64,000 nucleotides of DNA from Bacillota bacterium (GTDB lineage Bacteria; Bacillota; Clostridia; Christensenellales; SZUA-584). Shown here one piece after another: positions 1 through 64,000 of the stretch. The first letter of the stretch is position 1, and each line of letters opens with the position of its first letter. The position numbers were made by a program, and so were the translations under genes. The stretch is taken from assembly GCA_023406895.1 (NCBI GenBank), contig JAEXTV010000023.1, forward strand, positions 67,833-131,832, written 5' to 3'. Under the pieces are notes generated by a model. It did not search any database. It worked only from the letters and a program-made list of their open reading frames with translations, and had not been told where the DNA came from.

Positions 1-1
1 C

Positions 2-139
2 AAGGCCGACGAGTTGGTGAAAGAAACGCTCGGAGACCATATCTTCAACATCTATTACGACTTCAAAATGAAGGAATGGGACAGCTTCCGCACGGCGGTT
101 CACCCGTGGGAAATCAATCAGTATATTTCGAAGTATTGA
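2..139 (+). CDS. glnA: glutamine synthetase, C-terminal fragment (5' part lies outside the window)
   Basis: Frame 2 reads ...LGDHIFNIYYDFKMKEWDSFRTAVHPWEINQYISKY*. The FR..VHPWE..QY tail is the typical GlnA C-terminus. Stop TGA at 137-139. Confidence 0.65.
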   Translation, partial: KADELVKETLGDHIFNIYYDFKMKEWDSFRTAVHPWEINQYISKY

Positions 140-225
140 CCAGTCGTATCCTGTCGGGATAGACGTCAATTCAAGTATGTGTAAGCCTTTTTAAGCAGCA
201 GTTTTCTATGTTTGGCTTTTTGTTT

Positions 226-246
226 GGGGGCACCAACGGTGCCCCC
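226..246 (+). terminator. GC-rich hairpin downstream of glnA (possible terminator)
   Basis: GGGGGCACC-AAC-GGTGCCCCC forms a perfect 9-bp stem. No clean T-tract follows directly, so the terminator call is weak. Confidence 0.3.
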
Positions 247-397
247 AATATCAAAGAGCCTTTTTCATTTGTTGTTAAAGCGTTAATTTATATTGTTATT
301 TTCTAATATATTTTGTTATTATTCGTTTGAATTCCATGTGACCCGTTTAAATAATAAAACGACTATCATTTGTGGCTTCTTACATTTGGGAGGTAAT

Positions 398-2473
398 ATG
401 AAAAAAATCAGCACCGGTGCAAAAATCATCATGTCCTTTATTGTGATCGCAATCATTTTCGGCTTTGTGGGGTATATGGGAATCAACGGAATAAAAACCA
501 TCAATGCCAACGGCGATCGCTTATACACCCAAAACACAATGGGTATTTCATATTCAGGGAATGCAGCGCTGACCTTTGCGCAGATGCGGCTGGGAATCAT
601 GGAGCTTGGCATCACAACCGAGAAGGAAGGCAAAGAGCAGGTTATTGCGTCTATTGAAAGCAAAATGCAGGATTTGGACGACTGGCTGACAGCATACGAA
701 AGTACCGTTTTGCCCGGTGACACCGGGAGCCTGGATGTGCTTGATTCCGTTAAGAAGAGCTGGCATCAGTATAAAAGCTTAGTGACATCTTCCATGAACT
801 ATTGCAAGAACAACCTAGAGGTTGATATTCCAAGGTATACATCGAAATTTGTACTCAATCAAAAAAGATTGAGCGATTCAATTGAAGCCACGCTCAGCGA
901 AATGATCACGCTGAACCAGCAGCAGGGGCAAAACGTCAATCAGCATAACAAAAGCTACGGTGACTCAACCACGTTTCTGGTCATCGTTCTTGTCGCTTCG
1001 GGTGCCTTAATTGCCGTTATCCTTGGGCTCGTCATCGGCCGGTCTGTGAGCAAAACCGTGCGCCGCGTATCGCGGCAGCTTAAGAAAATTGCCGCAGGCG
1101 AAAGCGTTGAAGATCTTGACGTCAAAACGTTTAGCGGCGAGTTTATGACGATTGCCACAGATCTCAACGAGATGCAGGCGTCGCTGCAGCGTTTGCTGAC
1201 CGATGCAGGAACCCTTGCCGCCGCCGGTATCGAGGGCCGCTTGTCCACAAGAGCCGATCTATCGGCTCACAGAGGCAATTTCCGTACCATCATCGAAGAT
1301 TTTAACAGGTCACTTGATGCCTTCACCGCGCCGCTCACAGAAATCATTGATGTGCTAAAGCAAATGCAGCTCGGCAGCTTAAGCGTGAGCGTCACCGGCA
1401 GCTATCCGGGCGACTATGCGCAGATGAAAGAAGCGCTCAACGATACGGTTCGTACCATCAAGAGCTATGTTGAAGAAGTTTCAAAAATCCTTGAAAATAT
1501 GTCCATAGGCGATTTGACATTATGCATCGAGTCTGAATACCGCGGCGATTATGTGACTCTGCGAGATTCCATCAACAAGATCAACGAATCACTCAACGCC
1601 TTGCTCAAGGATATTCTTCTCTCCGCCAATCAGGTTGCTGCGGGAACGCGTCATGTATCGGACGGCAACCAGACGATTTCCGTAGGAGCCACTGAGCAGG
1701 CCAGCGCCATTGAGCAGCTCACCGCCACTGTCTCCCACATTGCCGATCAAACCAAACTCAACGCGCAGCATGCGGGCGAGGTAAAAACACTGTCCGCTGA
1801 CCTTGGCAGCAATGCAAGAAGCGGGAATGCCGATATGGAGAACATGCAGGAAGCCATGGCTGATATCCGCACATCAAGCGAGAACATAAATAAAATTATT
1901 AAAGTGATTGACGATATCGCGTTTCAAACAAATATCCTCGCGCTGAACGCCGCTGTGGAAGCCGCACGCGCGGGTGTGCACGGACGCGGCTTTGCGGTGG
2001 TGGCGGAAGAAGTGCGAAATCTGGCTTCACGCAGTGCAAAGGCCGCAGCCGAAACCTCCGAACTTATTGAAAACTCGATACAAAAGGTGCAGCAAGGCAC
2101 CCATATTGCCAACCAAACAGCCGCATCTCTGCGCAGGATCGTGGAAGGCGTGGAGAACACCGCCAAGCTTATCGGTGATATCGCCGATGCGTCAAGCAGC
2201 CAGGCCAACGCGATTGTACAAGTGAACAGCGGGATTGAAAACCTCACAACCGTGGTACAAAACAACTCCGCCACATCCGAGCAGACGGCGGCCGCGGCGC
2301 AGGAACTTTCCAGTCAGGCCGAAATGCTCAGGACAATGGTCAAGCAGTTTTCGCTCAAGGACGATTTGACGGAAGAAAGCCACACCACTGCGCAGACGCC
2401 GCTGTTCCCGGGTGATTCCGCGCTTTCTAATCCGATGTTCGATTTAACCGACGAGGATTACGGCAAATACTAA
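398..2473 (+). CDS. methyl-accepting chemotaxis protein (two TM segments, HAMP-like repeats, MCP signalling domain)
   Basis: ORF 293-2473. The ATG at 398 is preceded by GGGAGG. N-terminus [21 protein letters not shown] is TM1. The conserved signalling core [23 protein letters not shown] and [11 protein letters not shown] is present. Confidence 0.9.
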
Positions 2474-3435
2474 AGTGCCGCCCGGTTTGACGTTTCAATT
2501 TTTTGCACACATGCAGCGCTCAGCGCCTCCGCGCAGAGCGCTTTTGTTTTATTCCAAACGAGCGCATAAAAATCGCGGTCGTGATGCGGCATAGCCCCGC
2601 CCGTGGCCGGCGTTAAATTGATATGCAGCCCCGGGCGCAGAAACGTTTGACGGAACCAGCATTCGAATCCTGCGGCAAACACGCCCGGGTTGTCACAAAC
2701 CGTGTTGATGGCGTATCCCGTGACGGCAGACAGCCTTTTGGCCAGCCTGAACGCCTCGGGTATCTTCTTGTCCGTACAACTGTCCGCAAATTCAATCGTC
2801 TCCCCCTTGGCGTAAAACGAGAGCGCGGATAATAACCGATGCGCTTCGCAGACGCGCATCACGCTTTGCACCTCGGGTTCGGTGGCAGGCGACGTGCCGT
2901 TATACAGCTCGGAGGCAGGGCTGTTCATCACCGTATACTTTTTCTCCCAGAGTGCGGGATACTGCCGTGCAAGATCAACGCCGTTTATGTTGGCCATCCA
3001 TTCCGAATACGTGGGCCGTACCATCACCATTGTTTCCACACGGTTTTTGTCCTTCACAGCTTTCAGACCGCCCTGAACCAGCGCCACACCGTCGGGGTTC
3101 ACCATAGGCATCACAACCATTGTACAGCGCGAAAGCAATTCGCTCATTTTGTGCCTGCCGATTTTGCCATTTTCCGCGGCGGCCTGCGCATAGGCGTTCA
3201 ACGCATACATCAGATACGCGCTGGCGATGTAATCTCGCGCGTGATGAGCCGCGCAGAAAAAAACCTGCCTATCCCCTGTGCCAAGCTCAATCAGCGGCAG
3301 CTCGCGCCCTTCAACGGAGAAGCCTGCCGTATCAGTCCGTATCAGTTCCGGATAGGCATTTGTCAGCGCTTCAATATCCCGCATCATTTGAGAATGTGAA
3401 TAGGTGATTGTCGGCACCACGATCAAGTCTTTCAT
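2470..3435 (-). CDS. peptidase M14 family protein (gamma-D-glutamyl-diamino-acid peptidase-like)
   Basis: 321-aa ORF with M14-like blocks: [42 protein letters not shown]. Its stop overlaps the convergent MCP stop. Confidence 0.7.
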
Positions 3436-4023
3436 GCAAACCTCCCAGATGATGATACTTCATATGTATGCGGGTAAAGGCGCTGTCTATGCCCCAATAG
3501 AGGCGCTCTATCAGACAGCGATACGTGTTTGCTCCTGCAAAGCGCCCTTCCGGGGCAGACAACGAAACTGAGGATTAGTCAACAATCGGCTTATGAAAAG
3601 CCGCAGTATATTTATAATATTCAAGCCAGAGTATGCAGCGCCTCTTCATGCCTCCCATTGTGACCACTGCCTTCAATAACGAACTGTGGGCTGTCACCAA
3701 TTGAGGTGTGACGGGAATAAGAGTAAATAGCTTAACACTCGTTGCGACAGGCTCTTTAAGAGGGTGACAGATTGTCTTTTGCGAGTGTGTTAAAGTCGGC
3801 AGCCCTGTTTCGGTGAATAGAGGACTATCACCGACATGCGGTGACCGGGAAGGTGAGTAAGACTACTTTATTACTGCCGCCTGCAATAGTACACCATTTT
3901 TTCTCGATAAAGTGGAATTCAATTTGCAATTTAGCAATTATCGATGCCCGCGATCTTCGTTGTCCTCTTTTTTGGACAAATCATTTAGTAATATGAACAT
4001 ACATTCTTACACGGAGGTTTGTT

Positions 4024-4194
4024 ATGTGGGACAGAATCGCGGCATCGGGCCTGCTTATCGTCGGAGCCATCATACTGTTTGTTCTCTTCACCGCCGCTCT
4101 TTTCATCATGGAGCGCAGAGAGCAGCAAAAGAGCAAACCAAAAACACAACCGCTGCGTGTTGTTCGCATGGAGAACACCAAACGGGCTGCTTAA
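4024..4194 (+). CDS. small membrane protein (56 aa, below the ORF-track cutoff)
   Basis: GGAGG at 4014-4018 lies 5 nt before the ATG. Translation: MWDRIAASGLLIVGAIILFVLFTAALFIMERREQQKSKPKTQPLRVVRMENTKRAA*. It has one clear TM helix and a basic tail. Confidence 0.35.
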   Translation: MWDRIAASGLLIVGAIILFVLFTAALFIMERREQQKSKPKTQPLRVVRMENTKRAA

Positions 4195-4360
4195 TCGAAA
4201 GCTTTATGCGCTGCCGCGCAGCAATAGCGTAACTTATTAGTAGAAGGACAGCTGATTAAATATGGTTTGATCAGATAAACCGTCAGCTGAACCGAACAGC
4301 GCCATTCGGGCCTGTGGAAACCGTTGCCACACCCCGCACAACAGGATTATAATTGGACAT

Positions 4361-5233
4361 ATGGACAGGGTGATAGAGATTGAGTGCCGCAGTGCGCTCT
4401 ACCGTCACAACTCAAAATGGCTGCCGTTTAAATACGACATCAACGTATACCGCGGATGCGCACACCGCTGTATCTATTGCTATGCGCTCTATTCGCACGA
4501 CTATATCAATGGCGGAGATTTCTTCGGCGACGTCTATGCCAAGCGCAACATCGCCGATATGCTGCGGCGCGAGCTGCCGCGCTTTTCGCGCGAACCTGTG
4601 AACCTCGGCGGGATTACAGACAGCTATCAGCCTGCCGAACGCACCTGCAAGCTGATGCCGGAGGTGCTCTCACTGCTGGCGCAGTATTCGGTGCCCATTG
4701 TGCTGTGCACCAAATCCGCGCTTGTGCTGCGTGACCTCGAGCTGATCAGCCGCGTGAATGCCGCTTCGGGCGCGGCGCTTGCGCTCACGGTCACCACGCT
4801 CAATAAGCCCGTTGCGGATATCATCGAACCGGGGTCCTCACGGCCTCATGAACGGATGGCGGCGATTCCCGAAATTAAAAAAACGGGCGCGACGTGCGGT
4901 GTGCACCTCATGCCCATCATTCCATATCTCACAAGCAGCGAAGACAGCCTTGAAGCCGTGTTTGCGCAGGCCAAGGAGGCGGGCGCGGACTATGTGCTGG
5001 CGGGCGCGCTGAATCTCAAAAGCGCCACGAAGAGGCAGTTCTTCGAAAGCGTCAGGAAAGGCTTCCCTTCCGATTACGTCAATCTAATGGCACTTTACAG
5101 CAACAGGGCCGCTTACAGCGACTATAAGGAAAAGCTCGGTGTAACCCTGTCTAAACTTCGCAAAAAATACGATATGCCAAGCTATGCGATGCCCAGAATG
5201 AAAGAGAAACCGACGCAGCTTACATTTTTCTAA
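4361..5233 (+). CDS. radical SAM protein (SplB / DNA-photolyase-like family)
   Basis: CAHRCIYCYA is a CxxxCxxC radical SAM cluster motif near the N-terminus. The 290-aa length and overall layout fit the SPL/Rv2578c-like family. Confidence 0.8.
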   Translation: MDRVIEIECRSALYRHNSKWLPFKYDINVYRGCAHRCIYCYALYSHDYINGGDFFGDVYAKRNIADMLRRELPRFSREPVNLGGITDSYQPAERTCKLMPEVLSLLAQYSVPIVLCTKSALVLRDLELISRVNAASGAALALTVTTLNKPVADIIEPGSSRPHERMAAIPEIKKTGATCGVHLMPIIPYLTSSEDSLEAVFAQAKEAGADYVLAGALNLKSATKRQFFESVRKGFPSDYVNLMALYSNRAAYSDYKEKLGVTLSKLRKKYDMPSYAMPRMKEKPTQLTFF

Positions 5234-5398
5234 TCACACAATGGCAATTGGAGAAACCCACTTGGGTCATCCATCCTCTGCGAGTCGTTTCACAAAGATC
5301 GTTCAAGAGACCAGGCCCATTCCGTCGATCAGGACATGACAGGATAAGCGATTGTATACGACAATTCCATTCATGGGAGTCTTTCTTATATCAGCGCA

Positions 5399-5761
5399 TT
5401 AAAGCTGACCCTTTACGCGCGATGTGGCCACGATATCCACGCCCAGCCCCAATATATCTTTGATCAGTACATCGCCGATCTCGATGGGCGCAGTGGCCTC
5501 AGCCGCGTTGACCGCTTTCATGCAGTCCAGCAGCCTGTCCTTGGGCAATGTGTCCTTCGATTTCACGCTCACAAGCCCTCCCCCCCTCACGCGCATAGTG
5601 GTGGTCAGTGTCCGGCGCGGGTCGGTCAGCTCCGCCAAGGCGTAGCGTTCGCCGCGTTTGCACCAGTTCCCCGTTATGCCGGTCACGCTGCCGCCGTCCA
5701 TCTGAGCTGTGATTCTGCAGCCCTGAGGGCACACAATGCAGGTCAGTTCCTTTGTCTCCAT
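5399..5761 (-). CDS. DUF1667 domain protein (third gene of the FAD-oxidoreductase trio)
   Basis: METKELTCIVCPQGCRI... is the typical DUF1667 N-terminus. It lies 1 nt downstream of the preceding oxidoreductase. Confidence 0.8.
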   Translation of the reverse strand: METKELTCIVCPQGCRITAQMDGGSVTGITGNWCKRGERYALAELTDPRRTLTTTMRVRGGGLVSVKSKDTLPKDRLLDCMKAVNAAEATAPIEIGDVLIKDILGLGVDIVATSRVKGQL

Positions 5762-5762
5762 A

Positions 5763-6998
5763 TCACTTTTCCTCCACGCTGACCGTCACATTGCCGGTAA
5801 TGTCGTCATCCTTGATGCACAGGCTCTCCATCTCGCCGGGTGCGCAGACCGTCCTGTCCTTTCGGGCAATCACCCGGCCGTCGCACCGCGCCACCGTTGC
5901 GCAGCTTTTAGTCACACCCGACACGCGGAAAAACAGCGTTTTATCTTCGCCGTCCTTGCGCAGCTTTTGCGGCACCACATACCGCACACCGCTGCCTGCC
6001 GCTGTTTCGGCGTACAAAACCGGTTCGTCCGGCGTTTTGAGATATGCCGCCGCCGCTGCGCCCGCTCGCTGCGCCTCCTCGGTCACAAAATCCACAAGGT
6101 CGTGCACCTGCACCGCATTGCCGCATGCAAATACGCCTTTCACCGAGGTCTGCATATGGCTGTCCACCACGGGGCCGCCCGTCACAGCATCCATCGTCAC
6201 GTTCATGCCGCGCGACAACTCGTTTTCGGGGATCAGGCCGACCGACAGCAGCAGCGTATCGCAGGGCACATATTCCTCTGTATCCTTCACGGGCACGCCC
6301 TTTTGATCCACTGCCGCGACGGTGACGCCTTCCACGCGCCGCTTGCCGTGAATGGCCGTGACCGTATGCGAAAGCTTCAAGGGAATGCCGTAATCATCGA
6401 GGCACTGAACGATGTTGCGTTTGAGCCCACCCGAATAGGGCATGAGCTCGAGCACCATCTTCACATGCGCGCCCTCCAGCGTCATGCGGCGCGCCATGAT
6501 GAGCCCGATGTCGCCCGACCCCAATATCACAACCTCTTTCCCCGGCATGTATCCTTCCATATTGACAAACCGCTGCGCCGTCCCCGCCGTGAGCACACCG
6601 GCCGGGCGGTCTCCCGCCAGCATCAGTGCGCCGGCACTGCGTTCCCTGCACCCCATGGCCAGCACCACCGCGCCGGCCTCAATTGTGCAAAGGCCTGTGT
6701 GCCGCCCCACCACCGTGAGCACGCGCGACGGCGATATATTCAGAACCATCGTCTGCGTGAGGCAGGTGATTTTGAGTGCCTGAGCTTTGTCCGCGAACCG
6801 CGCGGCGTATTCGGGGCCTGTCAGTTCCTCGCCGAACACGTGCAGCCCGAAGCCGTTATGGATGCACTGGTTCAGTATGCCCCCTAAATGCGCCTCGCGC
6901 TCGATAATCACCACATGCGCGGCACCGTTTTCCTTCGCCGCAATGGCGGCGGCCAACCCCGCCGGGCCCGCGCCGACCACTGCCACATCCGCCTTCAT
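5763..6998 (-). CDS. NAD(P)/FAD-dependent oxidoreductase (pyridine nucleotide-disulfide oxidoreductase family)
   Basis: The ORF runs 5763-7241. I trimmed it to the Met of MKADVAVVGAGPAGLAAAI (GxGxxG Rossmann motif). That start overlaps the upstream stop as ATGA at 6995-6998. Confidence 0.85.
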   Translation of the reverse strand: MKADVAVVGAGPAGLAAAIAAKENGAAHVVIIEREAHLGGILNQCIHNGFGLHVFGEELTGPEYAARFADKAQALKITCLTQTMVLNISPSRVLTVVGRHTGLCTIEAGAVVLAMGCRERSAGALMLAGDRPAGVLTAGTAQRFVNMEGYMPGKEVVILGSGDIGLIMARRMTLEGAHVKMVLELMPYSGGLKRNIVQCLDDYGIPLKLSHTVTAIHGKRRVEGVTVAAVDQKGVPVKDTEEYVPCDTLLLSVGLIPENELSRGMNVTMDAVTGGPVVDSHMQTSVKGVFACGNAVQVHDLVDFVTEEAQRAGAAAAAYLKTPDEPVLYAETAAGSGVRYVVPQKLRKDGEDKTLFFRVSGVTKSCATVARCDGRVIARKDRTVCAPGEMESLCIKDDDITGNVTVSVEEK

Positions 6999-8434
6999 TG
7001 CGCCGCCTCCTTCGTTCTGCCCGCGAGTATCCACGAGCCTTCCCCGCTCTTCGTGATATCCTTCACATCCTGCGCAAGCTCGCGCGCGAGAATATCCATC
7101 ACGTGCGGCATGCAAAAACCGCCGTGGCAGCGCCCGAACCCCGCCGCAGTCCGCAGCTTCACGCCGTCCACCGTCCGCGCGCCGCAGGGCCGGTGAATGC
7201 TCTGCACAATTTCGGCCTCGGTCACCTGTTCGCACCGGCAAACCACATTCGCGTAACGTTCGTCCTGCGCAATGAGCTCGCGCTGCCGCTCGGGCGTCGC
7301 GTGCGCGAAAACCTCAATCGGCTTGCGCATGCGCGTCGCATCTTTATTCTTTGTGTTGTCGAGCCCCAGGTCAACCAGCAGCTGCATCACATATTCCGCA
7401 ATCGCGGGCGACGCGGTGAGCCCGGGCGATTCGATGCCCGCCACGTTGATAAAACCCGGCACGGCTTGTGATTCCCCGATGATAAAATCGTGTCTGTCAG
7501 ACGCGGCGCGCAGCCCCGCAAACACGGTGATCGCGCTGCGTCTGTCGATACCCGGCGCATAACGGCGCACGCCATTCAGCACGGATTCGAGCCCGTCGCG
7601 CGTCGTCGCCGTATTCTCCTTATCGGTAAACTCCGCTGTCGGCCCCGCAATCATATTGCCATGGGCGGTCGGCGAAAAAAGTACACCCTTCCCCTTATCG
7701 GACGGCGCGCCGAATACCACGCTGCGCGTGCGCACGGAAAAGCTCTTGTCAAAAAGCACATATTCGCCGCGCCGCGCAGAGATGGAAAATGCCTCGCCGC
7801 CCGCCATGCGTGATACCTCATCGGCATAAACGCCCGCCGCGTTCACCACGAACCGCGTCTGCACCTTGCGCCCGCCCGCCTCAATCGTGAACACACCGCC
7901 GCTTTTGCTGATTGCTGTGACGCGGCTGTCAAAAAACACATCCGCGCCGTTCGCCGACGCGTTTTCCAGTGCGGCCAGTGCGAGCTCAAACGGGCTCACA
8001 ATGCCTCCCGTAGGGGCCCACAGCGCGCAGCGAATCTCTTTGCTTAAAAACGGCTCTCTCCTGCGCACCTCGGCACCCGAAATCTTCTCCGCGGGCACGC
8101 CGTTTTCGGCTCCCCTTTTGAGCAGCTCATCAACGCTTTTTTCCTCTTCATCGTCAAACGCCACCACGAGTGTACCGCAGTTCTCATACGGCACGCCAAG
8201 CTCCTTTACCGCCGCTGCCATCATGGCGTTGCCGCGCACATTAAACCTTGCTTTCATGCTGCCGGGCAGCGCGTCGTAGCCCGCGTGCACAATGCCGCTG
8301 TTGGCGCGCGTTGCGCCCGCCGCCGCGTCGCTCGCTGCTTCAATTACACAAACGCGCCCGCTGAGCTGAGAGAGCTCGCGCGCGATCATCGCGCCTGATA
8401 TGCCCGCCCCGATTACCGCCACATCATAAATCAT
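6995..8434 (-). CDS. FAD-dependent oxidoreductase, glycerol-3-phosphate dehydrogenase-like, with a BFD-like [2Fe-2S] domain
   Basis: The ORF runs 6995-8581. I trimmed it to MIYDVAVIGAGISGAMIAREL (GxGxxG), which follows AAAGGGTG. The C-terminal CRCEQVTEAEI...CGARTVDGVK is BFD-like. Confidence 0.85.
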   Translation of the reverse strand: MIYDVAVIGAGISGAMIARELSQLSGRVCVIEAASDAAAGATRANSGIVHAGYDALPGSMKARFNVRGNAMMAAAVKELGVPYENCGTLVVAFDDEEEKSVDELLKRGAENGVPAEKISGAEVRRREPFLSKEIRCALWAPTGGIVSPFELALAALENASANGADVFFDSRVTAISKSGGVFTIEAGGRKVQTRFVVNAAGVYADEVSRMAGGEAFSISARRGEYVLFDKSFSVRTRSVVFGAPSDKGKGVLFSPTAHGNMIAGPTAEFTDKENTATTRDGLESVLNGVRRYAPGIDRRSAITVFAGLRAASDRHDFIIGESQAVPGFINVAGIESPGLTASPAIAEYVMQLLVDLGLDNTKNKDATRMRKPIEVFAHATPERQRELIAQDERYANVVCRCEQVTEAEIVQSIHRPCGARTVDGVKLRTAAGFGRCHGGFCMPHVMDILARELAQDVKDITKSGEGSWILAGRTKEAAQ

Positions 8435-8460
8435 TGCCGTTACACCCTTTCGCAAGTTTA

Positions 8461-8503
8461 AAACCAAAATAAAAAGCCGCACCAAAGCAAATCTGGTACG
8501 GCT
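8461..8503 (-). terminator. intrinsic terminator inside the 5' leader of the oxidoreductase operon (attenuator / antitermination target)
   Basis: Minus strand reads AGCCGTACCA-gatttgctt-TGGTGCGGCT, a 10-bp stem with one G.U pair, followed by TTTTTATTTTGG. It ends about 27 nt before the ATG at 8434. A TGnTATAAT-like -10 element lies upstream near 8612-8617. Confidence 0.5.
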
Positions 8504-8823
8504 CATTTCTCCTGCCTGTTCAGTGGTTTTATCATAGCATATTTCGCCCGGCTTTGCAATGACGGCGACGCGCTTTTTCATTTCCGAGTGTAGTCATTGC
8601 TCATCACCCATTATACAGTCATTCCCTTGAGCTTTTGAGCGGGAAAGAGCGGGTTCTGGACTGCAATTACGCGCAGAGATAGCGGCGCTGTTCTGAGAGT
8701 TTCCCATATCTTTTCCTCGTCTACTCTGTGCCGTTGCGGGCGAAAACGCTACAGACGACAAACGCCCCGCCAAACCCGTCGGCGAGACGTTTGTCTGTCG
8801 GATCTCACATAAGAAGTCTCTGT

Positions 8824-9723
8824 CTAAAACGTTATTGCTAATTGATCCAATGCACCGAACAGCTCTCTGATTTGCAGGCTGTCATCCGTGCAGAGGAATG
8901 AAAACACCTCACCTCTTATTGAGATGTTCATGGACTCATTTCTGCTGCCTTGCGACTCTTTTGTTCTTCTGACTTTTTCAATGGACGCGAACGGCAGAAA
9001 CAGCGTGGAGTGGGTCAGGTCGCCTTGTTTTCTGCTTCTTGCGCGCTTATCCCTTTGAAGCACAATCAACTCCGAATCGTTGGTTAAAAAAGCTATGCTC
9101 GTGATCAGCTTTTTCATTTTCATCAGCGCTTTGATTCTCTCTCGCAAATCTTCATAATTTGGCACAAATTTCGCGGGCGGCTGATAAGCCACGAGCCGTA
9201 TTTTGTTGTCCAGCGCTTTGTATTGATCGATGATGGCCGAGTAAAGATGCTCAACCGTATTAAGATCATGGCTGATCGTCTCAAGATTCAGTATCTTTTC
9301 TGTGGTTCTGTACTTGCCTCTGATGATATTGATGAGCCTCATGATGATCGGTTCCGAAACCGAGTTATATTCGATCGTTACGGTCTCATCATCCAGATAC
9401 AGCAGCGCCTGCCCTTTGAGCATCGAAATGGTGTTTTTTATCGCCATCACGCTCTCATACGGCACGCGCTTTTCTTCCACATTATCATCAATGCGCTTTA
9501 AGATATAAAGATATGACGCGAACGCGCCGATCACGTAATCATACAGATTCATCTCGGGCGTCGCGTCCGCTCTGTCGATCTTCCTCGGTATCTTGATCAG
9601 CATAAGCGGTGTTTCTTGTTCCCTGTAATAGTTCACAAACAGCGGCGGTATGGTGTATTCATCGTTAATCTCAAAAATCCATGGCCCGAAAGCATCGTAT
9701 TCCTTCGTGCTTTTTGCGATCAT
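8824..9723 (-). CDS. hypothetical protein (no family recognised)
   Basis: 299-aa ORF preceded by AAGGGGG. It is clean and non-overlapping, in a locally lower-GC stretch. N-terminus: MIAKSTKEYDAFGPWIFEINDEY. Confidence 0.6.
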   Translation of the reverse strand: MIAKSTKEYDAFGPWIFEINDEYTIPPLFVNYYREQETPLMLIKIPRKIDRADATPEMNLYDYVIGAFASYLYILKRIDDNVEEKRVPYESVMAIKNTISMLKGQALLYLDDETVTIEYNSVSEPIIMRLINIIRGKYRTTEKILNLETISHDLNTVEHLYSAIIDQYKALDNKIRLVAYQPPAKFVPNYEDLRERIKALMKMKKLITSIAFLTNDSELIVLQRDKRARSRKQGDLTHSTLFLPFASIEKVRRTKESQGSRNESMNISIRGEVFSFLCTDDSLQIRELFGALDQLAITF

Positions 9724-10178
9724 CTCAAGATACCCCCTTATTGTGTTAATATAATCATATAAAGGGAGTTAAATGGTGTCAATCGCACTATTTTATGCTT
9801 ATTGCTTGGCGCGGTTATCAAAATTTTCCGAAGAACCTGTGCGCCTATCACTTTTTTATCATCTTGAATCTGTCTGTCATAAAAAAAGCCAGCAAAAACA
9901 GGAAAGCCGCAAGATTTTGGGCTTCTAAATATAGATTTCAATGCATAGTGAGGTGCAAAGTGATATACGCATACTGTCAACGTTATATGATCCGTGATGA
10001 GTATCTCTGATCGCGGTCCCTCCACCGCGGCGAAGTCACCAAAAGATGAACGGAGAAGAAAAATCGGCTCAAAGCCGCTCGCTTGCCAGCCCATTTGTCA
10101 CGCCATCCCTAGGGCAGTCCTCTGAGGGATAGGTGATTAGCTATATTAAAGACCGAAATCGAGAGGGCTTTACTTCGG

Positions 10179-10676
10179 CTATAACAGGCTCTTTTCATAC
10201 AGATAAAACAGCCCTTTTCTGTAATGGACCTCTCCTGCCCTGCGGTATCCGAGGCTTTCATAAAGCCTCAGCGCATACGGGTTTTGAGAAAAGGCATCGA
10301 GCCGCACCGACTGAAAGCCGCGTTCCTTGAGAGCAGCCTCCGCGAGCAATATCGCCTGCCTGCCAAAGCCTTTTTGCTGACAAACGGGATCGATACACAG
10401 CCGGTGCACCGCCGCCGGCTCCTCGAAAAACCAGTCTCCTTGTGCGTATTCCTCATCCAGTCGATTATTGAGGACAACCACACCGACAATAAGTTCATCG
10501 TTGCATATAAGATACATCTCTTTATTGTCGATATCCCCTCGAAGGTCCGCCTTTGACGGATAAATATCATCCCACTGGAAAATACCCTTTGCATCCATGT
10601 CGATAATGGCACGCCGGAATATTGCCGCAACGGTTTCAATATCGCCGGGCTGCGCGGTTTTCAGCGCCAGCATCAT
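10179..10676 (-). CDS. GNAT family N-acetyltransferase
   Basis: 165 aa. GNAT motif A region: RLCIDPVCQQKGFGRQAILLAE. Its start overlaps the yhbY stop by 4 nt. Confidence 0.85.
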   Translation of the reverse strand: MMLALKTAQPGDIETVAAIFRRAIIDMDAKGIFQWDDIYPSKADLRGDIDNKEMYLICNDELIVGVVVLNNRLDEEYAQGDWFFEEPAAVHRLCIDPVCQQKGFGRQAILLAEAALKERGFQSVRLDAFSQNPYALRLYESLGYRRAGEVHYRKGLFYLYEKSLL

Positions 10677-10960
10677 ATCTTTATCGTCGGGTCTTTGGGG
10701 CGCGGGCGGTACAGCACGAACTTGCGTCCGGATGACGACACCGCTTCCGCGCCTGTGGCTTTGGCGATCTCGGCGGCCATTTCGGCCGCGGTCACCGGCG
10801 CGTTTTGCTGCACGGTGCCTTTAATCAGTTCCCGGGCGGTCAGTGCGTCGTCCACCTGCGTGATCACGTTTTCTGTGAGGCCGGATTTCCCGACATAGAT
10901 GATCGGTTCAATATTATTCGCCATTGCGCGAAGCGAGGCTCTTTGTTTGCTGGTCAGCAT
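10673..10960 (-). CDS. yhbY: YhbY/CRS1-family RNA-binding (ribosome assembly) protein
   Basis: 95 aa. MLTSKQRASLRAMANNIEPIIYVGKSGLTENV matches the YhbY pattern. It sits directly downstream of obg. Confidence 0.85.
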   Translation of the reverse strand: MLTSKQRASLRAMANNIEPIIYVGKSGLTENVITQVDDALTARELIKGTVQQNAPVTAAEMAAEIAKATGAEAVSSSGRKFVLYRPRPKDPTIKI

Positions 10961-10971
10961 ATTTAATTCTC

Positions 10972-12240
10972 CTAATCCACAAAATCGAACTCGAGCCCTT
11001 CAAGGCTCACCGTGTCTCCCGTTTTGGCACCCGCTTTGCGCAGCGCCTTAATCACGCCGAAATCCTTCAGAAGTTTTTGAAAATGGCGCATCGAATCCGG
11101 GTCTTCCGGGTCAGTCTTGGCGAGTATCTGCTGAATTACATGGCCCTCCACGTAATAGATGCCGTCTTGGATAATAACCTCATAGCCTTCGTCGTCCTTC
11201 TCAAATGCCCATTCCTCAATCACGCCGTCTTCCTCTACAGGCAACGGCACCGGGAGCTCATCGAGCATACCCGACGCTTTTTCGAGCAGCGCGTCGGTGC
11301 CTTCACCGATGGCTGCGCAAACCTCAAAGACGTCGATGCCGAGCGGTGTTAAATAATCCCGCAGGCGCTGCACGTTTTCCTCGGAGCCCGGCGCGTCGAT
11401 TTTGTTGGCGGCAACGATCTCTGGCCGTGTGCCAAGCTCACCCGAATAGCTTACCAGCTCCTGACGGATCACCTTGTAGTCGTCAATAATGTCACGCCCT
11501 TCGCCGCACGACGCATCCACCACGTGAATCAGCATACGCGTGCGCTCAATATGGCGCAGAAAATCGTGGCCGAGCCCTGCACCTTCATGGGCACCCTCTA
11601 TAAGGCCGGGTATATCCGCCATGATAAAGCTTTTGTCGTGCCACTGAACCACGCCGAGATTCGGAGACAGCGTGGTAAAATGATACGCCGCGATTTTAGG
11701 CCGCGCGCTCGTGCATGCGGCCAGCAATGTGGATTTGCCCACACTCGGAAAACCGATGAGACCGATATCGGCGATGGATTTGAGTTCAAGTATCACTTGG
11801 CGGCCTTTGGTTTTGCGTCCCTGCGTCGCGAAACGAGGGTTTTGCCGTGTCGGCGTGGCGAAACGGGCGTTACCGAGGCCTCCTTTGCCGCCCGAAAGCA
11901 GCTGCCGCCGTCCTTCGCGCATATCCGCCGCCACACGCCCCGTCTCAAAATCCTTGATGACGGTGCCCGCGGGCACTTTAATCACGAGGTCATCACCCGC
12001 TTTGCCGCGCATGTTCTTCTTCTTGCCGGGTTCGCCGTTTTGCGCCACGTATTTCTGCTGAAATTTAAAATCCATCAGCGTGCGCATGCTCTGATCAACC
12101 TCAAACACAACCGCGCCGCCTTCACCGCCGTCGCCGCCGTCCGGGCCGCCCGCATTTACGTACTTCTCCTTGCGAAACGACACACTGCCGCTGCCGCCGT
12201 CACCTGCTTTGATATATATTTTCGCTTTGTCAACAAACAT
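10972..12240 (-). CDS. obg: GTPase Obg/CgtA
   Basis: MFVDKAKIYIKAGDGGSGSVSFRKEKY is the Obg fold. G motifs GFPSVGKST, DIPGLIEGA and NKID are present, along with the C-terminal Obg_CT segment. The ORF runs to 12267 and was trimmed to this Met. Confidence 0.95.
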   Translation of the reverse strand: MFVDKAKIYIKAGDGGSGSVSFRKEKYVNAGGPDGGDGGEGGAVVFEVDQSMRTLMDFKFQQKYVAQNGEPGKKKNMRGKAGDDLVIKVPAGTVIKDFETGRVAADMREGRRQLLSGGKGGLGNARFATPTRQNPRFATQGRKTKGRQVILELKSIADIGLIGFPSVGKSTLLAACTSARPKIAAYHFTTLSPNLGVVQWHDKSFIMADIPGLIEGAHEGAGLGHDFLRHIERTRMLIHVVDASCGEGRDIIDDYKVIRQELVSYSGELGTRPEIVAANKIDAPGSEENVQRLRDYLTPLGIDVFEVCAAIGEGTDALLEKASGMLDELPVPLPVEEDGVIEEWAFEKDDEGYEVIIQDGIYYVEGHVIQQILAKTDPEDPDSMRHFQKLLKDFGVIKALRKAGAKTGDTVSLEGLEFDFVD

Positions 12241-12245
12241 TGAAT

Positions 12246-12872
12246 TTACAGTCCCTTTCCGCCCCACGGACAGATATCATATAAAAAGCATGCCCCGCAT
12301 GCCGGTTTTCTCGCCGTGCAGACCTTGCGCCCGTGCCAAATCAGCCAGTGATGCGCGTCTGACCACTTTTCTTTGGGGATATTCTTCATCAGCTGCATCT
12401 CCGTATCAAGCACGTCTTTGGCAGCTGCGAGCCCGAGCCGGTTTGACACGCGAAACACATGCGTATCCACCGCGATGCCGGGCACCCCAAACGCGTTGGA
12501 AAGCACCACGTTGGCCGTCTTTCGCCCGACGCCGGGCAGCGTTGTGAGTTCCTCCATCGTCTGCGGTACGTCGCCGCCGTAGCGCTCCACAAGTATCCGG
12601 CACGCCGCCAGCAAGTTCTGCGCCTTGGTATGGTAAAACCCGCAGCTTTTGATATAGCCTTCAATCTCGCTCTGGCTCAGGCGCAGCATGGCCACCGCAT
12701 CGGGCGCTTTTTCAAACAACGCTTCGGTGACGGCGTTGACCTGCTTGTCCGTCGTCTGTGCGGAAAGCATCGTCGCGATGAGCAGCTCAAACGCGTTTCG
12801 GAATCGCAGCGCAGGCCGCGCGCCCAGGTATTGCTGTTCGAGCCTTTTTAGTATTTCCTTTTTATCGTCCAT
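12246..12872 (-). CDS. nth: endonuclease III
   Basis: HhH-GPD block LTTLPGVGRKTANVVL. C-terminal [4Fe-4S] motif CTARKPACGACFLYDIC. The start could also be at 12926. Confidence 0.9.
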   Translation of the reverse strand: MDDKKEILKRLEQQYLGARPALRFRNAFELLIATMLSAQTTDKQVNAVTEALFEKAPDAVAMLRLSQSEIEGYIKSCGFYHTKAQNLLAACRILVERYGGDVPQTMEELTTLPGVGRKTANVVLSNAFGVPGIAVDTHVFRVSNRLGLAAAKDVLDTEMQLMKNIPKEKWSDAHHWLIWHGRKVCTARKPACGACFLYDICPWGGKGL

Positions 12873-12989
12873 TTCTATCTCCCCGGTGCTCTTCGTTATT
12901 ATATCGGCAGTTGGCATAAAAAACAAATCCTAATTCAATATCAGCTTTTTCAGCCGCATAATTTAGCGGCGGCGGCAGAAAATATCGGT

Positions 12990-13694
12990 ATGTTTAATGT
13001 CATTATCAAAACTGCAATACTTTATTTTTTCGCCATGCTGGTGATACGCCTGATGGGCAAACGGCAGGCCGGTGAGCTGCAGCCCTTTGAGCTGATCATC
13101 GCGGTTATGATCGCGGAGGTGGCCGCCACGCCAATGGACGGCCCCGGCGTCCCCATCACCTACGGCATCGTGCCCGTTGTGGTGCTGCTTTTGCTGCACA
13201 ATCTGATTGCGTTTATTTCTATCAAGAGTGACAAAGCGCGGGGGTTCTTCTCGGGCAAGCCAAGCATTGTGATACACAAGGGCATTATCCGGCGTGAAGA
13301 GCTAAAAAAGCAAAGCTACAATTTGAACGACCTTTTGGAACAGCTGCGCAACAAAAACGTGATGAATATCGGTGATGTGCATTACGCCATACTGGAAACC
13401 AATGGGGAACTCAGCGTGATGCTTAAGCCCGAGAAGCGCCCGCTGACACCGGAGGACATGAGCATGGCCCCGCAGAACCCCGGTTTTTGTTACGACGTGA
13501 TACTCGACGGCAAACTCAAACCCGATAACCTGGAGCGTCTCGGTTTTACGGTAAGCCAGCTCGAGCAGATACTAAAAACTCAAAATTTAAAGCGTGTCAG
13601 CAACGTTTTTTTGGCGATGGCCGACGAAACAGGCACCGTGCTGCTGCAGGATTACCAAGGACATCAAACGACGGGAAGTATGACAAATGGTTAA
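12990..13694 (+). CDS. DUF421 (YetF-like) membrane protein
   Basis: N-terminus AILYFFAMLVIRLMGKRQAGELQPFELIIAVMIAE is typical of DUF421/YetF. 234 aa. Confidence 0.8.
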   Translation: MFNVIIKTAILYFFAMLVIRLMGKRQAGELQPFELIIAVMIAEVAATPMDGPGVPITYGIVPVVVLLLLHNLIAFISIKSDKARGFFSGKPSIVIHKGIIRREELKKQSYNLNDLLEQLRNKNVMNIGDVHYAILETNGELSVMLKPEKRPLTPEDMSMAPQNPGFCYDVILDGKLKPDNLERLGFTVSQLEQILKTQNLKRVSNVFLAMADETGTVLLQDYQGHQTTGSMTNG

Positions 13695-14067
13695 GAAAAT
13701 CACCATCTGCGTTCTTCTTGCGATCATCATCGGCGGGTCTTTTCTGCAGCACCACTATGTCACCGGCGCGACCGAGGATCTCAAAAACGACTTAAATAAA
13801 GTTTACGACGCGCTGCAGAATGACGATTTTGAAAAAGCGCTCGCCGCTTCCCAAACATTCAGCGAAAACTGGGAAAAAGAAAAGAGCCTGTATGAGACAC
13901 TTTTCAAGCACGAAGAGGTTGATCTGATATCGTCCGGCGCTGCACGCCTGACCGAAATGTGTGAACAGGCCAATAAATCAGAAGCCCTCGCGGAAACGGC
14001 GGAAACGCTGTATTATATCAACCACATTCACGAAATAGACAGCATCAAATTTGAAAACATATTCTGA
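13687..14067 (+). CDS. DUF4363-like small protein
   Basis: 126 aa with one N-terminal TM segment. It overlaps the DUF421 gene end, which is the usual DUF421-DUF4363 pairing in Firmicutes. Confidence 0.65.
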   Translation: MVKKITICVLLAIIIGGSFLQHHYVTGATEDLKNDLNKVYDALQNDDFEKALAASQTFSENWEKEKSLYETLFKHEEVDLISSGAARLTEMCEQANKSEALAETAETLYYINHIHEIDSIKFENIF

Positions 14068-14901
14068 TCAGCGCCACGAGAAGCTGTATATCCAGCCGTC
14101 GTGCACGGCATCTTCGGGCAATGACGGTTCTTCAAACACGATTCGGCCAGCGAGCCCCAGCTCTTTGGCCGCCAGCTCAAAGTGGCACGCCGCTATGCCC
14201 ATATCAATCCGCTGCATACAAAAACCATAGAGAGTGTTGCCTGCGTACATCTTATCAACCGCGAGATAAAAGTGCAGTGCGTCACCGCTGCGGACCACGC
14301 GCCACGGCTGTTTGTTGGATGCGGACGGGCCGATACGCACCATCTCAAGGCACGTTTTCAGCGGCCCTTCGTCTAAAAACAACGGCGTTCTCACAGTGCC
14401 GTCGAAGAAAACTTCTCCAAAGCGTTTGCGCTTTCTTGCGCCTGCGCCCGCCGCCACCACTTTTTCTGTCAGCGTTTTCTTTTCCGCCGCATAGCCGACC
14501 GGCGATATGGCGGGCATATGCTCGTTATTCGGCTTCACGAGTGCCAGAAAAGCCGCGCGTTTAAATGTACCGCCAAGCCAGCAGGTGCCGAAACCCTGTG
14601 CCGTCGCAAAAAGCACCAGCTTTTCAAATGCGTACCCGAAACCTTCAATATCACGACCGCCTTTTTTCACGCACCCCACGATAAATGTTTTAACGCCTTT
14701 GATGAAGCCATAGGTCCCTAGCTTGCCCGACCCGCCTTCGACGATATCAAAACGCACCTTCGCGTCGAACGGGTTTTGAGCCGCCTCCGCGAAATAGCCT
14801 TTGAGCTGCTCAAGCTTTTCAGGCTCCGTCGGCTTGGGGTCATAAGTCCTCACGGATGTTCTCTTCTGAATCAGGTCTGTCACGCTTTGTTCTAAAAGCA
14901 T
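14068..14901 (-). CDS. nitroreductase family protein
   Basis: DLIQKRTSVRTYD near the N-terminus, and later PSASNKQPWRVV (nitroreductase signatures). The ORF runs to 15012 and was trimmed to MLLEQSV. Confidence 0.8.
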   Translation of the reverse strand: MLLEQSVTDLIQKRTSVRTYDPKPTEPEKLEQLKGYFAEAAQNPFDAKVRFDIVEGGSGKLGTYGFIKGVKTFIVGCVKKGGRDIEGFGYAFEKLVLFATAQGFGTCWLGGTFKRAAFLALVKPNNEHMPAISPVGYAAEKKTLTEKVVAAGAGARKRKRFGEVFFDGTVRTPLFLDEGPLKTCLEMVRIGPSASNKQPWRVVRSGDALHFYLAVDKMYAGNTLYGFCMQRIDMGIAACHFELAAKELGLAGRIVFEEPSLPEDAVHDGWIYSFSWR

Positions 14902-15168
14902 ATTGTCCTCCGCTTTAAGCTTAAAGTTAAGCTTTCGTTCAACAGAATGGGAAGTGCTGATGACATGAGACAAACAGATCAAGAGGTAAGACAGAAAATC
15001 AGCCGTCAGCACAACATTTTAATTAATCAGCGTATTCCCGAAGATAGGGTTTCATTTGATAGCAATTTTTCCGGGTTCATTCAACAACTAAAGGCGCCTT
15101 ATACAATAACAGGCGAAGCGTATCAAGCCGATTGATTGGCGTAAAAGCAAAGGTATTCAAGTGGCAGC

Positions 15169-16350
15169 TCAAAAGCTCCATCGATGTCGTCGCATGCTCA
15201 CGTTAATCACAAGCCCGAATGCAATCATATTGGTGAGAAGGTTCGAGCCTCCGTAGCTCATAAACGGCAGCGGAATGCCCGTGATTGGCATCACGCCGAT
15301 ATTCATGCCGATATTTTCAAAAATATGGAATAACGTCATCGCCGCCACACCCACGATGATCAGCGACCCGAAATCATCCTTCGCTTTCGTCGCAAGATAA
15401 AGTGTGCGGAATATCAACGTGAAGTAGAGTAATATCATAATCATCACGCCGACAAAGCCGATTGCCTCGGCGGTGGACGCAAATATAAAGTCGGTATGCT
15501 TTTCGGGAATGTTAGAAAGCTTGCTTTCCCCGCCCAGAGAAAACAGCCCCTTTCCCGAAACTTGTCCTGATCCCACCGCAATTCTGGCTTGCTTAGACTG
15601 CATCCCCATATCCTCTATTTGCTGCTGAGTCATGTCAGGCGTGGAGATTCCTAAAAACGAATAGATGCGGTTTTTCTGCCACTTGTCCATGATCAGCCAT
15701 GCCACCGGCAGCGCTGCTCCTGCACAGGCAAACATCATACCGATGAGTTTTAAGCTCGTTCTGGCAATAAACAGCATGGATATGAACGTGAACGCATACA
15801 CAAACGCGGTGCCCCAGTCCGGCTGGCTCATGATCAGCGCAAACGGCACGATAAAAACGCCCAGCAAAGGCACGATATCCTTCACCTTGCGGATACCGCC
15901 GTCTCGGCCTTGCGTCCGCTTGGAAATCATATGCGCCATCACAATGATCATACCGATTTTGCCAACCTCGCTCGGCTGAAACCCCGAGGTACCGATACGG
16001 AACCAGCCCGATGTTCCGTTAATTTCGGAACCGAAAAATCTGACCGCAACAAGCAGCGCCACAATCACGATATATATCCATTTGTAGTATTCTTCTATCG
16101 CGTGATAATCAGGCAAAAGCACGATAAACATGGCCAGCAAAGCCACGCCGAACCACGCCAGCTGCTGCAGTGCATGTGCCGGGTCCAGCTGGGCGATCGC
16201 CGCGCTGAGAGAACCCACGTTTTCGGTCAGCGGGTCGGATTCGGCGGACGCAATGGCCACAAAGCTGAAAAGAATCAGCACGATAATATTGGCAAACAGC
16301 AGCCAATCGATGAACTTGAACATCCTCGGGTCTATAAATTTGAGCTTCAA
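15169..16350 (-). CDS. FtsW/RodA/SpoVE (SEDS) family cell-shape/division protein
   Basis: 393 aa and polytopic. SEDS blocks are present: QPSEVGKIGMII, HTDFIFASTAEAIGFVG, GVMPITGIPLPFMSYGGSN. Confidence 0.9.
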   Translation of the reverse strand: MKLKFIDPRMFKFIDWLLFANIIVLILFSFVAIASAESDPLTENVGSLSAAIAQLDPAHALQQLAWFGVALLAMFIVLLPDYHAIEEYYKWIYIVIVALLVAVRFFGSEINGTSGWFRIGTSGFQPSEVGKIGMIIVMAHMISKRTQGRDGGIRKVKDIVPLLGVFIVPFALIMSQPDWGTAFVYAFTFISMLFIARTSLKLIGMMFACAGAALPVAWLIMDKWQKNRIYSFLGISTPDMTQQQIEDMGMQSKQARIAVGSGQVSGKGLFSLGGESKLSNIPEKHTDFIFASTAEAIGFVGVMIMILLYFTLIFRTLYLATKAKDDFGSLIIVGVAAMTLFHIFENIGMNIGVMPITGIPLPFMSYGGSNLLTNMIAFGLVINVSMRRHRWSF

Positions 16351-16536
16351 AGCACGCTACCTCTTAAGCAAACTTTACAAATCTGTTTCAATTATAACAT
16401 AAATATTAAACACGCAACACCACAGACACTGAATGTTTACAATTCAGTCATTCTATCGAAAACAGAATATCAGAAAATACCCTGATAGGGAAGGGCCTCT
16501 TGATGATAAAAAAACGGTGGTAAATGGCACTTGCTT

Positions 16537-16785
16537 CTAAACACCAAGCCATTTTAGCAGTCTTTGATAATCATCATTCGCTTCTGAGAAGTCAGGATGC
16601 TCTTTAACAAACCCCTCAATTTTAATTCTATCTTGTGCGGTAAATTCATCCCAGTTTTCTTTGTTAATAAGTTCTTTACCATACGTTTCTTTATAAATTT
16701 GCTTTGCGCGGATCAATGCAGAACTATATGTTTGGAACGAAATGCAGCCCACTTCGCGATACCATTTATAAAACGAAGAGAACTT
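16537..16785 (-). pseudogene. 3' remainder of the two-repeat lipoprotein gene, cut off by an in-frame TAG
   Basis: It is in the same frame as 16786-17676. Reading through the TAG at 16786-16788 gives ...TQYNDGIY*KFSSFYKWYREVGCISFQTY...DDYQRLLKWLGV. This aligns with repeat 1: ...NKYDQVTYKKFHQFYDWYCNCGETAY...HSYQRLLEWL. Confidence 0.55.
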
Positions 16786-17646
16786 CTAATATATTCCGTC
16801 GTTATATTGAGTATAAAGTCCTTCAATCTCTTTCAAGGTTGGCGGTTTTGCTTTAGGTTCATTAGTAAGCTCATATACGTGCAGTTTGATGATCAGTTCG
16901 TCTTCCAGCAATTGAACGTCTTCATCCAGTGTGACGATGTTGTTACCAGAGTAATTTTTCGCGAACTGCGGATAAGCAAACAAACCCATTTCCTTAAGAA
17001 TCTCGACATACTCAGCTTGATACTCTTTCTTAAACTGAGTTGATTCATCCGGCTTTGCACAGGCAGTCAGCCATTCTAATAACCTCTGATACGAATGGCT
17101 TGTATCTGAATAATCGGGGTTTTTTATCACATACAACTCAAAATCGATTAAGTCATCAACCCAATAATCGCTCAATGAATCTATATCTTTATAATCAGTC
17201 CCATATTTATCTTTATAATCCATAAGTGCTTTAGAGATCCCATCCAAATAATCATCATAGGCTGTTTCGCCACAGTTACAATACCAATCATAGAATTGGT
17301 GAAACTTTTTGTAAGTCACCTGATCATATTTGTTATAAAGACCTTCAACCTCTTCAGCAGTAGGAGTATTCCTTATACCGGTATACAGTTCATACACATG
17401 CAGGTATTTTTCTAGTTTTTTTTCGTATATCACGACTCCTTCCGCAACTTCAACTATTTCAGCATTATCAAATTTGCTTTCATAATCGGGATGTACATAA
17501 AAACCCATGTGCATCATTTTCTCTATAAATTCAGCCTGAAACTCTTCCTGCGTTTCAGCAGGTTGTGGCGCGCAGGCAGACAAAGGCACTGCCGTCGCCA
17601 ACACGGTTATACAAGTCAATATGATAGTGGTGAGTCGTTTCGTCAT
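16786..17646 (-). CDS. lipoprotein with internal tandem repeat, truncated by an amber codon
   Basis: Signal plus lipobox: MTKRLTTIILTCITVLATAVPLSAC. AT-rich gene. Alternative start at 17658. Confidence 0.7.
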   Translation of the reverse strand: MTKRLTTIILTCITVLATAVPLSACAPQPAETQEEFQAEFIEKMMHMGFYVHPDYESKFDNAEIVEVAEGVVIYEKKLEKYLHVYELYTGIRNTPTAEEVEGLYNKYDQVTYKKFHQFYDWYCNCGETAYDDYLDGISKALMDYKDKYGTDYKDIDSLSDYWVDDLIDFELYVIKNPDYSDTSHSYQRLLEWLTACAKPDESTQFKKEYQAEYVEILKEMGLFAYPQFAKNYSGNNIVTLDEDVQLLEDELIIKLHVYELTNEPKAKPPTLKEIEGLYTQYNDGIY

Positions 17647-17654
17647 AGTCACCT

Positions 17655-18965
17655 TCATTTTTGATAGTTGAAACACTCGGGATAGTCTTTCTCCAACCCT
17701 ACCATGTCTTCATAGGTTAAGTCACTAAGCCGATTCCTTTTTTCTTCAAAGGATAGGTTTACTCCCTTCAATTCTATATCTTTGTTTATTGCGGCCCGTA
17801 ATGCATCTTCGTAATTATCTGATGGGCTCAGGCCACCTCCATCACCATACCATGCTACATAACTATCTATCTCAATAATATCGAACGTTCCGTTTATAAA
17901 CGTTTCTTCTATATCCTCTGCTGTAAGTCCTAACCCGTCGCTACTCACCCCACCGTGCTTAATCGCATATGCACGTAGTGCAATATTTAAATCGTACTTG
18001 TCAAGGCTTACCACGTTAATACTGTAATTTCCGTCAGACAGCATGTTAATGGATGCTCCCAACAGCAACGCATAAGATACTACGCCTTCATTTTTAAGCC
18101 GATTCACCGCATTGTCTAATTGATCCAAGTTACGGTCTTTTGCCGCATTTGACACCGTGTTTGTAATTAAAGCATCTAAGTTTTTTCTAAACTGATATAT
18201 ATCTGCCTTTTCTTCTGTTTGTATGTTTCCATCGCTATCCAAATATCCAACTGATAGTATTCGGTCCCACTTCGTATAATTGCTTTCAGGATTCTTTTCG
18301 ATACTAAACACAATGACTTTTAATCCGCCTGTGGACTCGAATGTTTGCCATTGCGAAATCTGATTTAGAAGAGAATAACTATAAATACATTTGTAAATTC
18401 TGTTGTCTTGATTAGTTATCATATCATATGGCACGTTCGCGTTTTTCAACAGATTCTTATATCTTGCCGCCATCCCACCGAGAACAGGACTTACATTCCA
18501 CTTAAACGTCGAACCAAATAGACCCTCTTGTTCAGTTTTTATGTAAGTATTTTTAAGAAAAACCTCCTTGTCCTCATCAGACATATTAGTAAATGATATA
18601 ATCAACGCATTGTATATTGAATTATCAATAGTTGCAGCATCGCTCTGCATCACTTCATTGATGTAATCAAAGTTATATTTGTAGATGAGATTGCCCTCTT
18701 CGTCTGTCTGCCCCGTGTCTTTTCGCATTTTATCCAAGCAGTCAACGAACTCTTGCGAATCAGCAGCGGGGATCAGGTTCTCTATGCCCAGATCAGCGGG
18801 TGATTCACCGCCTTTGTATTCAAGTATCACCGCATCCTTAACCTTTTGCGCAAGTGTTGGTTCTGCGGGTTGTGGCGCGCAGGCAGACAAAGGCATTGCC
18901 GCAACTAAAATGGTTATACAGGTTAATATGATTGCAAAAATTCGTCTCGTCATAATTTCCTTCAC
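17655..18965 (-). CDS. lipoprotein, function unknown
   Basis: MKEIMTRRIFAIILTCITILVAAMPLSACAPQPAE is a lipobox. The signal peptide is almost identical to that of the downstream gene. AT-rich, 436 aa. Confidence 0.7.
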   Translation of the reverse strand: MKEIMTRRIFAIILTCITILVAAMPLSACAPQPAEPTLAQKVKDAVILEYKGGESPADLGIENLIPAADSQEFVDCLDKMRKDTGQTDEEGNLIYKYNFDYINEVMQSDAATIDNSIYNALIISFTNMSDEDKEVFLKNTYIKTEQEGLFGSTFKWNVSPVLGGMAARYKNLLKNANVPYDMITNQDNRIYKCIYSYSLLNQISQWQTFESTGGLKVIVFSIEKNPESNYTKWDRILSVGYLDSDGNIQTEEKADIYQFRKNLDALITNTVSNAAKDRNLDQLDNAVNRLKNEGVVSYALLLGASINMLSDGNYSINVVSLDKYDLNIALRAYAIKHGGVSSDGLGLTAEDIEETFINGTFDIIEIDSYVAWYGDGGGLSPSDNYEDALRAAINKDIELKGVNLSFEEKRNRLSDLTYEDMVGLEKDYPECFNYQK

Positions 18966-19282
18966 TTTTCATATTCAAAGCACTGCATCACTCTTCAGCC
19001 TTTTCTTAAGGTGCTTGATGCAGTACTCATAACTTCGATGGCCTTCTGCTTTCTCGGATTTTCGTGTTTATTTAGGTTATATCCACAAGATAACCTCTCA
19101 TTTGCATTATATCCATATAACTATACAACACACCTTATATTGTTACAATTATAAATGTCTTGTATTGTTAAATCAATCCATATATTTTTTTCGTCATATC
19201 AGCCTTTTCGGCCAATATAGACAAAACGGCACGCAAAATGGTATATTGATGTCGCGCTTTTTATGGCGCAGCGGAGGAAAAA

Positions 19283-20848
19283 ATGGCATACAGAGCTTTG
19301 TACCGTACTTGGCGGCCTGCACGGTTTGCCGAGGTATCCGGGCAGGATCATATCGTCAAGGTGCTCGCCGGACAGATCGAAGCCGGGCGTATTGCGCATG
19401 CCTATCTTTTCTCGGGGCCCCGCGGCACAGGCAAAACAAGCCTTGCCAAGATTTTCGCGCGTGCCGTGAACTGCGCATCACCGGAGGGCAGCGAACCTTG
19501 CGGCAAGTGCGCCGTGTGCGCCGAAACATCGGCAGAAAACCCGGTGGACATCGTGGAAATCGACGCGGCATCCAACAACGGCGTGGACAGTGTGCGAGAA
19601 ATTCGCGAACGCGTGAACCTGCTGCCCGCTGTCTGCCGCTACAAAGTCTATATTATCGACGAAGTGCATATGCTTTCAAAGGGCGCGTTTAACGCGTTAT
19701 TGAAGACGCTCGAAGAACCGCCCGCGCATGTGATATTTATACTCGCCACCACCGAGCCGCACAAGCTGCCCGCCACCATACTCTCGCGCTGTCAGCGTTT
19801 CGATTTTAAGCGCATCGCCGCAGACGATATCACGGCCCGGCTGGCCGAAGTTGCCCAAGGCGAAGGATACGAATTTGAGCGCGAGGCCCTGCAGATGATT
19901 GCACAGGCGGCGGAGGGCGGCCTTCGCGACGCGCTCTCGATACTCGACCAGTGCGCCTCATCGGGCGCGGTCACACGGCAGAGCGTAACCGCGGCGCTCG
20001 GAAGCGGCGGCACGCAGCAGCTGTTGGATCTCGTGAGCCGCATCACGGCTTACGACGAGAAAAGCGCTCTTGAGCAGCTTGCGGCGCTGTTGAGCGCGGG
20101 CGCAGACACGCGCGCGCTGATTAAAGATCTTTCGGAAGCGTTCCGCAAAATGATGTGGCTCTCTGTGGGCGCGGGAGATGCAGATCACACCGGCCTCGAA
20201 GACATGGCCAAACGTTTCGGCAAGAACGCTTGCGTCCGTGCGCTGAATATATTGATACAAAAAGAATACGAAATGCGGCAGAATCTGCGCGCGGATATCG
20301 TGCTCGAAACGGCTGTGATGGCGCTGATGGCTCCTGAAGATGACCCGTCATCATCCGACAAAGCACGCATTGAAAAGCTCGAAGCGCGGTTGGCTGCGCT
20401 CGAGCAGCGCCCGTTCGCCGCAGCGCCCGAGCAGACTGTGAAGCAGACGGCTCCCCCGGCTGATAAGCCCGCCAAATCGGCGGCTAAAGCCCCCAAAGCC
20501 GTTCCGTCTGTATCCGCTCAGCCGGACAGCAGCGACGCGCAGACGCTCTGGTATAAGGTGCTCGATACATTGAAAACGGATGCTTACTTTGCATACCCGC
20601 ATGCAGCCAAAGCCGTGAATGCGGCGCACCGCGGTGCCGATACGCTCGACATCACGTTCGGCTCCCGCGCGGAAGTGGCTGCCGATTTTTTAAAGCAGCC
20701 TGCCGCGATGAAGGCGCTCGGTGATGCGATAGCAAAAACGGCTGGTAAAGCCATGAACATCAGTGTCATTGTGGAGAAGGAACACGGTTCAAAATCAGGC
20801 AATACGGACATACTTGCGATGTTTGGAGATAAAATCGAAGAAATATAA
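19283..20848 (+). CDS. dnaX: DNA polymerase III subunit gamma/tau
   Basis: MAYRALYRTWRPARFAEVSGQDHIV, Walker A GPRGTGKTS, the zinc module CGKCAVC, and IIDEVHMLS. Confidence 0.95.
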   Translation: MAYRALYRTWRPARFAEVSGQDHIVKVLAGQIEAGRIAHAYLFSGPRGTGKTSLAKIFARAVNCASPEGSEPCGKCAVCAETSAENPVDIVEIDAASNNGVDSVREIRERVNLLPAVCRYKVYIIDEVHMLSKGAFNALLKTLEEPPAHVIFILATTEPHKLPATILSRCQRFDFKRIAADDITARLAEVAQGEGYEFEREALQMIAQAAEGGLRDALSILDQCASSGAVTRQSVTAALGSGGTQQLLDLVSRITAYDEKSALEQLAALLSAGADTRALIKDLSEAFRKMMWLSVGAGDADHTGLEDMAKRFGKNACVRALNILIQKEYEMRQNLRADIVLETAVMALMAPEDDPSSSDKARIEKLEARLAALEQRPFAAAPEQTVKQTAPPADKPAKSAAKAPKAVPSVSAQPDSSDAQTLWYKVLDTLKTDAYFAYPHAAKAVNAAHRGADTLDITFGSRAEVAADFLKQPAAMKALGDAIAKTAGKAMNISVIVEKEHGSKSGNTDILAMFGDKIEEI

Positions 20849-20859
20849 GGAGGTTTCTC

Positions 20860-21204
20860 ATGGCAAAGAGAAAATCTTTCGGCGGCGGCGGCGCAATGAA
20901 CATGGGGTCCATGCTCGCCAAAGCACAGAAAATGCAGGCGGATATGGCGGCGGCGCAGGCCGAAGCCGAGCAGGCTGAAGTGGAAGCCACCGCGGGCGGC
21001 GGTGCGGTCACCGTGAAGGCGAACGGTGCCAAAAAAATCATCAGCATCAAAATCTCCCCTGAAGCGGCCGATCCCGATGATATCGAGATGCTCGAAGATC
21101 TGATCATGGCCGCGGTCAATGAAGCGATTACCAAAGCGGAAACCGTGATGCAGCACAAAATCAATGCGGTGACCGGCGGCATCGATCTTGGAGGCATGTT
21201 CTAG
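20860..21204 (+). CDS. ybaB: YbaB/EbfC family nucleoid-associated protein
   Basis: 114 aa. Contains MLAKAQKMQADMAAAQAE...VTVKANGAKKIISIKISPE. Position is conserved between dnaX and recR. Confidence 0.9.
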   Translation: MAKRKSFGGGGAMNMGSMLAKAQKMQADMAAAQAEAEQAEVEATAGGGAVTVKANGAKKIISIKISPEAADPDDIEMLEDLIMAAVNEAITKAETVMQHKINAVTGGIDLGGMF

Positions 21205-21205
21205 C

Positions 21206-21811
21206 TTGAGCGGCATCATAGAACCAGTGGCGCGGCTGATCAATCAGTTTGCGAAGCTGCCCGGCATCGGCCAGAAAACCGCACAACGTCTCGCGTTTCA
21301 CGTGATTCATATGAGCGACAACGACGTTGAGGAGTTCGCGAAGGATTTGTTTTACGCAAAAAAAGCGGCGGTTTACTGCCCCAGCTGCGGTAACCTCATG
21401 CAGCAGGGCGAGCCGCTCTGCGGTATCTGCGCCGACCCCGCGCGCGACGGCTCACTGATTTGTGTGGTTTCGGATATCAAGGACGTGCTCGCCATCGAAA
21501 AAACGCGCGAATTCAAGGGCGTATATCATGTGCTGCACGGCGTGATCTCGCCCATGGACGGCATTGGTCCTGACGATATCAATATCGCGGGGCTTATTGA
21601 CCGGCTTGCGGGCGGCACCGTGAACGAAGTGATCCTTGCGACCAATCCGGATGTTCAGGGTACGGCCACAGCCGCCTATATCGCGAAGACGATCCGCCCG
21701 CTCGTATCCAAAATCACGCGTATCGCGCATGGCGTCCCCGTGGGTGCGGATCTTGAGTATACAGACGAGGTGACACTTTCGCGCGCCATTGAGGGACGCA
21801 CACTGTACTAG
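21206..21811 (+). CDS. recR: recombination protein RecR
   Basis: LINQFAKLPGIGQKTAQRLAFHV (HhH), zinc finger CPSCGNLMQQGEPLCGIC, and a Toprim domain. Start is uncertain: TTG 21206 or TTG 21188, both downstream of or at GGAGG 21190-21194. Confidence 0.9.
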   Translation: MSGIIEPVARLINQFAKLPGIGQKTAQRLAFHVIHMSDNDVEEFAKDLFYAKKAAVYCPSCGNLMQQGEPLCGICADPARDGSLICVVSDIKDVLAIEKTREFKGVYHVLHGVISPMDGIGPDDINIAGLIDRLAGGTVNEVILATNPDVQGTATAAYIAKTIRPLVSKITRIAHGVPVGADLEYTDEVTLSRAIEGRTLY

Positions 21812-21874
21812 GTATACAAACAGTGATAATTGGCGATAATACACAGCATCAACCTTAATTTGGGAGGATGCGGT

Positions 21875-22063
21875 ATGGAATTAAACGAATATTCAAATGA
21901 TGTGAAGCGCGCCTTTGCCATCTGGCAGGCAGCCCAGAACTATTTTGACAATGTGGCGGACCCAGATCTTGTCGATTTTGCGATATACGATATGGAAGCG
22001 GCCAAAAAGAGATATGTATACATGCTTAAAAAAGCCAGAGAGATGCATAAAGAAGCCTTGTAG
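21875..22063 (+). CDS. DUF2508 (YaaL-like) protein
   Basis: 62 aa after GGGAGG. Position after recR matches the Bacillus yaaL locus. Contains FAIYDMEAAKKRYVYMLKKAR. Confidence 0.7.
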   Translation: MELNEYSNDVKRAFAIWQAAQNYFDNVADPDLVDFAIYDMEAAKKRYVYMLKKAREMHKEAL

Positions 22064-22071
22064 GCACGTTC

Positions 22072-22099
22072 GCAGAGACACCTTGTCTCTGCTTTTTTT
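22072..22099 (+). terminator. rho-independent terminator of the dnaX-recR-yaaL unit
   Basis: GCAGAGACA-cct-TGTCTCTGC forms a perfect 9-bp stem followed by TTTTTTT. Confidence 0.85.
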
Positions 22100-22301
22100 A
22101 CTCTTTTTTTGTGCAATTTTGACACGTTCTGATACATCCCGTCAGCATGACGTTATTGATTATGACAATAAACACTGATTTCATGACATATCGCCATGAA
22201 ACGGTGCTTTTTTGCTTGTACGGTTTTCAATTATACTATATAATTTTTTATATAATGTTTACCTGTTAATCACACAAATTCGCAAAAGTGAGACTTTTAA
22301 A

Positions 22302-23072
22302 GTGCGCACGAAAAAAAGCGGTCAAGATCACAGCAAAAACAACGGGGAACAAAAAGGGGTATGGCCATTGGAGCAAATACAACTGATTGGCAACAACATT
22401 GCCAAACTGCCTCCCCACGATATCGGCGAAAGCCAGTCATTCTCCGACCTCTATCCTGCCGGGCCGGATATTTTCAGCTATCCAACCGAGGTTCTATGGC
22501 AGATATTCGCTGATTCAAATGGAACAACGTGGCGGCAGATTCTTGATTCCCTTTATACCCGATACGGGTGGGTTTACGAGCATTCGGTCAATGTGGCACT
22601 CATTTCGGTCATGATCGCCGTTGAGTTGAATCTGGACAGAAATTCATTGTACAACCTAACGCTTGGCGGCCTGCTGCATGATGTTGGCAAGCTGCTGGTT
22701 CCCATGACGATTATACAAAAAAACACGTCATTAAGCGAAGCGGAAATGAACCTTGTAAAAAAACACAGTGAGCTTGGGATGAGCCTTGTGGCGGGCTGCG
22801 GCCTCAACAGTGATTGCATGTCGGTGATCATGCAGCATCACGAACGGCTCGATGGCAGCGGCTATCCGTACGGGCTCAAATCGGATGAGATCCATCCGCT
22901 GGCCAAAATCACGATGATCGCCGATGTGCTGGATGCCATCACATCTTACCGGCCATACCGTCCTGCGCGAAGTATTGGCGAAGCCATTTCGCTCATCAAA
23001 CAGGAAGGCGATAAGTTCAGCCGCGATCTTGTGGGCGTGATGGAAAAGCTGCACCGCAGACTCAGAAGATGA
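22302..23072 (+). CDS. HD-GYP domain protein (c-di-GMP phosphodiesterase type), paralog 1
   Basis: LLHDVGKLLVP and QHHERLDGSGYPYGL (HD and GYP motifs intact). Start is uncertain: in-frame candidates are 22212 TTG, 22302 GTG and 22368 TTG. Confidence 0.8.
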   Translation: MRTKKSGQDHSKNNGEQKGVWPLEQIQLIGNNIAKLPPHDIGESQSFSDLYPAGPDIFSYPTEVLWQIFADSNGTTWRQILDSLYTRYGWVYEHSVNVALISVMIAVELNLDRNSLYNLTLGGLLHDVGKLLVPMTIIQKNTSLSEAEMNLVKKHSELGMSLVAGCGLNSDCMSVIMQHHERLDGSGYPYGLKSDEIHPLAKITMIADVLDAITSYRPYRPARSIGEAISLIKQEGDKFSRDLVGVMEKLHRRLRR

Positions 23073-23501
23073 CTGCGCCCAACAGCTAAGCACATCGCTT
23101 ATTCTTTAGGGTCCTTTTCTCGCCGAAAGCTCTCTCATGGCTGTTGGTGTGTGCTTGCCATAAAAAGGTGACAGCATTTTTAAGTGCCTGCGTCACTTTT
23201 TCAATATCCCTGCGGCCCTAAAAATCAATGCGGATTCATATCGCATATCAGCGATACAGTTTTGTGTGCTATCAGCTGTCTGATATCACCCCAAGCATGA
23301 ATCGGCCATAATTCCGGAGCAAGAAAGCAATGCAAACGTCTCTATGAAAAAGCTTTTTATCATCCCACACAACGGGCATTTTGCGCCTTCGGTCATCCAT
23401 TTCAAACATCTCCGAAATCAGTATAAACAAGATAATCCAACTTTTACTTGAGATTTTACGTATTATACAATATAATGGATACAATATAACACTACACTGT
23501 T

Positions 23502-24389
23502 ATGTCATTACACATTTATACCACTTATTTTCACAATAAAGAGAGGAACCAGGCAGTGTATACCGACAGAAACATTTATGACCAGGAGGGTCATCTGCTC
23601 TTCAGAAAGAATCGGCCGGGACATCGCGCCGACGAAAATCAAAATCAACCCATCAAAACCCTGCAATTGTTTTCTGGCCCCAACGCTCAAAAAGCATATC
23701 CCCCCGCGTTCGATGATGAACAAAAGGGCCATCCAGCCCAAATGATCCGCACGTCACATATCCACGATTTATTTCAGCTTAAAGATGAGAATCTGATAGA
23801 ACGTTCTGCACAAATTCTTGGCAACACGATCAACAGCCCACAGAACGAGCTGTTGAGGCATATAATGGATACGATTTATTGCTTCTGTGAATGGGTATAC
23901 ACGCACTCCGTCCACGTGGCTTTGATATCCTTGATGATAGCTGACAGATTGAACATGGATGAGAAACAAAAAGAGACGCTTGCCGCCGGGGCTTTGCTTC
24001 ATGATGTGGGTAAACTTAAGGTGCCCACAGCCATACTTGAGAAGGATTCGTCGCTCAGCGATAAGGAAATGGCACTCATGCAAAAGCATTGTGAATTCGG
24101 CATCGACTTGCTGGCGGTCTATGGCCTGCCGCAGGACGTCCTGAATGTGGTCATTCAGCATCATGAGCGTTTGGATGCAAGCGGGTACCCTAACAGGCTC
24201 AAATCAAACGAGATCAGCCGTCTGGCAAAAATCACGATGATTGCGGATGTGATAGACGCCGTCACATCACATCGGCCTTACCGCCCCGCGCGCAGCCTTG
24301 ATACGGCTGTCCGAATTGTCAAGCAAGAGGGAACAAAATTCTGCAGTAAATATGTCGATATTCTTGATGAGCTTTGCCGAAAAAGCTAA
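23502..24389 (+). CDS. HD-GYP domain protein, paralog 2
   Basis: LLHDVGKLKVP and QHHERLDASGYPNRL. Alternative GTG start at 23556 after AGAGAGGAA. Confidence 0.8.
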   Translation: MSLHIYTTYFHNKERNQAVYTDRNIYDQEGHLLFRKNRPGHRADENQNQPIKTLQLFSGPNAQKAYPPAFDDEQKGHPAQMIRTSHIHDLFQLKDENLIERSAQILGNTINSPQNELLRHIMDTIYCFCEWVYTHSVHVALISLMIADRLNMDEKQKETLAAGALLHDVGKLKVPTAILEKDSSLSDKEMALMQKHCEFGIDLLAVYGLPQDVLNVVIQHHERLDASGYPNRLKSNEISRLAKITMIADVIDAVTSHRPYRPARSLDTAVRIVKQEGTKFCSKYVDILDELCRKS

Positions 24390-24445
24390 GAATGCTTTGA
24401 AACTAACTGATTTATTATAAAACAGATCAGGTACGAAAGAATCAA

Positions 24446-24500
24446 GTAAACCGGTGTTTGGCGTGCCCAGCTCATATTAAGCCGGTTTACGTATCTTTTT
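24446..24500 (+). terminator. putative terminator after HD-GYP paralog 2
   Basis: GTAAACCGG ... CCGGTTTAC forms a 9-bp stem with a long loop, followed by gtaTCTTTTT. Confidence 0.45.
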
Positions 24501-24624
24501 GTTCAGTATACACAATGCATCTGTCATGCGCTGTTAAGAAAAGATATCACAGCAAACAAGTGATTGCCAATACATCTATGAACTGGTATGATATTTTTGT
24601 ATTTTTAATTCTAAGGATTCATTG

Positions 24625-24837
24625 ATGATTTGCAGACGGTGCAACAGCCAGAATGTGATTGTGACCGCAGTTGCCGAGCAGCGCCCGCGCGGCTGCCTGC
24701 TCACGCTGTTTTATATCTTCCTGCTCCTCATCCCCGTCATCGGCTGGATTGCGCTTTTTATGCTGATACGCGGAAGGCGTTCGCGTACCGTCACATACGC
24801 GGTCTGCCAAACCTGCGGCCACCGCCGCCGCGTGTGA
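24625..24837 (+). CDS. small zinc-ribbon membrane protein (CxxC - TM - CxxC)
   Basis: MICRRCNSQN...LLTLFYIFLLLIPVIGWIALFMLI...CQTCGHRRRV. AAGGA lies 8 nt upstream of the ATG. Confidence 0.5.
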   Translation: MICRRCNSQNVIVTAVAEQRPRGCLLTLFYIFLLLIPVIGWIALFMLIRGRRSRTVTYAVCQTCGHRRRV

Positions 24838-24886
24838 AGACCGGATGACTTCTATCCGTATGCCCAGACAGGTTTCAGGCTAATTT

Positions 24887-26122
24887 CTACCACTCCGCCG
24901 TGCAAAAATCCATGCACAGTATAAATTTTTGATTCTCCGCGTTTTTAAAAACCTCCGCAAACGTCACGCATAGATTCCCCGTCGCGAGCGACACATATGG
25001 CTCCGTCACGTATTTATCGCGTTTGCCGTTCGTCACATGAAAATAATACCGCTTCATCGAATGGTCCGCACCGGGCCGCGCCGAATAGAATATGAGGTTG
25101 TCGCGCGCGCCGCATTTGCCGCTGCCAAACACGGTATCGCTGCACTGCAGCCCGTTTTCATTCAGCACATAGGCGCATTCCATGGTGCTGTGCTTACCCA
25201 CAATGCTGCGCAGCCTCTCGTCAAAATTCTCGGCGCCGGTCAGCTCGGTCAGCGCCTTTTTGGCAATCGACGCAATCCTGTCGAAAGCGCGCTGTTCAAA
25301 GCGGAGCGTTTCGGCAATGTATTGCTTATAGTTATCAGCCAGCATATTGATGCGGCTGTTTGCAAACGGTTCGGCGGACAGTTCGGCGGGCTTTGAGAAA
25401 TAAAAGCCCTGTATCATGTTAACGCCGAGGCGCAGTGTTTCTATCGCTTCCTGCTCTGTTTCCACGCCCTCGGCCACCACCATCGCGCCAATCTGCGTGG
25501 CCAGACGGATCAGCGACTTGACCACCTCCTGCTTATGGTAGTCGTTTTCAATACCACGAATCAAAGCGACATCCACCTTAATGATATCGGGCTTCACGAT
25601 GGGAATGCGGTCAAGATTAGAGAATCCGGCCCCCACATCATCAAGCGCAAGCAAGAAGCCGGCGCCGCGGTACCTGTCTATAAATTCTTTGAGCGCACTG
25701 TTGTCGAGCACTTTTGCTTCATTGATCTCCACAACGATATTGTTCGGATGAATACCGTACTTTTGCGTCTGTTTAATCAGATAATCGCTTCCCTTCACCT
25801 GATCAAGAACGGATGCGTCAAGATTGATAAACAGCAGCTTATCCTTATTCTGCGGATAGATTTTCCCGAACGCCTCCAGCACTTTCTCGCGGCACAGCCT
25901 GTCGAGCTCCAGTGTAAGCCCCTTTTTCATCGCGGTTTCAAAAAGCGCTTTGGGCGAAACGGTGGTTTCTCCCTCAAAGCCGCGAATGAGCCCTTCCATA
26001 CCGCAGACGACCTTTCTCGTCATGTACACAACCTGTTGAAAATGCGCGGTCAAGTCCTCGTTTTTTAATATTCTTTTGATGTCCGGTTCTTTTCTTGTCT
26101 GTCCCGATGCTGCAAATATCAT
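24887..26122 (-). CDS. EAL domain protein with a C-terminal Cache/PAS-like domain (c-di-GMP phosphodiesterase)
   Basis: EAL-domain blocks: GMEGLIRG (EGL in place of EAL), DDVGAGFSNL, IKVD, VAEGVETEQE, QGFYFSKP. The ORF runs to 26143 and was trimmed to the ATG after AAGGCGGA. Confidence 0.85.
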   Translation of the reverse strand: MIFAASGQTRKEPDIKRILKNEDLTAHFQQVVYMTRKVVCGMEGLIRGFEGETTVSPKALFETAMKKGLTLELDRLCREKVLEAFGKIYPQNKDKLLFINLDASVLDQVKGSDYLIKQTQKYGIHPNNIVVEINEAKVLDNSALKEFIDRYRGAGFLLALDDVGAGFSNLDRIPIVKPDIIKVDVALIRGIENDYHKQEVVKSLIRLATQIGAMVVAEGVETEQEAIETLRLGVNMIQGFYFSKPAELSAEPFANSRINMLADNYKQYIAETLRFEQRAFDRIASIAKKALTELTGAENFDERLRSIVGKHSTMECAYVLNENGLQCSDTVFGSGKCGARDNLIFYSARPGADHSMKRYYFHVTNGKRDKYVTEPYVSLATGNLCVTFAEVFKNAENQKFILCMDFCTAEW

Positions 26123-26425
26123 CGCGTCTTGTCCGCCTTTCAAAAAAAGAAACCCTTGAACAAACCCATGAATCAGGTCTGATCAAAAGCGTCATTGCTT
26201 TTTATATTCAAGTTATCCCTATGTTTCCCCATTTTTAAAAATAGCTGTTATTCTAAGTATTTATAACACAATTGATAAAAAAGTAACAAGACAAAATACC
26301 TTTTTTATTAACTTTTTCATATTCGAGCATGCCCAAACCCAAAAAGGATATCAGAAGCGAGCCGCAAAAGAAGTGTGATATAATAAAGCTAAATTTTTGA
26401 AAGCAACGAAACCGGAGGGGATCAT

Positions 26426-27283
26426 ATGAGTGAACTGATTTTTAAAAAGTATCACGGACTTGGCAACGACTATCTTGTTTACGATTGTCTGAAAAACGGC
26501 AAGCAGCTGACCGCCCCCATGATCAAAGCCGTCTGCGACCGGAATTTCGGCCTCGGTTCCGACGGCATGCTGATCGGGCCGATACAAGAAAACGGCATGC
26601 GCGGCGTGCGCATATTCAATCCCGACGGCAGCGAAGCCGAGAAGAGCGGGAATGGGGTGCGCATTTTTTCTGCCTACCTCAAGGATGCCGGATATGTGAA
26701 AAGTAACGCCTTTGATTTACAAACGCTCGGCGGTACAGTCAGTGTCACGTTTCTTGACGACACGGGCAAAGCGATGCGCGTCTCTATGGGTCGGCTGTCT
26801 TTCGACAGCGGCGACGTTGGTGCGGTGGGCACCCCCCAAACACTTGTGGATGTACCTCTCGAATTCGGCGGCAAGGCGTACCGCTGCACCTGTGTGTCCA
26901 TCGGCAACCCGCACTGCGTGATCCCAATGGACGAAATTTCAAAGGAGAAGGTTTGCGAGATCGGGCAGTACTCCGAAACGGCTAATTACTTCCCGAACCA
27001 CATCAACACGCAGATCGTCAAGGTGCTTGACCGAAACAACATTCAAATTGAAATATTTGAGCGCGGCGCGGGCTACACGCTTGCCTCGGGTAGCAGCAGC
27101 TGCGCGGCCGCCGGCGCGGTGTATCAGCTGGGTCTGGCAGATTCCCCGATGATCGTTCATATGCCCGGCGGCTCATTGAAAATCGAGATTTCAAAAGACC
27201 TCGACGTTTTTATGACGGGCCCGGTTGTTTATGTGGGCACCATGCTGCTCAGCGAGGATTTTTTTGAGACGCTGCCAACATAA
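26426..27283 (+). CDS. diaminopimelate epimerase family protein (both catalytic Cys positions are Ser)
   Basis: KKYHGLGNDYLVYD, FNPDGSEAEKSGNGVRIF and FERGAGYTLASGSSSCAAA align with the DapF motifs N.DGSE..CGNG.R and ERG.GET.ACG.G.CA. Confidence 0.8.
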   Translation: MSELIFKKYHGLGNDYLVYDCLKNGKQLTAPMIKAVCDRNFGLGSDGMLIGPIQENGMRGVRIFNPDGSEAEKSGNGVRIFSAYLKDAGYVKSNAFDLQTLGGTVSVTFLDDTGKAMRVSMGRLSFDSGDVGAVGTPQTLVDVPLEFGGKAYRCTCVSIGNPHCVIPMDEISKEKVCEIGQYSETANYFPNHINTQIVKVLDRNNIQIEIFERGAGYTLASGSSSCAAAGAVYQLGLADSPMIVHMPGGSLKIEISKDLDVFMTGPVVYVGTMLLSEDFFETLPT

Positions 27284-27337
27284 ACGGCAATACAAAAACA
27301 GCGGAGCAATCCATCTGCTCCGCTGTTCATATTTCAT

Positions 27338-27880
27338 TTAAGCACTGGCCATTTTGAACCGTTTGTTCACGATCGGCGACAGGCTGTCGATCAGCACCAT
27401 CAGCAGCCATGCATACAAAGGCAGCTCCACCGCCGCGCCGATCAGTCTGGCCGGAAGCAGCACCGCAAGAGGGACACCGTAAAATGCCCAGACGAAAAAG
27501 CTGTTGAGCACCACCGAGCACACCACCTGAGCGGTCAGCGCCACGCCCGTCGCCTTCCAAATGGTGTTCTTTTTGCTGCGCATATAAAATACACCCGCAA
27601 TCACGCCGAACAGCGCCATGGTTAATGAGAATACCGGATTATATGCCCCGATCTGCACCCCCATAAAAAAGCCCGCCGTATCGGCCACAAACCCCACAAT
27701 ACCCCCGGCGAGAGGCCCGAAGAAAATACCCGCAAGCATCACGGGCAGCGGTGTGAGCGAAAGTTCCACCGTTTTTAAGCCAGTGAAATTGAGCTCTACC
27801 GAGAGAAACGCGCTGAACACAGCGCCCAGCGCCGCAAGCAGCGCCATGATGATCATTGTACGAACGTTATAATTTTTCAT
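27338..27880 (-). CDS. folT: ECF transporter S component, folate family
   Basis: 180 aa with about 5-6 TM segments. Contains LTPLPVMLAGIFFGPLAGGIVGFVADTAGF. A THF riboswitch lies directly upstream. Confidence 0.8.
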   Translation of the reverse strand: MKNYNVRTMIIMALLAALGAVFSAFLSVELNFTGLKTVELSLTPLPVMLAGIFFGPLAGGIVGFVADTAGFFMGVQIGAYNPVFSLTMALFGVIAGVFYMRSKKNTIWKATGVALTAQVVCSVVLNSFFVWAFYGVPLAVLLPARLIGAAVELPLYAWLLMVLIDSLSPIVNKRFKMASA

Positions 27881-27946
27881 ACAAAAGAACCTCCTTCCCT
27901 TGAATATAGCAAAGACACGCCATTAAGAGAAAAAGGTTTCTCATAA

Positions 27947-28042
27947 GCAGCGGACGCGACTCTGTACCGCAGGCATCTCAGCCTTTCGTCCCCGGGCGAC
28001 ATCCCATCCCAAGGCACTTAACGCACAAAATCTACTCTGCAC
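27947..28042 (-). promoter_or_regulatory. THF (tetrahydrofolate, folT-motif) riboswitch
   Basis: Minus strand reads GCAGAGUAGAUuuugUGCGUUAAGUGccuuggGAUGGGAUGUCGcccggggACGAAaggcuGAGAugccuGCGGUacagagucgcgUCCGCUGC. This shares the blocks AGAGUAGAU, GCGUUAAGUG, AUGGGAUGUCG, ACGAA, GCGGU and UCCGCU with the crystallised Eubacterium siraeum THF aptamer. P1 is closed by GCAG/CUGC. Confidence 0.9.
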
Positions 28043-28059
28043 ATATATCAAGCACTATT

Positions 28060-28089
28060 ATTATACCAATGGCTCCCCCATCCATGCAA
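28060..28089 (-). promoter_or_regulatory. sigma-A type promoter for the THF riboswitch-folT transcript
   Basis: Minus strand: TTGCAT - 18 nt - TATAAT, preceded by TGg (extended -10). It lies about 20 nt upstream of the aptamer. Confidence 0.55.
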
Positions 28090-28097
28090 CGTTTTTC

Positions 28098-28733
28098 TTA
28101 TTTTTTGATATCCGCCGTATAGACGCGCAGCGACAGCACCGATATCCATATCTGCAGCGTGAATATGTTGATGCGCTCCACAAGGCCCGCAATTGGCAGG
28201 TTGTTTGCCATGGAGACGGGTGTCATCCCCCCCGCAGCCACCATGATGATCGCGCAGGTGAACACAAACAAGCCCGTTTTGCGCAGCGGCGTTTTTTTAA
28301 GCCCAGCGCCGATGAAGAAGCCGCATGTGATGGTGCAGAGCACCACGATCACCGTCACAATCAGATGTCCCATGTTCTGCGGGTCCATCTCCGTGCCGCC
28401 TTCGCTCAAGGGGAACAAGCCATACCCGATTAATGAAACGGTCTCCATGATGATGAGCAGTATCGCCCCGGTTTTCGCCGCCTTGCCAAAGCCCTTCTCC
28501 CGGAAGAAAAACAGCAGGCTCAGAGAGAAAACGATCGCGAATATGCCGTACGCGGTGGTGAGCACGCGCAGGAATGATGCGCCGGGTGCGCCGTCTGCGG
28601 TGAGCTCGCTGATCGTCTGTGTGAGGTGGCTGTAGTTTGTCCATAAAAACCCGCCGATCACCACATGCGCTGTGTAAACAAGCGCGCTGATGAAACCGCA
28701 AATGCCAAGAATCTGCCAGATGCTTTTTTTCAT
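28098..28733 (-). CDS. DUF998-like integral membrane protein
   Basis: About 6 TM segments. Contains MKKSIWQILGICGFISALVYTAHVVIGG...TISELTADGAPGASF...GLVERINIF. The ORF runs to 28748. Confidence 0.6.
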   Translation of the reverse strand: MKKSIWQILGICGFISALVYTAHVVIGGFLWTNYSHLTQTISELTADGAPGASFLRVLTTAYGIFAIVFSLSLLFFFREKGFGKAAKTGAILLIIMETVSLIGYGLFPLSEGGTEMDPQNMGHLIVTVIVVLCTITCGFFIGAGLKKTPLRKTGLFVFTCAIIMVAAGGMTPVSMANNLPIAGLVERINIFTLQIWISVLSLRVYTADIKK

Positions 28734-28983
28734 AATTGATATCCTCATAAATAGTATTTCTGAGCGGGCAGCTTCAATAGCTCTGAGGATTTTTAAAAGC
28801 CCCCGCGGTCATGCAGCGAAGCAGTCAATGAATAAGCCGGTTAGAATAGTTAGTAAGTATAACAATTATACCGCGACGGTGTTTCGCTCGTCAATCGGTC
28901 TTAAGCCTGCAACGATAAAATGATTATGACAAAATCGTCATGCAAAAAAGTCCCATTCAGGCTATAATGAAATGGGTGATTTT

Positions 28984-29664
28984 ATGAAAACGGTACTGCT
29001 CGTCGAAGACGACAAAACGATTGTGATGGGTCTTGAATACTCGCTTAAACAGGAGGGCTACGAGGTCATCGTATGCTGTAACGCCGCGGAGGCGCAAATC
29101 GCCGTGAACGAATCGCGCTTTGATTTGGCCCTGCTCGATCTTTCGCTGCCCGACGGCAGCGGCTACGACATCTGCCGCTGCATCAAGACGCGCGGTAACA
29201 AGCCCGTCGTGTTTTTAACGGCCTGCGACGATGAAGTGAATGTGGTCATGGGGCTCGATATGGGCGCGGATGATTACATCACAAAGCCTTTTCGCATACG
29301 CGAGCTGATGTCGCGTTTGCGCAACGTGCTGCGCCGCACAGACAAATCGGCCGAAGCAACCGACGAACTGACGCTCGGAGACATCACCATCAACACGCGG
29401 CAGGCACGCGTATGGAAACACGGCACTGAAGTGCTTTTAACCGCACTCGAATACCGGCTGCTTCTCACACTCGCCGTTCACCCGGGGCAGGTGCTTTCGC
29501 GCACACAGCTGCTCGAAGGCATATGGGATATCGCGGGCGATTTCGTGAGCGATAATACATTAACCGTATACATCAAACGCCTTCGCGAGAAAATTGAGGA
29601 CGACCCCCAAAACCCGGTACTCGTACAGACAGTGCGCGGCCTTGGCTATAAGGCGGGTGAATAG
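28984..29664 (+). CDS. OmpR-family response regulator (BceR-like)
   Basis: Receiver domain: MKTVLLVEDD...LALLDLSLPDGSG. Winged-helix output: LTALEYRLLL...VRGLGYK. Alternative ATG at 28972. Confidence 0.9.
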   Translation: MKTVLLVEDDKTIVMGLEYSLKQEGYEVIVCCNAAEAQIAVNESRFDLALLDLSLPDGSGYDICRCIKTRGNKPVVFLTACDDEVNVVMGLDMGADDYITKPFRIRELMSRLRNVLRRTDKSAEATDELTLGDITINTRQARVWKHGTEVLLTALEYRLLLTLAVHPGQVLSRTQLLEGIWDIAGDFVSDNTLTVYIKRLREKIEDDPQNPVLVQTVRGLGYKAGE

Positions 29665-29665
29665 C

Positions 29666-30655
29666 ATGCTGAGAAACGCCGAATTCAAGCGCTTTCTGCT
29701 GCTTATGCTTCCGGCCTGCGTCATAATGACGGCTGCAGGCTTCATTGTTTCCGTTCCCGCCGGAGCCGTCGCTCTTGGCGGCAGCCTGCTGTTCATCTCG
29801 GTATTTATCGTATACACATGGCGGCGGTATGCCCAAATCAGCAGACTCAGCAGCTATTTAAAAAAAATAAACAGCGGGGACTACGCGCTCGATGTGAGAG
29901 ACAACGTGGAGGGCGAGCTGTCGATACTCAAAAGCGAGCTTTATAAGGTTACCGTGATGCTTCGCGAAAAGAGCGATATGCTCGCAAAAGACAAAGCCGC
30001 GCTGCAAAATGCGCTCTCCGATATCTCGCATCAGCTCAAGACGCCGCTCACATCGATGTTCATGATGACCGACCTGCTTTGCGACGCGGAGCTTCCCGAC
30101 GAAAAACGCCGTGAATTCACCGCACGGCTGCGCGCGCAGCTCGAGCGCATACAGTGGCTTGTGTCGTCGCTGTTAAAGCTGAGCAAGCTCGATGCCAAAA
30201 CCATTACCTTCAAACCGGCCGCCGTATCCGCCAAAACTCTGCTCGAAAAAGCCTGTGCCCCTCTGTTGATTCCCATAGAGATCAAAAATCAATCGTTCTT
30301 CATGAAAGACAATGGCGTGACTGTTCGCTGCGACGAGAACTGGACGGCGGAAGCGCTGCTCAACATACTCAAAAACTGCGTGGAACATACACCCGAAGGC
30401 GGGGTTCTCTCCGTGACATGCACCGCAAACCCAATCTATACACAGATACAGGTGAAAGACAGCGGCCCGGGCATCAGCCTTAAAGACCTGCCGCATGTGT
30501 TCAGCCGTTTTTACCGCGGCAGCAACGCCTCGGACGACAGCGTGGGCATCGGCCTCGCCATGGCCTCCGCGATCATGACGGAGCAGGGCGGCAGCATTGA
30601 CGCGGCCAATGATCCGCAGGGCGGCAGTGTATTTACCGTTCGTCTGCCAAAATGA
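29666..30655 (+). CDS. intramembrane-sensing histidine kinase (BceS-like)
   Basis: Two adjacent TM helices with essentially no external loop (FLLLMLPACVIMTAAGFIVSV / GAVALGGSLLFISVFIVY). H-box SHQLKTPLTS. N, G1 and G2 boxes are present. The ORF runs from 29594 and was trimmed to MLRNAEF, right after the response-regulator stop. Confidence 0.9.
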   Translation: MLRNAEFKRFLLLMLPACVIMTAAGFIVSVPAGAVALGGSLLFISVFIVYTWRRYAQISRLSSYLKKINSGDYALDVRDNVEGELSILKSELYKVTVMLREKSDMLAKDKAALQNALSDISHQLKTPLTSMFMMTDLLCDAELPDEKRREFTARLRAQLERIQWLVSSLLKLSKLDAKTITFKPAAVSAKTLLEKACAPLLIPIEIKNQSFFMKDNGVTVRCDENWTAEALLNILKNCVEHTPEGGVLSVTCTANPIYTQIQVKDSGPGISLKDLPHVFSRFYRGSNASDDSVGIGLAMASAIMTEQGGSIDAANDPQGGSVFTVRLPK

Positions 30656-30662
30656 CAAAACC

Positions 30663-30691
30663 GTCACCTGAGGTGTCACCGGCGTGTCACC
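30663..30691 (+). promoter_or_regulatory. triple direct repeat GTCACC (candidate response-regulator binding site) abutting a -35-like TTGCGC
   Basis: GTCACC occurs at 30663, 30675 and 30686 (spacing 12 and 11 nt, about one helical turn). Then TTGCGC (30692-30697) - 16 nt - TAGAAA. This lies 50 nt upstream of the ABC ATPase start. Confidence 0.45.
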
Positions 30692-30740
30692 TTGCGCATT
30701 TATCATGGCGGTGTAGAAAAGCAAGTAAGGAGTCAACGCC

Positions 30741-31424
30741 ATGGAAATTTTGAAAGTTGAAAATTTAAGCAAGGTATACGGCAGCGGTGAAGCCACCGTC
30801 CGTGCGCTCGACGATGTTTCGTTCAGCGTGGAAAAAGGTGAGTTTGTGGCCATTGTCGGCTCGTCCGGTTCGGGAAAGAGCACGCTGCTTCACATCTTAG
30901 GCGGTGTGGACCGCCCCACATCGGGCAAGGTTTTTGTTGACAATACGGATATTTACGCGCTCAACGAAACGCGCCTCGCCATATTCCGCCGCCGTCAGGT
31001 GGGCCTCATCTACCAGTTTTACAACCTGATTCCCGTACTCGATGTGGAAGAGAATATGACGCTTCCGCTGCTGCTTGACGCGCGCAAGCCGGACAAAAAG
31101 CAGCTCGAAGAGCTTTTTCATATGCTGGGTCTGGAAGACCGCAAAAAGCATCTGCCCAACCAGTTATCCGGCGGCCAGCAGCAGCGCGTGTCTATCGGCC
31201 GCGCACTGATCAACAGCCCTGCACTGATGCTCGCTGACGAACCGACCGGCAACCTCGACAGTAAAAACAGCGCGGAAATCATCGCGTTGCTGCGTCTCTC
31301 CAACAGACAGTTTGCGCAAACGCTGATTCTCATTACACACGATATGGACATCGCACTTCAGGCCGACCGCATCATCCATATAGAAGACGGGCGCATTATC
31401 AAGGACGAGGTGATGCGCAAATGA
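30741..31424 (+). CDS. ABC transporter ATP-binding protein (MacB/BceA type)
   Basis: Walker A GSSGSGKST, signature LSGGQQQRV, Walker B LMLADEPTGNLD. Its stop overlaps the permease start (ATGA). Confidence 0.95.
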   Translation: MEILKVENLSKVYGSGEATVRALDDVSFSVEKGEFVAIVGSSGSGKSTLLHILGGVDRPTSGKVFVDNTDIYALNETRLAIFRRRQVGLIYQFYNLIPVLDVEENMTLPLLLDARKPDKKQLEELFHMLGLEDRKKHLPNQLSGGQQQRVSIGRALINSPALMLADEPTGNLDSKNSAEIIALLRLSNRQFAQTLILITHDMDIALQADRIIHIEDGRIIKDEVMRK

Positions 31425-34042
31425 ACGTGATGCGAAGTTTTACGCTCAAAAGCCTCAAGCGCAACAAAAAAAGAACCATTGTGACAATCATCGGCGTGGT
31501 GATTTCCGCCGCGATGCTCACCGCCGTATCGGTATTCTTTTCATCGTTCGTCAGCCTCATCCAGCGCGACACCATCGCATCTGAGGGCAGCTGGCATGCT
31601 GAAATCCAAAATGTTGCCGTGGAAAACACAACCGTCATCACCGACGACCAGAGTATCGGCACGTCATCTCTTTCCCGGGATCTGGGTTACGCTGCTCTTG
31701 ATGCATCCGTCAACGAATCCAAGCCATATCTTTTTGTGCGGCAATACAGCGAAACGGCCTTTAGCCAGATGTCGGTGAAGCTGCTTAAAGGGCGGCTGCC
31801 GGAAAAGAAAAGCGAAGTGATCATCTCCGAGACAATAGAAAACAGCGCGGGTGTGCAATACGCCATCGGCGATACGCTGAACTTAACACTTTGCGACCGG
31901 GTTAACAACGCGGGAGAAGCGGTGAAGGGCAATATAAACGTCAATTACGCCTACAACGACGAGGGAACCGAGCGTACGCTCGACGATAAACTTGTGCCCA
32001 AATCAGAAGGCCGGTTTACCGTTGTGGGGATCATGGCACGCCCGAGCTTCGAAAAAAGCTGGTCGGCAGGCTGCGGTGTTCTTGGATACCTCGATACCGC
32101 GGCGCTCTCCCCCGGCGACAAGGTTGATGTGTTACTGACAATGAAATCGGTCAACAAAGACATCTACAATGCCGTTCCGGCACTCGCGCAGCAGGCGGGC
32201 GCAGCCGAATCCGACGTCTCGTTCCACGATGAACTGCTGCGGTATTACGGCGTGGTCAGTTACGACAACGTGCTCACCTTCATCTATATATTCGCGGGAA
32301 TCATCATCGCCATCATCATCCTCGCGTCCGTATCGCTGATATACAACTCGTTCGCGATCTCCGTATCGGAACGCTCGCGTCAGCTCGGTCTGCTTGCCAG
32401 CGTGGGCGCAACCAAACGACAGAAGCGCACCAGCATGTATTACGAGGGCTTTATCATCGGCCTCATCGGTATCCCTCTCGGCCTGCTCGCGGGCATCGGC
32501 GGCATGGCGATCACGTTAAAGGCAATTCAGCCTCTGCTGGACAGTTTCTTTAACGTGTCCGAAGGCATGTCTCTCGATCTGGTTGTGCCGCTGTGGAGCG
32601 TCGGGGCCACCGTCGCGCTCGCGGTGCTCACCATTTTCATCTCGGTTTATATCCCCGCGAGGCGCGCGTCCAGAATCACCGCCATCGACGCCATCCGCCT
32701 TTCACACGAGGTCAGGCTCACGCGCCGCGCCGTGAAAACGTCACGGCTCACCCGCTCGCTGTTCGGGTTTGAGGCCACCGTGGCGCTCAAAAACTTAAAG
32801 CGTAGCCGCAAAAAATACCGTTCCACCATCGTCTCGCTTGTGATCAGCGTCGTGCTTTTTCTAACGGTATCGATGTATGCAAACATCACACAGTCAATAT
32901 ACGGCGCAACTGAAGAAGGCTACAATTTTGATATCGCCGTCTCCTACTCAGCCGTTTCCGATCTGCAGCGCGGCAGCATGAACGAAGATATAGCGTCCCT
33001 GGACCTCGTGACAGGATACGCGCAGCAGACAAGCCTCGGCGGCTTTATCACAGTATCTGACCGGCTGCTGACGGATGAGGCAAAAAAGATCTACGGGCCT
33101 GTTACCGATGAAAGCCTGTTCGGCGCAGAACTGATCGCGCTCGATAACGGCAGCTTTAAAAATTATGCCGATACGGTGGGCGTGCCGCAAGAAGCTTTTG
33201 CCGATCCAAATACCCCCAAGGCCATACTTATCAACCACGGGCAGGACTACTATACGGCCGGTGAAGGCATTATGAAAATCGCCGGCGATATACTCAATGT
33301 GAAGAAAGGCGATACGCTTTCCTTCTACACGAATTCGGAGCATCCTGACGATACCGCGTCGCTGACCATCGGCGCGATCACCGACGAACGCCCTATGGGC
33401 ACGCTGATACAAGGGCTGACACGCGTCACGCTGGTTGTTTCAGAAGATGTGCTGAGCACTATCGGCGCAGACCTTGGCGCGCTGCCCGAGAATATCAGCC
33501 ATGCGACGTATGTGACAACCTCGGACGATCAGAGGTTGGAAAAGCAGCTGTTCCAGATGCTTGAGACGCTGCCTGCATCCAATACAGATGTGTTCAATAT
33601 ACAAAGCGAAACGCGGTCACAGCAAAGTGTCACTACGTTCCTCGGTGTGTTCGTCTACGGCTTCATCATACTGATCAGCCTCATCTGCATTGCCAACATA
33701 TTCAATACGGTGTCCACGAACATCGCGTTGAGGCGCCGCGAATTCGCGATGATGCGCAGTGTGGGCATGACGCCGGGCGGTTTTAACCGCATGATCCGCT
33801 TTGAGAGCATATTCTACGGGCTCAAGGCGCTGCTCTTCGGGCTGCCCATCAGCGTGGCGATTTCCTACCTGCTGTTTCGGACGCAGCAGAGCGTGCTGAT
33901 ATCGGGTTTCACGCTGCCGTGGCAAAGCTACGGCTTTGCGGTGCTGATGCTGCTCGTGATCGTGTTCTCCACAATGCTCTACTCAACCCACAGGATTAAG
34001 AAAGAAAATATCATTGATGCCCTCAAGGACGAGAACCTCTAG
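31421..34042 (+). CDS. FtsX-family ABC permease, duplicated MacB-like architecture (873 aa)
   Basis: By eye there are two halves, each TM - large extracytoplasmic loop - 3 TM. The FtsX-type C-terminal pattern appears twice: ...YIPARRASRITAIDAIR and ...STHRIKKENIIDALKDE. Confidence 0.9.
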   Translation: MNVMRSFTLKSLKRNKKRTIVTIIGVVISAAMLTAVSVFFSSFVSLIQRDTIASEGSWHAEIQNVAVENTTVITDDQSIGTSSLSRDLGYAALDASVNESKPYLFVRQYSETAFSQMSVKLLKGRLPEKKSEVIISETIENSAGVQYAIGDTLNLTLCDRVNNAGEAVKGNINVNYAYNDEGTERTLDDKLVPKSEGRFTVVGIMARPSFEKSWSAGCGVLGYLDTAALSPGDKVDVLLTMKSVNKDIYNAVPALAQQAGAAESDVSFHDELLRYYGVVSYDNVLTFIYIFAGIIIAIIILASVSLIYNSFAISVSERSRQLGLLASVGATKRQKRTSMYYEGFIIGLIGIPLGLLAGIGGMAITLKAIQPLLDSFFNVSEGMSLDLVVPLWSVGATVALAVLTIFISVYIPARRASRITAIDAIRLSHEVRLTRRAVKTSRLTRSLFGFEATVALKNLKRSRKKYRSTIVSLVISVVLFLTVSMYANITQSIYGATEEGYNFDIAVSYSAVSDLQRGSMNEDIASLDLVTGYAQQTSLGGFITVSDRLLTDEAKKIYGPVTDESLFGAELIALDNGSFKNYADTVGVPQEAFADPNTPKAILINHGQDYYTAGEGIMKIAGDILNVKKGDTLSFYTNSEHPDDTASLTIGAITDERPMGTLIQGLTRVTLVVSEDVLSTIGADLGALPENISHATYVTTSDDQRLEKQLFQMLETLPASNTDVFNIQSETRSQQSVTTFLGVFVYGFIILISLICIANIFNTVSTNIALRRREFAMMRSVGMTPGGFNRMIRFESIFYGLKALLFGLPISVAISYLLFRTQQSVLISGFTLPWQSYGFAVLMLLVIVFSTMLYSTHRIKKENIIDALKDENL

Positions 34043-34053
34043 CTGCCACCGCT

Positions 34054-34097
34054 CCTTCGCTGCTGTTTTTAACGGCTGCGAAGGGGCTTCTTTTTTT
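34054..34097 (+). terminator. putative terminator after the ABC permease
   Basis: CCTTCGC ... GCGAAGG forms a 7-bp stem, followed by ggCTTCTTTTTTT. Confidence 0.55.
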
Positions 34098-34211
34098 CTA
34101 TTGGCATCGCCATCACGCGAATTGGTTGAATTCTCATCGGATATGATTTATGATGATATGTGGTAAATAGTGGGTCGCTTTCAACCTTAAAACAGCATTA
34201 TAGGAGTCAAT

Positions 34212-35666
34212 ATGAAAAAGAAGACCGCTCTGTGTTATATTCTCATTGCTCTCATCATGGTCTTTTCATCTTGCAGCCCCAGCCCAATTGCAGCTGCCAC
34301 ACACACACCAGAACCGACAGCGGCAGCGGCAACAGCAGCTCCGTCTCCCTCATCCACCGCAGCCCCAACGTCAAGTGACAACGGGGTCATTACCATATAT
34401 AGTTTCACTGATGAAGTCTTAAATATTATTGAGAAGTATAAAGCATTACATCCCGATTTTCATTATCAAATCAATTATCCGATCGGCGGTATGTTTGAAG
34501 GTTATTATCAAGACGCTTTAGATCAGGCGTTGATGGCCAAGGGCCCCAACGCTGCCGACATTTATTGTGTAGAAGCCTCGTTTGCCTCAAAATACACGCA
34601 AGGAGAGATGTCCGGTTATGCTCTGCCTTATAAGGACCTGTTTCCCGATTTGGAAGAGAAAATAGCAACGGCAAAGATTGCCCCGTATATCGCAGAGGTC
34701 GGCACCCGCCCCACTGATAACGCCATTGTGGGCCTTGCTTATCAGAACACAGCCGGTGCGTTTATTTACCGCCGTTCCATCGCAAAGGATGTTTGGGGTA
34801 CCGACGACCCCGCTGTCATCGCATCAAAAATCGGCCCCGGCTGGAACAAGTTCTTTGCGTCCGCCGAGGATTTAAAACTCAAAGGCTATGCGATTGTGTC
34901 CGGAGACGGTGACATTTGGCATCCGATACAGGGCAGCGCCGATAAGGGCTGGCTGGTTGATGGCAAGCTCTATATTGACCCCAAGCGCGCCTCCTTTCTG
35001 GATTATGCCAAAGAGCTCGCAGATAAAGGTTATTCGAACGGTACGATAGATTGGCTTGACGGATGGTATGCCGACATGACAGGCTCCGGCGATAAACCCG
35101 TATTCGGGTTCTTTGGGCCCGCATGGCTAGTAAGCTACGTCATGGTCGGCCACTCCGGGGCAACATTTGACGATTTAGGTAAGCTCGTTGAAGTTGGCGG
35201 TACGTACGGCGATTGGGCGGTGTGTGAGCCGACGCAGAACTTCTTCTGGGGCGGAACCTGGGTGCTCGCCAGTAAAAATCTGAACAGCGATCCCGAAAAA
35301 AAGGCTGCCGTTGCCGATCTGATCGACTGGATCACGCTGCAAACCGGCAAAGACTCGCTGCAATACCTTTGGGCAAACGGCAAGGCTGTCGGAACTGACA
35401 GTCCTATAGATACCGTCGCTTCCGGCACAGTCATGGCCATGGCCGACGGCACTCTGGATTTCCTTGGCGGGCAAAATATGTTTGATGCATTTATACCGGC
35501 CAGCCAAAACATAAACGGCAAAAACATCACAGAATTTGACGATTCGATTAACGTTTACTGGCTCGATGAGGTTCGAAAGTACGCGGACGGCAAATGCACG
35601 CGTGATGAGGCGATTGCCGAGTTCAAACAGGTTGTGAAAGTGGAACTGCACTTCGACGCCATATAA
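34212..35666 (+). CDS. lipoprotein, extracellular solute-binding-protein-like (family 1 type), paralog A
   Basis: MKKKTALCYILIALIMVFSSC is a lipobox, followed by an Ala/Pro/Thr linker. The overall pattern resembles sugar-type SBPs (..VFGFFGPAWL..). 484 aa. Confidence 0.65.
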   Translation: MKKKTALCYILIALIMVFSSCSPSPIAAATHTPEPTAAAATAAPSPSSTAAPTSSDNGVITIYSFTDEVLNIIEKYKALHPDFHYQINYPIGGMFEGYYQDALDQALMAKGPNAADIYCVEASFASKYTQGEMSGYALPYKDLFPDLEEKIATAKIAPYIAEVGTRPTDNAIVGLAYQNTAGAFIYRRSIAKDVWGTDDPAVIASKIGPGWNKFFASAEDLKLKGYAIVSGDGDIWHPIQGSADKGWLVDGKLYIDPKRASFLDYAKELADKGYSNGTIDWLDGWYADMTGSGDKPVFGFFGPAWLVSYVMVGHSGATFDDLGKLVEVGGTYGDWAVCEPTQNFFWGGTWVLASKNLNSDPEKKAAVADLIDWITLQTGKDSLQYLWANGKAVGTDSPIDTVASGTVMAMADGTLDFLGGQNMFDAFIPASQNINGKNITEFDDSINVYWLDEVRKYADGKCTRDEAIAEFKQVVKVELHFDAI

Positions 35667-35817
35667 CCGGCAGCCGATTGGGTTGCTGCCCCCGCAGAAT
35701 GTGAAAATAATTCAGCGAACGTCAACCAAAAGCAAATTGGTTGATATGTTATTATGAAAGCTCAGATGAGAAATGGTGGTATGAGTTCAACCCAAAACTG
35801 GAGTCAAGGAGTAAATA

Positions 35818-37272
35818 ATGAAAAAGAAGCACGCATTCAGTTTTATCTTCATTGCCGTCATCATGATCTTTTCTTCGTGCAGCCCCAACCCGATCATCGC
35901 TGCATCGCAATCATCCGAACCGACAGCTGCGACCGCTCAATCAAATGCCCCTGCACCCTCGCCCACAGCAACTCCGACACTGGTTGAAGGCGGGGTTATC
36001 ACCGTTTATAATATTACCGAAGAGACGACGAACATCATCAAAAGATACATCGAGCTGCATCCGGATTTTCCATATACCATCAACGCGCCGATCGGCGGCT
36101 TGTATGAAGGCTCATACACACAGGCTTTGGATGATGCTTTGACTGGCAAAAGCCCCGACGCCGCCGATATTTATTGCGTTGAGCAGACATATGTGACACG
36201 ATATACGCAGGGTGACATGTCCGGTTTTGCCATGCCGTATGCAGATCTCATCCCCGATGCGGCTGCAAAAATCGCTGCAGCCAAAATCGCTCCGCATATC
36301 ACAGAGGTCGGCACCCGCCCCGCCGACAACGCTGTGGTGGGGCTTGCGTATCAGAACACAGCCGGCGTTTTCATCTATCGCCGCTCCATTGCCAAGGATG
36401 TGTGGGGCACCGACGACCCCGCTGTCATTGCTGCCAAAATCGGCCCCGGCTGGAATCAGTTTTTTTCAGCCGCCGAGGAATTAAAGACCAAGGGCTTTTC
36501 GATCGTTTCCGGCGACGGTGATATATGGCATTCCATAGAGAACAGCTCAGACAAGGGCTGGGTGGTTAACGGCAAACTCACTATCGACCCGAAACGCGAA
36601 GCCTTTCTCGATGCCGCCAAAGAGCTGAAAGACAAGAAGTATTCCAACGGAACAATTGACTGGACTGACGCGTGGTATGCCGACATGTCAGGCACAGGTA
36701 AAAAACCCGTCTTCGGTTTCTTTGGCCCTGCTTGGCTGATCAACTATGTGATGTCTTACCACTGTGTTGAGCGTGATGAGAACGGTAAACAGACTAAGCT
36801 GGATGCCTATGGCGATTGGGCTGTCTGTGAGCCGCCGGTCGGCTTCTTCTGGAGCGGCACATGGGTGCTCGCCAACAAGGCGCTGAATGATGATCCCGCC
36901 AAAAAAGCAGCCGTCGCAGAGCTGATTGACTGGATCACCCTGCAGTGCGGCGAAGGCTCACTTCAGTCTCTTTGGTCCAACGGCACTCTTTACGGCTTAG
37001 GCGGCGTAAAAGATGCGGTCGCTTCCGAGACGGTGATGTCCAATTCCAACGGCGTTCTCGATTTCCTCGGCGGACAGAATATGTTCGACACGTTTATTCT
37101 TGCAGACAGGCATATAAACGTCAAAAACATGACCGAATATGACCAAGCGATCAGCACAATCTGGCGGAACCAGGTTCGTAAATACGTTGACGGTGAGTGC
37201 TCGCGCAACGAGGCGATTGCCGCGTTCAAGCAAGAGGTGAAAGAGCAGCTTCATATCGATGCAGCCTCGTAG
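35818..37272 (+). CDS. lipoprotein, solute-binding-protein-like, paralog B
   Basis: MKKKHAFSFIFIAVIMIFSSC. Also 484 aa. Long stretches are identical to paralog A, e.g. YQNTAG.FIYRRSIAKDVWGTDDPAVIA.KIGPGWN. Confidence 0.65.
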   Translation: MKKKHAFSFIFIAVIMIFSSCSPNPIIAASQSSEPTAATAQSNAPAPSPTATPTLVEGGVITVYNITEETTNIIKRYIELHPDFPYTINAPIGGLYEGSYTQALDDALTGKSPDAADIYCVEQTYVTRYTQGDMSGFAMPYADLIPDAAAKIAAAKIAPHITEVGTRPADNAVVGLAYQNTAGVFIYRRSIAKDVWGTDDPAVIAAKIGPGWNQFFSAAEELKTKGFSIVSGDGDIWHSIENSSDKGWVVNGKLTIDPKREAFLDAAKELKDKKYSNGTIDWTDAWYADMSGTGKKPVFGFFGPAWLINYVMSYHCVERDENGKQTKLDAYGDWAVCEPPVGFFWSGTWVLANKALNDDPAKKAAVAELIDWITLQCGEGSLQSLWSNGTLYGLGGVKDAVASETVMSNSNGVLDFLGGQNMFDTFILADRHINVKNMTEYDQAISTIWRNQVRKYVDGECSRNEAIAAFKQEVKEQLHIDAAS

Positions 37273-37367
37273 ATACCGACACACTGTCGATAAAGCCGAA
37301 AGAGTCTCCCTCAGATAATACCGAGACGGAATGCCGGAGGGAGTTGACCGGTTATGTCATATTCTCT

Positions 37368-37393
37368 CCCCTCAGTCACCTATCGACGAGCCC
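37368..37393. repeat. copy of the dispersed intergenic GTCACC-type element
   Basis: CCCCTCAGTCACCTATCGACGAGCCC shares GTCACCTATCG with the copy at 46329, and the CCTCA..GTC.CCT.TCG.CG frame with the copy at 57249. Confidence 0.35.
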
Positions 37394-37610
37394 TAATACA
37401 AACGGCAGCCGTCAGAGGGATCGCGATAAGAGGTTTATTGACATTTCGGCGGCTACGTAGATGCTGAATAGTCATATGGCCCAAAAGGCTCTTTTTTCGT
37501 TGGCTTGACCCACTTCCGGGATCATGGACAATTTGTGAACAACGCCCATGCTTGTTTTACTTCGAAGCATTTTATGTTATAATACCTGCTGATATATGAC
37601 AGGAGGAGCT

Positions 37611-38465
37611 ATGCTGAACTTATGGCGCAACCGCCCCTTGATGGTCACCATCATTGTGGTCATTATATTGCTTGTCGTTCTTGTCATTACGGCAGGCAGC
37701 AACAATATGTCCGGCACGGAGAGCGTGGTGGGCAGCATCTTTTCCCCCATCCAAAAAGCGCTCTATTCCGCCACGGACGCCATCGGAGATTTTTTTGGCC
37801 GTATATTCTCGGAGAGCGACCTGCAGACAGAAAATCTTCAGCTGGAAGCCAAAGTTGCCGAGCTGGAAGGCCAGCTTGCGGACTACACAGAAATCAAAGC
37901 GGAGAACGACCGTTTAAAAGCGCTGTTGAATTTTGATGCCAAAGCGAACAATTTGGAAGTCAAGACCGCCCATGTCATCGGCAAAACGCCGGGGCATTGG
38001 TTCAATATATTTGACATTGATATGGGAATCTCGGACGGCATTGAGGTGGATATGCCCGTCATGACCGGGGACGGCCTTGTGGGGCGCGTTTTGCATACGG
38101 GTGCGCATTACAGCCGCGTGCTCGCCATCATCGATTCGTCAAGCGGTGTGTCGAGCATCGTGGAGCGTACGCGCGATCTTGGCATCATCAGTGGTTCCAA
38201 CACGGCGGGCGATGATGACCCGCTGCTTACGATGGACAACCTGCCGCTTGATGCTGATCTGATGCCGGGCGATAAGGTGATCACATCGGGTCTCTCAGGC
38301 ATATTTCCGAAAAGCATCGCCATCGGCGAGGTTGTTGAGGTCAGCCAGAGTAACGACGGCATGAGAAACAAGGCGGTCGTGAAACCGTATGTGGATTTTG
38401 CCCACCTCGAAGAAGTGATGATCATTACATCAAAACCCCTCAGTACCGATGAGGCGCTGGAATGA
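37611..38465 (+). CDS. mreC: rod shape-determining protein MreC
   Basis: N-terminal TM segment, coiled-coil LQLEAKVAELEGQLADYTEIKAENDRLKALL, and beta-rich C-terminal domains (..VITSGLSGIFPKSIAIGEV..). GGAGGAG precedes the ATG at 37611. Confidence 0.85.
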   Translation: MLNLWRNRPLMVTIIVVIILLVVLVITAGSNNMSGTESVVGSIFSPIQKALYSATDAIGDFFGRIFSESDLQTENLQLEAKVAELEGQLADYTEIKAENDRLKALLNFDAKANNLEVKTAHVIGKTPGHWFNIFDIDMGISDGIEVDMPVMTGDGLVGRVLHTGAHYSRVLAIIDSSSGVSSIVERTRDLGIISGSNTAGDDDPLLTMDNLPLDADLMPGDKVITSGLSGIFPKSIAIGEVVEVSQSNDGMRNKAVVKPYVDFAHLEEVMIITSKPLSTDEALE

Positions 38466-38986
38466 GATATATCATGCTTGCTGCCGTGGCCGTGATCAAT
38501 CTGATATTGACCGGCACGGTATTTGTGAATTTGAATATCGCGGGGATCGCGCCGGATATTTTGATCTGCTGTATGGTCTCCATTGCGCTGATGGAAAAGA
38601 ACATGACAAGCGCCATTATCGGCGGCATCTGCGGCCTCACGCTCGATATCATGTTTATCGGTATTATCGGCTCTTACACCATCCCATTGTTTATCACCGG
38701 GGCCGTGCTGTACTTTGCGAGCAGGCAAATGCGCTATGTCGACAGTATTCTCGTTCCCTTTTTGTTTGCCATGGGCGCTTATTTCATCAAAGAACTGATC
38801 ACCGCGCTTATTGTGTATATGCTCGGCAAAAGCTTTTCTCTGCCGTTTATGATGGTGCGCTATATTCTGCCCGAAATGCTTGCCACCGGCGTGTTTATGC
38901 TGCTTGTCCACTTAATTTTCAGGCGCATATACCGGTCTCCCACGATGCGCCCGAAATATATCGACGATATCAAGAAGCTCCTGTAG
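38462..38986 (+). CDS. mreD: rod shape-determining protein MreD
   Basis: 174 aa with about 5 TM segments. It overlaps the mreC stop, the canonical position. Confidence 0.75.
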   Translation: MRYIMLAAVAVINLILTGTVFVNLNIAGIAPDILICCMVSIALMEKNMTSAIIGGICGLTLDIMFIGIIGSYTIPLFITGAVLYFASRQMRYVDSILVPFLFAMGAYFIKELITALIVYMLGKSFSLPFMMVRYILPEMLATGVFMLLVHLIFRRIYRSPTMRPKYIDDIKKLL

Positions 38987-39475
38987 AAATGCAAGCGCCC
39001 TCAGTTATCTTCGTCGATTAAAAAGGCTTTTCAGCCGTCTTGTTTACAATGTGATAACTAAATTCTTCATGGTCAAAAACATATTGTTACTATCAAAAAA
39101 TCAAAGGCATTGATTCAACGCCTATATTTCTCACAACCAATATTGCTAATGACGGTCACTTTTTGTCATTCGCTCCGCTCACTGCTGTAAGCTGAAGCAT
39201 TTTTTATTCACACCAGCATAGCAGGCGGTTTATTACGCTAAAGGCACAAAAAAAGAACCACAGAACAATTGGTTGCTGCAGTTCTTTCCATGGCGCGTGG
39301 TCAAAGCGCCAAACATAAAGGAGCATAAAGCGGTTGCTTAGAATTCATTATCGCCATCAAGATATTTTCTATACAAGATTCAATAAAAATACAAACAGAC
39401 GGGGACATTTCCTATACTTATGCTTTCACTTCTGTTATAATACGATCAACATTTACTAAAAGGTGGGGTATTGTT

Positions 39476-40603
39476 ATGGTCGAGATAAAAGAAGTCTTGA
39501 GCAAAAGCGATGTTAAAAAATACGTCAAATTCCCCGATAAGCTTTATAAGGGTGTGGAAAACTACGTGCCCGAGCTGAAATCAGAAGAATACTCGATGTA
39601 TTCGCCAAAAACCAATTTCTCTTTTGAATACTGTGACGCGCGGTTTTTCCTTGCATACCGGGACGGAAAAATAGTCGGGCGCATCGGGGCGATCGTTAAC
39701 AAAATGGGAAACGAAATGTGGAATGAAAAGAAGATCCGCATCACCCGCATCGACTTTATCGACGATCTTGAGGTCTCGGGCGCGCTTTTTAACGCTGTGG
39801 AAAGCTGGGGCAAGGAGCTCGGCCTGACCGAAGCACACGGGCCCTTAGGGTTTACCGATCTTGACAAGGAAGGCCTGCTCGTGGAGGGCTTCGACCGCAT
39901 GGGCACTTCCGTCACCATATATAATTACCCCTATTACCCCAAACACTTTGAAGCCCATGGCTACACAAAAGACACCGACTGGGTGGAGTTTCGCATTAAG
40001 ACGCCCGAAAAAGGGGACAAGCGTGTCGAGCGCGTTCAGAAAATTGCAAAGCACGTTATGGAACGCTCTAACATACGTTTTTATAACATCAAAAAGATCA
40101 AGGAAGCGGGACCCATCATCATACAGATTTTCGAGCTGCTCAGCGAATGCTATAAAAATTTGTACGGTGTCGTCCCTTATACGGAGAACGTTGCCAAAGA
40201 CTATCTGCGGCGCTTCACGCCGCTGCTCAACCCCGCCTTTGCCAAGTTTATTGTGGATCAAAACGACAAGCTGATCGGCTTCGGGCTGGCCGCGCCGTCG
40301 CTCGCTCAGGCGTTTAAAAAAAGCGGCGGAAGGCTGTTCCCGTTTGGCTGGGCCCATCTTTTATACAGCCTCAATCACCCGAAAGAAGTTGAACTGTATC
40401 TTGTAGCGGTTCATCCCGATTATCAGAAATCCGGCCTTGCCGCGCTGCTGATGAATGAGATCACCGTTTCTGCCATCAAATATGGCGTTCAATACGCCGA
40501 ATCAAGCCCTGAACTCGAAGACAACAAGCACGTTCAGGATTTCTGGAAGAACTACGATGTGGAGCAGCATAAGCGCCGCAGATGCTACCATAAGGTTTTC
40601 TAG
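39476..40603 (+). CDS. GNAT-like acyltransferase (long, about 375-aa family)
   Basis: GNAT motif-A-like block LYLVAVHPDYQKSGLAALLMNE near the C-terminus. AGGTGGGG precedes the ATG. Confidence 0.55.
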   Translation: MVEIKEVLSKSDVKKYVKFPDKLYKGVENYVPELKSEEYSMYSPKTNFSFEYCDARFFLAYRDGKIVGRIGAIVNKMGNEMWNEKKIRITRIDFIDDLEVSGALFNAVESWGKELGLTEAHGPLGFTDLDKEGLLVEGFDRMGTSVTIYNYPYYPKHFEAHGYTKDTDWVEFRIKTPEKGDKRVERVQKIAKHVMERSNIRFYNIKKIKEAGPIIIQIFELLSECYKNLYGVVPYTENVAKDYLRRFTPLLNPAFAKFIVDQNDKLIGFGLAAPSLAQAFKKSGGRLFPFGWAHLLYSLNHPKEVELYLVAVHPDYQKSGLAALLMNEITVSAIKYGVQYAESSPELEDNKHVQDFWKNYDVEQHKRRRCYHKVF

Positions 40604-41379
40604 GCTTTGCTCTCGAAAACATCAAGGTTGCGCGCGGCCTTGAGCATCACGGCTTCTTCCATCGTGTAAATACCCTTGCCTTTGCCCATGAGCCATTTGG
40701 CCGCGTAGATCGCCCCCTGACCGAAAGCGGCGCGGTTGATGGATTCGTGAACAATTCGGATGGTCTGATTGGGCAGGCCGAATACCACTTCGTGCTTGCC
40801 CACAATACCGCCGACGCGTATCGAGTTCACATGTTTTTCCCGATCCAGCCCCAAATCCTGTGCAATGCGCAGCGCCGTACCGGAAACATCCGATTTTCCT
40901 TTAAAATGCTCCTCAATAATTTCAATATCCGCATGAGGCACAATTTTTTGCAGAACCTTGGAAACCTCAATCAAAAAATTGATGCCGAGAGTGATGTTCG
41001 GCGAGTAAAGCACAGGTACCATATTACCAAGCGCTTTAAGCTGTTCGAGCTGTTTCTTTTCATATTTAGAAATCGCAGACACGATACGGGTTCCGAAACG
41101 CGTCGCATGCTTATAAACATCGACCGCGCTGCTCGCGGAAAAATCAATAATCACATCCACATAATTTTCTTTAAAAAAGACAGCAGGATCAATGCTGCCC
41201 AGGGAGAAGATTTTGCCTTGGTCGCAGTTAAAGCCCTGCAAGCGGCTCGCGAATTCGCCTTCGCTCCTTGTCGATTTTCTTATGACCCATTTCAGCTCGC
41301 ATCCTGTGTCCTTAATGATTTCGTTCGCCACCACAGCGCCGGTTTTTCCGTAGCCAAACGTACCGATTCTTATTTTCAT
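40600..41379 (-). CDS. dihydrodipicolinate-reductase (DapB)-like oxidoreductase paralog
   Basis: MKIRIGTFGYGKTGAVVANE (Rossmann) and SPNITLGINFL...IEIIEEHFKGKSDVSGTALRIA (DapB C-terminal domain motif). The ORF runs to 41550 and was trimmed to the ATG after GGAAAAGGAGG. Confidence 0.7.
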   Translation of the reverse strand: MKIRIGTFGYGKTGAVVANEIIKDTGCELKWVIRKSTRSEGEFASRLQGFNCDQGKIFSLGSIDPAVFFKENYVDVIIDFSASSAVDVYKHATRFGTRIVSAISKYEKKQLEQLKALGNMVPVLYSPNITLGINFLIEVSKVLQKIVPHADIEIIEEHFKGKSDVSGTALRIAQDLGLDREKHVNSIRVGGIVGKHEVVFGLPNQTIRIVHESINRAAFGQGAIYAAKWLMGKGKGIYTMEEAVMLKAARNLDVFESKA

Positions 41380-41975
41380 GATACGCCTCCTTTTCCCTTT
41401 TATGAATGACAGATTATTTATTTGTAATGTCCGGCATATAAAATGCGTTAGAGCAAACAAGCACTTATGGAAATGCCAATAAAACTCAATAAGATATTCG
41501 ATTATTCCCGGTATTATATCCGGGCGCCACCAAAACTCCCTGACAAACAATCAATATGATGCAGACGAAGCAGCTTGCCGGATCATCCGGCGCATCATTT
41601 GCCGGCAATGCGTTCAAGAAGTGAAAACGCTTCCGGCATAAGGACCCGCAATAAAGCGGTGCTATTTTAAGTGTTCATATTATATCATATCACAGACCAT
41701 AATGCAAGCGCGTGAAAACTGATGATAATTGATGATCCGTGCCTGTCATTTGTTTTAGATGTCTGCCATCATGCTTTTTAGTCATATTTCGCTCTAATTT
41801 TGGAACGAAAATTTCCTGCTTTTTAATTATCTCCCCCAAGCATCATATGCAGACCTATGACATAATATTCATAGATATACGCACCCGATATGATCTCGGG
41901 AATTTTGCATAAATTATACTTTTCTAAATTGGCCGCAGGGTGTATACTGGCAGGTAAGCAATCAGGAGTGAAGGT

Positions 41976-44900
41976 ATGGATACTATCCGTTTTGGACTTG
42001 ATATCGGATCAACAACCGTTAAATGTGTGGTTCTCGATAAAGACAAAGCCATTTTCAGCGAATACAAAAGACACTTCAGCGATATCACAGGCAGCGTTTT
42101 GAAAATGCTTCAAAGCGCTTTTACTGCGCTTGGCGATCTGCCGGTTTTTGTGTGTGTCACAGGTTCCGGGGGGCTCAGCGTCAGCAATTGGCTCGATATG
42201 CCGTTTGTACAGGAGGTCATCGCGGCAAGCAGCGCCGTGAAAGTTTTCGTTCCCGGCACCGATGTGGCCATTGAGCTCGGCGGTGAAGACGCCAAAATCA
42301 CTTACTTCTCGGGCAGCACCGAACAGCGCATGAACGGCACCTGCGCGGGCGGCACCGGCGCGTTTATCGACCAGATGGCATCGCTGCTCGAAACCGACGC
42401 AGCAGGCCTCAACAGGCTCGCTGCCAAGGCTGAGCACATTTACGATATCGCGGCACGCTGCGGCGTGTTTGCCAAAAGCGATATTCAACCGCTCATTAAC
42501 GAAGGCGCGGCCCGGGAGGACATCGCAGCCTCCGTGTTTCAGGCGGTCGTCAATCAGACGATCAGCGGGCTTGCCTGCGGGCGCCCGATTCGCGGCAAGG
42601 TCGCTTTCTTAGGCGGGCCGCTTCATTTCCTGCCCGCACTTAAAGACCGTTTCGTCAAAACGCTGAATCTTGAGAACGAAAATATCATGGATGCGCCTCA
42701 TGCGATGATGTTTGTCGCCGCGGGCGCGGCCATTCTTGCCGATAAGAAACAAACAAGCCTGTCGGCACTGCTGCAAAAAGCGCAGACCGCATCCGCGTTT
42801 GAGGATACCTCCGTCACGCTGCCGCCTTTGTTCAAAAGCCGCAGCGATTATGCCGCGTTCACCGAACGCCACGCGAAAGCCGCGGTGCCCGTGAAGCCGC
42901 TCGAAGATTGTACCGGCCCCTGCTACCTTGGTATCGACGCGGGATCGACCACCACCAAAGCGGTGATGCTCAACGACAACGGCGATATCGTTTATTCGCA
43001 TTACGGCGCGAACAAGGGCAGGCCGCTCGATATGATCCGCGATATCATTTCTGATATCTACAGCCGCCTGCCGGAAAACGCTTATATCGCATATGCCGCT
43101 TCAACGGGTTATGGCGAGAATCTCGCCAAGTCGGCTTTTTCTTTGGACACAAGCGAAGTGGAAACGGTCGCGCATTACACAGCCGCGCGCTTTTTCCGTC
43201 CCAATACCGATTTTATACTCGATATCGGCGGGCAGGACATGAAGTGCCTGCGCGTCAAAGATGGCGTGATCGACGAGGTGATTCTCAACGAGGCCTGTTC
43301 GTCCGGCTGCGGGTCGTTTCTTGAAACGTTTGCGGCGTCACTGTCGTGCTCCATACAGGACTTTGCGCAAGAAGCGCTTTTTGCGCCTCAGCCGGTGGAC
43401 CTTGGGAGCCGGTGCACCGTGTTCATGAACTCCAAGGTGCGCCAGGCGCAAAAAGAAGGCGCCACACTTGGCGGCATCTCGGCGGGGCTATCTTATTCTG
43501 TCATCAAAAACGCGCTGTATAAAGTGATCAAGCTCAAAAACCCGGAGGAGCTTGGCGCGAGCGTGGTGGTGCAGGGCGGCACTTTTCTAAACGACGCGGT
43601 GCTGCGTGCGCTCGAGCTGCTCTCTGGCCGCGAAGTGGTGCGGCCGGCCATCGCGGGGCTCATGGGGGCCTATGGTGCGGCGCTGATTGCCAAAAAGCGC
43701 TGCCCATCCGGCGTGATATCCGCAATACTGACTGCGGATGCTTTACAGGCGATGCGTATCAGCCAAACCTATGCGCGCTGCGGGCGCTGCGAAAACAACT
43801 GCCGCCTCACGGTCAGTCACTTCGGTGACGGGCGCAAATTTATATCGGGCAACCGCTGCGAGCGCGGCGGTGCGCAGGGTGCTGCCGAGAAAAACTCGCT
43901 GCCCGACATGTACGACTATACCTATAACCGGCTGTTCGCCTACCGGCCTCTTGACGAAAACGAAGCAGTGCGCGGGCGAATCGGTATCCCGCGCGTTCTG
44001 GGCATGTATGAGAATATCCCATTCTGGCATACGTTTTTCACAGCGCTCAAATACCGCGTGGAGCTCTCGCCCCGGTCGAAGCGAAGCGTTTACTTCGCGG
44101 GTATTGAAAGCATTCCGTCCGAATCGCTCTGCTATCCGGCCAAACTCGCCCACGGCGCGGTGCGCAAGCTGATTGACAGCGGCGTCAAAACGATATTCAT
44201 GCCGTGCGTGCCCTACGAGAAGAAGGAGCAGAAGAACGCAGCCAACAACTTTAACTGCCCCATCGTCACCTCGTACGCGGAAAACATCAAGAACAACATG
44301 CCCGAAATCAAAGAGCAGGGTGTGCAATTCCTGATGCCCTTTTTACCGATGGACACGATAGCCCGGCTCACAAAGCGGCTCGTTGAGGAATTTCCGGAAA
44401 TACCCGCGTATGAGATCAAACGCGCAGCAAAGCTGGCCTGGAAAGAAAAGCTCTGTTTCCAGAGCGATATCCGCCGCGAGGGTGAAAAAATCATGGCGCG
44501 CGTTAAGCGCGGTGAGCTGCAAGCCATCATACTCGGCGGGCGTCCGTACCATATCGATCCCGAAATCAACCATGGCATTTCGTCCATCATCACATCGCTC
44601 GGTTTCGCGGTGCTGACCGAGCAAAGCGTCGCACACCTTGGTGAATATAAGCCGCTGCGCGTGCTTGACCAATGGATGTTCCATACGCGCATCTATTCGG
44701 CGGCGCATCTCGCGGGACGCACAGAAGGATTGGAGCTCGTTCAGCTCAACTCATTCGGCTGCGGTCTCGATGCGGTGGTCACCGACCAGACACATGATAT
44801 TTTAAAGGCGTACGGCAAAATATATACGCTGCTCAAAATAGATGAAATCAATAACACAGGCGCTATTCGCATCCGTCTGCGGTCGCTTGCGGCGGCTGTG

Positions 44901-46208
44901 GCGGAACGCAAAAAGAGGCGTGTGATCGACGATCTCGCACAAGCTGTAAAACAGCGCGCCGAAGGGTATAAAAAGGTGGTCTTCGAAAAGTTCATGAAGA
45001 AGGATTTCACCATACTCTCACCGCAGATGTCGCCCATTCATTTCGATTTTCTGCGCGCCGCGTTTGAAGCATCCGGATATCGCTTTGAGCTGCTGCCCTC
45101 GGTGGACACAGCCGCTGTGGAGGAAGGGCTAAAGTACGTCAATAACGATGCCTGTTACCCGTCCATCATCGTGACGGGGCAGCTGATTGAAGCCGTCAAG
45201 TCAGGCCGGTACGACACCAACAGGCTGGCCTGCATCATCTCTCAAACGGGCGGCGGCTGCCGTGCATCCAATTATATCGGCTTTATCCGCAAGGCGCTGA
45301 ATGATGCCGGATTCAGCCATATCCCCGTAATCTCATTGAGCGCGTCGGGCCTAGAGAAACACCCGGGCTTTAAGATTACGCTGCCGATGCTCCGCCGCGC
45401 GATGCACGGTATGATATTCGGTGACCTGTTAAACCGGCTGACGCTTGCCACACGCCCCTATGAAAGAACGGCCGGAGATACGCAGGCGATGTACGAAAAG
45501 TGGCGCGATATCGCGCTTGAAGACATCAGGCGCTACAGCAAACGCAGCTACAGGCTCCATATCAGCCAGATGGTGCGTGAGTTTGACGATATCCCTGTCA
45601 CGGATCAGAAAAAACCCGTGATCGGCGTGGTGGGTGAAATTCTCGTGAAATACCACCCCACCGCAAACAATCAGATCGTCAAGGTGCTCGAAGATGAAGG
45701 TGCGGAGGTCAAGGTACCCGATCTGATTGACTTCTTACTGTATTGCGCTTACAACACGGGCTTCAAATACGAGAAGCTAGGGCGGCCGAAGCTTTTTATG
45801 CATTTCGGCAATTTTGCCATTTCCATGATTGAAAACTCACGCAAGCTGATGCGCAAGGTGTTAAGCCAGAGCAAGCGGTTCTCTCCCCCGTCGTTCATCG
45901 ATGAAAAGGCACGCGCCGCCGCCGAGTTTTTATCCATCGGCAATCAAACGGGCGAAGGCTGGTTCTTAACAGGAGAGATGGCCGAGCTATTAAAGGAAGG
46001 TGCCGACGGCATCGTCTGCGTGCAGCCGTTTGCGTGCTTGCCCAACCACATCGTCGGCAAAGGTGTGATTCAGCCCATACGCGCACGCTTCCCCGAAGCC
46101 AATATCGTCGCGATTGATTACGACCCGGGGGCCAGCGAGGTGAACCAGCTCAACCGTATTAAGCTGATGCTGTCGCTCGCGCATGAAAAAATAGACAAGG
46201 CGGTTTAA
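41976..46208 (+). CDS. fused acyl-CoA dehydratase activase-type protein (2x BcrAD/BadFG ATPase plus DUF2229/HgdB-like C-terminal region)
   Basis: Two acetate/sugar-kinase-fold starts are present: GLDIGSTTVKCVVL and GIDAGSTTTKAVML. Each is followed by the cluster-helix Cys region CAGGTGAFID or CSSGCGSFLE. The long C-terminal part is typical of the roughly 1400-aa clostridial 'CoA-substrate-specific enzyme activase' proteins. Confidence 0.85.
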   Translation: MDTIRFGLDIGSTTVKCVVLDKDKAIFSEYKRHFSDITGSVLKMLQSAFTALGDLPVFVCVTGSGGLSVSNWLDMPFVQEVIAASSAVKVFVPGTDVAIELGGEDAKITYFSGSTEQRMNGTCAGGTGAFIDQMASLLETDAAGLNRLAAKAEHIYDIAARCGVFAKSDIQPLINEGAAREDIAASVFQAVVNQTISGLACGRPIRGKVAFLGGPLHFLPALKDRFVKTLNLENENIMDAPHAMMFVAAGAAILADKKQTSLSALLQKAQTASAFEDTSVTLPPLFKSRSDYAAFTERHAKAAVPVKPLEDCTGPCYLGIDAGSTTTKAVMLNDNGDIVYSHYGANKGRPLDMIRDIISDIYSRLPENAYIAYAASTGYGENLAKSAFSLDTSEVETVAHYTAARFFRPNTDFILDIGGQDMKCLRVKDGVIDEVILNEACSSGCGSFLETFAASLSCSIQDFAQEALFAPQPVDLGSRCTVFMNSKVRQAQKEGATLGGISAGLSYSVIKNALYKVIKLKNPEELGASVVVQGGTFLNDAVLRALELLSGREVVRPAIAGLMGAYGAALIAKKRCPSGVISAILTADALQAMRISQTYARCGRCENNCRLTVSHFGDGRKFISGNRCERGGAQGAAEKNSLPDMYDYTYNRLFAYRPLDENEAVRGRIGIPRVLGMYENIPFWHTFFTALKYRVELSPRSKRSVYFAGIESIPSESLCYPAKLAHGAVRKLIDSGVKTIFMPCVPYEKKEQKNAANNFNCPIVTSYAENIKNNMPEIKEQGVQFLMPFLPMDTIARLTKRLVEEFPEIPAYEIKRAAKLAWKEKLCFQSDIRREGEKIMARVKRGELQAIILGGRPYHIDPEINHGISSIITSLGFAVLTEQSVAHLGEYKPLRVLDQWMFHTRIYSAAHLAGRTEGLELVQLNSFGCGLDAVVTDQTHDILKAYGKIYTLLKIDEINNTGAIRIRLRSLAAAVAERKKRRVIDDLAQAVKQRAEGYKKVVFEKFMKKDFTILSPQMSPIHFDFLRAAFEASGYRFELLPSVDTAAVEEGLKYVNNDACYPSIIVTGQLIEAVKSGRYDTNRLACIISQTGGGCRASNYIGFIRKALNDAGFSHIPVISLSASGLEKHPGFKITLPMLRRAMHGMIFGDLLNRLTLATRPYERTAGDTQAMYEKWRDIALEDIRRYSKRSYRLHISQMVREFDDIPVTDQKKPVIGVVGEILVKYHPTANNQIVKVLEDEGAEVKVPDLIDFLLYCAYNTGFKYEKLGRPKLFMHFGNFAISMIENSRKLMRKVLSQSKRFSPPSFIDEKARAAAEFLSIGNQTGEGWFLTGEMAELLKEGADGIVCVQPFACLPNHIVGKGVIQPIRARFPEANIVAIDYDPGASEVNQLNRIKLMLSLAHEKIDKAV

Positions 46209-46328
46209 AAGAAATGCATTTAAAGGAGAAGGTGCTTTGACCCCTCTCCTTTTTAATATGGCAGCACGCACACCCTTAGTACCGTTGTATCAAGCAGCTC
46301 ACGATCGGTTTACAGCCGTTATCTCTTC

Positions 46329-46348
46329 CTGTCACCTATCGGTGACAG
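46329..46348. repeat. perfect hairpin copy of the dispersed GTCACC element
   Basis: CTGTCACC-tatc-GGTGACAG forms an 8-bp perfect stem in an ORF-free spacer. Confidence 0.4.
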
Positions 46349-46567
46349 CCATCAATCCACTCCTGCTGGATAGTCGTTAAAGGAGATTGCGACATAAGAT
46401 TATTAAAAATCCCAGCTTCCCACTAAAAGGAGACTGTTGATCGCAGGATAGCTTATCTTGTCGTCTCATCCGGCGTTGTGCACCGCCGGCTCATGATTAG
46501 CTCTGCGGCCGGAATAAAGAAGATCCGTCTTAATGGCTTTGAAACAGCTGATATAAGCTCATGCCCG

Positions 46568-46600
46568 ATAAGAAAACAGCGCCCCGAGAAGGAGCGCTGT
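46568..46600 (-). terminator. rho-independent terminator of MCP paralog 1
   Basis: Minus strand: ACAGCGCTCC-ttct-cGGGGCGCTGT followed by TTTTCTT. Confidence 0.7.
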
Positions 46601-46621
46601 CTGCAGTCAGCCAAATCACAA

Positions 46622-48844
46622 TCAATATTTGCCGAAGTCATCGTCACCTAAAACGATGGTTTCTTTTTTAGATTCGCCGGTGATGGTTTTCACCTCTTCG
46701 CGGCTGATACAGGTATCATTCTTTCCTCTGAGCTGAAAGCCCGATACCATGTCGTGCAGCATCTCGGCCTGGCTCGATAGCTCTTCACTCGCGGCAGCCG
46801 TCTCCTGGGATGTTGCCGAGTTGGTCTGCACCACGCGCATCATCTGGTCGATGCTGGTGTTGATCTGCCGCAGACCGGATACCTGTTCGTTGGACGCCAC
46901 CGCAATCTGCGCCACGAGATCCGCGGCCTTATCCACGCCGCTCACAATGCTCTGCAGCGCTTCCGCCGTCTTATCGGCAATCTTGGTGCCCGATCCGACA
47001 ATAGAGATTGAATTTTCAATCAGTTCGGTTGTCTCTTTGGCTGCCTGCGCCGACCGCGCCGCAAGGTTTCTCACTTCATCTGCCACCACAGCAAAGCCTT
47101 TACCGTGAACACCTGCGCGCGCCGCTTCAACAGCCGCATTCAGTGCGAGAATATTCGTCTGAAACGCGATATCATCGATCACCTTGATAATCTTTGAGAT
47201 GCTCATCGAGGCGGCTTTGATATCCTCCATCGCCTTCTGCATTTTTTCCATTTGGCTGTTACCCGCCGATGCATCTGTCTTCGCCGTTTTCACAAGTTCA
47301 TTCGCGTTGTTGGCATTTTCGGCGTTCTGCGTTGCCTGCGCCGCAATTTGTGTGACGGTGGATGTCAGCTGGTCGATCTCAGCGGCCTGCTCTGAAGCGC
47401 CCTGCGATATCGTCTGGCTGCCGTCCGAAAGCTGCCTTGAGCCGGATGCCACCTGCGTTGAGGCGGTATCAATCTCTGTCAGTACATCATTGAACGCCAC
47501 AATGCTTTTGTTGATCGAATCCTTAAGCCTTGTAAAGCCGCCTTTAAAATCCGATAGGATGCTGACAGTCATGTCTCCGCGCGCGATGCTCTCTAAAATA
47601 TCCGTCACTTCGTCAATATAACGCTTCACGGTCTCGACCGTCGAGTTCAGCGCGTCCTTGATCAGCGCGTAGTCGCCCTTGAAATCGCCCGAAACGCTGA
47701 CGTCAAGATTGCCGTCCGCAAGACCTGAAAGCACCTCTGTCGATTCCCTGATCGGCGCTACGGTGGCGTCGAGTGTCGCATTGATGCCGTCCACAATGTC
47801 ACGGTATATGCCCTGGTGCTTCTCCGCATCTGCGCGTACATCGAGGTCGCCTTCCTTGGCCGCACTAATCAATATGGAGGTATCGCTTTCAAGCGCTTTG
47901 ATAGATTTTGTAATCGTGCCGATCGCCTCGCGCATTTGTCCGATCTCATCTTTTCTTTCATAGACCGCGAGCGTGATATCGGTATCACCCACCGCGAGAC
48001 GTTTTACATGTTGTGTGAGCCTCTTGATCGGCTGGCTGAATCCCCGCGCAATCAGCACACCGATCAGCACCGACAATACAAGCACAACACCGATACATGC
48101 CATGGTGATCGTCTCAGCGCTGGAAGATTTATCATTGCTGGCCTTGGCCTGTTTTGCGGCATCAGTGGTAATAATATTCCTCAAAGCGCTGATGGCATCG
48201 TTCACTTTTGTTTCCGCGGACCGAAGCGCACGATAACTCATCAAGTCGGCTGCCACTTGATCTTTATTGCCCGCTTTAATTTCGCCTATGGCATCCTTCA
48301 ATAACTTATAGTAATCATCATAGGCGCTCTGAAGTGCCTGAAAGCTTTTCAAAGCATCTCCTGTCAGCAGGGGATTGAGCATCTTCAGCGTCGTCTGGCA
48401 CTCCGTTTCAGCCGCATTAAGCGCAGATAGATAACCCGTCAGGCTTTTTTCGTCCGACATCACGGCATGCCTGAGCTGCACATTTCCTTCCTTGAATTTA
48501 TCCGTAATGGTTAATACATTTCTGATCGGCAAAATAACGGTGCTATTCATATAGTCAACCACATTACTGACTTCTCCCAAATTCGTGACCGAATAAATGC
48601 CAATACCAGCACCGAGAATAGCAATAACAAGAAATCCAAGAAGAAGCTTTGGCGCAATCTTCATGTTGCCCAAAAATGATGACTTGCGAATTTTCTGTTC
48701 TTTGCTCTTGATCTTTTTCTTTTTGGAATTAATCTGAGTCTGACCATTCTGTTCCCCAGCAGCTTCTGTGGTTTCCATCATGACTTCAAGCTGCTTACCG
48801 CTGCCATTGCCTGATTTCTTTTGCCCGTTTTTTTTGAGTTTCAT
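46622..48844 (-). CDS. methyl-accepting chemotaxis protein, tandem paralog 1 (740 aa)
   Basis: Lys-rich N-terminal extension, TM1 [23 protein letters not shown], sensor region, TM2, HAMP-like repeats, and the core [23 protein letters not shown]. Confidence 0.9.
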
Positions 48845-49501
48845 GACTGGTCAATATCCTCCGTATTTATTTAGTCGGCTGTTTATGAGAACGAAAAACA
48901 GACCGAATACGTATTCGTAATCAATAGAAGGGCATTCACATTTGCACCTATTAATAAACTTGAATTTCCAAATTTAAAACAAATTTTTATAAAAATAACC
49001 TAAAACATTGGAATCATTTCAATTAAATTTGATTTTATTGCATTTTTTGTTGTGTGTTCTATAGTATTTTGCCGATAAATTTGAGTATCTTCCTTTTATA
49101 TCACTGTTAAGCGTGTCATTTTAGGTGCGGACATATATAAACAGCTTAATCGTTTTCGTTGTCCGACATCGCCTTTTGCCACACTCTCCAGCAGCCAGAA
49201 AAGTTTATATGGCAGCTCATTAAACAGATCATGATTCTCCGCCAAACCGAGCAGGTCAGGCGCATGCATATGGCTTATCTTGCGATCAGACACTCAGGTT
49301 TTAAAGCCGGTCACAGCATAGCGAAGAATTGCAGCTATACGGCAAACAAGGCATTGTACGGCCTCCTACGTTTACGCAGCGTCACACTATCATCGCAGCC
49401 CCCTCTGACGACTATTCAGTGTGTTTTGAGATCTTCAAGGTTTGATGCGAAAGCCCGTCTGTCTGCACAAACATAGCCGGAGGGATAACGCTTTAACCCA
49501 C

Positions 49502-49534
49502 AAAAAAAGAACAGCGCCCCGCGAGGAGCGCTGC
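49502..49534 (-). terminator. rho-independent terminator of MCP paralog 2
   Basis: Minus strand: CAGCGCTCC-tcgc-GGGGCGCTG followed by TTCTTTTTTTG. Confidence 0.75.
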
Positions 49535-49551
49535 CTTATCACCACATTCTA

Positions 49552-51774
49552 TTAATATTTTCCGAAGTCATCGTCGCCCAAAACTATCGTATCTTTTTTG
49601 AACCCGCCCCCTATGGCTTTTATGTCGTCTGTACGGCCAATGATGTCTTCATCTTGTCCTTTGAGCCGGAAGTTCGACACCATTGCGCGCAACATTTCAG
49701 CCTGGCTTGAAAGCTCTTCGCTCGCAGCAGCCGTCTCCTCAGATGTGGCCGAGTTGGTCTGAACCACACGCATCATCTGGTCAATACTCGTATTGATTTG
49801 CCTGATGCCGGTTACCTGCTCATTAGACGCCACTGCGATCTGCGCCACAAGCTCTGCAGCCTTATCCACACCGCCGACGATACTTTGCAGCGCAACGGCC
49901 GTCTTGTCCGCAATTTTGGTGCCCGACCCGACGATTGTGATTGAATTCTCTATCAGTTCAGTCGTCTCTTTGGCCGCCTGCGCCGACCTTGCCGCAAGAC
50001 TTCTGACTTCATCTGCCACCACCGCAAAGCCTTTGCCGTGCACGCCTGCCCGCGCGGCTTCAACTGCCGCATTCAGCGCGAGAATATTCGTTTGGAACGC
50101 AATGTCGTCGATAACCTTGATGATCTTCGATATGCTCATTGATGCGGCTTTGATCTCTTCCATTGCCTGCTGCATTTTTTCCATCTGGCTGTTGCCTGCG
50201 GACGCATCTGCCTTCGCGGTCTTTACAAGTTCGTTTGCGTTGTTAGCATTCTCGGCATTCTGTCCCGTTTGCGCCGCAATCTGAGTGACCGTCGACGTCA
50301 ACTGATCAATCTCAGCCGCCTGCTCCGATGCACCCTGAGAAATCGTCTGGCTGCCGTCAGAAACCTGCCGCGACCCGGTTGCCACCTGCGCGGCTGCTGT
50401 GCCGATCTCCGTCAATACGTCATTGAACGATCCAATGCTCATGTTGAGCGAATCCTTAAGGCGAGCAAAATCGCCTTTAAAATCCGATATGATGCTGACT
50501 GTCATGTTTCCTTGAGCGATGCTCTCTAAAATATCCGTCACTTCGTCAATATAGCGTTTCAGTGTCTCTGCTGTCGAGTTGAGCGCATCTTTGATCAGCG
50601 CGTAATCACCCTTGAAATCCCCGGAAACACTCACTTCAAGATTGCCCTCAGCCAGCCCCGAGAGCACTTGCGCTGATTCTTGAATCGGTGCAATCATGGC
50701 ATCGAGCGTTGTGTTGAAGCCGTTCACGATTTCACGGTATATGCCCTGGTGTTTTTCCACATCGGCGCGCACATTGAGGTCACCTTCCATGGCGGCACCG
50801 ATCAATGTGGATGTGTCGCTTTCGAGCGCCCGAATCGAATTTGTTATCGTCGCGATTGCATCCTGCATTTGCCCGATTTCATCTTTCCTCGGGTACACCG
50901 TCAGATTGATATCGGTATCGCCCACCGCGAGCAGCTTCACATGCTTAGTTAAGCGTTTGATCGGCAAGCTGAAGCCTCTGGCAATCAGTGCACCGATCAG
51001 CACCGACAGAACCAGCACAAATCCAGCGCCTGCGATTGTGACTATCAACGTTGAGGACGACGTTTTCTTGGTTTGCGTATCCTGTTTCGTGGAATTTTCC
51101 GTCACAACATATTTCAAAGCGTCAAACGCCCTGCCCACTTCGCCTTCCGCCGTTTTGAGCTCTCCAAATTTCATAATGTCATTGTAAACGGCATCAGTTT
51201 GCCCATTTTTCAGCTTTTCTGTGGCATCCTTGAATAAAACCACATAAGCATCATATTGCGTTTGGAGTTCGTTATATTCGTCCTTCGCTTCTTCCGGCAA
51301 CATCGCGCCGAGCACCTGAATCGTTGAAGGATATGTTGACATATCCATGTTGAGTGTAGAAATATAAGCTTCCCGAGAGGATTCATCTGCAAGCAGCGTT
51401 TGTCTTAAATCGATACATCCTTTGTTGAAAGTATCGCTCATTGAGGCCAATGTTCGAACGGGCATGAGCATCTTCGCGTACATTACGTTTGCATTCTCAC
51501 TGACCGTCAGCAAACTGACAATTGCATAACCACCCAAAGCTGCAGCCAACAGCGCAATTATGAGGAAGCCGAGCATCAGTTTGGGTGCGATCTTCATGTT
51601 GCCCAAAAAAGAGTTGCGCACTTTTGCTTCTTTATTCTTACGCTTTTGTTTTTTGAATTTGCCTTGAGACTTCTGATTAGGGGTTTCTTCTTCTTCAGAC
51701 GGGTTCATGATAACTTCAAACTGCCCTCCGCTGTCATTGCTTTCCGTTATCTGTCTCTTCTTTTTGAGTTTCAT
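49552..51774 (-). CDS. methyl-accepting chemotaxis protein, tandem paralog 2 (740 aa)
   Basis: Same architecture and length as 46622-48844. The cytoplasmic half is nearly identical at protein level and the periplasmic-type sensor region is diverged. Confidence 0.9.
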   Translation of the reverse strand: MKLKKKRQITESNDSGGQFEVIMNPSEEEETPNQKSQGKFKKQKRKNKEAKVRNSFLGNMKIAPKLMLGFLIIALLAAALGGYAIVSLLTVSENANVMYAKMLMPVRTLASMSDTFNKGCIDLRQTLLADESSREAYISTLNMDMSTYPSTIQVLGAMLPEEAKDEYNELQTQYDAYVVLFKDATEKLKNGQTDAVYNDIMKFGELKTAEGEVGRAFDALKYVVTENSTKQDTQTKKTSSSTLIVTIAGAGFVLVLSVLIGALIARGFSLPIKRLTKHVKLLAVGDTDINLTVYPRKDEIGQMQDAIATITNSIRALESDTSTLIGAAMEGDLNVRADVEKHQGIYREIVNGFNTTLDAMIAPIQESAQVLSGLAEGNLEVSVSGDFKGDYALIKDALNSTAETLKRYIDEVTDILESIAQGNMTVSIISDFKGDFARLKDSLNMSIGSFNDVLTEIGTAAAQVATGSRQVSDGSQTISQGASEQAAEIDQLTSTVTQIAAQTGQNAENANNANELVKTAKADASAGNSQMEKMQQAMEEIKAASMSISKIIKVIDDIAFQTNILALNAAVEAARAGVHGKGFAVVADEVRSLAARSAQAAKETTELIENSITIVGSGTKIADKTAVALQSIVGGVDKAAELVAQIAVASNEQVTGIRQINTSIDQMMRVVQTNSATSEETAAASEELSSQAEMLRAMVSNFRLKGQDEDIIGRTDDIKAIGGGFKKDTIVLGDDDFGKY

Positions 51775-51979
51775 GAGTGTGAATTTCCTCCGTATTTATT
51801 ATAATCGATTTCAGGTGATAATAAGAAACCGAACCATAAATCAGATCGTTTGTGTATGTACATTATTAATAAACTTGAAATATGAATATAAAAACGAAAA
51901 ACCGAAATTTTTCGTAAAAATACGAAAATAAACGGGTAATTTTCGTAAATAATGGGTCTTATGGTATAAATAAGTCGCT

Positions 51980-52957
51980 TCAATCCGCTCCGCAATGCCA
52001 TTTGACGGTATCGCGCATTGTTTCTTCAAGCAAACGCGGGCAAAAGCCGATCTCCGTTTTCGCTTTTTGATTGGATACTCTCACGCCGGAGGTCACGACG
52101 TCGATTGTTTCCCGCGTGATGATTGGCGTTTTATCCGCCAGACGGTAATAAACACAAAGCACGGCCGCAGCCGCTTTGACCAAAAAAACCGGCAGATTCA
52201 TTGTTTTAAGCTCTATGCCTGCACTGCGGCCAATGAGCCGGATCATCCGTGAGATGGTGCATTCTTCACCGGAGATGATATAACCTTCCCCATGTTTGCC
52301 ATGCTGCCATGCGCGAATGATACCATCCGCCACATCGCGCACATCCACGAAATCGAATTTTCCCGCGAAACAAGGCTGGATACCGCGGGCTCGGATATAC
52401 TTTTTGATCATAGTTCCTGTCATCGACATACGGTAATCAAACGGGCCAATGACACCCGTCGGATAGACAATAACGGCATTGAGGCCGCGATTGCTACATG
52501 CGTTCAACACTTCGAGCGTACCCATAAGCTTTGTGCGGCTGTACTCATCGGTACAAAGAGAAAAATCAGGATTCACCGTTTCGTCAATGCGGTTGTCGGA
52601 TGACGGTATGAGTGCGTGTATGGTGGATACATAAACAAGGCGCTTAATGCCATGCGTCAGGCACGCGTTGATGATATTGACCACCCCGCCCACATTGACG
52701 TCAATAAGCTTTTGTTTATCTGTGCCGGACATATGAATATAGCCTGCGAGATGCAGCACGTCGGTGCATCCGCAAACCGCTTCGCTGACGGCCTGCGCGT
52801 CGCGAATGTCGCAGTGCACTATTTCTTGAACGTATGGCTCGATGAAAGACGTATCACCGCCCTGTACCGTCACACGCAGATTGTGATAACCCTGATCGTA
52901 GAGCTGCCGAATCAGCACGTTGCCGATATGCCCTCTCGCTCCGGTTACAAGTATCAT
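51980..52957 (-). CDS. NAD-dependent epimerase/dehydratase (extended SDR) family protein
   Basis: MILVTGARGHIGNVLIRQL (TGxxGxxG). YSRTK is the YxxxK catalytic motif. 325 aa. Confidence 0.85.
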   Translation of the reverse strand: MILVTGARGHIGNVLIRQLYDQGYHNLRVTVQGGDTSFIEPYVQEIVHCDIRDAQAVSEAVCGCTDVLHLAGYIHMSGTDKQKLIDVNVGGVVNIINACLTHGIKRLVYVSTIHALIPSSDNRIDETVNPDFSLCTDEYSRTKLMGTLEVLNACSNRGLNAVIVYPTGVIGPFDYRMSMTGTMIKKYIRARGIQPCFAGKFDFVDVRDVADGIIRAWQHGKHGEGYIISGEECTISRMIRLIGRSAGIELKTMNLPVFLVKAAAAVLCVYYRLADKTPIITRETIDVVTSGVRVSNQKAKTEIGFCPRLLEETMRDTVKWHCGAD

Positions 52958-52960
52958 TAT

Positions 52961-53302
52961 CTATTCCTCGTATTTTACCGGAACCATTGCCAACACAACG
53001 CTCATGATATAGACCACCGCGGGAATGCACAGCCACGGAAAACCGAAGACAAGGATAACGAGCGTGACAGCAAACATGAGCACAGAGCCCAGCAGATGAT
53101 GCCATTTGACAATCACCGCACCGATAATACCAAGCGCATTGGCGGCAAACAGCACAATGGCATATGTTTGCACACTGGCCGCATCATGGGGCAAAAGCAC
53201 GTCATTGTCTGAATAGGGCAGCACCTGCATCAGGGAAAGAACCGACAATATGATACCTGTTAATCCTGCGGCCACACCGAGGCCGATTTCCAATTTACGC
53301 AT
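52961..53302 (-). CDS. small integral membrane protein, function unknown
   Basis: 3-4 hydrophobic helices. It lies 3 nt upstream of the SDR gene. A TATAAT and GAGGGTGA lie upstream. Alternative start at 53314. Confidence 0.5.
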   Translation of the reverse strand: MRKLEIGLGVAAGLTGIILSVLSLMQVLPYSDNDVLLPHDAASVQTYAIVLFAANALGIIGAVIVKWHHLLGSVLMFAVTLVILVFGFPWLCIPAVVYIMSVVLAMVPVKYEE

Positions 53303-53565
53303 AGTCACCCTCACTGTTTTATCTTTTCCGTATTATACCGCAAAAAGGGCTTGTGGGCAATGCACAAGCCTGATTCTGCCGATTGAGTATGCGTATGCTT
53401 GTTTGGCTCCTCAATGATATCGCGTTACAGTGTGCACAAGACAGAAAAAACTGCGGAGTCGGTCAATCGGCTGCATCACAAAACCAACATTGCGATATTA
53501 CCGCGGATTGTATGAGAATATGTGGAAATCCAAATCCTCTTTGCAGGCACCATCGGGAAAATGGC

Positions 53566-53594
53566 ACTCAAAAAGCCGCGCGTTCTGCGCGGCT
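53566..53594 (-). terminator. rho-independent terminator after spoIIID
   Basis: Minus strand: AGCCGCGC-agaac-GCGCGGCT forms an 8-bp GC stem followed by TTTTGAG. Confidence 0.65.
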
Positions 53595-53649
53595 CCGAAC
53601 CGTAGCCGCCTATTCGCGGAAGCGCCGGTGCACCAGCGGGCAGCCCCGC

Positions 53650-53907
53650 CTATTTCACCACCGATTCCTTATATTTTAAACGCGTGGCGTTACCGCCGCG
53701 TATGTGACGTTCGTCCTTGTTTTTTTTGAGCACCTCGGCCACCGCCTTGGCCAGTGCCGGTGAAATGGCGGTCAGGCGTTCGGTTAAGTCCTTATGCACC
53801 GTGCTTTTGCTCGTACCAAAGGTTTTCGCCGCCTGCCGCACCGTGGCACCGCTTTCCAGCACATAGTCCGCAATGCGCTGTACCCTGTCTTCAATGTATT
53901 CCTTCAT
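53650..53907 (-). CDS. spoIIID: stage III sporulation transcriptional regulator SpoIIID
   Basis: MKEYIEDRVQRIADYVLESGATVRQAAKTFGTSKSTVHKDLTERL...HIRGGNATRLKYK closely parallels B. subtilis SpoIIID (..SKSTVHKDLTERL..RGGEATKLKYK). The ORF runs to 54030 and was trimmed. Confidence 0.9.
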   Translation of the reverse strand: MKEYIEDRVQRIADYVLESGATVRQAAKTFGTSKSTVHKDLTERLTAISPALAKAVAEVLKKNKDERHIRGGNATRLKYKESVVK

Positions 53908-54240
53908 ACAATAAGCCCCCTTCGACCATACTTTGTACATGTGTATGTACCTAAGAAAGCTTGTATGTATTACGCCATTAAAAAAACGGCGGCAGTATAC
54001 CGCACTCTCCGCAAATGCGTGAGATGGCAAAGAAATCGACAGGCCGCAGTTATTGAAATATTGTCGATTTTTATATATTTTAGTATTGTTTTATATTTTA
54101 TTATCATATATGATATGATGTGACAGTTATAAATGCCCATATTTTATATAATTATGGCTTTAATTCTATAATGATGCGATTATTGAATTGTTTTGGGCTG
54201 TAAATCCCATATAATAAAAACATACGTTAAGGAGAAAGAT

Positions 54241-57051
54241 ATGAGAAAAAGAGTCGTTTGCCTGCTGATGACGCTTTTGCTGTTGTTGTCGTTCCCTGTT
54301 TCGGCGATGGCGGAAGACGGCAGCGAGAACAACCGGGATGCAGCGAGGCAGGCCGCCACGCCGGACCCCCGCGACATTTATCAGGATTTCATAGACCACC
54401 TGAACGGATCACTTGATACGAGTATTATGCATTCTGAGTCCACTACTGATGGCGTGCCAGTAACCGCTGCCGCCTATGAAGGGGACTGGGGATATTATAT
54501 CAATGACGGCGGAACAGCCACGATCGCGAATTACAGAGGAACAGCATCGTCCGTTATCACGCCGACGACGCTCGGCGGCGTAACGGTGACACAGATCGGC
54601 ACCTACGCATTTTCTGAACAATTCACCGATAACCATACCCTGGTTTCCGTTGAAATTTCCGAAGGCGTAAAACAACTCGGTGACATTGAAGACAAAGGCA
54701 TTTTGTATGGCAATGTTTTTGAATTTTGCGAATCATTAACTTCGGTTAAGCTTCCTTTATCCCTTGAAAAGCTGGGAATTATGTCTTTTATGGATTGTCC
54801 ATCCCTCGCTACAATCACTGTCGCATCTGGCAATACCTATTTTAAAGTGGATGACGGCATTCTGTTCAGCAACGACGACGGCGGTACAACCTTCGACGTG
54901 CTGGAGTTCTATCCTACCTCACAGACTGCGGAAGACTACACAGTACCCGCAGATATCGTAAAAATCGCTCCCTTTGCGATCGAACTCAACGAAAATATTA
55001 AGTCGCTCAGCTTGCCTTCCAGCCTGAGATCATGCGACGATGGCGTTGTCAACATGCCGAATCTGGAGACTTTAGATGTGGCAGACGGCATCACCCGTAT
55101 ATCCGGCTTCATCAATTGCCCAAAACTCAACAAAGTTTCCTTGCCCGATTCTGTGGATACCTACGGCTGGATGTTGTTTGGATATTGCGGCAAGCTAACA
55201 GGATTTGTTCGGACTACTTCCAATTTAAAAAAGATCGAATCCCAAGCATTCTGGCAAAGTGGGTTCACCAGCGTTAATATACCCGCAACTGTTGAAACAA
55301 TCGGCACGGGCGCTTATGGATGTTGTCTTGATTTAACATCTTTCAATGTGAATACCTCAAATACAAAATACAAACATGACATCTACGGCGTGCTGCTCAG
55401 CAAAGACGGCACCGATCTCATTATGTATCCTGCCGGCAAAACCGCAAGCAGCTACACTGTTCCGAACACCGTCGCTACCATATGGAGCTACGCATTTTAC
55501 GCCTCGCTCCTCAATCAAGTATCGCTGCCGAACAGTCTGCAGGGTATCGGCGACTTTGCCTTTGATTTCGGTATCTTATCGAGTGTCGTCATCCCGCAAA
55601 ATGTCAGTTCAATAGGATACTCAGCCTTTAAGTACAATGACTATCTTAAGAAGTGTATCGTATACAGCAATAACGTTGATTACGATTATGATGTATTTTA
55701 CGGGTCACCCTATGTTGTGCTTTACGGCAATGCGGGCTCGACCACGCAGAGTTATGCCTCTGACTATGGCATTCCGTTCGGCACCATCACCACATCCATC
55801 CGGGTTAGCCCTTCCTCAGCGAGAATGGTGGTGGGCACTTTGGGAATGCTGGATATATCCACCACGCCCGCAGGCGGCTATGTGACATGGAGCAGCAATA
55901 ATCCCACCGTGGCCACGGTGGACGCAGACGGTGTGATATCAGCCAAGGCCGTGGGTACCGTAAGAATTACCGCCACAAGCCTTGATCGGTCGGCATCGTG
56001 CACCATCTATGTGGAAGCGCTCAAGCCGGTTGGCATCAGCTGCACCAAAACGGACGCGACCGTATACGGTGCCGCAAACGGCAGCGTGACTGTATCGGCA
56101 TCGGGCGGCAATTCCGGCTACTATGAATATTCCCTCAACAACGGGACAAACTGGCAGGATTCGAATGTGTTCGGCGGTGTTGCCGCAGGCACCTATACCG
56201 CAACCGTGCGCGACCCCTATGTGCCGGAGAATATCGCCACCTGCAGCGTGTCGATCGACCAGCCGAAGTACATGGGCAGCGTTCCGGCCAAAAAAATAGC
56301 GTCCAAAGTGAACGCGGGCAACGCGTTGACCATCGTTCCCCCCGCACCCCCCAAGGGATACACCGTTCAATCGGTCACGTACTCGTCGAGCAATCCCGCC
56401 ATTGCGTCTGTGGATGCGGGCGGCAACGTGACGTTCCTTGCGGGCGGCAAGGTGACGATCATCACGAAGATCGTATCGCAGACGGTGGACAAGAAGGGTA
56501 AGGTCAAGACAAAAACCACCACGGTGAAAAAGTCGATCACCGTCCGTCAGCCGGTTGCGTCGATATCGCTGAACATGACCAATACCACCATCGCGCGGAC
56601 GCAGAAGGTGAAGCTGGGCACAGCCATTGCGCCGGGCACCGCGAGCAACAAAAAGCTCAAATGGACATCGAGCAACCCCAAGGTGGCGGCGGTTTCCAGC
56701 TCGGGCGTCGTCACGGGCAAAGCGGGCGGCACAGCGGTGATCACCTGCACGGCGACGGACGGCAGCGGCAAATCGGCGAGCTGCACCGTCAACGTCACGC
56801 CGATTTATCCGACGGGTATCAAGCTCTCGAAGGCGGCGCTGACGCTGAAAACAGGCAAAACGGGCTCGCTGAAAGCGACGATCGCCCCCAAGAATACTGA
56901 CTTTAAAACGGTGACGTGGGCGAGCAGCAATCCGGGCGTCGTCACGGTGGACGCGAAGGGCAAGCTTAAGGCCGTCGCACCGGGCACAGCCGTGATCACG
57001 GCAACCACGAGCAGCGGCCAATCCGCATCGTGCACAGTGACGGTGCAATAA
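54241..57051 (+). CDS. secreted surface protein: BspA-type leucine-rich repeats, an SprB-like repeat and several Big_2 Ig-like domains
   Basis: Signal peptide MRKRVVCLLMTLLLLLSFPVSAMA after AAGGAGAAAG. Repeated '..IP..V..IG..AF..C..L..V' LRR units. Big_2 units of the form 'W.SSNP.VA.V...G.V.....G.A.ITAT'. Confidence 0.85.
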   Translation: MRKRVVCLLMTLLLLLSFPVSAMAEDGSENNRDAARQAATPDPRDIYQDFIDHLNGSLDTSIMHSESTTDGVPVTAAAYEGDWGYYINDGGTATIANYRGTASSVITPTTLGGVTVTQIGTYAFSEQFTDNHTLVSVEISEGVKQLGDIEDKGILYGNVFEFCESLTSVKLPLSLEKLGIMSFMDCPSLATITVASGNTYFKVDDGILFSNDDGGTTFDVLEFYPTSQTAEDYTVPADIVKIAPFAIELNENIKSLSLPSSLRSCDDGVVNMPNLETLDVADGITRISGFINCPKLNKVSLPDSVDTYGWMLFGYCGKLTGFVRTTSNLKKIESQAFWQSGFTSVNIPATVETIGTGAYGCCLDLTSFNVNTSNTKYKHDIYGVLLSKDGTDLIMYPAGKTASSYTVPNTVATIWSYAFYASLLNQVSLPNSLQGIGDFAFDFGILSSVVIPQNVSSIGYSAFKYNDYLKKCIVYSNNVDYDYDVFYGSPYVVLYGNAGSTTQSYASDYGIPFGTITTSIRVSPSSARMVVGTLGMLDISTTPAGGYVTWSSNNPTVATVDADGVISAKAVGTVRITATSLDRSASCTIYVEALKPVGISCTKTDATVYGAANGSVTVSASGGNSGYYEYSLNNGTNWQDSNVFGGVAAGTYTATVRDPYVPENIATCSVSIDQPKYMGSVPAKKIASKVNAGNALTIVPPAPPKGYTVQSVTYSSSNPAIASVDAGGNVTFLAGGKVTIITKIVSQTVDKKGKVKTKTTTVKKSITVRQPVASISLNMTNTTIARTQKVKLGTAIAPGTASNKKLKWTSSNPKVAAVSSSGVVTGKAGGTAVITCTATDGSGKSASCTVNVTPIYPTGIKLSKAALTLKTGKTGSLKATIAPKNTDFKTVTWASSNPGVVTVDAKGKLKAVAPGTAVITATTSSGQSASCTVTVQ

Positions 57052-57077
57052 CGCCAAACAGCAAAGCCATATGAAGA

Positions 57078-57116
57078 AGCGCCTGACCGATTCAATCGGC
57101 AGGCGCTTTTATTTTG
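57078..57116 (+). terminator. rho-independent terminator of the LRR/Big_2 gene
   Basis: AGCGCCTG-accgattcaatcgg-CAGGCGCT followed by TTTTATTTT. Confidence 0.8.
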
Positions 57117-57248
57117 CGGAACAATTCATCCGGTGAAGATATGTGCAGCTTTTTTAATAGTATATCGTGTATCTGAAAAAGCCTTCTCATCGTAGAGAAG
57201 GTAGTAAGCAGTACCGAATGAGGCGATAAGCGAAAGCAGATCATACAA

Positions 57249-57296
57249 CCACCTCATCAGTCGCCTGTCGGCGCCAGCTTCTGCGAGGAGAAGCCT
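57249..57296. repeat. copy of the dispersed intergenic element (CCTCATCAGTCGCC..hairpin)
   Basis: CACCTCATCAGTCGCCTGTCGGCGCCAGCTTCTGCGAGGAGAAGCCTT. The terminal GCTTCT-gcgagg-AGAAGC forms a hairpin. A second hairpin, CCTTCTC-atcgta-GAGAAGG, lies at 57182-57201. Confidence 0.4.
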
Positions 57297-57407
57297 TAAA
57301 AAATGCGCTTAACAAAAATTCGGCCCAAGGACAGCCAGTTAAAGCCGCTGCGGCTGCCGACCGCTGAATGCCTTAAGACGATATCGGTGATAATGGCTTT
57401 GCCCTCT

Positions 57408-57446
57408 TAAGAAAATCCCCCGAACTTCAGTTGAAGCCACCGGGGG
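57408..57446 (-). terminator. rho-independent terminator of the SpoIID-cohesin operon
   Basis: Minus strand: CCCCCG-gtggcttcaactgaagtt-CGGGGG followed by ATTTTCTT. Confidence 0.65.
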
Positions 57447-57479
57447 ATGTTGATGTTCTCAGAATATTTGGATAGAGGC

Positions 57480-58718
57480 TTAAACGCGATGATCTGTTTC
57501 ATCTTCCTTTTTCGGTGCCGCGTCATTGCGCTTTTCCCACCGGGCCGCGCGGCGTTTGCTGCGCGACTTTTTCGATGTATACAACACCGCAAGCACAATC
57601 ACCGCCGCAGCCAGCACGGCACATGCCCCGCACAGCGCGTAAAAGAGAGTTTGATCAATCGCGAATCCGCCGATGTCAGCCGGTGCCGAAACGGGTGCCG
57701 ATGATGGCTCCGCGGAAGGCTGTGCAGTCGGCTGCGCCGGTGCCGATAAAGCCGCTCCCTTGTACCGCTGCAGCGATTCATCCTCGGTGCTGAACAGATA
57801 GAACCCCTTTTCGCCCGCCGCGTTGCGCACATAAACGAGGTAAACGGTGCCGTCGGAGCCCTTTTGTGTCCACGCGGGCATCTGCTTCTCTTTCCAGGTC
57901 AGCGTGGTTTCTTCAAACCCTTCGGGCACTGCGATGCCCTCCTCCGGCTTTACGATCGTATAGCTTGCGGATACCGACAGCAGCGTGTAATACGGGAAAA
58001 GCGTATTCTTTTCCTCGTTGTAGATATAATAGCCCGCGTTCTCCCCCGTCTCTTCCGAGAGATACAGCAGCGTTAAATCCTCGCTGTCTGGAATGGCTGC
58101 GCCGCCCACGAATTCGCCTTTGTACGTGACCTGCTTATCCACATACCCGGACGGCAGCGTCAGGCTGCTGAGTGAGCGCCAGATGTACATCTGAGCTGCG
58201 GCGCCTTCCACGTTTTCGGCGGCGACACCCGTTTGCGCGAGGTTGACCGGCGGCACGCTCGGCTCGGTACCGGGCGCGGCCGCATCCGCCGCGGCCACCG
58301 TGATGCTGACGCCCGCCTCCGCCGTTTCAAGCACCTGCTCGTCGTAGCTGAGCACGCTGTCCATCGACACGTTCACAACCGCTTCGCCCTGGCCGATGGC
58401 CGCAAATTTGATGACCGCCGTCAGTGACGACGCACCGCCCTCCTGCGCCGCCACCATGTTGATCGATCCGTCCGACGCGCCGCCGTTGCTGCTGACATAC
58501 GTCAGCAGAGCCGGGTCGTATGTGAAAGAGCCGTCCGCGACGGCGATATGCTCGGCGGACACAACGACGGTGACTGTCACCGTATCACCCACCTTCACCG
58601 AGGTGGCATCCGCTTTCACGGAGATATCGGTTGCCAGGGCGACAACCGGAAAGATAAGCATCAGTATCAGCGCCGGTATCAGCGCGGTGATTCTTTTTAT
58701 TGTCTGTTTTGTTTTCAT
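57480..58718 (-). CDS. membrane-anchored cohesin-domain protein
   Basis: Signal peptide, then a cohesin-like module (VKADATSVKVGDTVTVTVVVSAEHIAVADGSFTYDPALLTYVSS...). Then a middle domain, a Pro/Ala linker, a C-terminal TM segment LFYALCGACAVLAAAVIVLAVLY and a basic tail. Its ATG overlaps the upstream TGA (ATGA at 58715-58718). Confidence 0.7.
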   Translation of the reverse strand: MKTKQTIKRITALIPALILMLIFPVVALATDISVKADATSVKVGDTVTVTVVVSAEHIAVADGSFTYDPALLTYVSSNGGASDGSINMVAAQEGGASSLTAVIKFAAIGQGEAVVNVSMDSVLSYDEQVLETAEAGVSITVAAADAAAPGTEPSVPPVNLAQTGVAAENVEGAAAQMYIWRSLSSLTLPSGYVDKQVTYKGEFVGGAAIPDSEDLTLLYLSEETGENAGYYIYNEEKNTLFPYYTLLSVSASYTIVKPEEGIAVPEGFEETTLTWKEKQMPAWTQKGSDGTVYLVYVRNAAGEKGFYLFSTEDESLQRYKGAALSAPAQPTAQPSAEPSSAPVSAPADIGGFAIDQTLFYALCGACAVLAAAVIVLAVLYTSKKSRSKRRAARWEKRNDAAPKKEDETDHRV

Positions 58719-60475
58719 CAGACACCCCCTGTTTGTTCGATTGAAAGCGCGCCGTGAATGTGTTTGAGCAGGCGCAGCACATCTAGGCTGTCCGCCGTGC
58801 CGTCGTGGTTCACATCCGCCGCTTCAAGATAGATGCCCGCCAGCTTGCCTGTGTTCAGCAGGTGCTGCCGCAGCGCATCGAGGTCGCTCTGGCCGATACT
58901 GCCGTCGCCGTTTACATCGCCGTAAAGCACCACCGGAAGATCGAAATACGAGGTGCCGTCGCCGTACACCGTGCGGACAAAATCGCCCGTCGCGACATCG
59001 CCCTCCGTTTGTTCCGCGCCGGACGACGAAATCACGCTGATGCTGCCGCCTTCCGACGAGAGCCTTGAAAGCAGCTCGCTTGGCGTGGTGCCCGGCTTGA
59101 TGCCGCAGATGCCCGACTCCGCCACGGCGTATTTGTCGCTCGAGAGCTTAGGGGCTGTGGCGTAGCTGCCGATGGTGCACAGCAGCGTATCCGCGTAATA
59201 AAAGCTCAGTATATCGGCGTGGCTTTGGCCGTCGGTGGCGCGCTGCTGAGCGCCGCGCTGACTGAGGCCGATGCCGTGCCCGTAGCGGCGGTTGGTGAGA
59301 AACCAGCCGTCGTAGTCTGTGCCGTTTTTATCGGTGAACACGCCCGGCTCGGCCCCGCGCATGCGAAGCGAGTACTTGGTCGTGTTGAAAATGCCGATCG
59401 GGTGCTCGTCCGTCTTCACGAGGTCATTGAGCGACAGCGTGACCACGAGCTGGCCGGTTTTGCCGTCCGCGCGCGTGACCATCAGCGTGACGTCCGCTTT
59501 GGTATACATGCGGCTCGGCGGGTTGAACTTGGCAGTGTGGGCTTTGATGCGCACGGTGGAAACGAGCGTGACCGGTTCGCCCGCGGCCGCGTCCGCGCCC
59601 TGCTGCAGCATGGTCAGCACCATCGGGTCCATCAGCGGCAGTGTCTGCTTATGGAATTCGGTGGGAACGAAGCTTTTTTCCACGAGGCTGTTTGGGTTTT
59701 GTACGTCATAGATGTCGTCGCGCTGCACGTAATACGGCAAGTCGTTGGCCCACACGTTGCCTGTGAGCTCGGTCTGCCCGCCGTTGCTGGCGGAGTAATA
59801 CGCCTGTATGATATCGCCGTTGTAGGTGAGTATCTGCCCCGCCGTGTCGTCCACGGCGGCGATGGCGCGCGTGTAGACGCTCGCATAGCCGTGGTACACC
59901 TGATCCTCCGAGGTATCGAGGATCTCATAGGCGCGGCTGCGGTATTTGGAACAGTTGGCCACCGCGTAGCCGCGCGCGCAGACGGCCTGCGCCTTGAGTG
60001 ACTCGGACGGGAAGGTGTTGCTCATTTCGTGCGGCACCACGCCGTAAAGATAGTGCTCGATGGGCAGCGTGTTGATGGCGCGGATGCTGCCTTCGAAGAC
60101 GTCGAAGCCCATGTTGCCAAGGTAGGTGCAGGTGCCGTATTTATCGTTCTTTAAGCGGATATAGGCGGAGGTGCCGTTGTAATCGCCGCTCATCAGCGTG
60201 ATGGACGAGGCGGTGAAGGTTTTACCGTTTGAGGTGAGGACGGGTCGGCTGCCCGTCATGGTGATGGTCATTTCGTCGCTGGACAGCTCAAAGGAAGGGT
60301 CTTCCTTGAGGGTATAGCTGCCGATGGCCTCGAACTCCACGGTGGTGCCGCTGACGGAAAGAAGAACGCGGATGTCTGAGTGGAAGGCGGCGGCATGGGC
60401 GCAGGGCACGGCGCTGAACACAAGAATCAGCGCGAGCAGCAGAGAGATGAGAAATGGCTTTTTGTTATGTTTCAT
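58718..60475 (-). CDS. SpoIID/LytB domain protein with a C-terminal type-I dockerin
   Basis: Signal peptide. SpoIID blocks: YLYGVVPHEMSNTFPSESLKAQAVCARGYA, EDQVYHGY, YYSASNGGQTE, GHGIGLSQRGAQ. Dockerin duplicated EF-hand-like segments: DVNGDGSIGQSD and DVNHDGTADSLD. Confidence 0.85.
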   Translation of the reverse strand: MKHNKKPFLISLLLALILVFSAVPCAHAAAFHSDIRVLLSVSGTTVEFEAIGSYTLKEDPSFELSSDEMTITMTGSRPVLTSNGKTFTASSITLMSGDYNGTSAYIRLKNDKYGTCTYLGNMGFDVFEGSIRAINTLPIEHYLYGVVPHEMSNTFPSESLKAQAVCARGYAVANCSKYRSRAYEILDTSEDQVYHGYASVYTRAIAAVDDTAGQILTYNGDIIQAYYSASNGGQTELTGNVWANDLPYYVQRDDIYDVQNPNSLVEKSFVPTEFHKQTLPLMDPMVLTMLQQGADAAAGEPVTLVSTVRIKAHTAKFNPPSRMYTKADVTLMVTRADGKTGQLVVTLSLNDLVKTDEHPIGIFNTTKYSLRMRGAEPGVFTDKNGTDYDGWFLTNRRYGHGIGLSQRGAQQRATDGQSHADILSFYYADTLLCTIGSYATAPKLSSDKYAVAESGICGIKPGTTPSELLSRLSSEGGSISVISSSGAEQTEGDVATGDFVRTVYGDGTSYFDLPVVLYGDVNGDGSIGQSDLDALRQHLLNTGKLAGIYLEAADVNHDGTADSLDVLRLLKHIHGALSIEQTGGV

Positions 60476-60820
60476 AGTGTTTCACCATAAACCGACAGTT
60501 TATACTACGATTCGTCATAACATAATCATACAGTTTGTCCATGGGTTAGTCAAGGCAACGGGGAGGTTGGGGGCAACTTTTACAATTGGGCGGATGAGAG
60601 CAATTTTTTTTGAGGCAATAACTAGCGCTGACTACGGAACTATGGGCGCTGTACCTTTTTATGCTAAATATGAAGGAATTTGCGGAAAAAGGGCGAATAA
60701 TGAAAGCAGTATGGGTTACAATCAGTCTACTGTGTTGGCCTAGAAATTAAACATCTCACTACCTTTGTTATGTAATTTAGAACAGAAAGAAAACAGAATC
60801 CTATAATAAGGAGAGAGTAA

Positions 60821-63800
60821 ATGTCAAAAATTAAAGTTGCCTTTGCACAGATTGATTTCAAACCTGCCTTAATATATAACCAAATTGACTTATTAGTTGA
60901 ACCTAGTGGTGATGAGACCACGACAATATCGCAATTAACTTTTCCAGGGAGTACTGAGTTAAAAAATAATTTAAAAGAAGGATATTTTAATTGGATAAAA
61001 TTAAAAATACTTGCAATTGTTAAGAAAGCAATTGATATTGGCATTAACATTTTAGTTTTCCCCGAGTATTCTATTCCAGCAGAAATATTAAATGAATTGG
61101 CCGTTAAACTTAACGATACCAAATTAATCATAATTGCAGGCACACATATAGTAAAAAATACACTTAGTAATCCGCCGAAAAACTATCCGGATACTAAAAG
61201 CATAATAGGTTGTGCCATGTGTCCAATAATAACTTATAAAGGCGTCAGTGGGTATACATTAAAAACTCATAGAGCAGCACAGGAGATAAACAGTATTTGT
61301 ACTCCGAAACATCCTATACCAAACATTTTTGATATGGGAGATTTCGATATGCAGATAAAAATATGCATTGACGCTATAACGGTAGATCAAGATTTAAAAT
61401 TCACAGACAGAAAAGGGCTAATTGTCATTCCATCATATTCGCAAAATGTAGAGCCTTTTAAAGCCTTGGCAATATTGGCCAAGTATAATGAAATACCTGT
61501 GATTTATGCCAACTGCGCTAGTGCTGGCGGATCAATTATCTCTGGTGCCTTCTCCAAGTACGGAAATCATTGGTTTACTGAAGGTACAACTACGAAGCCT
61601 GTGATTAAGGATATAGAATGCATGGTATCTGTTAATCTAAATTTAGATAATACTGCACAGTTAGTTGGAACAGTAAACACTGAAGAAATTATTAATGTCG
61701 ATAGAGTTATTAATATTTTTTATAACATGGACGAAAAGCATAAAACTATTATCCAATTAATTGATGAGTATTTAGCTAAATTCCCTAATATGGATATACT
61801 TAATATACCGGATATGGGCAATTCATTATTAGGATTAAAACTTCATTTTTTACATATTCAAAAAGATAATGGTTTAATTAGTAAAGCTAGCGTTGAGGAA
61901 ACTTTAGATTATATAAAAATTAACTCTATTTCTTTTAGCCAATTTGTTGTTGACCAAAGCAATTCAGCTTTCAATTATTTGTCATCAAATATTGCTTATT
62001 CAAAAACAGATAATGAATTTTTAAAAAACTTAGGAGCAATAATAAAAAAGATTTCTCCGCAAGATTCACAAGACGAAGGTATATTCGAAGATGACAACTT
62101 GTTTTATGGTCGAGATAATGATGTCGCCAGTTTAAGTGATTTTTTTAACAATGAAAACAATGTTTATCTTATTTATGGACTGCGAGGCTTAGGAAAAACC
62201 AAATTAATAAAAAACATAAGTACCAAAGTTCTTCCCTCACCATCGCCTTGGATTCTTAAAAAAATGGAAATTAGCAAGGGTATTGGTTATGATTATCTTT
62301 TAGATCAATTTATGTACATGCTTAATTTGCCTGATATTGAGCGAAAAGATAAATCGTTAGAAACTATAGTTTGTGAAATCTTTGATATACTGGAGAATCA
62401 AGTACCCACCTCGATAATAATTGAAGATATACATCACTGTACTCAATTTAATGGTGAGTTCTTTGATACCAAAATAAGAGAATTTATGATTTGGTTAATC
62501 AGAAATGTACAAAAATCAAAAAAAGTCAAATTAATAATGACAAGTAATCGCAGAATAGGTGATTTTGATCAACTTATATATAACCCTATAGATATTTCAC
62601 GTTTAAAAGATGGGGATGTTAGATCTATAATAAATTATTGTTATCGTAAAATTAACAATACGACAAAAGTAATAGAAATTAATGATAATATTATAAATAT
62701 AATTTATGGCAATCCACTTGCTGCAATATTGGTTTCTCAATTAATTGACAATGATAAATTGCAAGAGTTTGGAACAAAAAGTGACATCTTTTTAAGATAT
62801 AAAGAACAATTAATTAAAAATTTACTTGGAGAAATAGAATTATCTGACGAAGAAAAACTTGTAATGAAAATATTGTCCGTTTCTAAAACACCCGTAGAGA
62901 TCGATTTCATAGAAAAAAACTATTCTTATCTTATCCCAACAATCGATGCATTAGTTAATAGACTGTTAATAGAAAAAGACGAAACATATATCAAGATGCA
63001 TCCATTATTTCAAGAATACTACTATGATTCTTTAACTTTAAAAGATCGTTCAGATCATCATAAGAAGTTAGCCACTTACTATGAAAAAATATATCTAAAA
63101 CAAAGAGCAAAAAAAGTCAATCCATTATTACTTTCAAATATTGTTTTCCATTATGCTGGTAGTCTTAAACTTGATAAGGTACATGAATATAAGGCAAAAT
63201 ATATTGATGAGCTAGGGCCAATAGCAGATCGCTTATATAAAGATAAGAATTATCAAGATGCAGTTAATTATTACCGATTAATTTTCGATACTATTGGAAA
63301 ACAGCGAACGGATGTATTAATTAAGATGGCAAAATGTTATGTCTGTTGTAGCGAAATTGATAACGCCGAAAAGTTTTTTAAATTAGCTATTATGCAAAAT
63401 CCACGTGGAGCTTATTTATGGGCTCAATTCGCAATAGCTTTAGCTTGTAAGAATAATTATTTATCGAAAGCAAAAGAATATTCAGATGAAGCGGAAAGAA
63501 TATATAGAAAATACGGAAATACTTTGCGTTGGGAACTTGCAAAAATAAAATTCGCTCAAGCACGTGCTTGGCGTTTTGACAACCCAGAAAAAGCAGCCAT
63601 TTTATTCGATGAAGCTGTTACATTGGATCCAACAAATTGCTATTATCTTTGCATGTATGCAACTTATTTATTTCATATGTCAGACAGTCCCAAGGCTAAA
63701 TCAATATTTGATAAAGCTAACGATATTAACCCAGATGACCCACATGTTATTAGATTAAAATTAAAATTCGGAGTGGACGAATGTGATGAAAAAGAATTAA

Positions 63801-63853
63801 TTAATGAAGAATATGATGAGGAAACCGATGATGACGTCAATTTTGCTGGTTAA
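60821..63853 (+). CDS. CN-hydrolase (nitrilase superfamily) - NB-ARC/STAND NTPase - TPR protein; candidate NLR/Avs-like defence protein
   Basis: 1010 aa after AAGGAGAGAG. Nitrilase triad motifs: LVFPE82, LK148THR, KIC182ID. P-loop GLRGLGK459T, Walker B SIIIED536, GNPLA630-634, KMHP725-728. C-terminal TPR-like repeats and an acidic tail. The gene is strongly AT-rich relative to its flanks. Confidence 0.8.
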   Translation: MSKIKVAFAQIDFKPALIYNQIDLLVEPSGDETTTISQLTFPGSTELKNNLKEGYFNWIKLKILAIVKKAIDIGINILVFPEYSIPAEILNELAVKLNDTKLIIIAGTHIVKNTLSNPPKNYPDTKSIIGCAMCPIITYKGVSGYTLKTHRAAQEINSICTPKHPIPNIFDMGDFDMQIKICIDAITVDQDLKFTDRKGLIVIPSYSQNVEPFKALAILAKYNEIPVIYANCASAGGSIISGAFSKYGNHWFTEGTTTKPVIKDIECMVSVNLNLDNTAQLVGTVNTEEIINVDRVINIFYNMDEKHKTIIQLIDEYLAKFPNMDILNIPDMGNSLLGLKLHFLHIQKDNGLISKASVEETLDYIKINSISFSQFVVDQSNSAFNYLSSNIAYSKTDNEFLKNLGAIIKKISPQDSQDEGIFEDDNLFYGRDNDVASLSDFFNNENNVYLIYGLRGLGKTKLIKNISTKVLPSPSPWILKKMEISKGIGYDYLLDQFMYMLNLPDIERKDKSLETIVCEIFDILENQVPTSIIIEDIHHCTQFNGEFFDTKIREFMIWLIRNVQKSKKVKLIMTSNRRIGDFDQLIYNPIDISRLKDGDVRSIINYCYRKINNTTKVIEINDNIINIIYGNPLAAILVSQLIDNDKLQEFGTKSDIFLRYKEQLIKNLLGEIELSDEEKLVMKILSVSKTPVEIDFIEKNYSYLIPTIDALVNRLLIEKDETYIKMHPLFQEYYYDSLTLKDRSDHHKKLATYYEKIYLKQRAKKVNPLLLSNIVFHYAGSLKLDKVHEYKAKYIDELGPIADRLYKDKNYQDAVNYYRLIFDTIGKQRTDVLIKMAKCYVCCSEIDNAEKFFKLAIMQNPRGAYLWAQFAIALACKNNYLSKAKEYSDEAERIYRKYGNTLRWELAKIKFAQARAWRFDNPEKAAILFDEAVTLDPTNCYYLCMYATYLFHMSDSPKAKSIFDKANDINPDDPHVIRLKLKFGVDECDEKELINEEYDEETDDDVNFAG

Positions 63854-64000
63854 AACTATATGGGGGTTCTTCGACCCGATTTAAGGGAATTATCTATATA
63901 ATCACCCATACTCATAAAAATAGCGCCCCTTTGACGCTGTTCCTTTTCCAAGGCATTCTCCTCCCACCCCTGTATTTCAACCTCCCCCCGCATCCCGCCA

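Follow-up and report, generated by a model that had tools for sequence, protein, structure and literature searches.

The window analyzed here, a stretch of 64,000 nucleotides, carries two adjacent genes on the minus strand, both present where the original prediction had placed them. The upstream gene (gene 1) encodes a secreted SpoIID/LytB-family protein that ends in a dockerin, and the downstream gene (gene 2) encodes a protein with a cohesin module and a predicted membrane anchor. The features of the locus are as follows.

60525..60553, minus strand: predicted sigma-70/sigma-A-like promoter, TTGACT-17-TATGAT, ~50 nt before the gene 1 start codon
58718..60475, minus strand: gene 1, secreted SpoIID/LytB-family protein with C-terminal dockerin, 585 aa (open reading frame, Pfam and NCBIfam domains)
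60392..60475, minus strand: gene 1 signal peptide, aa 1-28, ...PCAHA/AAF (read from the sequence; putative cleavage site at the slash)
59180..60091, minus strand: SpoIID/LytB catalytic domain, aa 129-432 (TIGR02669)
58931..59155, minus strand: small beta "X" module ahead of the dockerin, aa 441-515 (homology of the X-plus-dockerin tail)
58757..58924, minus strand: type-I-like dockerin, aa 518-573 (PF00404, PDB sequence matches, orthologue conservation)
57480..58718, minus strand: gene 2, single-cohesin protein, membrane-anchored by prediction, 412 aa (open reading frame, junction, ~95 homologue clusters)
58284..58631, minus strand: cohesin module, aa 30-145 (PF00963, AF2, Foldseek)
57759..58241, minus strand: conserved beta-rich middle domain, aa 160-320, with hairpin motifs GYYIY (aa 229) and GFYLF (aa 305)
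57657..57752, minus strand: disordered Pro/Ala-rich stalk, aa 323-354 (pLDDT <50 and sequence)
57483..57647, minus strand: TM helix (aa 358-380) and basic tail (aa 381-412); AF2 helix at aa 356-399
57409..57448, minus strand: intrinsic-terminator-like hairpin with UUUUCUU, 30 nt past the gene 2 stop codon

The genes meet at the junction GTC TGATG AAA, where the gene 1 stop and the gene 2 start share one base (TGATG) and not the 4 nt of the ATGA overlap originally described. The 4-nt ATGA overlap is found in 18 of 45 orthologous loci, and across orthologous loci the intergenic gap of the pair ranges from -23 to +14 nt. A Shine-Dalgarno sequence (AGGGGG) lies 8 nt upstream of gene 2. In a consensus scan the promoter at 60525..60553 gave 10/12 matches; when boxes with at least 10/12 matches were counted, 29 of 42 orthologous upstream regions contained a comparable one, nearly always with a 17-nt spacer, as against 1.4 ± 1.1 in shuffled sequences. 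The hairpin at 57409..57448 has an RNA folding energy of -20.7 kcal/mol (z = -3.4), and 0 of 200 shuffles folded as well. The pair is probably a self-contained bicistronic operon, with a predicted sigma-A-type promoter of its own, translational coupling and a terminator. The operon encodes no amidase, and neither glycoside hydrolases nor scaffoldins were found in the neighbourhood, as originally noted.

Full-length orthologues of gene 1 are present in 59 loci. Sequence reading of its N-terminus revealed neither a lipobox nor a TM anchor. The match to the Pfam SpoIID family (PF08486) covers aa 129-218 with 94.8 bits (cut-off 23), and the NCBIfam SpoIID_LytB domain (TIGR02669) covers aa 133-432 with 203.6 bits (cut-off 83.3), in agreement with the description of a secreted SpoIID/LytB-domain protein in the original prediction. 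Relative to solved SpoIID structures the domain contains an insert of ~110 aa (aa 278-388). The putative catalytic glutamate is Glu-150, in the motif PHEMS (within ...VVPHEMS...). In phmmer comparisons with PDB entries 4rwr, 5i1t and 5txu, it aligned without gaps with position 101 of Clostridium difficile SpoIID (5txu numbering), the catalytic residue of that protein, and it also matched the equivalent glutamate of 4rwr. Gene 1 thus probably encodes a peptidoglycan enzyme of the SpoIID/LytB family that would cleave glycan strands in the manner of a lytic transglycosylase.

The last ~60 residues of gene 1, which had been read as a duplicated dockerin, match Pfam Dockerin_1 (PF00404) with 52.9 bits (cut-off 22.9) at aa 518-573, covering profile positions 1-56 of 57, and their sequence matches the solved type I dockerins 3ul4, 1daq, 2ccl and 1ohz (phmmer against the PDB). 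Both of the quoted EF-hand-like calcium loops were found, loop 1 as DVNGDGSIGQSD (aa 520-531) and loop 2 as DVNHDGTADSLD (aa 554-565), each with D1, N3, D5 and D12 in place. The duplicated 22-residue loop/helix segments are unlike each other (QS..RQ and SL..LK), and this asymmetric motif is kept among the orthologues.

Gene 2 has the layout originally described, with signal peptide, cohesin, GYYIY/GFYLF middle domain, Pro/Ala linker, TM helix and basic tail all located. Pfam Cohesin (PF00963) matches aa 33-136 with 27.0 bits, which exceeds the cut-off of 24.1 by a small margin of ~3 bits, and a match was obtained for 41 of 41 aligned gene 2 homologues (best E 2e-7). All three Pfam models named in the original prediction, Cohesin, Dockerin_1 and SpoIID, therefore score above their curated cut-offs. 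A profile search of PDB sequences with gene 2 gave cohesin matches that were marginal (E 0.07-0.4). The AF2 model of aa 30-145 has pLDDT >90, and its top Foldseek matches are all cohesins (2w1n, 2vo8, 2jh2, 6kgf, 1qzn and 2xdh), with target-normalised TM-scores of 0.58-0.69 and rmsd of 3.5-4.5 Å against single-cohesin entries. The N-terminal module, whose fold the original prediction had named among the points that could refute it, is thus confidently modelled as a cohesin. The middle domain (AF2 pLDDT ~90) contains many invariant aromatic residues and has no family match in Pfam or among PDB sequences. Neither an LPXTG motif nor an SLH domain is present, and the basic tail (KSRSKRRAARWEKR...) would be cytoplasmic by the positive-inside rule.

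The pair is kept in ~60 uncultured Clostridia genomes. Of 60 loci with an orthologue of the anchor, 59 (14/14 and 45/46) have a SpoIID/LytB-dockerin orthologue as the next gene upstream, in the same orientation, and the remaining locus is cut off by a contig end. In loci from other genera, and in 4 of the 11 pair-bearing genomes of this one, the flanking genes are unrelated, so that the loci have the two-gene unit alone in common. A natural domain swap occurs in five Lachnospiraceae loci, which combine a homologous anchor (cohesin and middle domain, the latter matching query aa 178-319) with a homologous X-dockerin tail. There the tail, 39% identical to that of gene 1 (E 3e-19), sits on an SH3_3 and GH73-like glucosaminidase whose catalytic domain is unrelated to SpoIID/LytB. 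As a bicistronic unit, the pair is both real and conserved.

With a cohesin and a matching dockerin encoded in two tightly coupled genes, the enzyme is probably retained at the surface of the cell that makes it. The explanation we favour, with somewhat better than even confidence, is a bicistronic enzyme-anchor pair in which a cohesin-dockerin tether confines the gene 1 enzyme to the producer's own wall in a vegetative role. The operon would yield enzyme and anchor as a 1:1 pair. The gene 1 protein would leave the cell via Sec, with no membrane anchor of its own and with the X module and dockerin at its end. Gene 2 would encode a type-I membrane protein, with a cytoplasmic basic tail and one TM helix, in which the ~35-aa stalk and the beta-rich middle domain support the single cohesin on the membrane's outer side. 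In the proposed mechanism, Ca2+-dependent docking of the dockerin on this cohesin would restrict the enzyme to the wall of its producer, beside the membrane, where it may take part in remodelling or turnover of the vegetative wall or in cell separation; the support for binding comes from synteny and the domain-swap relatives. Points against this reading are the narrow margin of the Cohesin match, the spoIIID linkage described below and the lack of an amidase gene in the operon, since SpoIID-type enzymes act on glycan denuded by amidases.

The original prediction had instead proposed a role in sporulation (engulfment), with spoIIID placed 3.6 kb away. This gene does lie ~3.5 kb downstream of the pair (53650-54030, minus strand; TIGR02844, 117.6 bits against a cut-off of 111.5), and in 7 of the 11 pair-bearing genus genomes it follows the pair in the same orientation at a distance of 0.24-5 kb. 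The pair might then supply an additional membrane-tethered SpoIID-like activity in engulfment, cortex maturation, mother-cell lysis or germination, a reading that we regard as unlikely. The SpoIID/LytB family of the catalytic domain and the full sporulation gene set of the host are consistent with it, as is the slot upstream of spoIIID, which in other families of the order holds spoIID and a membrane protein (locus L078). However, gene 1 had to be rejected as a bona fide SpoIID, since it scores 135.7 bits against the equivalog cut-off of 234.75 (TIGR02870), has a cleavable signal peptide (AHA/A) and no N-terminal membrane anchor of its own, and lies outside the murA-spoIID cluster. The canonical SpoIID, with 322.4 bits and its own TM anchor, is encoded on another contig (C14:29005-30003) in a murA-spoIID-membrane protein cluster, and spoIIP, spoIIM and spoIVA are likewise away from the pair. 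Although spoIID is present in 22 of 22 genus genomes, the pair is present in only 11; the 11 genomes that lack it all have spoIID, and nearly all have spoIIID. Comparison of ALDH-[pair]-spoIIID with ALDH-spoIIID (genomes G007 and G014) reveals that the proximity reflects presence or absence of the pair at one fixed site in the genus, and the linkage was not seen in loci outside it. The conserved upstream promoter is predicted by consensus match to be of the sigma-A type, not sigma-E/K/F/G, and the terminator-like hairpin parts the pair from the downstream genes. Most likely, then, the pair has no link to spore engulfment. The dedicated, non-cellulosomal two-gene docking unit of the original prediction stands, by the cohesin-fold model, the synteny and the distinct dockerin type, without its sporulation role, and the unit is probably an accessory trait rather than part of the engulfment machine.

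Across the 3.36-Mb genome we found one Pfam cohesin and four dockerins, and the gene for that one cohesin directly neighbours a dockerin gene, an adjacency beyond chance. The dockerin proteins are the SpoIID/LytB protein of gene 1, a second SpoIID/LytB protein with an internal dockerin, an S8 protease and an NlpC/P60 protein; with this cargo and these numbers, a cellulosome, which would have a scaffoldin with several cohesins and numerous dockerin-bearing carbohydrate-active enzymes, was rejected, and the pair is unconnected with the breakdown of cellulose. Related genomes have 1-8 dockerins. As the only Pfam-recognisable cohesin among four dockerins, the gene 2 module could serve every dockerin protein that the cell makes instead of one dedicated partner, but we consider this improbable. 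The other three dockerins share a different, symmetric sequence type (ISDYTxxRLxILGLK), whereas the dockerin type of the window always adjoins an anchor of the window type in the loci examined. Moreover, five genus genomes that lack both the pair and any Pfam cohesin still bear the symmetric type, each time adjoining a homologue of a second anchor family (anchor-2). This family is invisible to Pfam, occurs in the window's own genome (contig C36) and always follows dockerin genes, including in genomes without a recognisable cohesin. A fold search gave no cohesin match for anchor-2, which speaks for the single-receptor reading; tentatively, the family could represent dockerin receptors of a new class.

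There might alternatively be no cohesin-dockerin docking at all, for example if the anchor's middle domain controls or inhibits enzyme activity, or if the cohesin-like module attaches to a wall polymer while the dockerin has its partner on a different cell. This is a doubtful reading. The marginal Cohesin score and the large, conserved, aromatic-rich middle domain would fit it, as would the lack of a co-variation signal between dockerin and cohesin beyond phylogeny, in a test of little informative value that gave a partial correlation of 0.32, no higher than for other domain pairs. In contrast, the X-dockerin tail is precisely the part that remains with the anchor once the enzyme has been exchanged, the modelled fold matches dockerin-binding cohesins, and the dockerin calcium loops are both intact. 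Least probable of all, and by our estimate very much so, is a surface-displayed muralytic weapon against neighbouring bacteria: no immunity gene is present, the short stalk (~35 aa) would leave the enzyme near the producer's membrane, and SpoIID-type enzymes, whose substrate is amidase-denuded glycan strands, would make poor stand-alone lysins. In its favour, the unit is accessory and patchy, at a variable locus next to a low-GC STAND NTPase gene, and dockerin-linked lysozyme-like modules, as in rumen dockerin-lysozyme fusions, have been read as possibly targeting bacterial peptidoglycan (PMC6487960).

The tethered enzyme-anchor pair may extend further. As a tentative proposal, Clostridia (Christensenellales, Oscillospirales and Lachnospirales) might have a general, hitherto undescribed "plug-in" autolysin system, a vegetative analogue of the SpoIID-SpoIIP-SpoIIM (DMP) engulfment complex, in which dockerin-bearing enzymes (of lytic transglycosylase, amidase, endopeptidase, glucosaminidase or protease type) are kept at the membrane through dedicated single-pass anchors whose genes lie just downstream. 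How autolysins are kept in check is a central question in Gram-positive cell-wall biology, to which TM anchors, wall-binding repeats, FtsEX-type activators and the SpoIIM scaffold are the known answers. If the tether is real, a modular cohesin-dockerin plug that retains a peptidoglycan-cleaving enzyme at the membrane of its producer would be one more, and cohesin-dockerin modules would gain a function wholly apart from polysaccharide degradation. Small and self-contained, the pair could also act as an orthogonal surface-display module. A role apart from polysaccharide degradation matters for metagenome surveys in which each dockerin or cohesin is tallied as part of a cellulosome (e.g. PMC10266427).

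In that survey, single-cell genomes of cockroach-gut Christensenellales contained dockerins assigned to KEGG K06381 (SpoIID), which were transcribed at low levels in vivo, and a cohesin in one SAG (PMC10266427). These genes are of the same type as the pair, from the same order; they were listed as cellulosome components in an account that includes neither operon, membrane anchor nor peptidoglycan context. The architecture has been mentioned in the literature only in passing. This is also true of Ruminococcus bicirculans (2014), a non-cellulolytic Clostridia species, where a likewise minimal set of one cohesin and one dockerin tied to a peptidoglycan hydrolase was mentioned but not analysed; the likeness is one of description. 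A further similarity is that in the Lachnospiraceae relatives a GH73-like enzyme carries the homologous tail. The catalytic domain here is SpoIID/LytB, unlike that of R. bicirculans.

We class the pair among the non-cellulosomal cohesin-dockerin systems. It differs from cellulosomes in having no scaffoldin, CBM or plant-polysaccharide enzyme, and four dockerins and one cohesin in place of dozens. Anchoring scaffoldins, such as the SLH-anchored SdbA and OlpB of C. thermocellum and the sortase-anchored ScaE of R. flavefaciens, hold a cell-bound cohesin that takes a dockerin-bearing partner, as proposed here, but gene 2 would be anchored by a C-terminal TM helix instead of SLH or LPXTG. The best structural matches to its N-terminal module are the cohesin-dockerin modules of C. 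perfringens glycoside hydrolases (2w1n, 2vo8, 2jh2 and 2o4e), which likewise assemble secreted enzymes outside a cellulosome, as the binding suggested here would do. Whereas those modules sit on large secreted toxin and glycosidase proteins that bind each other, here one cohesin lies on a dedicated, predicted TM-anchored protein in the same operon as its single partner, and the cargo would be directed at the peptidoglycan of the producing cell. Canonical SpoIID is under sigma-E control, scores above the TIGR02870 cut-off and carries an N-terminal TM segment of its own, whereas gene 1 has a cleavable signal peptide, fails TIGR02870, would depend on a tether, has a predicted sigma-A-like promoter and is dispensable in the genus. 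The catalytic family, including the conserved glutamate, is nevertheless common to gene 1 and the DMP complex, and the proposed logic is the same, in that a membrane protein positions an enzyme that degrades the wall on the outer side of the membrane.

Both open reading frames of the pair lie on the minus strand, where the original prediction had placed them, and profile searches bear out its description of gene 1 as a secreted SpoIID/LytB protein with a C-terminal dockerin.

58718-60475, minus strand: gene 1, SpoIID/LytB-dockerin enzyme, 585 aa
57480-58718, minus strand: gene 2, cohesin-bearing membrane anchor, 412 aa

As read in the 585-aa product, gene 1 encodes a cleavable signal peptide (cleavage between PCAHA and AAF), a SpoIID/LytB domain (PF08486, 94.8 bits; TIGR02669, 203.6 bits) and a C-terminal Dockerin_1 domain (52.9 bits) with both Ca loops intact; a small beta module (the X-module) lies between the latter two. 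Residue E150 aligns with E101 of Clostridioides difficile SpoIID, the catalytic glutamate of that enzyme. The gene 2 product comprises, in order, a signal peptide, a cohesin, an unassigned domain with the motifs GYYIY and GFYLF, a Pro/Ala linker, a TM helix and a basic tail, and this layout, also proposed originally, is present in the sequence and the model. Its Pfam cohesin score of 27.0 bits is slightly above the cut-off of 24.1, and all 41 members of the anchor family individually match PF00963. In an AlphaFold2 model built from a 41-homologue alignment, pLDDT exceeds 90 across residues 30-145, and a second confident beta domain spans residues 165-320. The best Foldseek matches in the PDB are cohesins, namely the non-cellulosomal cohesins of C. 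perfringens (2w1n, 2vo8 and 2jh2), CohA2 of C. acetobutylicum (6kgf), type II cohesins and a non-cellulosomal cohesin of A. fulgidus (2xdh), with target-normalised TM-scores of up to 0.69 at ~3.5 Å for single-cohesin entries. Because the cohesins are the best structural matches and PF00963 is found in 41 of 41 members, the N-terminal module is predicted to adopt the cohesin fold rather than some other one. The cohesin module dominates the Foldseek results over the middle domain, for which we obtained no Pfam match at E ≤ 1 among the 41 members and no sequence match in the PDB. We speculate that this conserved, aromatic-rich domain may serve in glycan binding or enzyme modulation.

The pairing was assessed across 3 metagenome contigs, 11 species-representative genomes and 46 orthologous loci retrieved by scanning 185,579 species genomes, with anchor homologues forming ~95 clusters. 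In 59 of these 60 loci, a SpoIID/LytB-dockerin orthologue lies immediately upstream of the anchor in the same orientation; the loci represent fewer than 60 distinct genomes, as some are probably shared between the three sets, and the sole exception ends at a contig edge. The hosts are uncultured Christensenellaceae/Christensenellales, Oscillospiraceae, Acutalibacteraceae and Feifaniaceae metagenome-assembled genomes. Five Lachnospiraceae loci encode a remote homologue of the anchor (26-29% identity; cohesin, cadherin-like module, the same middle domain and a TM helix), and the gene upstream is homologous to gene 1 only in the C-terminal X-module and dockerin (39% identity, E 3e-19), its N-terminal part consisting of SH3_3 and a GH73-like glucosaminidase (PDB matches 5wqw and AtlE, 4pi7). 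The enzyme part therefore differs while the X-module and dockerin are common to both, so it is the docking tail, not the enzyme, that travels with the anchor, and we regard these five loci as the most telling evidence for a real pairing. Per-domain identities of 42 orthologous pairs all fall in step, giving no hint of cassette swapping, and the partial correlation between dockerin and cohesin (0.32) is no higher than that of other domain pairs. The cohesin-dockerin pair is a real, conserved feature, and docking between the two proteins is predicted. In another family of the order (G026:C2:223467-227283), one SpoIID-like dockerin gene is followed by two anchor homologues in tandem (34 and 29% identity), which suggests anchor duplication.

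We considered whether the anchor serves this enzyme or dockerins in general. The source genome (3.36 Mb, 98% complete) encodes one Pfam cohesin and four dockerins, the other three residing in an LRR-Big_2-dockerin-NlpC/P60 protein, a second SpoIID/LytB protein with an internal dockerin and an S8 protease. All three belong to a symmetric ISDYTxxRLxILGLK type, unlike the gene 1 dockerin, which is asymmetric and conserved among orthologues. Two of them are encoded at a second locus outside the window (contig C36, ~94273-99382; L003 and L004), where the SpoIID/LytB gene is followed by the S8 protease-Big_2-dockerin gene and then, with an 8-nt overlap, by a gene for a 410-aa anchor-like protein (anchor-2; e.g. 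L004:1682-2914). Anchor-2 resembles the window anchor in layout, with a signal peptide, beta-sandwich, second domain, Pro-rich stalk, TM helix and basic tail. Anchor-2 matches no Pfam family. Between the two anchors, neither BLASTP nor phmmer detected similarity, and hhalign aligned nothing beyond the signal peptide and first strand. Gene context might suggest a cryptic cohesin, an idea that the fold does not support, as Foldseek returned generic Ig/MG-like sandwiches and no cohesin for the anchor-2 model. Homologues of anchor-2 form ~80 clusters and follow dockerin genes in locus L021 (SpoIID-dockerin-SH3, dockerin-Amidase_3 and LRR-dockerin-NlpC/P60), in locus L022 and in five genomes of the genus, making anchor-2 a candidate new dockerin receptor. 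These five genomes lack both the pair and any Pfam cohesin and still have ISDYTxxRLxILGLK-type dockerins, each adjoining an anchor-2 homologue, and because of this we favour a one-to-one partnership within the pair over a general anchor.

The genes overlap by a single base (TGATG) with an AGGGGG ribosome-binding site, rather than by the ATGA first reported; among orthologous loci the intergenic gap ranges from -23 to +14 nt, with 18 ATGA overlaps. The operon is preceded by TTGACT-17-TATGAT, a match to the sigma-A-type consensus, and 29 of 42 orthologous upstream regions contain such a box (≥10 of 12 matches, spacer nearly always 17 nt), as against 1.4 ± 1.1 in shuffles. A stable hairpin with a U-tract lies 3' of gene 2.

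An engulfment role, originally thought plausible, is not borne out. Against the SpoIID equivalog model the gene 1 product scores 135.7 bits, below the cut-off of 234.75; canonical SpoIID (322 bits) is encoded on contig C14 in a murA-spoIID-membrane protein cluster, and two SpoIIP genes, SpoIIM and SpoIVA also lie away from the pair. Canonical SpoIID is present in 22 of 22 genomes of the genus, the pair in only 11, and the sigma-A-type box and the hairpin after gene 2 point the same way. A minor sporulation-related role might still be read from spoIIID, which follows the pair on the same strand, 0.24-5 kb away, in 7 of the 11 pair-bearing genomes, a proximity that is non-random within the genus. 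No such linkage was found outside the genus, and the comparison of two genomes accounts for the proximity: one (G007) has the order ALDH-[pair]-spoIIID-membrane proteins-epimerases, with only ~260 nt between pair and spoIIID, and another (G014) has ALDH-spoIIID-...-epimerases and no pair. The pair thus amounts to a presence/absence polymorphism at a single fixed site. In our reading, the proximity reflects a position inherited within a variable locus rather than co-regulation, and we consider even a minor sporulation-related role unlikely.

The window version of this site additionally contains a surface-protein gene and an NTPase gene.

53650-54030, minus strand: spoIIID, longest open reading frame 126 aa
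54193-57051, plus strand: secreted 952-aa surface protein, BspA-type LRR / SprB / four Big_2
60821-63853, plus strand: 1010-aa STAND NTPase, nSTAND6/NB-ARC-like P-loop and TPR repeats

The SpoIIID model begins at residue 43, and translation probably begins at the ATG near 53907, which would give the ~85 aa seen in relatives. The surface-protein gene, inserted between the pair and spoIIID on the opposite strand, encodes neither a dockerin nor any other anchor module. The NTPase gene (~30% GC, against 50% for the genome) immediately precedes the pair in divergent orientation and has the look of an inserted defence-type gene. A sister family (L078, G025:C8:45000-56000) has retained the classical murA-spoIID-membrane protein-...-spoIIID-mreB cluster, which is split in the window's genus, with spoIID on C14 and spoIIID on C31 beside the pair. 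The pair itself has 60.1% GC (genome, 50.3%), within the top 0.4% of the genome's 3-kb windows. We do not claim horizontal transfer, since in 37 of 38 orthologous loci (window pair and L024-L069) the pair exceeds its flanks in GC (mean +6.6 points), and pair and host GC vary together; the high GC looks like a matter of amino-acid composition (Ala/Gly/Pro-rich secreted proteins) or of the AT-rich variable loci that surround the pair.

Cohesin-dockerin pairs that do not belong to a cellulosome are an established class. One cohesin and one dockerin tied to a GH73 enzyme have been mentioned in R. bicirculans (PMC4611034), dockerin-lysozyme fusions have been noted (PMC6487960), and Christensenellales dockerin genes that map to KEGG SpoIID, weakly transcribed, were classed under cellulosomes (PMC10266427). 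In the literature on dockerins with SpoIID, peptidoglycan hydrolases, lytic transglycosylases, Christensenellaceae, R. bicirculans GH73 and noncellulosomal cohesin/dockerin, we found the operon, its TM anchor and their conservation undescribed.

We propose that the gene 1 enzyme is secreted by Sec and that its dockerin would be captured, in a Ca2+-dependent manner, by the cohesin of the co-translated anchor. By means of its TM helix, basic tail and short stalk, the anchor would position the complex at the wall's inner face, where a putative SpoIID/LytB-type glycan-cleaving activity involving E150 would remodel the cell's own peptidoglycan. The pair would in this respect work like SpoIIM-tethered SpoIID, but with a cellulosome-type plug as the presumed connection.

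What the first reader, a model, noticed from the sequence alone, without database searches (positions are those of the whole stretch)
60480..64000. AT-rich single-gene island encoding a nitrilase(CN-hydrolase)-NB-ARC/STAND-TPR protein: candidate NLR/Avs-like defence gene with an unusual effector
ORF 60821-63853 (1010 aa) stands alone in a block that is visibly AT-rich.
- Composition: a hand count of the 60-nt line starting at 62581 gives 16/60 G+C. The line at 59221, in the adjacent SpoIID gene, gives 45/60.
- aa 1 to about 290: these carry the three spaced motifs of the nitrilase-superfamily Glu-Lys-Cys triad (INILVFPE82YS, YTLK148THRAAQE, MQIKIC182IDA).
- aa about 425-735: this region looks like an NB-ARC-type STAND NTPase. 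It has FYGRDNDVASL, Walker A GLRGLGK459T, Walker B SIIIED536, a GxP motif GNPLA at 630-634, and KMHP at the position of the MHD motif.
- aa about 800-975: TPR-like helical repeats (YQDAVNYYRLIF, AEKFFKLAIMQNP, AAILFDEAVTLDP, AKSIFDKANDINP), followed by an acidic tail.
- Interpretation: the order effector-STAND-TPR is the architecture of Avs and bacterial NLR-like antiphage sensors. Nitrilase domains are known as effectors fused to defence reverse transcriptases (DRT type 1 / UG1-like). I am not aware of a described nitrilase-STAND fusion.
- Limits: I saw no integrase, tRNA or flanking direct repeat. The window ends 147 nt after the stop, so downstream partner genes cannot be excluded.
Basis: partly seen in the sequence, partly recalled or inferred. 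Interest (0 to 1): 0.85.

Follow-up and report, generated by a model that had tools for sequence, protein, structure and literature searches.

The report
Nitrilase-STAND-TPR candidate antiphage sensor gene
A recently acquired, AT-rich single gene encodes an NLR-like sensor (STAND ATPase plus TPR repeats) fused to a nitrilase-type enzyme, an immune "warhead" so far known only from reverse-transcriptase defence systems; it sits at a spot where the closest related genome carries the Gabija defence system, but its function is still untested.

Summary
ORF 60821-63853 (1010 aa) fills a ~3.2-kb block of 30% GC (GC3 0.23, against 0.81 in the adjacent SpoIID gene).

What the protein is:
- aa 1-300: nitrilase-superfamily fold, with the Glu82-Lys148-Glu155-Cys182 tetrad intact in all 69 same-architecture family representatives (E155 in 66).
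- aa 425-790: STAND NTPase (Pfam nSTAND6 above cutoff). The model resembles a STAND-TPR protein, Apaf-1, CED-4, SAMD9 and plant NLRs.
- aa 791-985: TPR repeats.

By sequence, the nearest known relatives of the nitrilase domain are the effector domains of the defence reverse transcriptases DRT1 and UG5/DRT11.

A longer contig shows no partner gene. The ten related genomes examined lack the gene. The closest one carries a complete Gabija system in an equally AT-rich block at the same site. Homologs are always solitary and lie in an ICE, beside integrases or IS elements, or next to R-M systems and a SIR2-STAND gene.

It is not a member of Avs1-5, bNACHT or DRT. No description of this fusion turned up in the searchable literature.

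Best reading: a single-gene NLR-like defence protein in which oligomerisation activates a nitrilase effector. This is a new variant of a known kind. Function and substrate are untested.

The parts
60476..60705 (.). Conserved host sequence upstream of SpoIID. Its outer end is the left border of the variable block.
   Evidence: blastn of L001 against L012 gives 85% identity up to L001 9885 (window 60705) and then stops.
60654..60702 (-). Single copy of a 49-nt junction sequence at the left edge of the island. The closest relative has two copies, which bracket a small cassette next to Gabija.
   Evidence: L012 copies at 9121-9169 and 9769-9817 are 94% identical. The 29-nt core occurs once in L001 and twice in L012. 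Its role, possibly att-like, is inferred only.
60706..60820 (+). AT-rich leader of the island, with a Shine-Dalgarno-like AAGGAGAG at 60808-60815, 5 nt before the ATG.
   Evidence: Read directly from the sequence. Promoter scans are not above chance in this AT-rich DNA.
60821..63853 (+). Nitrilase-STAND-TPR gene, 1010 aa, including the stop codon.
60821..61720 (+). aa 1-300: nitrilase-superfamily (CN-hydrolase) domain with the tetrad E82, K148, E155, C182. Predicted effector.
   Evidence: All 50 listed Foldseek PDB hits are nitrilase-superfamily enzymes (6ypa E 1.3e-9). Sequence matches: DRT1 9yfd E 1.1e-5 and PADLOC RTasNitrilase E 1.5e-8. Tetrad conserved 69/69, 69/69, 66/69, 69/69.
61721..62092 (+). 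aa 301-424: helical linker, the most divergent segment of the protein.
   Evidence: AF2 secondary structure. Mean pairwise identity is 0.25, against 0.40-0.49 for the other domains. No family match.
62093..63190 (+). aa 425-790: STAND NTPase (nSTAND6) with Walker A GLRGLGK459T, Walker B IIIED536, GxP G630/P632 and an MHD-like His727, plus helical and winged-helix subdomains.
   Evidence: Pfam PF25201 scores 35.1 bits, above the 27.7 cutoff. Structural matches are 6mfv, Apaf-1, CED-4, SAMD9 and plant NLRs. Motif conservation: K459 68/69, G630 68/69, H727 54/69.
63191..63775 (+). aa 791-985: TPR repeat domain of about 10 helices. Predicted sensor.
   Evidence: Pfam TPR_19 scores 26.5, above the cutoff of 25. 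PDB sequence hits are TPR proteins such as HOP, CTPR and IFIT. AF2 helices 795-982 have pLDDT around 90.
63776..63850 (+). aa 986-1010: acidic tail, predicted disordered.
   Evidence: 13 D/E in the last 35 residues. pLDDT is below 50 for 987-1010.
63922..63938 (.). GC-rich hairpin at the right edge of the island, where GC climbs back to host level. Possible terminator.
   Evidence: The terminator-like scan reports it at L001 13102-13118, but the count is not above chance. GC rises from 0.33 to 0.53 between L001 12900 and 13300.

Best explanation
This is a horizontally acquired single-gene immune sensor of the STAND/NLR type.

Proposed mechanism (every step is inferred by analogy; none is shown for this protein):
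1. At rest the protein is a closed, nucleotide-bound monomer and its N-terminal nitrilase domain is inactive.
2. The C-terminal TPR domain binds an invader-derived ligand, most likely a phage protein.
3. The nSTAND6 NTPase then exchanges nucleotide and oligomerises.
4. Oligomerisation brings the nitrilase domains together into the dimer or tetramer that enzymes of this superfamily need for activity.
5. The Glu-Lys-Glu-Cys site hydrolyses a carbon-nitrogen bond in an essential metabolite or protein. The substrate is unknown. Growth stops and the infection aborts.

Shown here: the three-domain anatomy; the intact catalytic and nucleotide-binding motifs; foreign composition; solitary organisation; mobile and defence-linked contexts; and kinship of the nitrilase domain with the DRT1 and UG5 effector nitrilases.
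For: **Anatomy**
-.

**Selection on catalysis**
- Across 69 same-architecture representatives: E82 69/69, K148 69/69, C182 69/69, E155 66/69, Walker A Lys 68/69.

**Accessory and foreign**
- GC 0.30 against 0.51 for the rest of the window; GC3 0.23 against 0.81 for SpoIID.
- The gene is AT-rich (GC 0.27-0.36) in 9 of 11 homolog loci, whatever the flanking GC.
- It is absent from all 10 related genomes found through SpoIID.

**Hotspot**
- In the closest relative (SpoIID 89% identical) the same position holds a 4-kb block of GC 0.32.
- That block encodes GajA (E 4e-207) and GajB (E 2e-123).

**Homolog contexts (always a solitary gene)**
- Between the T4SS coupling protein and the MobL relaxase of an ICE-like element in Desulfocucumis palustris.
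- 15 nt after a type I R-M operon and before a Schlafen/AlbA_2 gene.
- Beside tyrosine integrases, IS elements or a D5 primase.
- Two genes from a SIR2-nSTAND5-TPR gene.
- Near PADLOC candidate PDC-S27 and a type II R-M pair.

**Effector precedent**
- DRT1's nitrilase is its effector. It needs assembly into a tetramer, and the monomeric form is neither protective nor toxic (PMC13275509).
- A Cys-to-Ala mutation in the nitrilase abolishes DRT11 defence, and protection is abortive-infection-like (PMC13436386).

**Architectural precedent**
- TIR-, SIR2- and nuclease-STAND-TPR defence genes (PMC9122126) and Avs5, a SIR2-nSTAND3-TPR protein (PMC12931631).
Against: - There is no experiment on any family member.
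- No PADLOC Avs or NLR model matches.
- No relative was found in IMG/VR, INPHARED or PLSDB.
- The TPR domain is not more divergent than the enzyme domain (0.49 against 0.47 identity), so there is no sign of a fast-diversifying sensor.
- The STAND-TPR module was found only with this nitrilase, so effector swapping is not shown on that side.
- The same nitrilase domain also occurs fused to generic signalling modules such as a receiver domain, HATPase_c and GAF. These are not specific to immunity.
- Some contexts are uninformative (Pelotomaculum schinkii, L010).
- The window protein itself does not reach Pfam CN_hydrolase.
Confidence: 0.65

Rival explanations
1. It is a signalling or metabolic enzyme, not an immune protein. 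In this reading a STAND-TPR switch, of the kind seen in MalT/AfsR-type regulators, senses a small molecule or host protein. It then turns on an amidase or nitrilase that degrades or produces a metabolite for the cell's own physiology.
For: - The same N-terminal nitrilase domain is fused elsewhere to a response-regulator receiver, HATPase_c, GAF and IF-2B-like modules.
- The TPR domain is as conserved as the enzyme domain.
- The P. schinkii copy sits among ordinary genes.
- One source names a homolog 'predicted amidohydrolase'.
Against: - Distribution is patchy, composition is strongly foreign, and the gene is absent from sister genomes.
- Gabija occupies the same site in the closest relative.
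- Homologs recur beside ICE, integrase, IS and R-M genes.
- No transporter or pathway gene is conserved next to it.
- By sequence, its nearest relatives are defence-RT nitrilases rather than metabolic nitrilases.
Confidence: 0.15
2. It is a conflict or addiction gene serving mobile elements rather than an antiphage gene. It could be an ICE- or plasmid-borne exclusion or stabilisation module that kills cells which lose the element or receive a competitor.
For: - In D. palustris it lies inside the conjugation module, between the coupling protein and the relaxase.
- Other copies abut integrases, IS91/IS110/IS21 elements, ParA/ParB and a D5 primase.
Against: - No antitoxin-like partner gene is conserved.
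- The window copy is a bare single gene with no mobile-element genes around it.
- Defence genes are commonly carried as cargo by such elements, so this context does not separate the two readings.
Confidence: 0.12
3. The nitrilase domain is a catalytically dead scaffold, or the ORF is a decaying remnant of a foreign gene with no current function.
For: - The window protein gives no Pfam CN_hydrolase hit.
- The gene has not adapted to the host's composition.
Against: - The ORF is intact over 1010 codons in DNA where about 8.5% of random codons would be stops.
- The catalytic tetrad and the Walker A motif are essentially invariant across 69 diverged representatives.
- The AF2 models are confident.
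Confidence: 0.03

Closest known systems
Avs5 / SIR2-STAND-TPR and related TIR- or nuclease-STAND-TPR single-gene defence proteins (AVAST family; PMC12931631, PMC9122126)
   Same: - Same three-part order: N-terminal enzymatic effector, central STAND NTPase, C-terminal TPR-type repeats.
- Single-gene organisation, about 1,000 aa, carried in islands and mobile elements.
- The model resembles SAMD9, as reported for Avs5.
- A SIR2-nSTAND5-TPR gene lies two genes from one homolog.
   Different: - The effector is a nitrilase-superfamily hydrolase, not SIR2, TIR or a nuclease.
- The NTPase is nSTAND6, not nSTAND3 or nSTAND5.
- No PADLOC Avs model matches.
- There is no detectable sequence homology to the neighbouring SIR2-STAND gene beyond TPR-level similarity (E 0.011).
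- The trigger is unknown.
Class 3 UG/Abi defence reverse transcriptases with a nitrilase effector: DRT1 (PDB 9yfd; PMC13275509) and UG5/DRT11 (PMC13436386)
   Same: - The nitrilase domain is the closest sequence relative: 9yfd E 1.1e-5, and PADLOC RTasNitrilase, RT_UG5-nitrilase and RT_UG29 at E down to 7e-10.
- Same catalytic residues.
- In DRT1 the nitrilase is an effector gated by oligomerisation. This is the property a STAND switch would exploit.
   Different: - No reverse-transcriptase domain is present.
- The nitrilase is N-terminal rather than C-terminal.
- Activation would come from NTP-driven STAND assembly rather than protein-primed DNA synthesis and filament formation.
- The C-terminal lid segment that completes the DRT1 active site has no evident counterpart here.
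NB-ARC/AP-ATPase STAND proteins (Apaf-1, CED-4, plant NLRs) and the archaeal STAND-TPR protein 6mfv
   Same: - Overall fold of the NTPase, helical and winged-helix modules.
- Walker A and B motifs, GxP, and a conserved His at the MHD position.
   Different: - Pfam NB-ARC is below its cutoff (21.5 against 23.5).
- The motif is hHP rather than MHD.
- The protein is bacterial, carries a TPR sensor and has an enzymatic effector.
Housekeeping nitrilase-superfamily enzymes (amidases, Nit2/Nit3, beta-ureidopropionase, the glutaminase domain of NAD synthetase)
   Same: - The alpha-beta-beta-alpha fold and the Glu-Lys-Cys triad with a second Glu.
   Different: - Only 11-17% identity and TM-scores of 0.5-0.68.
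- Not detectable by sequence against the PDB apart from DRT1.
- Fused to a sensor ATPase.

Membership tests
Nitrilase superfamily (CN-hydrolase) | Alpha-beta-beta-alpha sandwich fold | tested here: met
   The AF2 model of aa 1-300 has pLDDT 78 and pTM 0.84. Foldseek against the PDB gives 154 hits at E<=1e-3, and all 50 listed are nitrilase-superfamily enzymes.
Nitrilase superfamily (CN-hydrolase) | Catalytic Glu-Lys-Cys triad with a second Glu, in the usual motif contexts (strand-PE, strand-K, strand-C-x-D/E) | tested here: met
   The residues are E82 (VFPE), K148 (YTLK), E155 and C182 (ICIDA). They are conserved 69/69, 69/69, 66/69 and 69/69. ICIDA aligns with DRT1's ICYDA.
Nitrilase superfamily (CN-hydrolase) | Pfam PF00795 match above the gathering score | tested here: not met
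   The window protein gives no hit. Only 7 of 16 family members give weak hits, the best at E 0.0017. This is a divergent branch, recognised through structure and through the DRT-nitrilase profiles.
Nitrilase superfamily (CN-hydrolase) | Hydrolysis of a C-N bond | not testable with these tools
   This needs biochemistry. The substrate is unknown even for DRT1 (PMC13275509).
STAND NTPase, Pfam nSTAND6 (PF25201) | Profile match above the gathering score | tested here: met
   35.1 bits against a cutoff of 27.7, over aa 429-562.
STAND NTPase, Pfam nSTAND6 (PF25201) | Walker A and B motifs, plus helical and winged-helix modules after the P-loop domain | tested here: met
   GxxGxGK459[TS] holds in 68/69. 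The Walker B acidic pair is D/E in 62/69. G630xP632 holds in 68/69 and 65/69. His727 holds in 54/69. The fold matches 6mfv, Apaf-1 and CED-4.
NB-ARC (Pfam PF00931) | Profile match above the gathering score | tested here: not met
   21.5 bits against a cutoff of 23.5. The module is NB-ARC-like in structure only.
Avs / AVAST types 1-5 | Tripartite architecture: effector, STAND NTPase, TPR-like sensor | tested here: met
Avs / AVAST types 1-5 | Sequence membership in a described Avs family | tested here: not met
   PADLOC-DB v2.0 returns no Avs model at E<=1 and none among the family-wide top hits.
Avs / AVAST types 1-5 | Recognition of a phage protein and a phage-defence phenotype | not testable with these tools
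   This needs experiments.
Class 3 UG/Abi defence reverse transcriptases (DRT1, UG5/DRT11) | Reverse-transcriptase domain | tested here: not met
   No RT family appears in the Pfam scan. The PADLOC matches are confined to the nitrilase portions of the RT models.
Class 3 UG/Abi defence reverse transcriptases (DRT1, UG5/DRT11) | Homologous nitrilase effector domain | tested here: met
   9yfd E 1.1e-5. RTasNitrilase matches 12 of 18 members and RT_UG5-nitrilase 8 of 18.
bNACHT (bacterial NLR-related, NACHT clade) | NACHT domain | tested here: not met
   There is no NACHT hit in Pfam at E<=1.
Defence-island gene (operational definition) | Recurrent proximity to known defence systems, and variable occupancy of a genomic hotspot | tested here: inconclusive
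   - Positive cases: Gabija at the same site in L012; type I R-M plus a Schlafen gene; SIR2-STAND; type II R-M; PDC-S27.
- Only about 12 contexts were examined, and they were not compared with a background rate.

The most novel reading that the evidence does not exclude
Nitrilase-type hydrolases may be a broad, so far unrecognised class of immune effector 'warheads', not a peculiarity of class 3 defence reverse transcriptases.
- One clade of N-terminal nitrilase domains has 128 representative clusters at E<=1e-30 and 1,444 at E<=1e-3.
- It is plugged into many sensor or switch chassis: nSTAND6-TPR (at least 69 clusters), other NB-ARC-like/TPR proteins, pentapeptide+WD40 proteins of about 1,900-2,000 aa, uncharacterised proteins of about 2,200-2,400 aa, HerA/TrwB-like ATPases, and two-component-type modules.
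- All of these would share one still-unknown toxic chemistry with DRT1 and DRT11, for example deamidation of an essential amide-bearing metabolite such as NAD+.
- A STAND-gated version would be a simple, switchable system for finding that substrate.
Probability: 0.35. Interest if true: 0.8.

Novelty: new variant of a known kind. Interest (0 to 1): 0.62.

Why it matters
- **An open question in the field.** Nitrilase domains have only just been shown to act as effectors in defence. DRT1's structure and DRT11's phenotype were both published in 2026, and the DRT1 authors ask outright what the nitrilase's substrate is.
- **An independent example.** This family couples the same kind of nitrilase to a quite different and well-understood activation device, an NLR-like STAND switch.
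- **Support for the mechanism.** That coupling supports the idea that oligomerisation gates the enzyme.
- **A simpler test system.** A single protein with no DNA synthesis involved could be used to trap the substrate and identify the toxic chemistry.
- **Wider reach.** It adds a hydrolase class to the list of effectors used by bacterial NLR-like sensors. It also flags a family of hundreds of unannotated proteins ("hypothetical", "archaeal ATPase", "TPR protein") and a defence hotspot beside SpoIID in uncultured Clostridia.

Tried and rejected
- **Avs, bNACHT or DRT membership:** rejected. There are no Avs or NACHT profile matches and no RT domain.
- **Effector swapping on the STAND-TPR chassis:** a search with aa 425-1010 alone returned only family members or fragments. 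The neighbouring SIR2-STAND gene in L050 is not detectably homologous.
- **Carriage by phages or plasmids:**
  - There was no relative in IMG/VR, but only one degenerate peptide pattern was usable, so this is a weak negative.
  - tblastn found no match in INPHARED phages or PLSDB plasmids.
- **Classical island marks:** no tRNA, no Rfam match worth noting (one sub-threshold snoRNA hit inside the coding sequence), and no direct or inverted repeats flanking the island in L001.
- **Expression signals:** promoter and terminator scans are not above shuffled expectation in this AT-rich DNA, so I name no promoter.
- **The 49-nt junction repeat:** its 29-nt core has no exact match in the JGI metagenome collection, so I could not show that it is a general attachment site.
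- **Exact right-hand insertion point:** it cannot be defined by comparison, because synteny beyond the island differs between genomes. L001 has MFS/TetR there and L012 has RidA/DAO.
- **Literature:** nine full-text searches (nitrilase with STAND, NLR, Avs, NACHT, conflict systems, TPR and CN_hydrolase; nSTAND6 on its own; and nSTAND or TRADD-N) found no description of this fusion. Subscription-only papers and their supplementary tables, such as the Avs effector lists in Gao et al. 2022, could not be checked.

Full report
**1.

The window contains one long ORF at 60821..63853 on the + strand, 1010 aa with an ATG start. It is preceded by AAGGAGAG, 5 nt upstream of the ATG. GC is 0.26-0.35 across the gene and 0.56-0.63 in the SpoIID and cohesin genes to the left.

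GC3 is 0.23 for this gene and 0.81 for SpoIID. In DNA of this composition about 8.5% of random codons are stops, so a 1010-codon open frame has a chance probability of about 1e-39.

The identical protein lies on a 204-kb metagenomic contig (L001). That contig shows what the window cuts off: the next genes are a convergent MFS transporter and a TetR regulator at host GC. The low-GC block is therefore about 3.2 kb (window ~60706-63920) and holds one gene with no partner.

**2. What the protein is**

*N-terminal domain.*
- Pfam gives no CN_hydrolase hit for the window protein. PADLOC's RT-associated nitrilase model does match aa 76-245 (E 1.5e-8).
- A profile of the N-terminal 300 residues from 16 family members finds one significant solved structure by sequence. 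This is the nitrilase domain of defence-associated reverse transcriptase 1 (9yfd, E 1.1e-5). The alignment places the family's ICIDA on DRT1's ICYDA, which holds catalytic C1116.
- An AlphaFold2 model of the domain (pLDDT 78, pTM 0.84) retrieves only nitrilase-superfamily enzymes among the 50 PDB matches listed. These include amidases, Nit2/Nit3, beta-ureidopropionase and the glutaminase domain of NAD synthetase, at E down to 1e-9 and TM 0.5-0.68.

*Central region.*
- It passes Pfam's cutoff for nSTAND6 (35.1 against 27.7 bits) and just misses NB-ARC (21.5 against 23.5).
- The full-length model (pLDDT 84) is closest to the STAND-TPR protein 6mfv (E 3e-13). After that come Apaf-1, SAMD9, ZAR1, NRC resistosomes and CED-4.

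*C-terminal region.*
- It is a TPR solenoid (TPR_19 above cutoff), followed by a disordered acidic tail.

**3. The family**

The word-indexed search found only 18 relatives among 5.8 billion sequences. An exhaustive HMM search with the N-terminal profile found far more: 1,444 representative clusters at E<=1e-3 and 128 at E<=1e-30.

Of the best 150 representatives plus the earlier hits, 69 share the full nitrilase-STAND-TPR architecture at about 1,000-1,060 aa. Conservation across those 69 is as follows:

| Residue | Role | Conserved |
|---|---|---|
| E82 | catalytic Glu | 69/69 |
| K148 | catalytic Lys | 69/69 |
| C182 | catalytic Cys | 69/69 |
| E155 | second Glu | 66/69 |
| K459 | Walker A Lys | 68/69 |
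| G630 | GxP Gly | 68/69 |
| H727 | His at the MHD position | 54/69 |

Both enzymatic activities are therefore under purifying selection.

The same nitrilase domain also heads other proteins. These include pentapeptide+WD40 proteins of about 1,900-2,000 aa, uncharacterised proteins of about 2,200-2,400 aa, HerA/TrwB-like ATPases, and a different NB-ARC-like/TPR protein. There are also fusions to a receiver domain, HATPase_c, GAF and IF-2B-like modules.

The reverse does not hold. The STAND-TPR part of this family was found only with the nitrilase.

Sources annotate members as "hypothetical protein", "Archaeal ATPase", "TPR repeat protein" or "predicted amidohydrolase".

**4. Genomic behaviour**

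The host is an uncultured member of the Bacillota. Its relatives in GTDB are labelled Bacillota, Christensenellaceae or Oscillospiraceae MAGs.

None of the ten related genomes found through SpoIID carries the gene.

In the closest one (L012, SpoIID 89% identical), nucleotide homology with the window genome runs from the cohesin and SpoIID genes out to window position ~60705 and then stops. Beyond that point L012 has its own 4-kb block of GC 0.32. That block encodes full-length GajA (E 4e-207) and GajB (E 2e-123), which is a Gabija system, plus a 157-aa ORF. Two unrelated AT-rich cargoes therefore occupy the same site in sister genomes, and one of them is a validated defence system.

A 49-nt sequence lies at the junction. 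It occurs once in the window (60654-60702) and twice in L012, where the copies bracket the 157-aa cassette. I could not show that it is a recombination site.

Elsewhere the gene is always solitary. It is AT-rich (GC 0.27-0.36) in 9 of 11 homolog loci, whatever the flanking GC. The contexts examined are:

| Locus | Context |
|---|---|
| L002 (Desulfocucumis palustris) | Inside an ICE-like conjugation module, between the coupling protein and the MobL relaxase |
| L003 / L004 | 15 nt after a type I R-M operon, before a Schlafen/AlbA_2 gene |
| L006, L007, L008, L053, L054 | Next to tyrosine integrases, KilA-N, a D5 primase, IS91/IS110/IS21 elements, SMEK_N and a type II R-M pair |
| L050 | Two genes from a SIR2-nSTAND5-TPR gene |
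| L005 | Near PADLOC candidate PDC-S27 |
| L049 (Pelotomaculum schinkii), L010 | Uninformative |

No relative was found in IMG/VR, INPHARED or PLSDB.

**5. Mechanism**

Established knowledge supplies two pieces.
- STAND/NLR proteins are nucleotide-gated oligomerisation switches. A repeat domain senses a ligand and an N-terminal domain is activated by induced proximity. Bacterial TIR-, SIR2- and nuclease-STAND-TPR proteins defend against phage in this way (PMC9122126; PMC12931631).
- Nitrilase-superfamily enzymes need homo-oligomeric assembly for activity.
  - In DRT1 the nitrilase is the effector, the monomeric form is neither protective nor toxic, and the substrate is unknown (PMC13275509).
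  - In DRT11 the nitrilase Cys is required for defence, and protection is abortive-infection-like (PMC13436386).

Putting these together gives the most likely mechanism. The TPR domain recognises an invader molecule. The nSTAND6 NTPase then oligomerises and brings the nitrilase domains together into an active assembly. That assembly hydrolyses a C-N bond in an essential molecule, which arrests the cell.

The anatomy, the motif conservation, the kinship with DRT nitrilases and the genomic behaviour are shown here. The trigger, the oligomerisation, the chemistry and the phenotype are inferred.

Some points weigh against the immune reading:
- The TPR domain is not more divergent than the rest of the protein. 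Identity is 0.49, against 0.47 for the nitrilase domain. The linker (aa 301-424) is the most divergent segment, at 0.25.
- There are no Avs-model matches.
- The nitrilase domain is also fused to generic signalling modules.

**6. Comparison with known systems and novelty**

The protein works like an Avs- or NLR-type sensor, but it fails the sequence-membership tests for Avs1-5, NB-ARC and NACHT. It shares its effector with class 3 defence reverse transcriptases but has no RT domain.

Nine full-text searches, plus two papers on STAND conflict systems that I searched for the word, produced no mention of a nitrilase fused to a STAND/NLR protein. The DRT1 paper states that nitrilases are not common in antiphage defence. 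Paywalled supplementary tables could not be checked.

I therefore rate this as a new variant of a known kind: a known chassis with a newly recognised effector class.

**7. Verdict**

I put the probability of a defence function at about 0.65.

Interest is moderately high at 0.62. New effector-STAND combinations are expected in principle. This one bears directly on an open question, namely what defence nitrilases do, and it points to a sizeable unannotated family and a defence hotspot.

Noticed in passing
L012 5954-10000 (MAG Bacillota OH_HFB_467), corresponding to the site at window ~60705: The closest related genome carries a complete Gabija system (GajA, GajB) in an AT-rich block of GC 0.32. 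It sits at exactly the position next to SpoIID where the window has the nitrilase-STAND gene. This makes the site a variable defence hotspot.
   Followed up: yes
window 60654-60702; L012 9121-9169 and 9769-9817: A 49-nt sequence lies at the island junction. It occurs once in the window and twice in L012 (94% identical), where the copies bracket a 600-bp cassette holding a 157-aa ORF with no family match. It may be an attachment or cassette-junction site. Its 29-nt core has no match in JGI metagenomes.
   Followed up: partly
window 16400-19250: A second low-GC block (0.35-0.42, against about 0.52-0.56 in its flanks) lies between an FtsW/RodA/SpoVE gene and dnaX. It holds two overlapping minus-strand ORFs (16786-17676, 296 aa; 17655-18965, 436 aa) with no Pfam or PADLOC match. 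It may be another piece of foreign cargo.
   Followed up: partly
proteins P0112, P0117, P0121 (about 2,300 aa); P0122, P0125 (about 1,900-2,000 aa); P0096, P0019 (about 1,280 aa); P0053, P0103, P0107, P0143: The same clade of N-terminal nitrilase domain, with the tetrad intact in nearly all, is fused to quite different C-terminal parts. These include pentapeptide+WD40 repeats, HerA/TrwB-like ATPases, a receiver domain, HATPase_c, an IF-2B-like domain, GAF, and very large proteins with almost no recognisable domains.
   Followed up: partly
L050 12313-15423: A SIR2_2-nSTAND5-TPR gene (1036 aa, Avs5-like architecture) lies two genes from a nitrilase-STAND-TPR homolog. It has the same layout and size but no detectable sequence homology beyond TPR-level similarity.
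   Followed up: yes
window 57480-60475 (minus strand): The SpoIID homolog carries a C-terminal dockerin domain, and the gene next to it has a faint cohesin match. This pairing is conserved in the related genomes and hints at a cohesin-dockerin-anchored sporulation or cell-wall lytic enzyme.
   Followed up: no
family alignment A1, aa 301-424 of the window protein (window 61721-62092): The helical linker between the nitrilase and the NTPase is by far the most divergent segment, at 25% mean identity against 40-49% elsewhere. The TPR 'sensor' is as conserved as the enzyme domain. If any part is diversifying, it is the linker.
   Followed up: partly
L003 884-9978: In one homolog the nitrilase-STAND gene starts 15 nt after the stop of hsdS, on the same strand, in a type I R-M operon. 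This suggests co-transcription with the R-M system.
   Followed up: no
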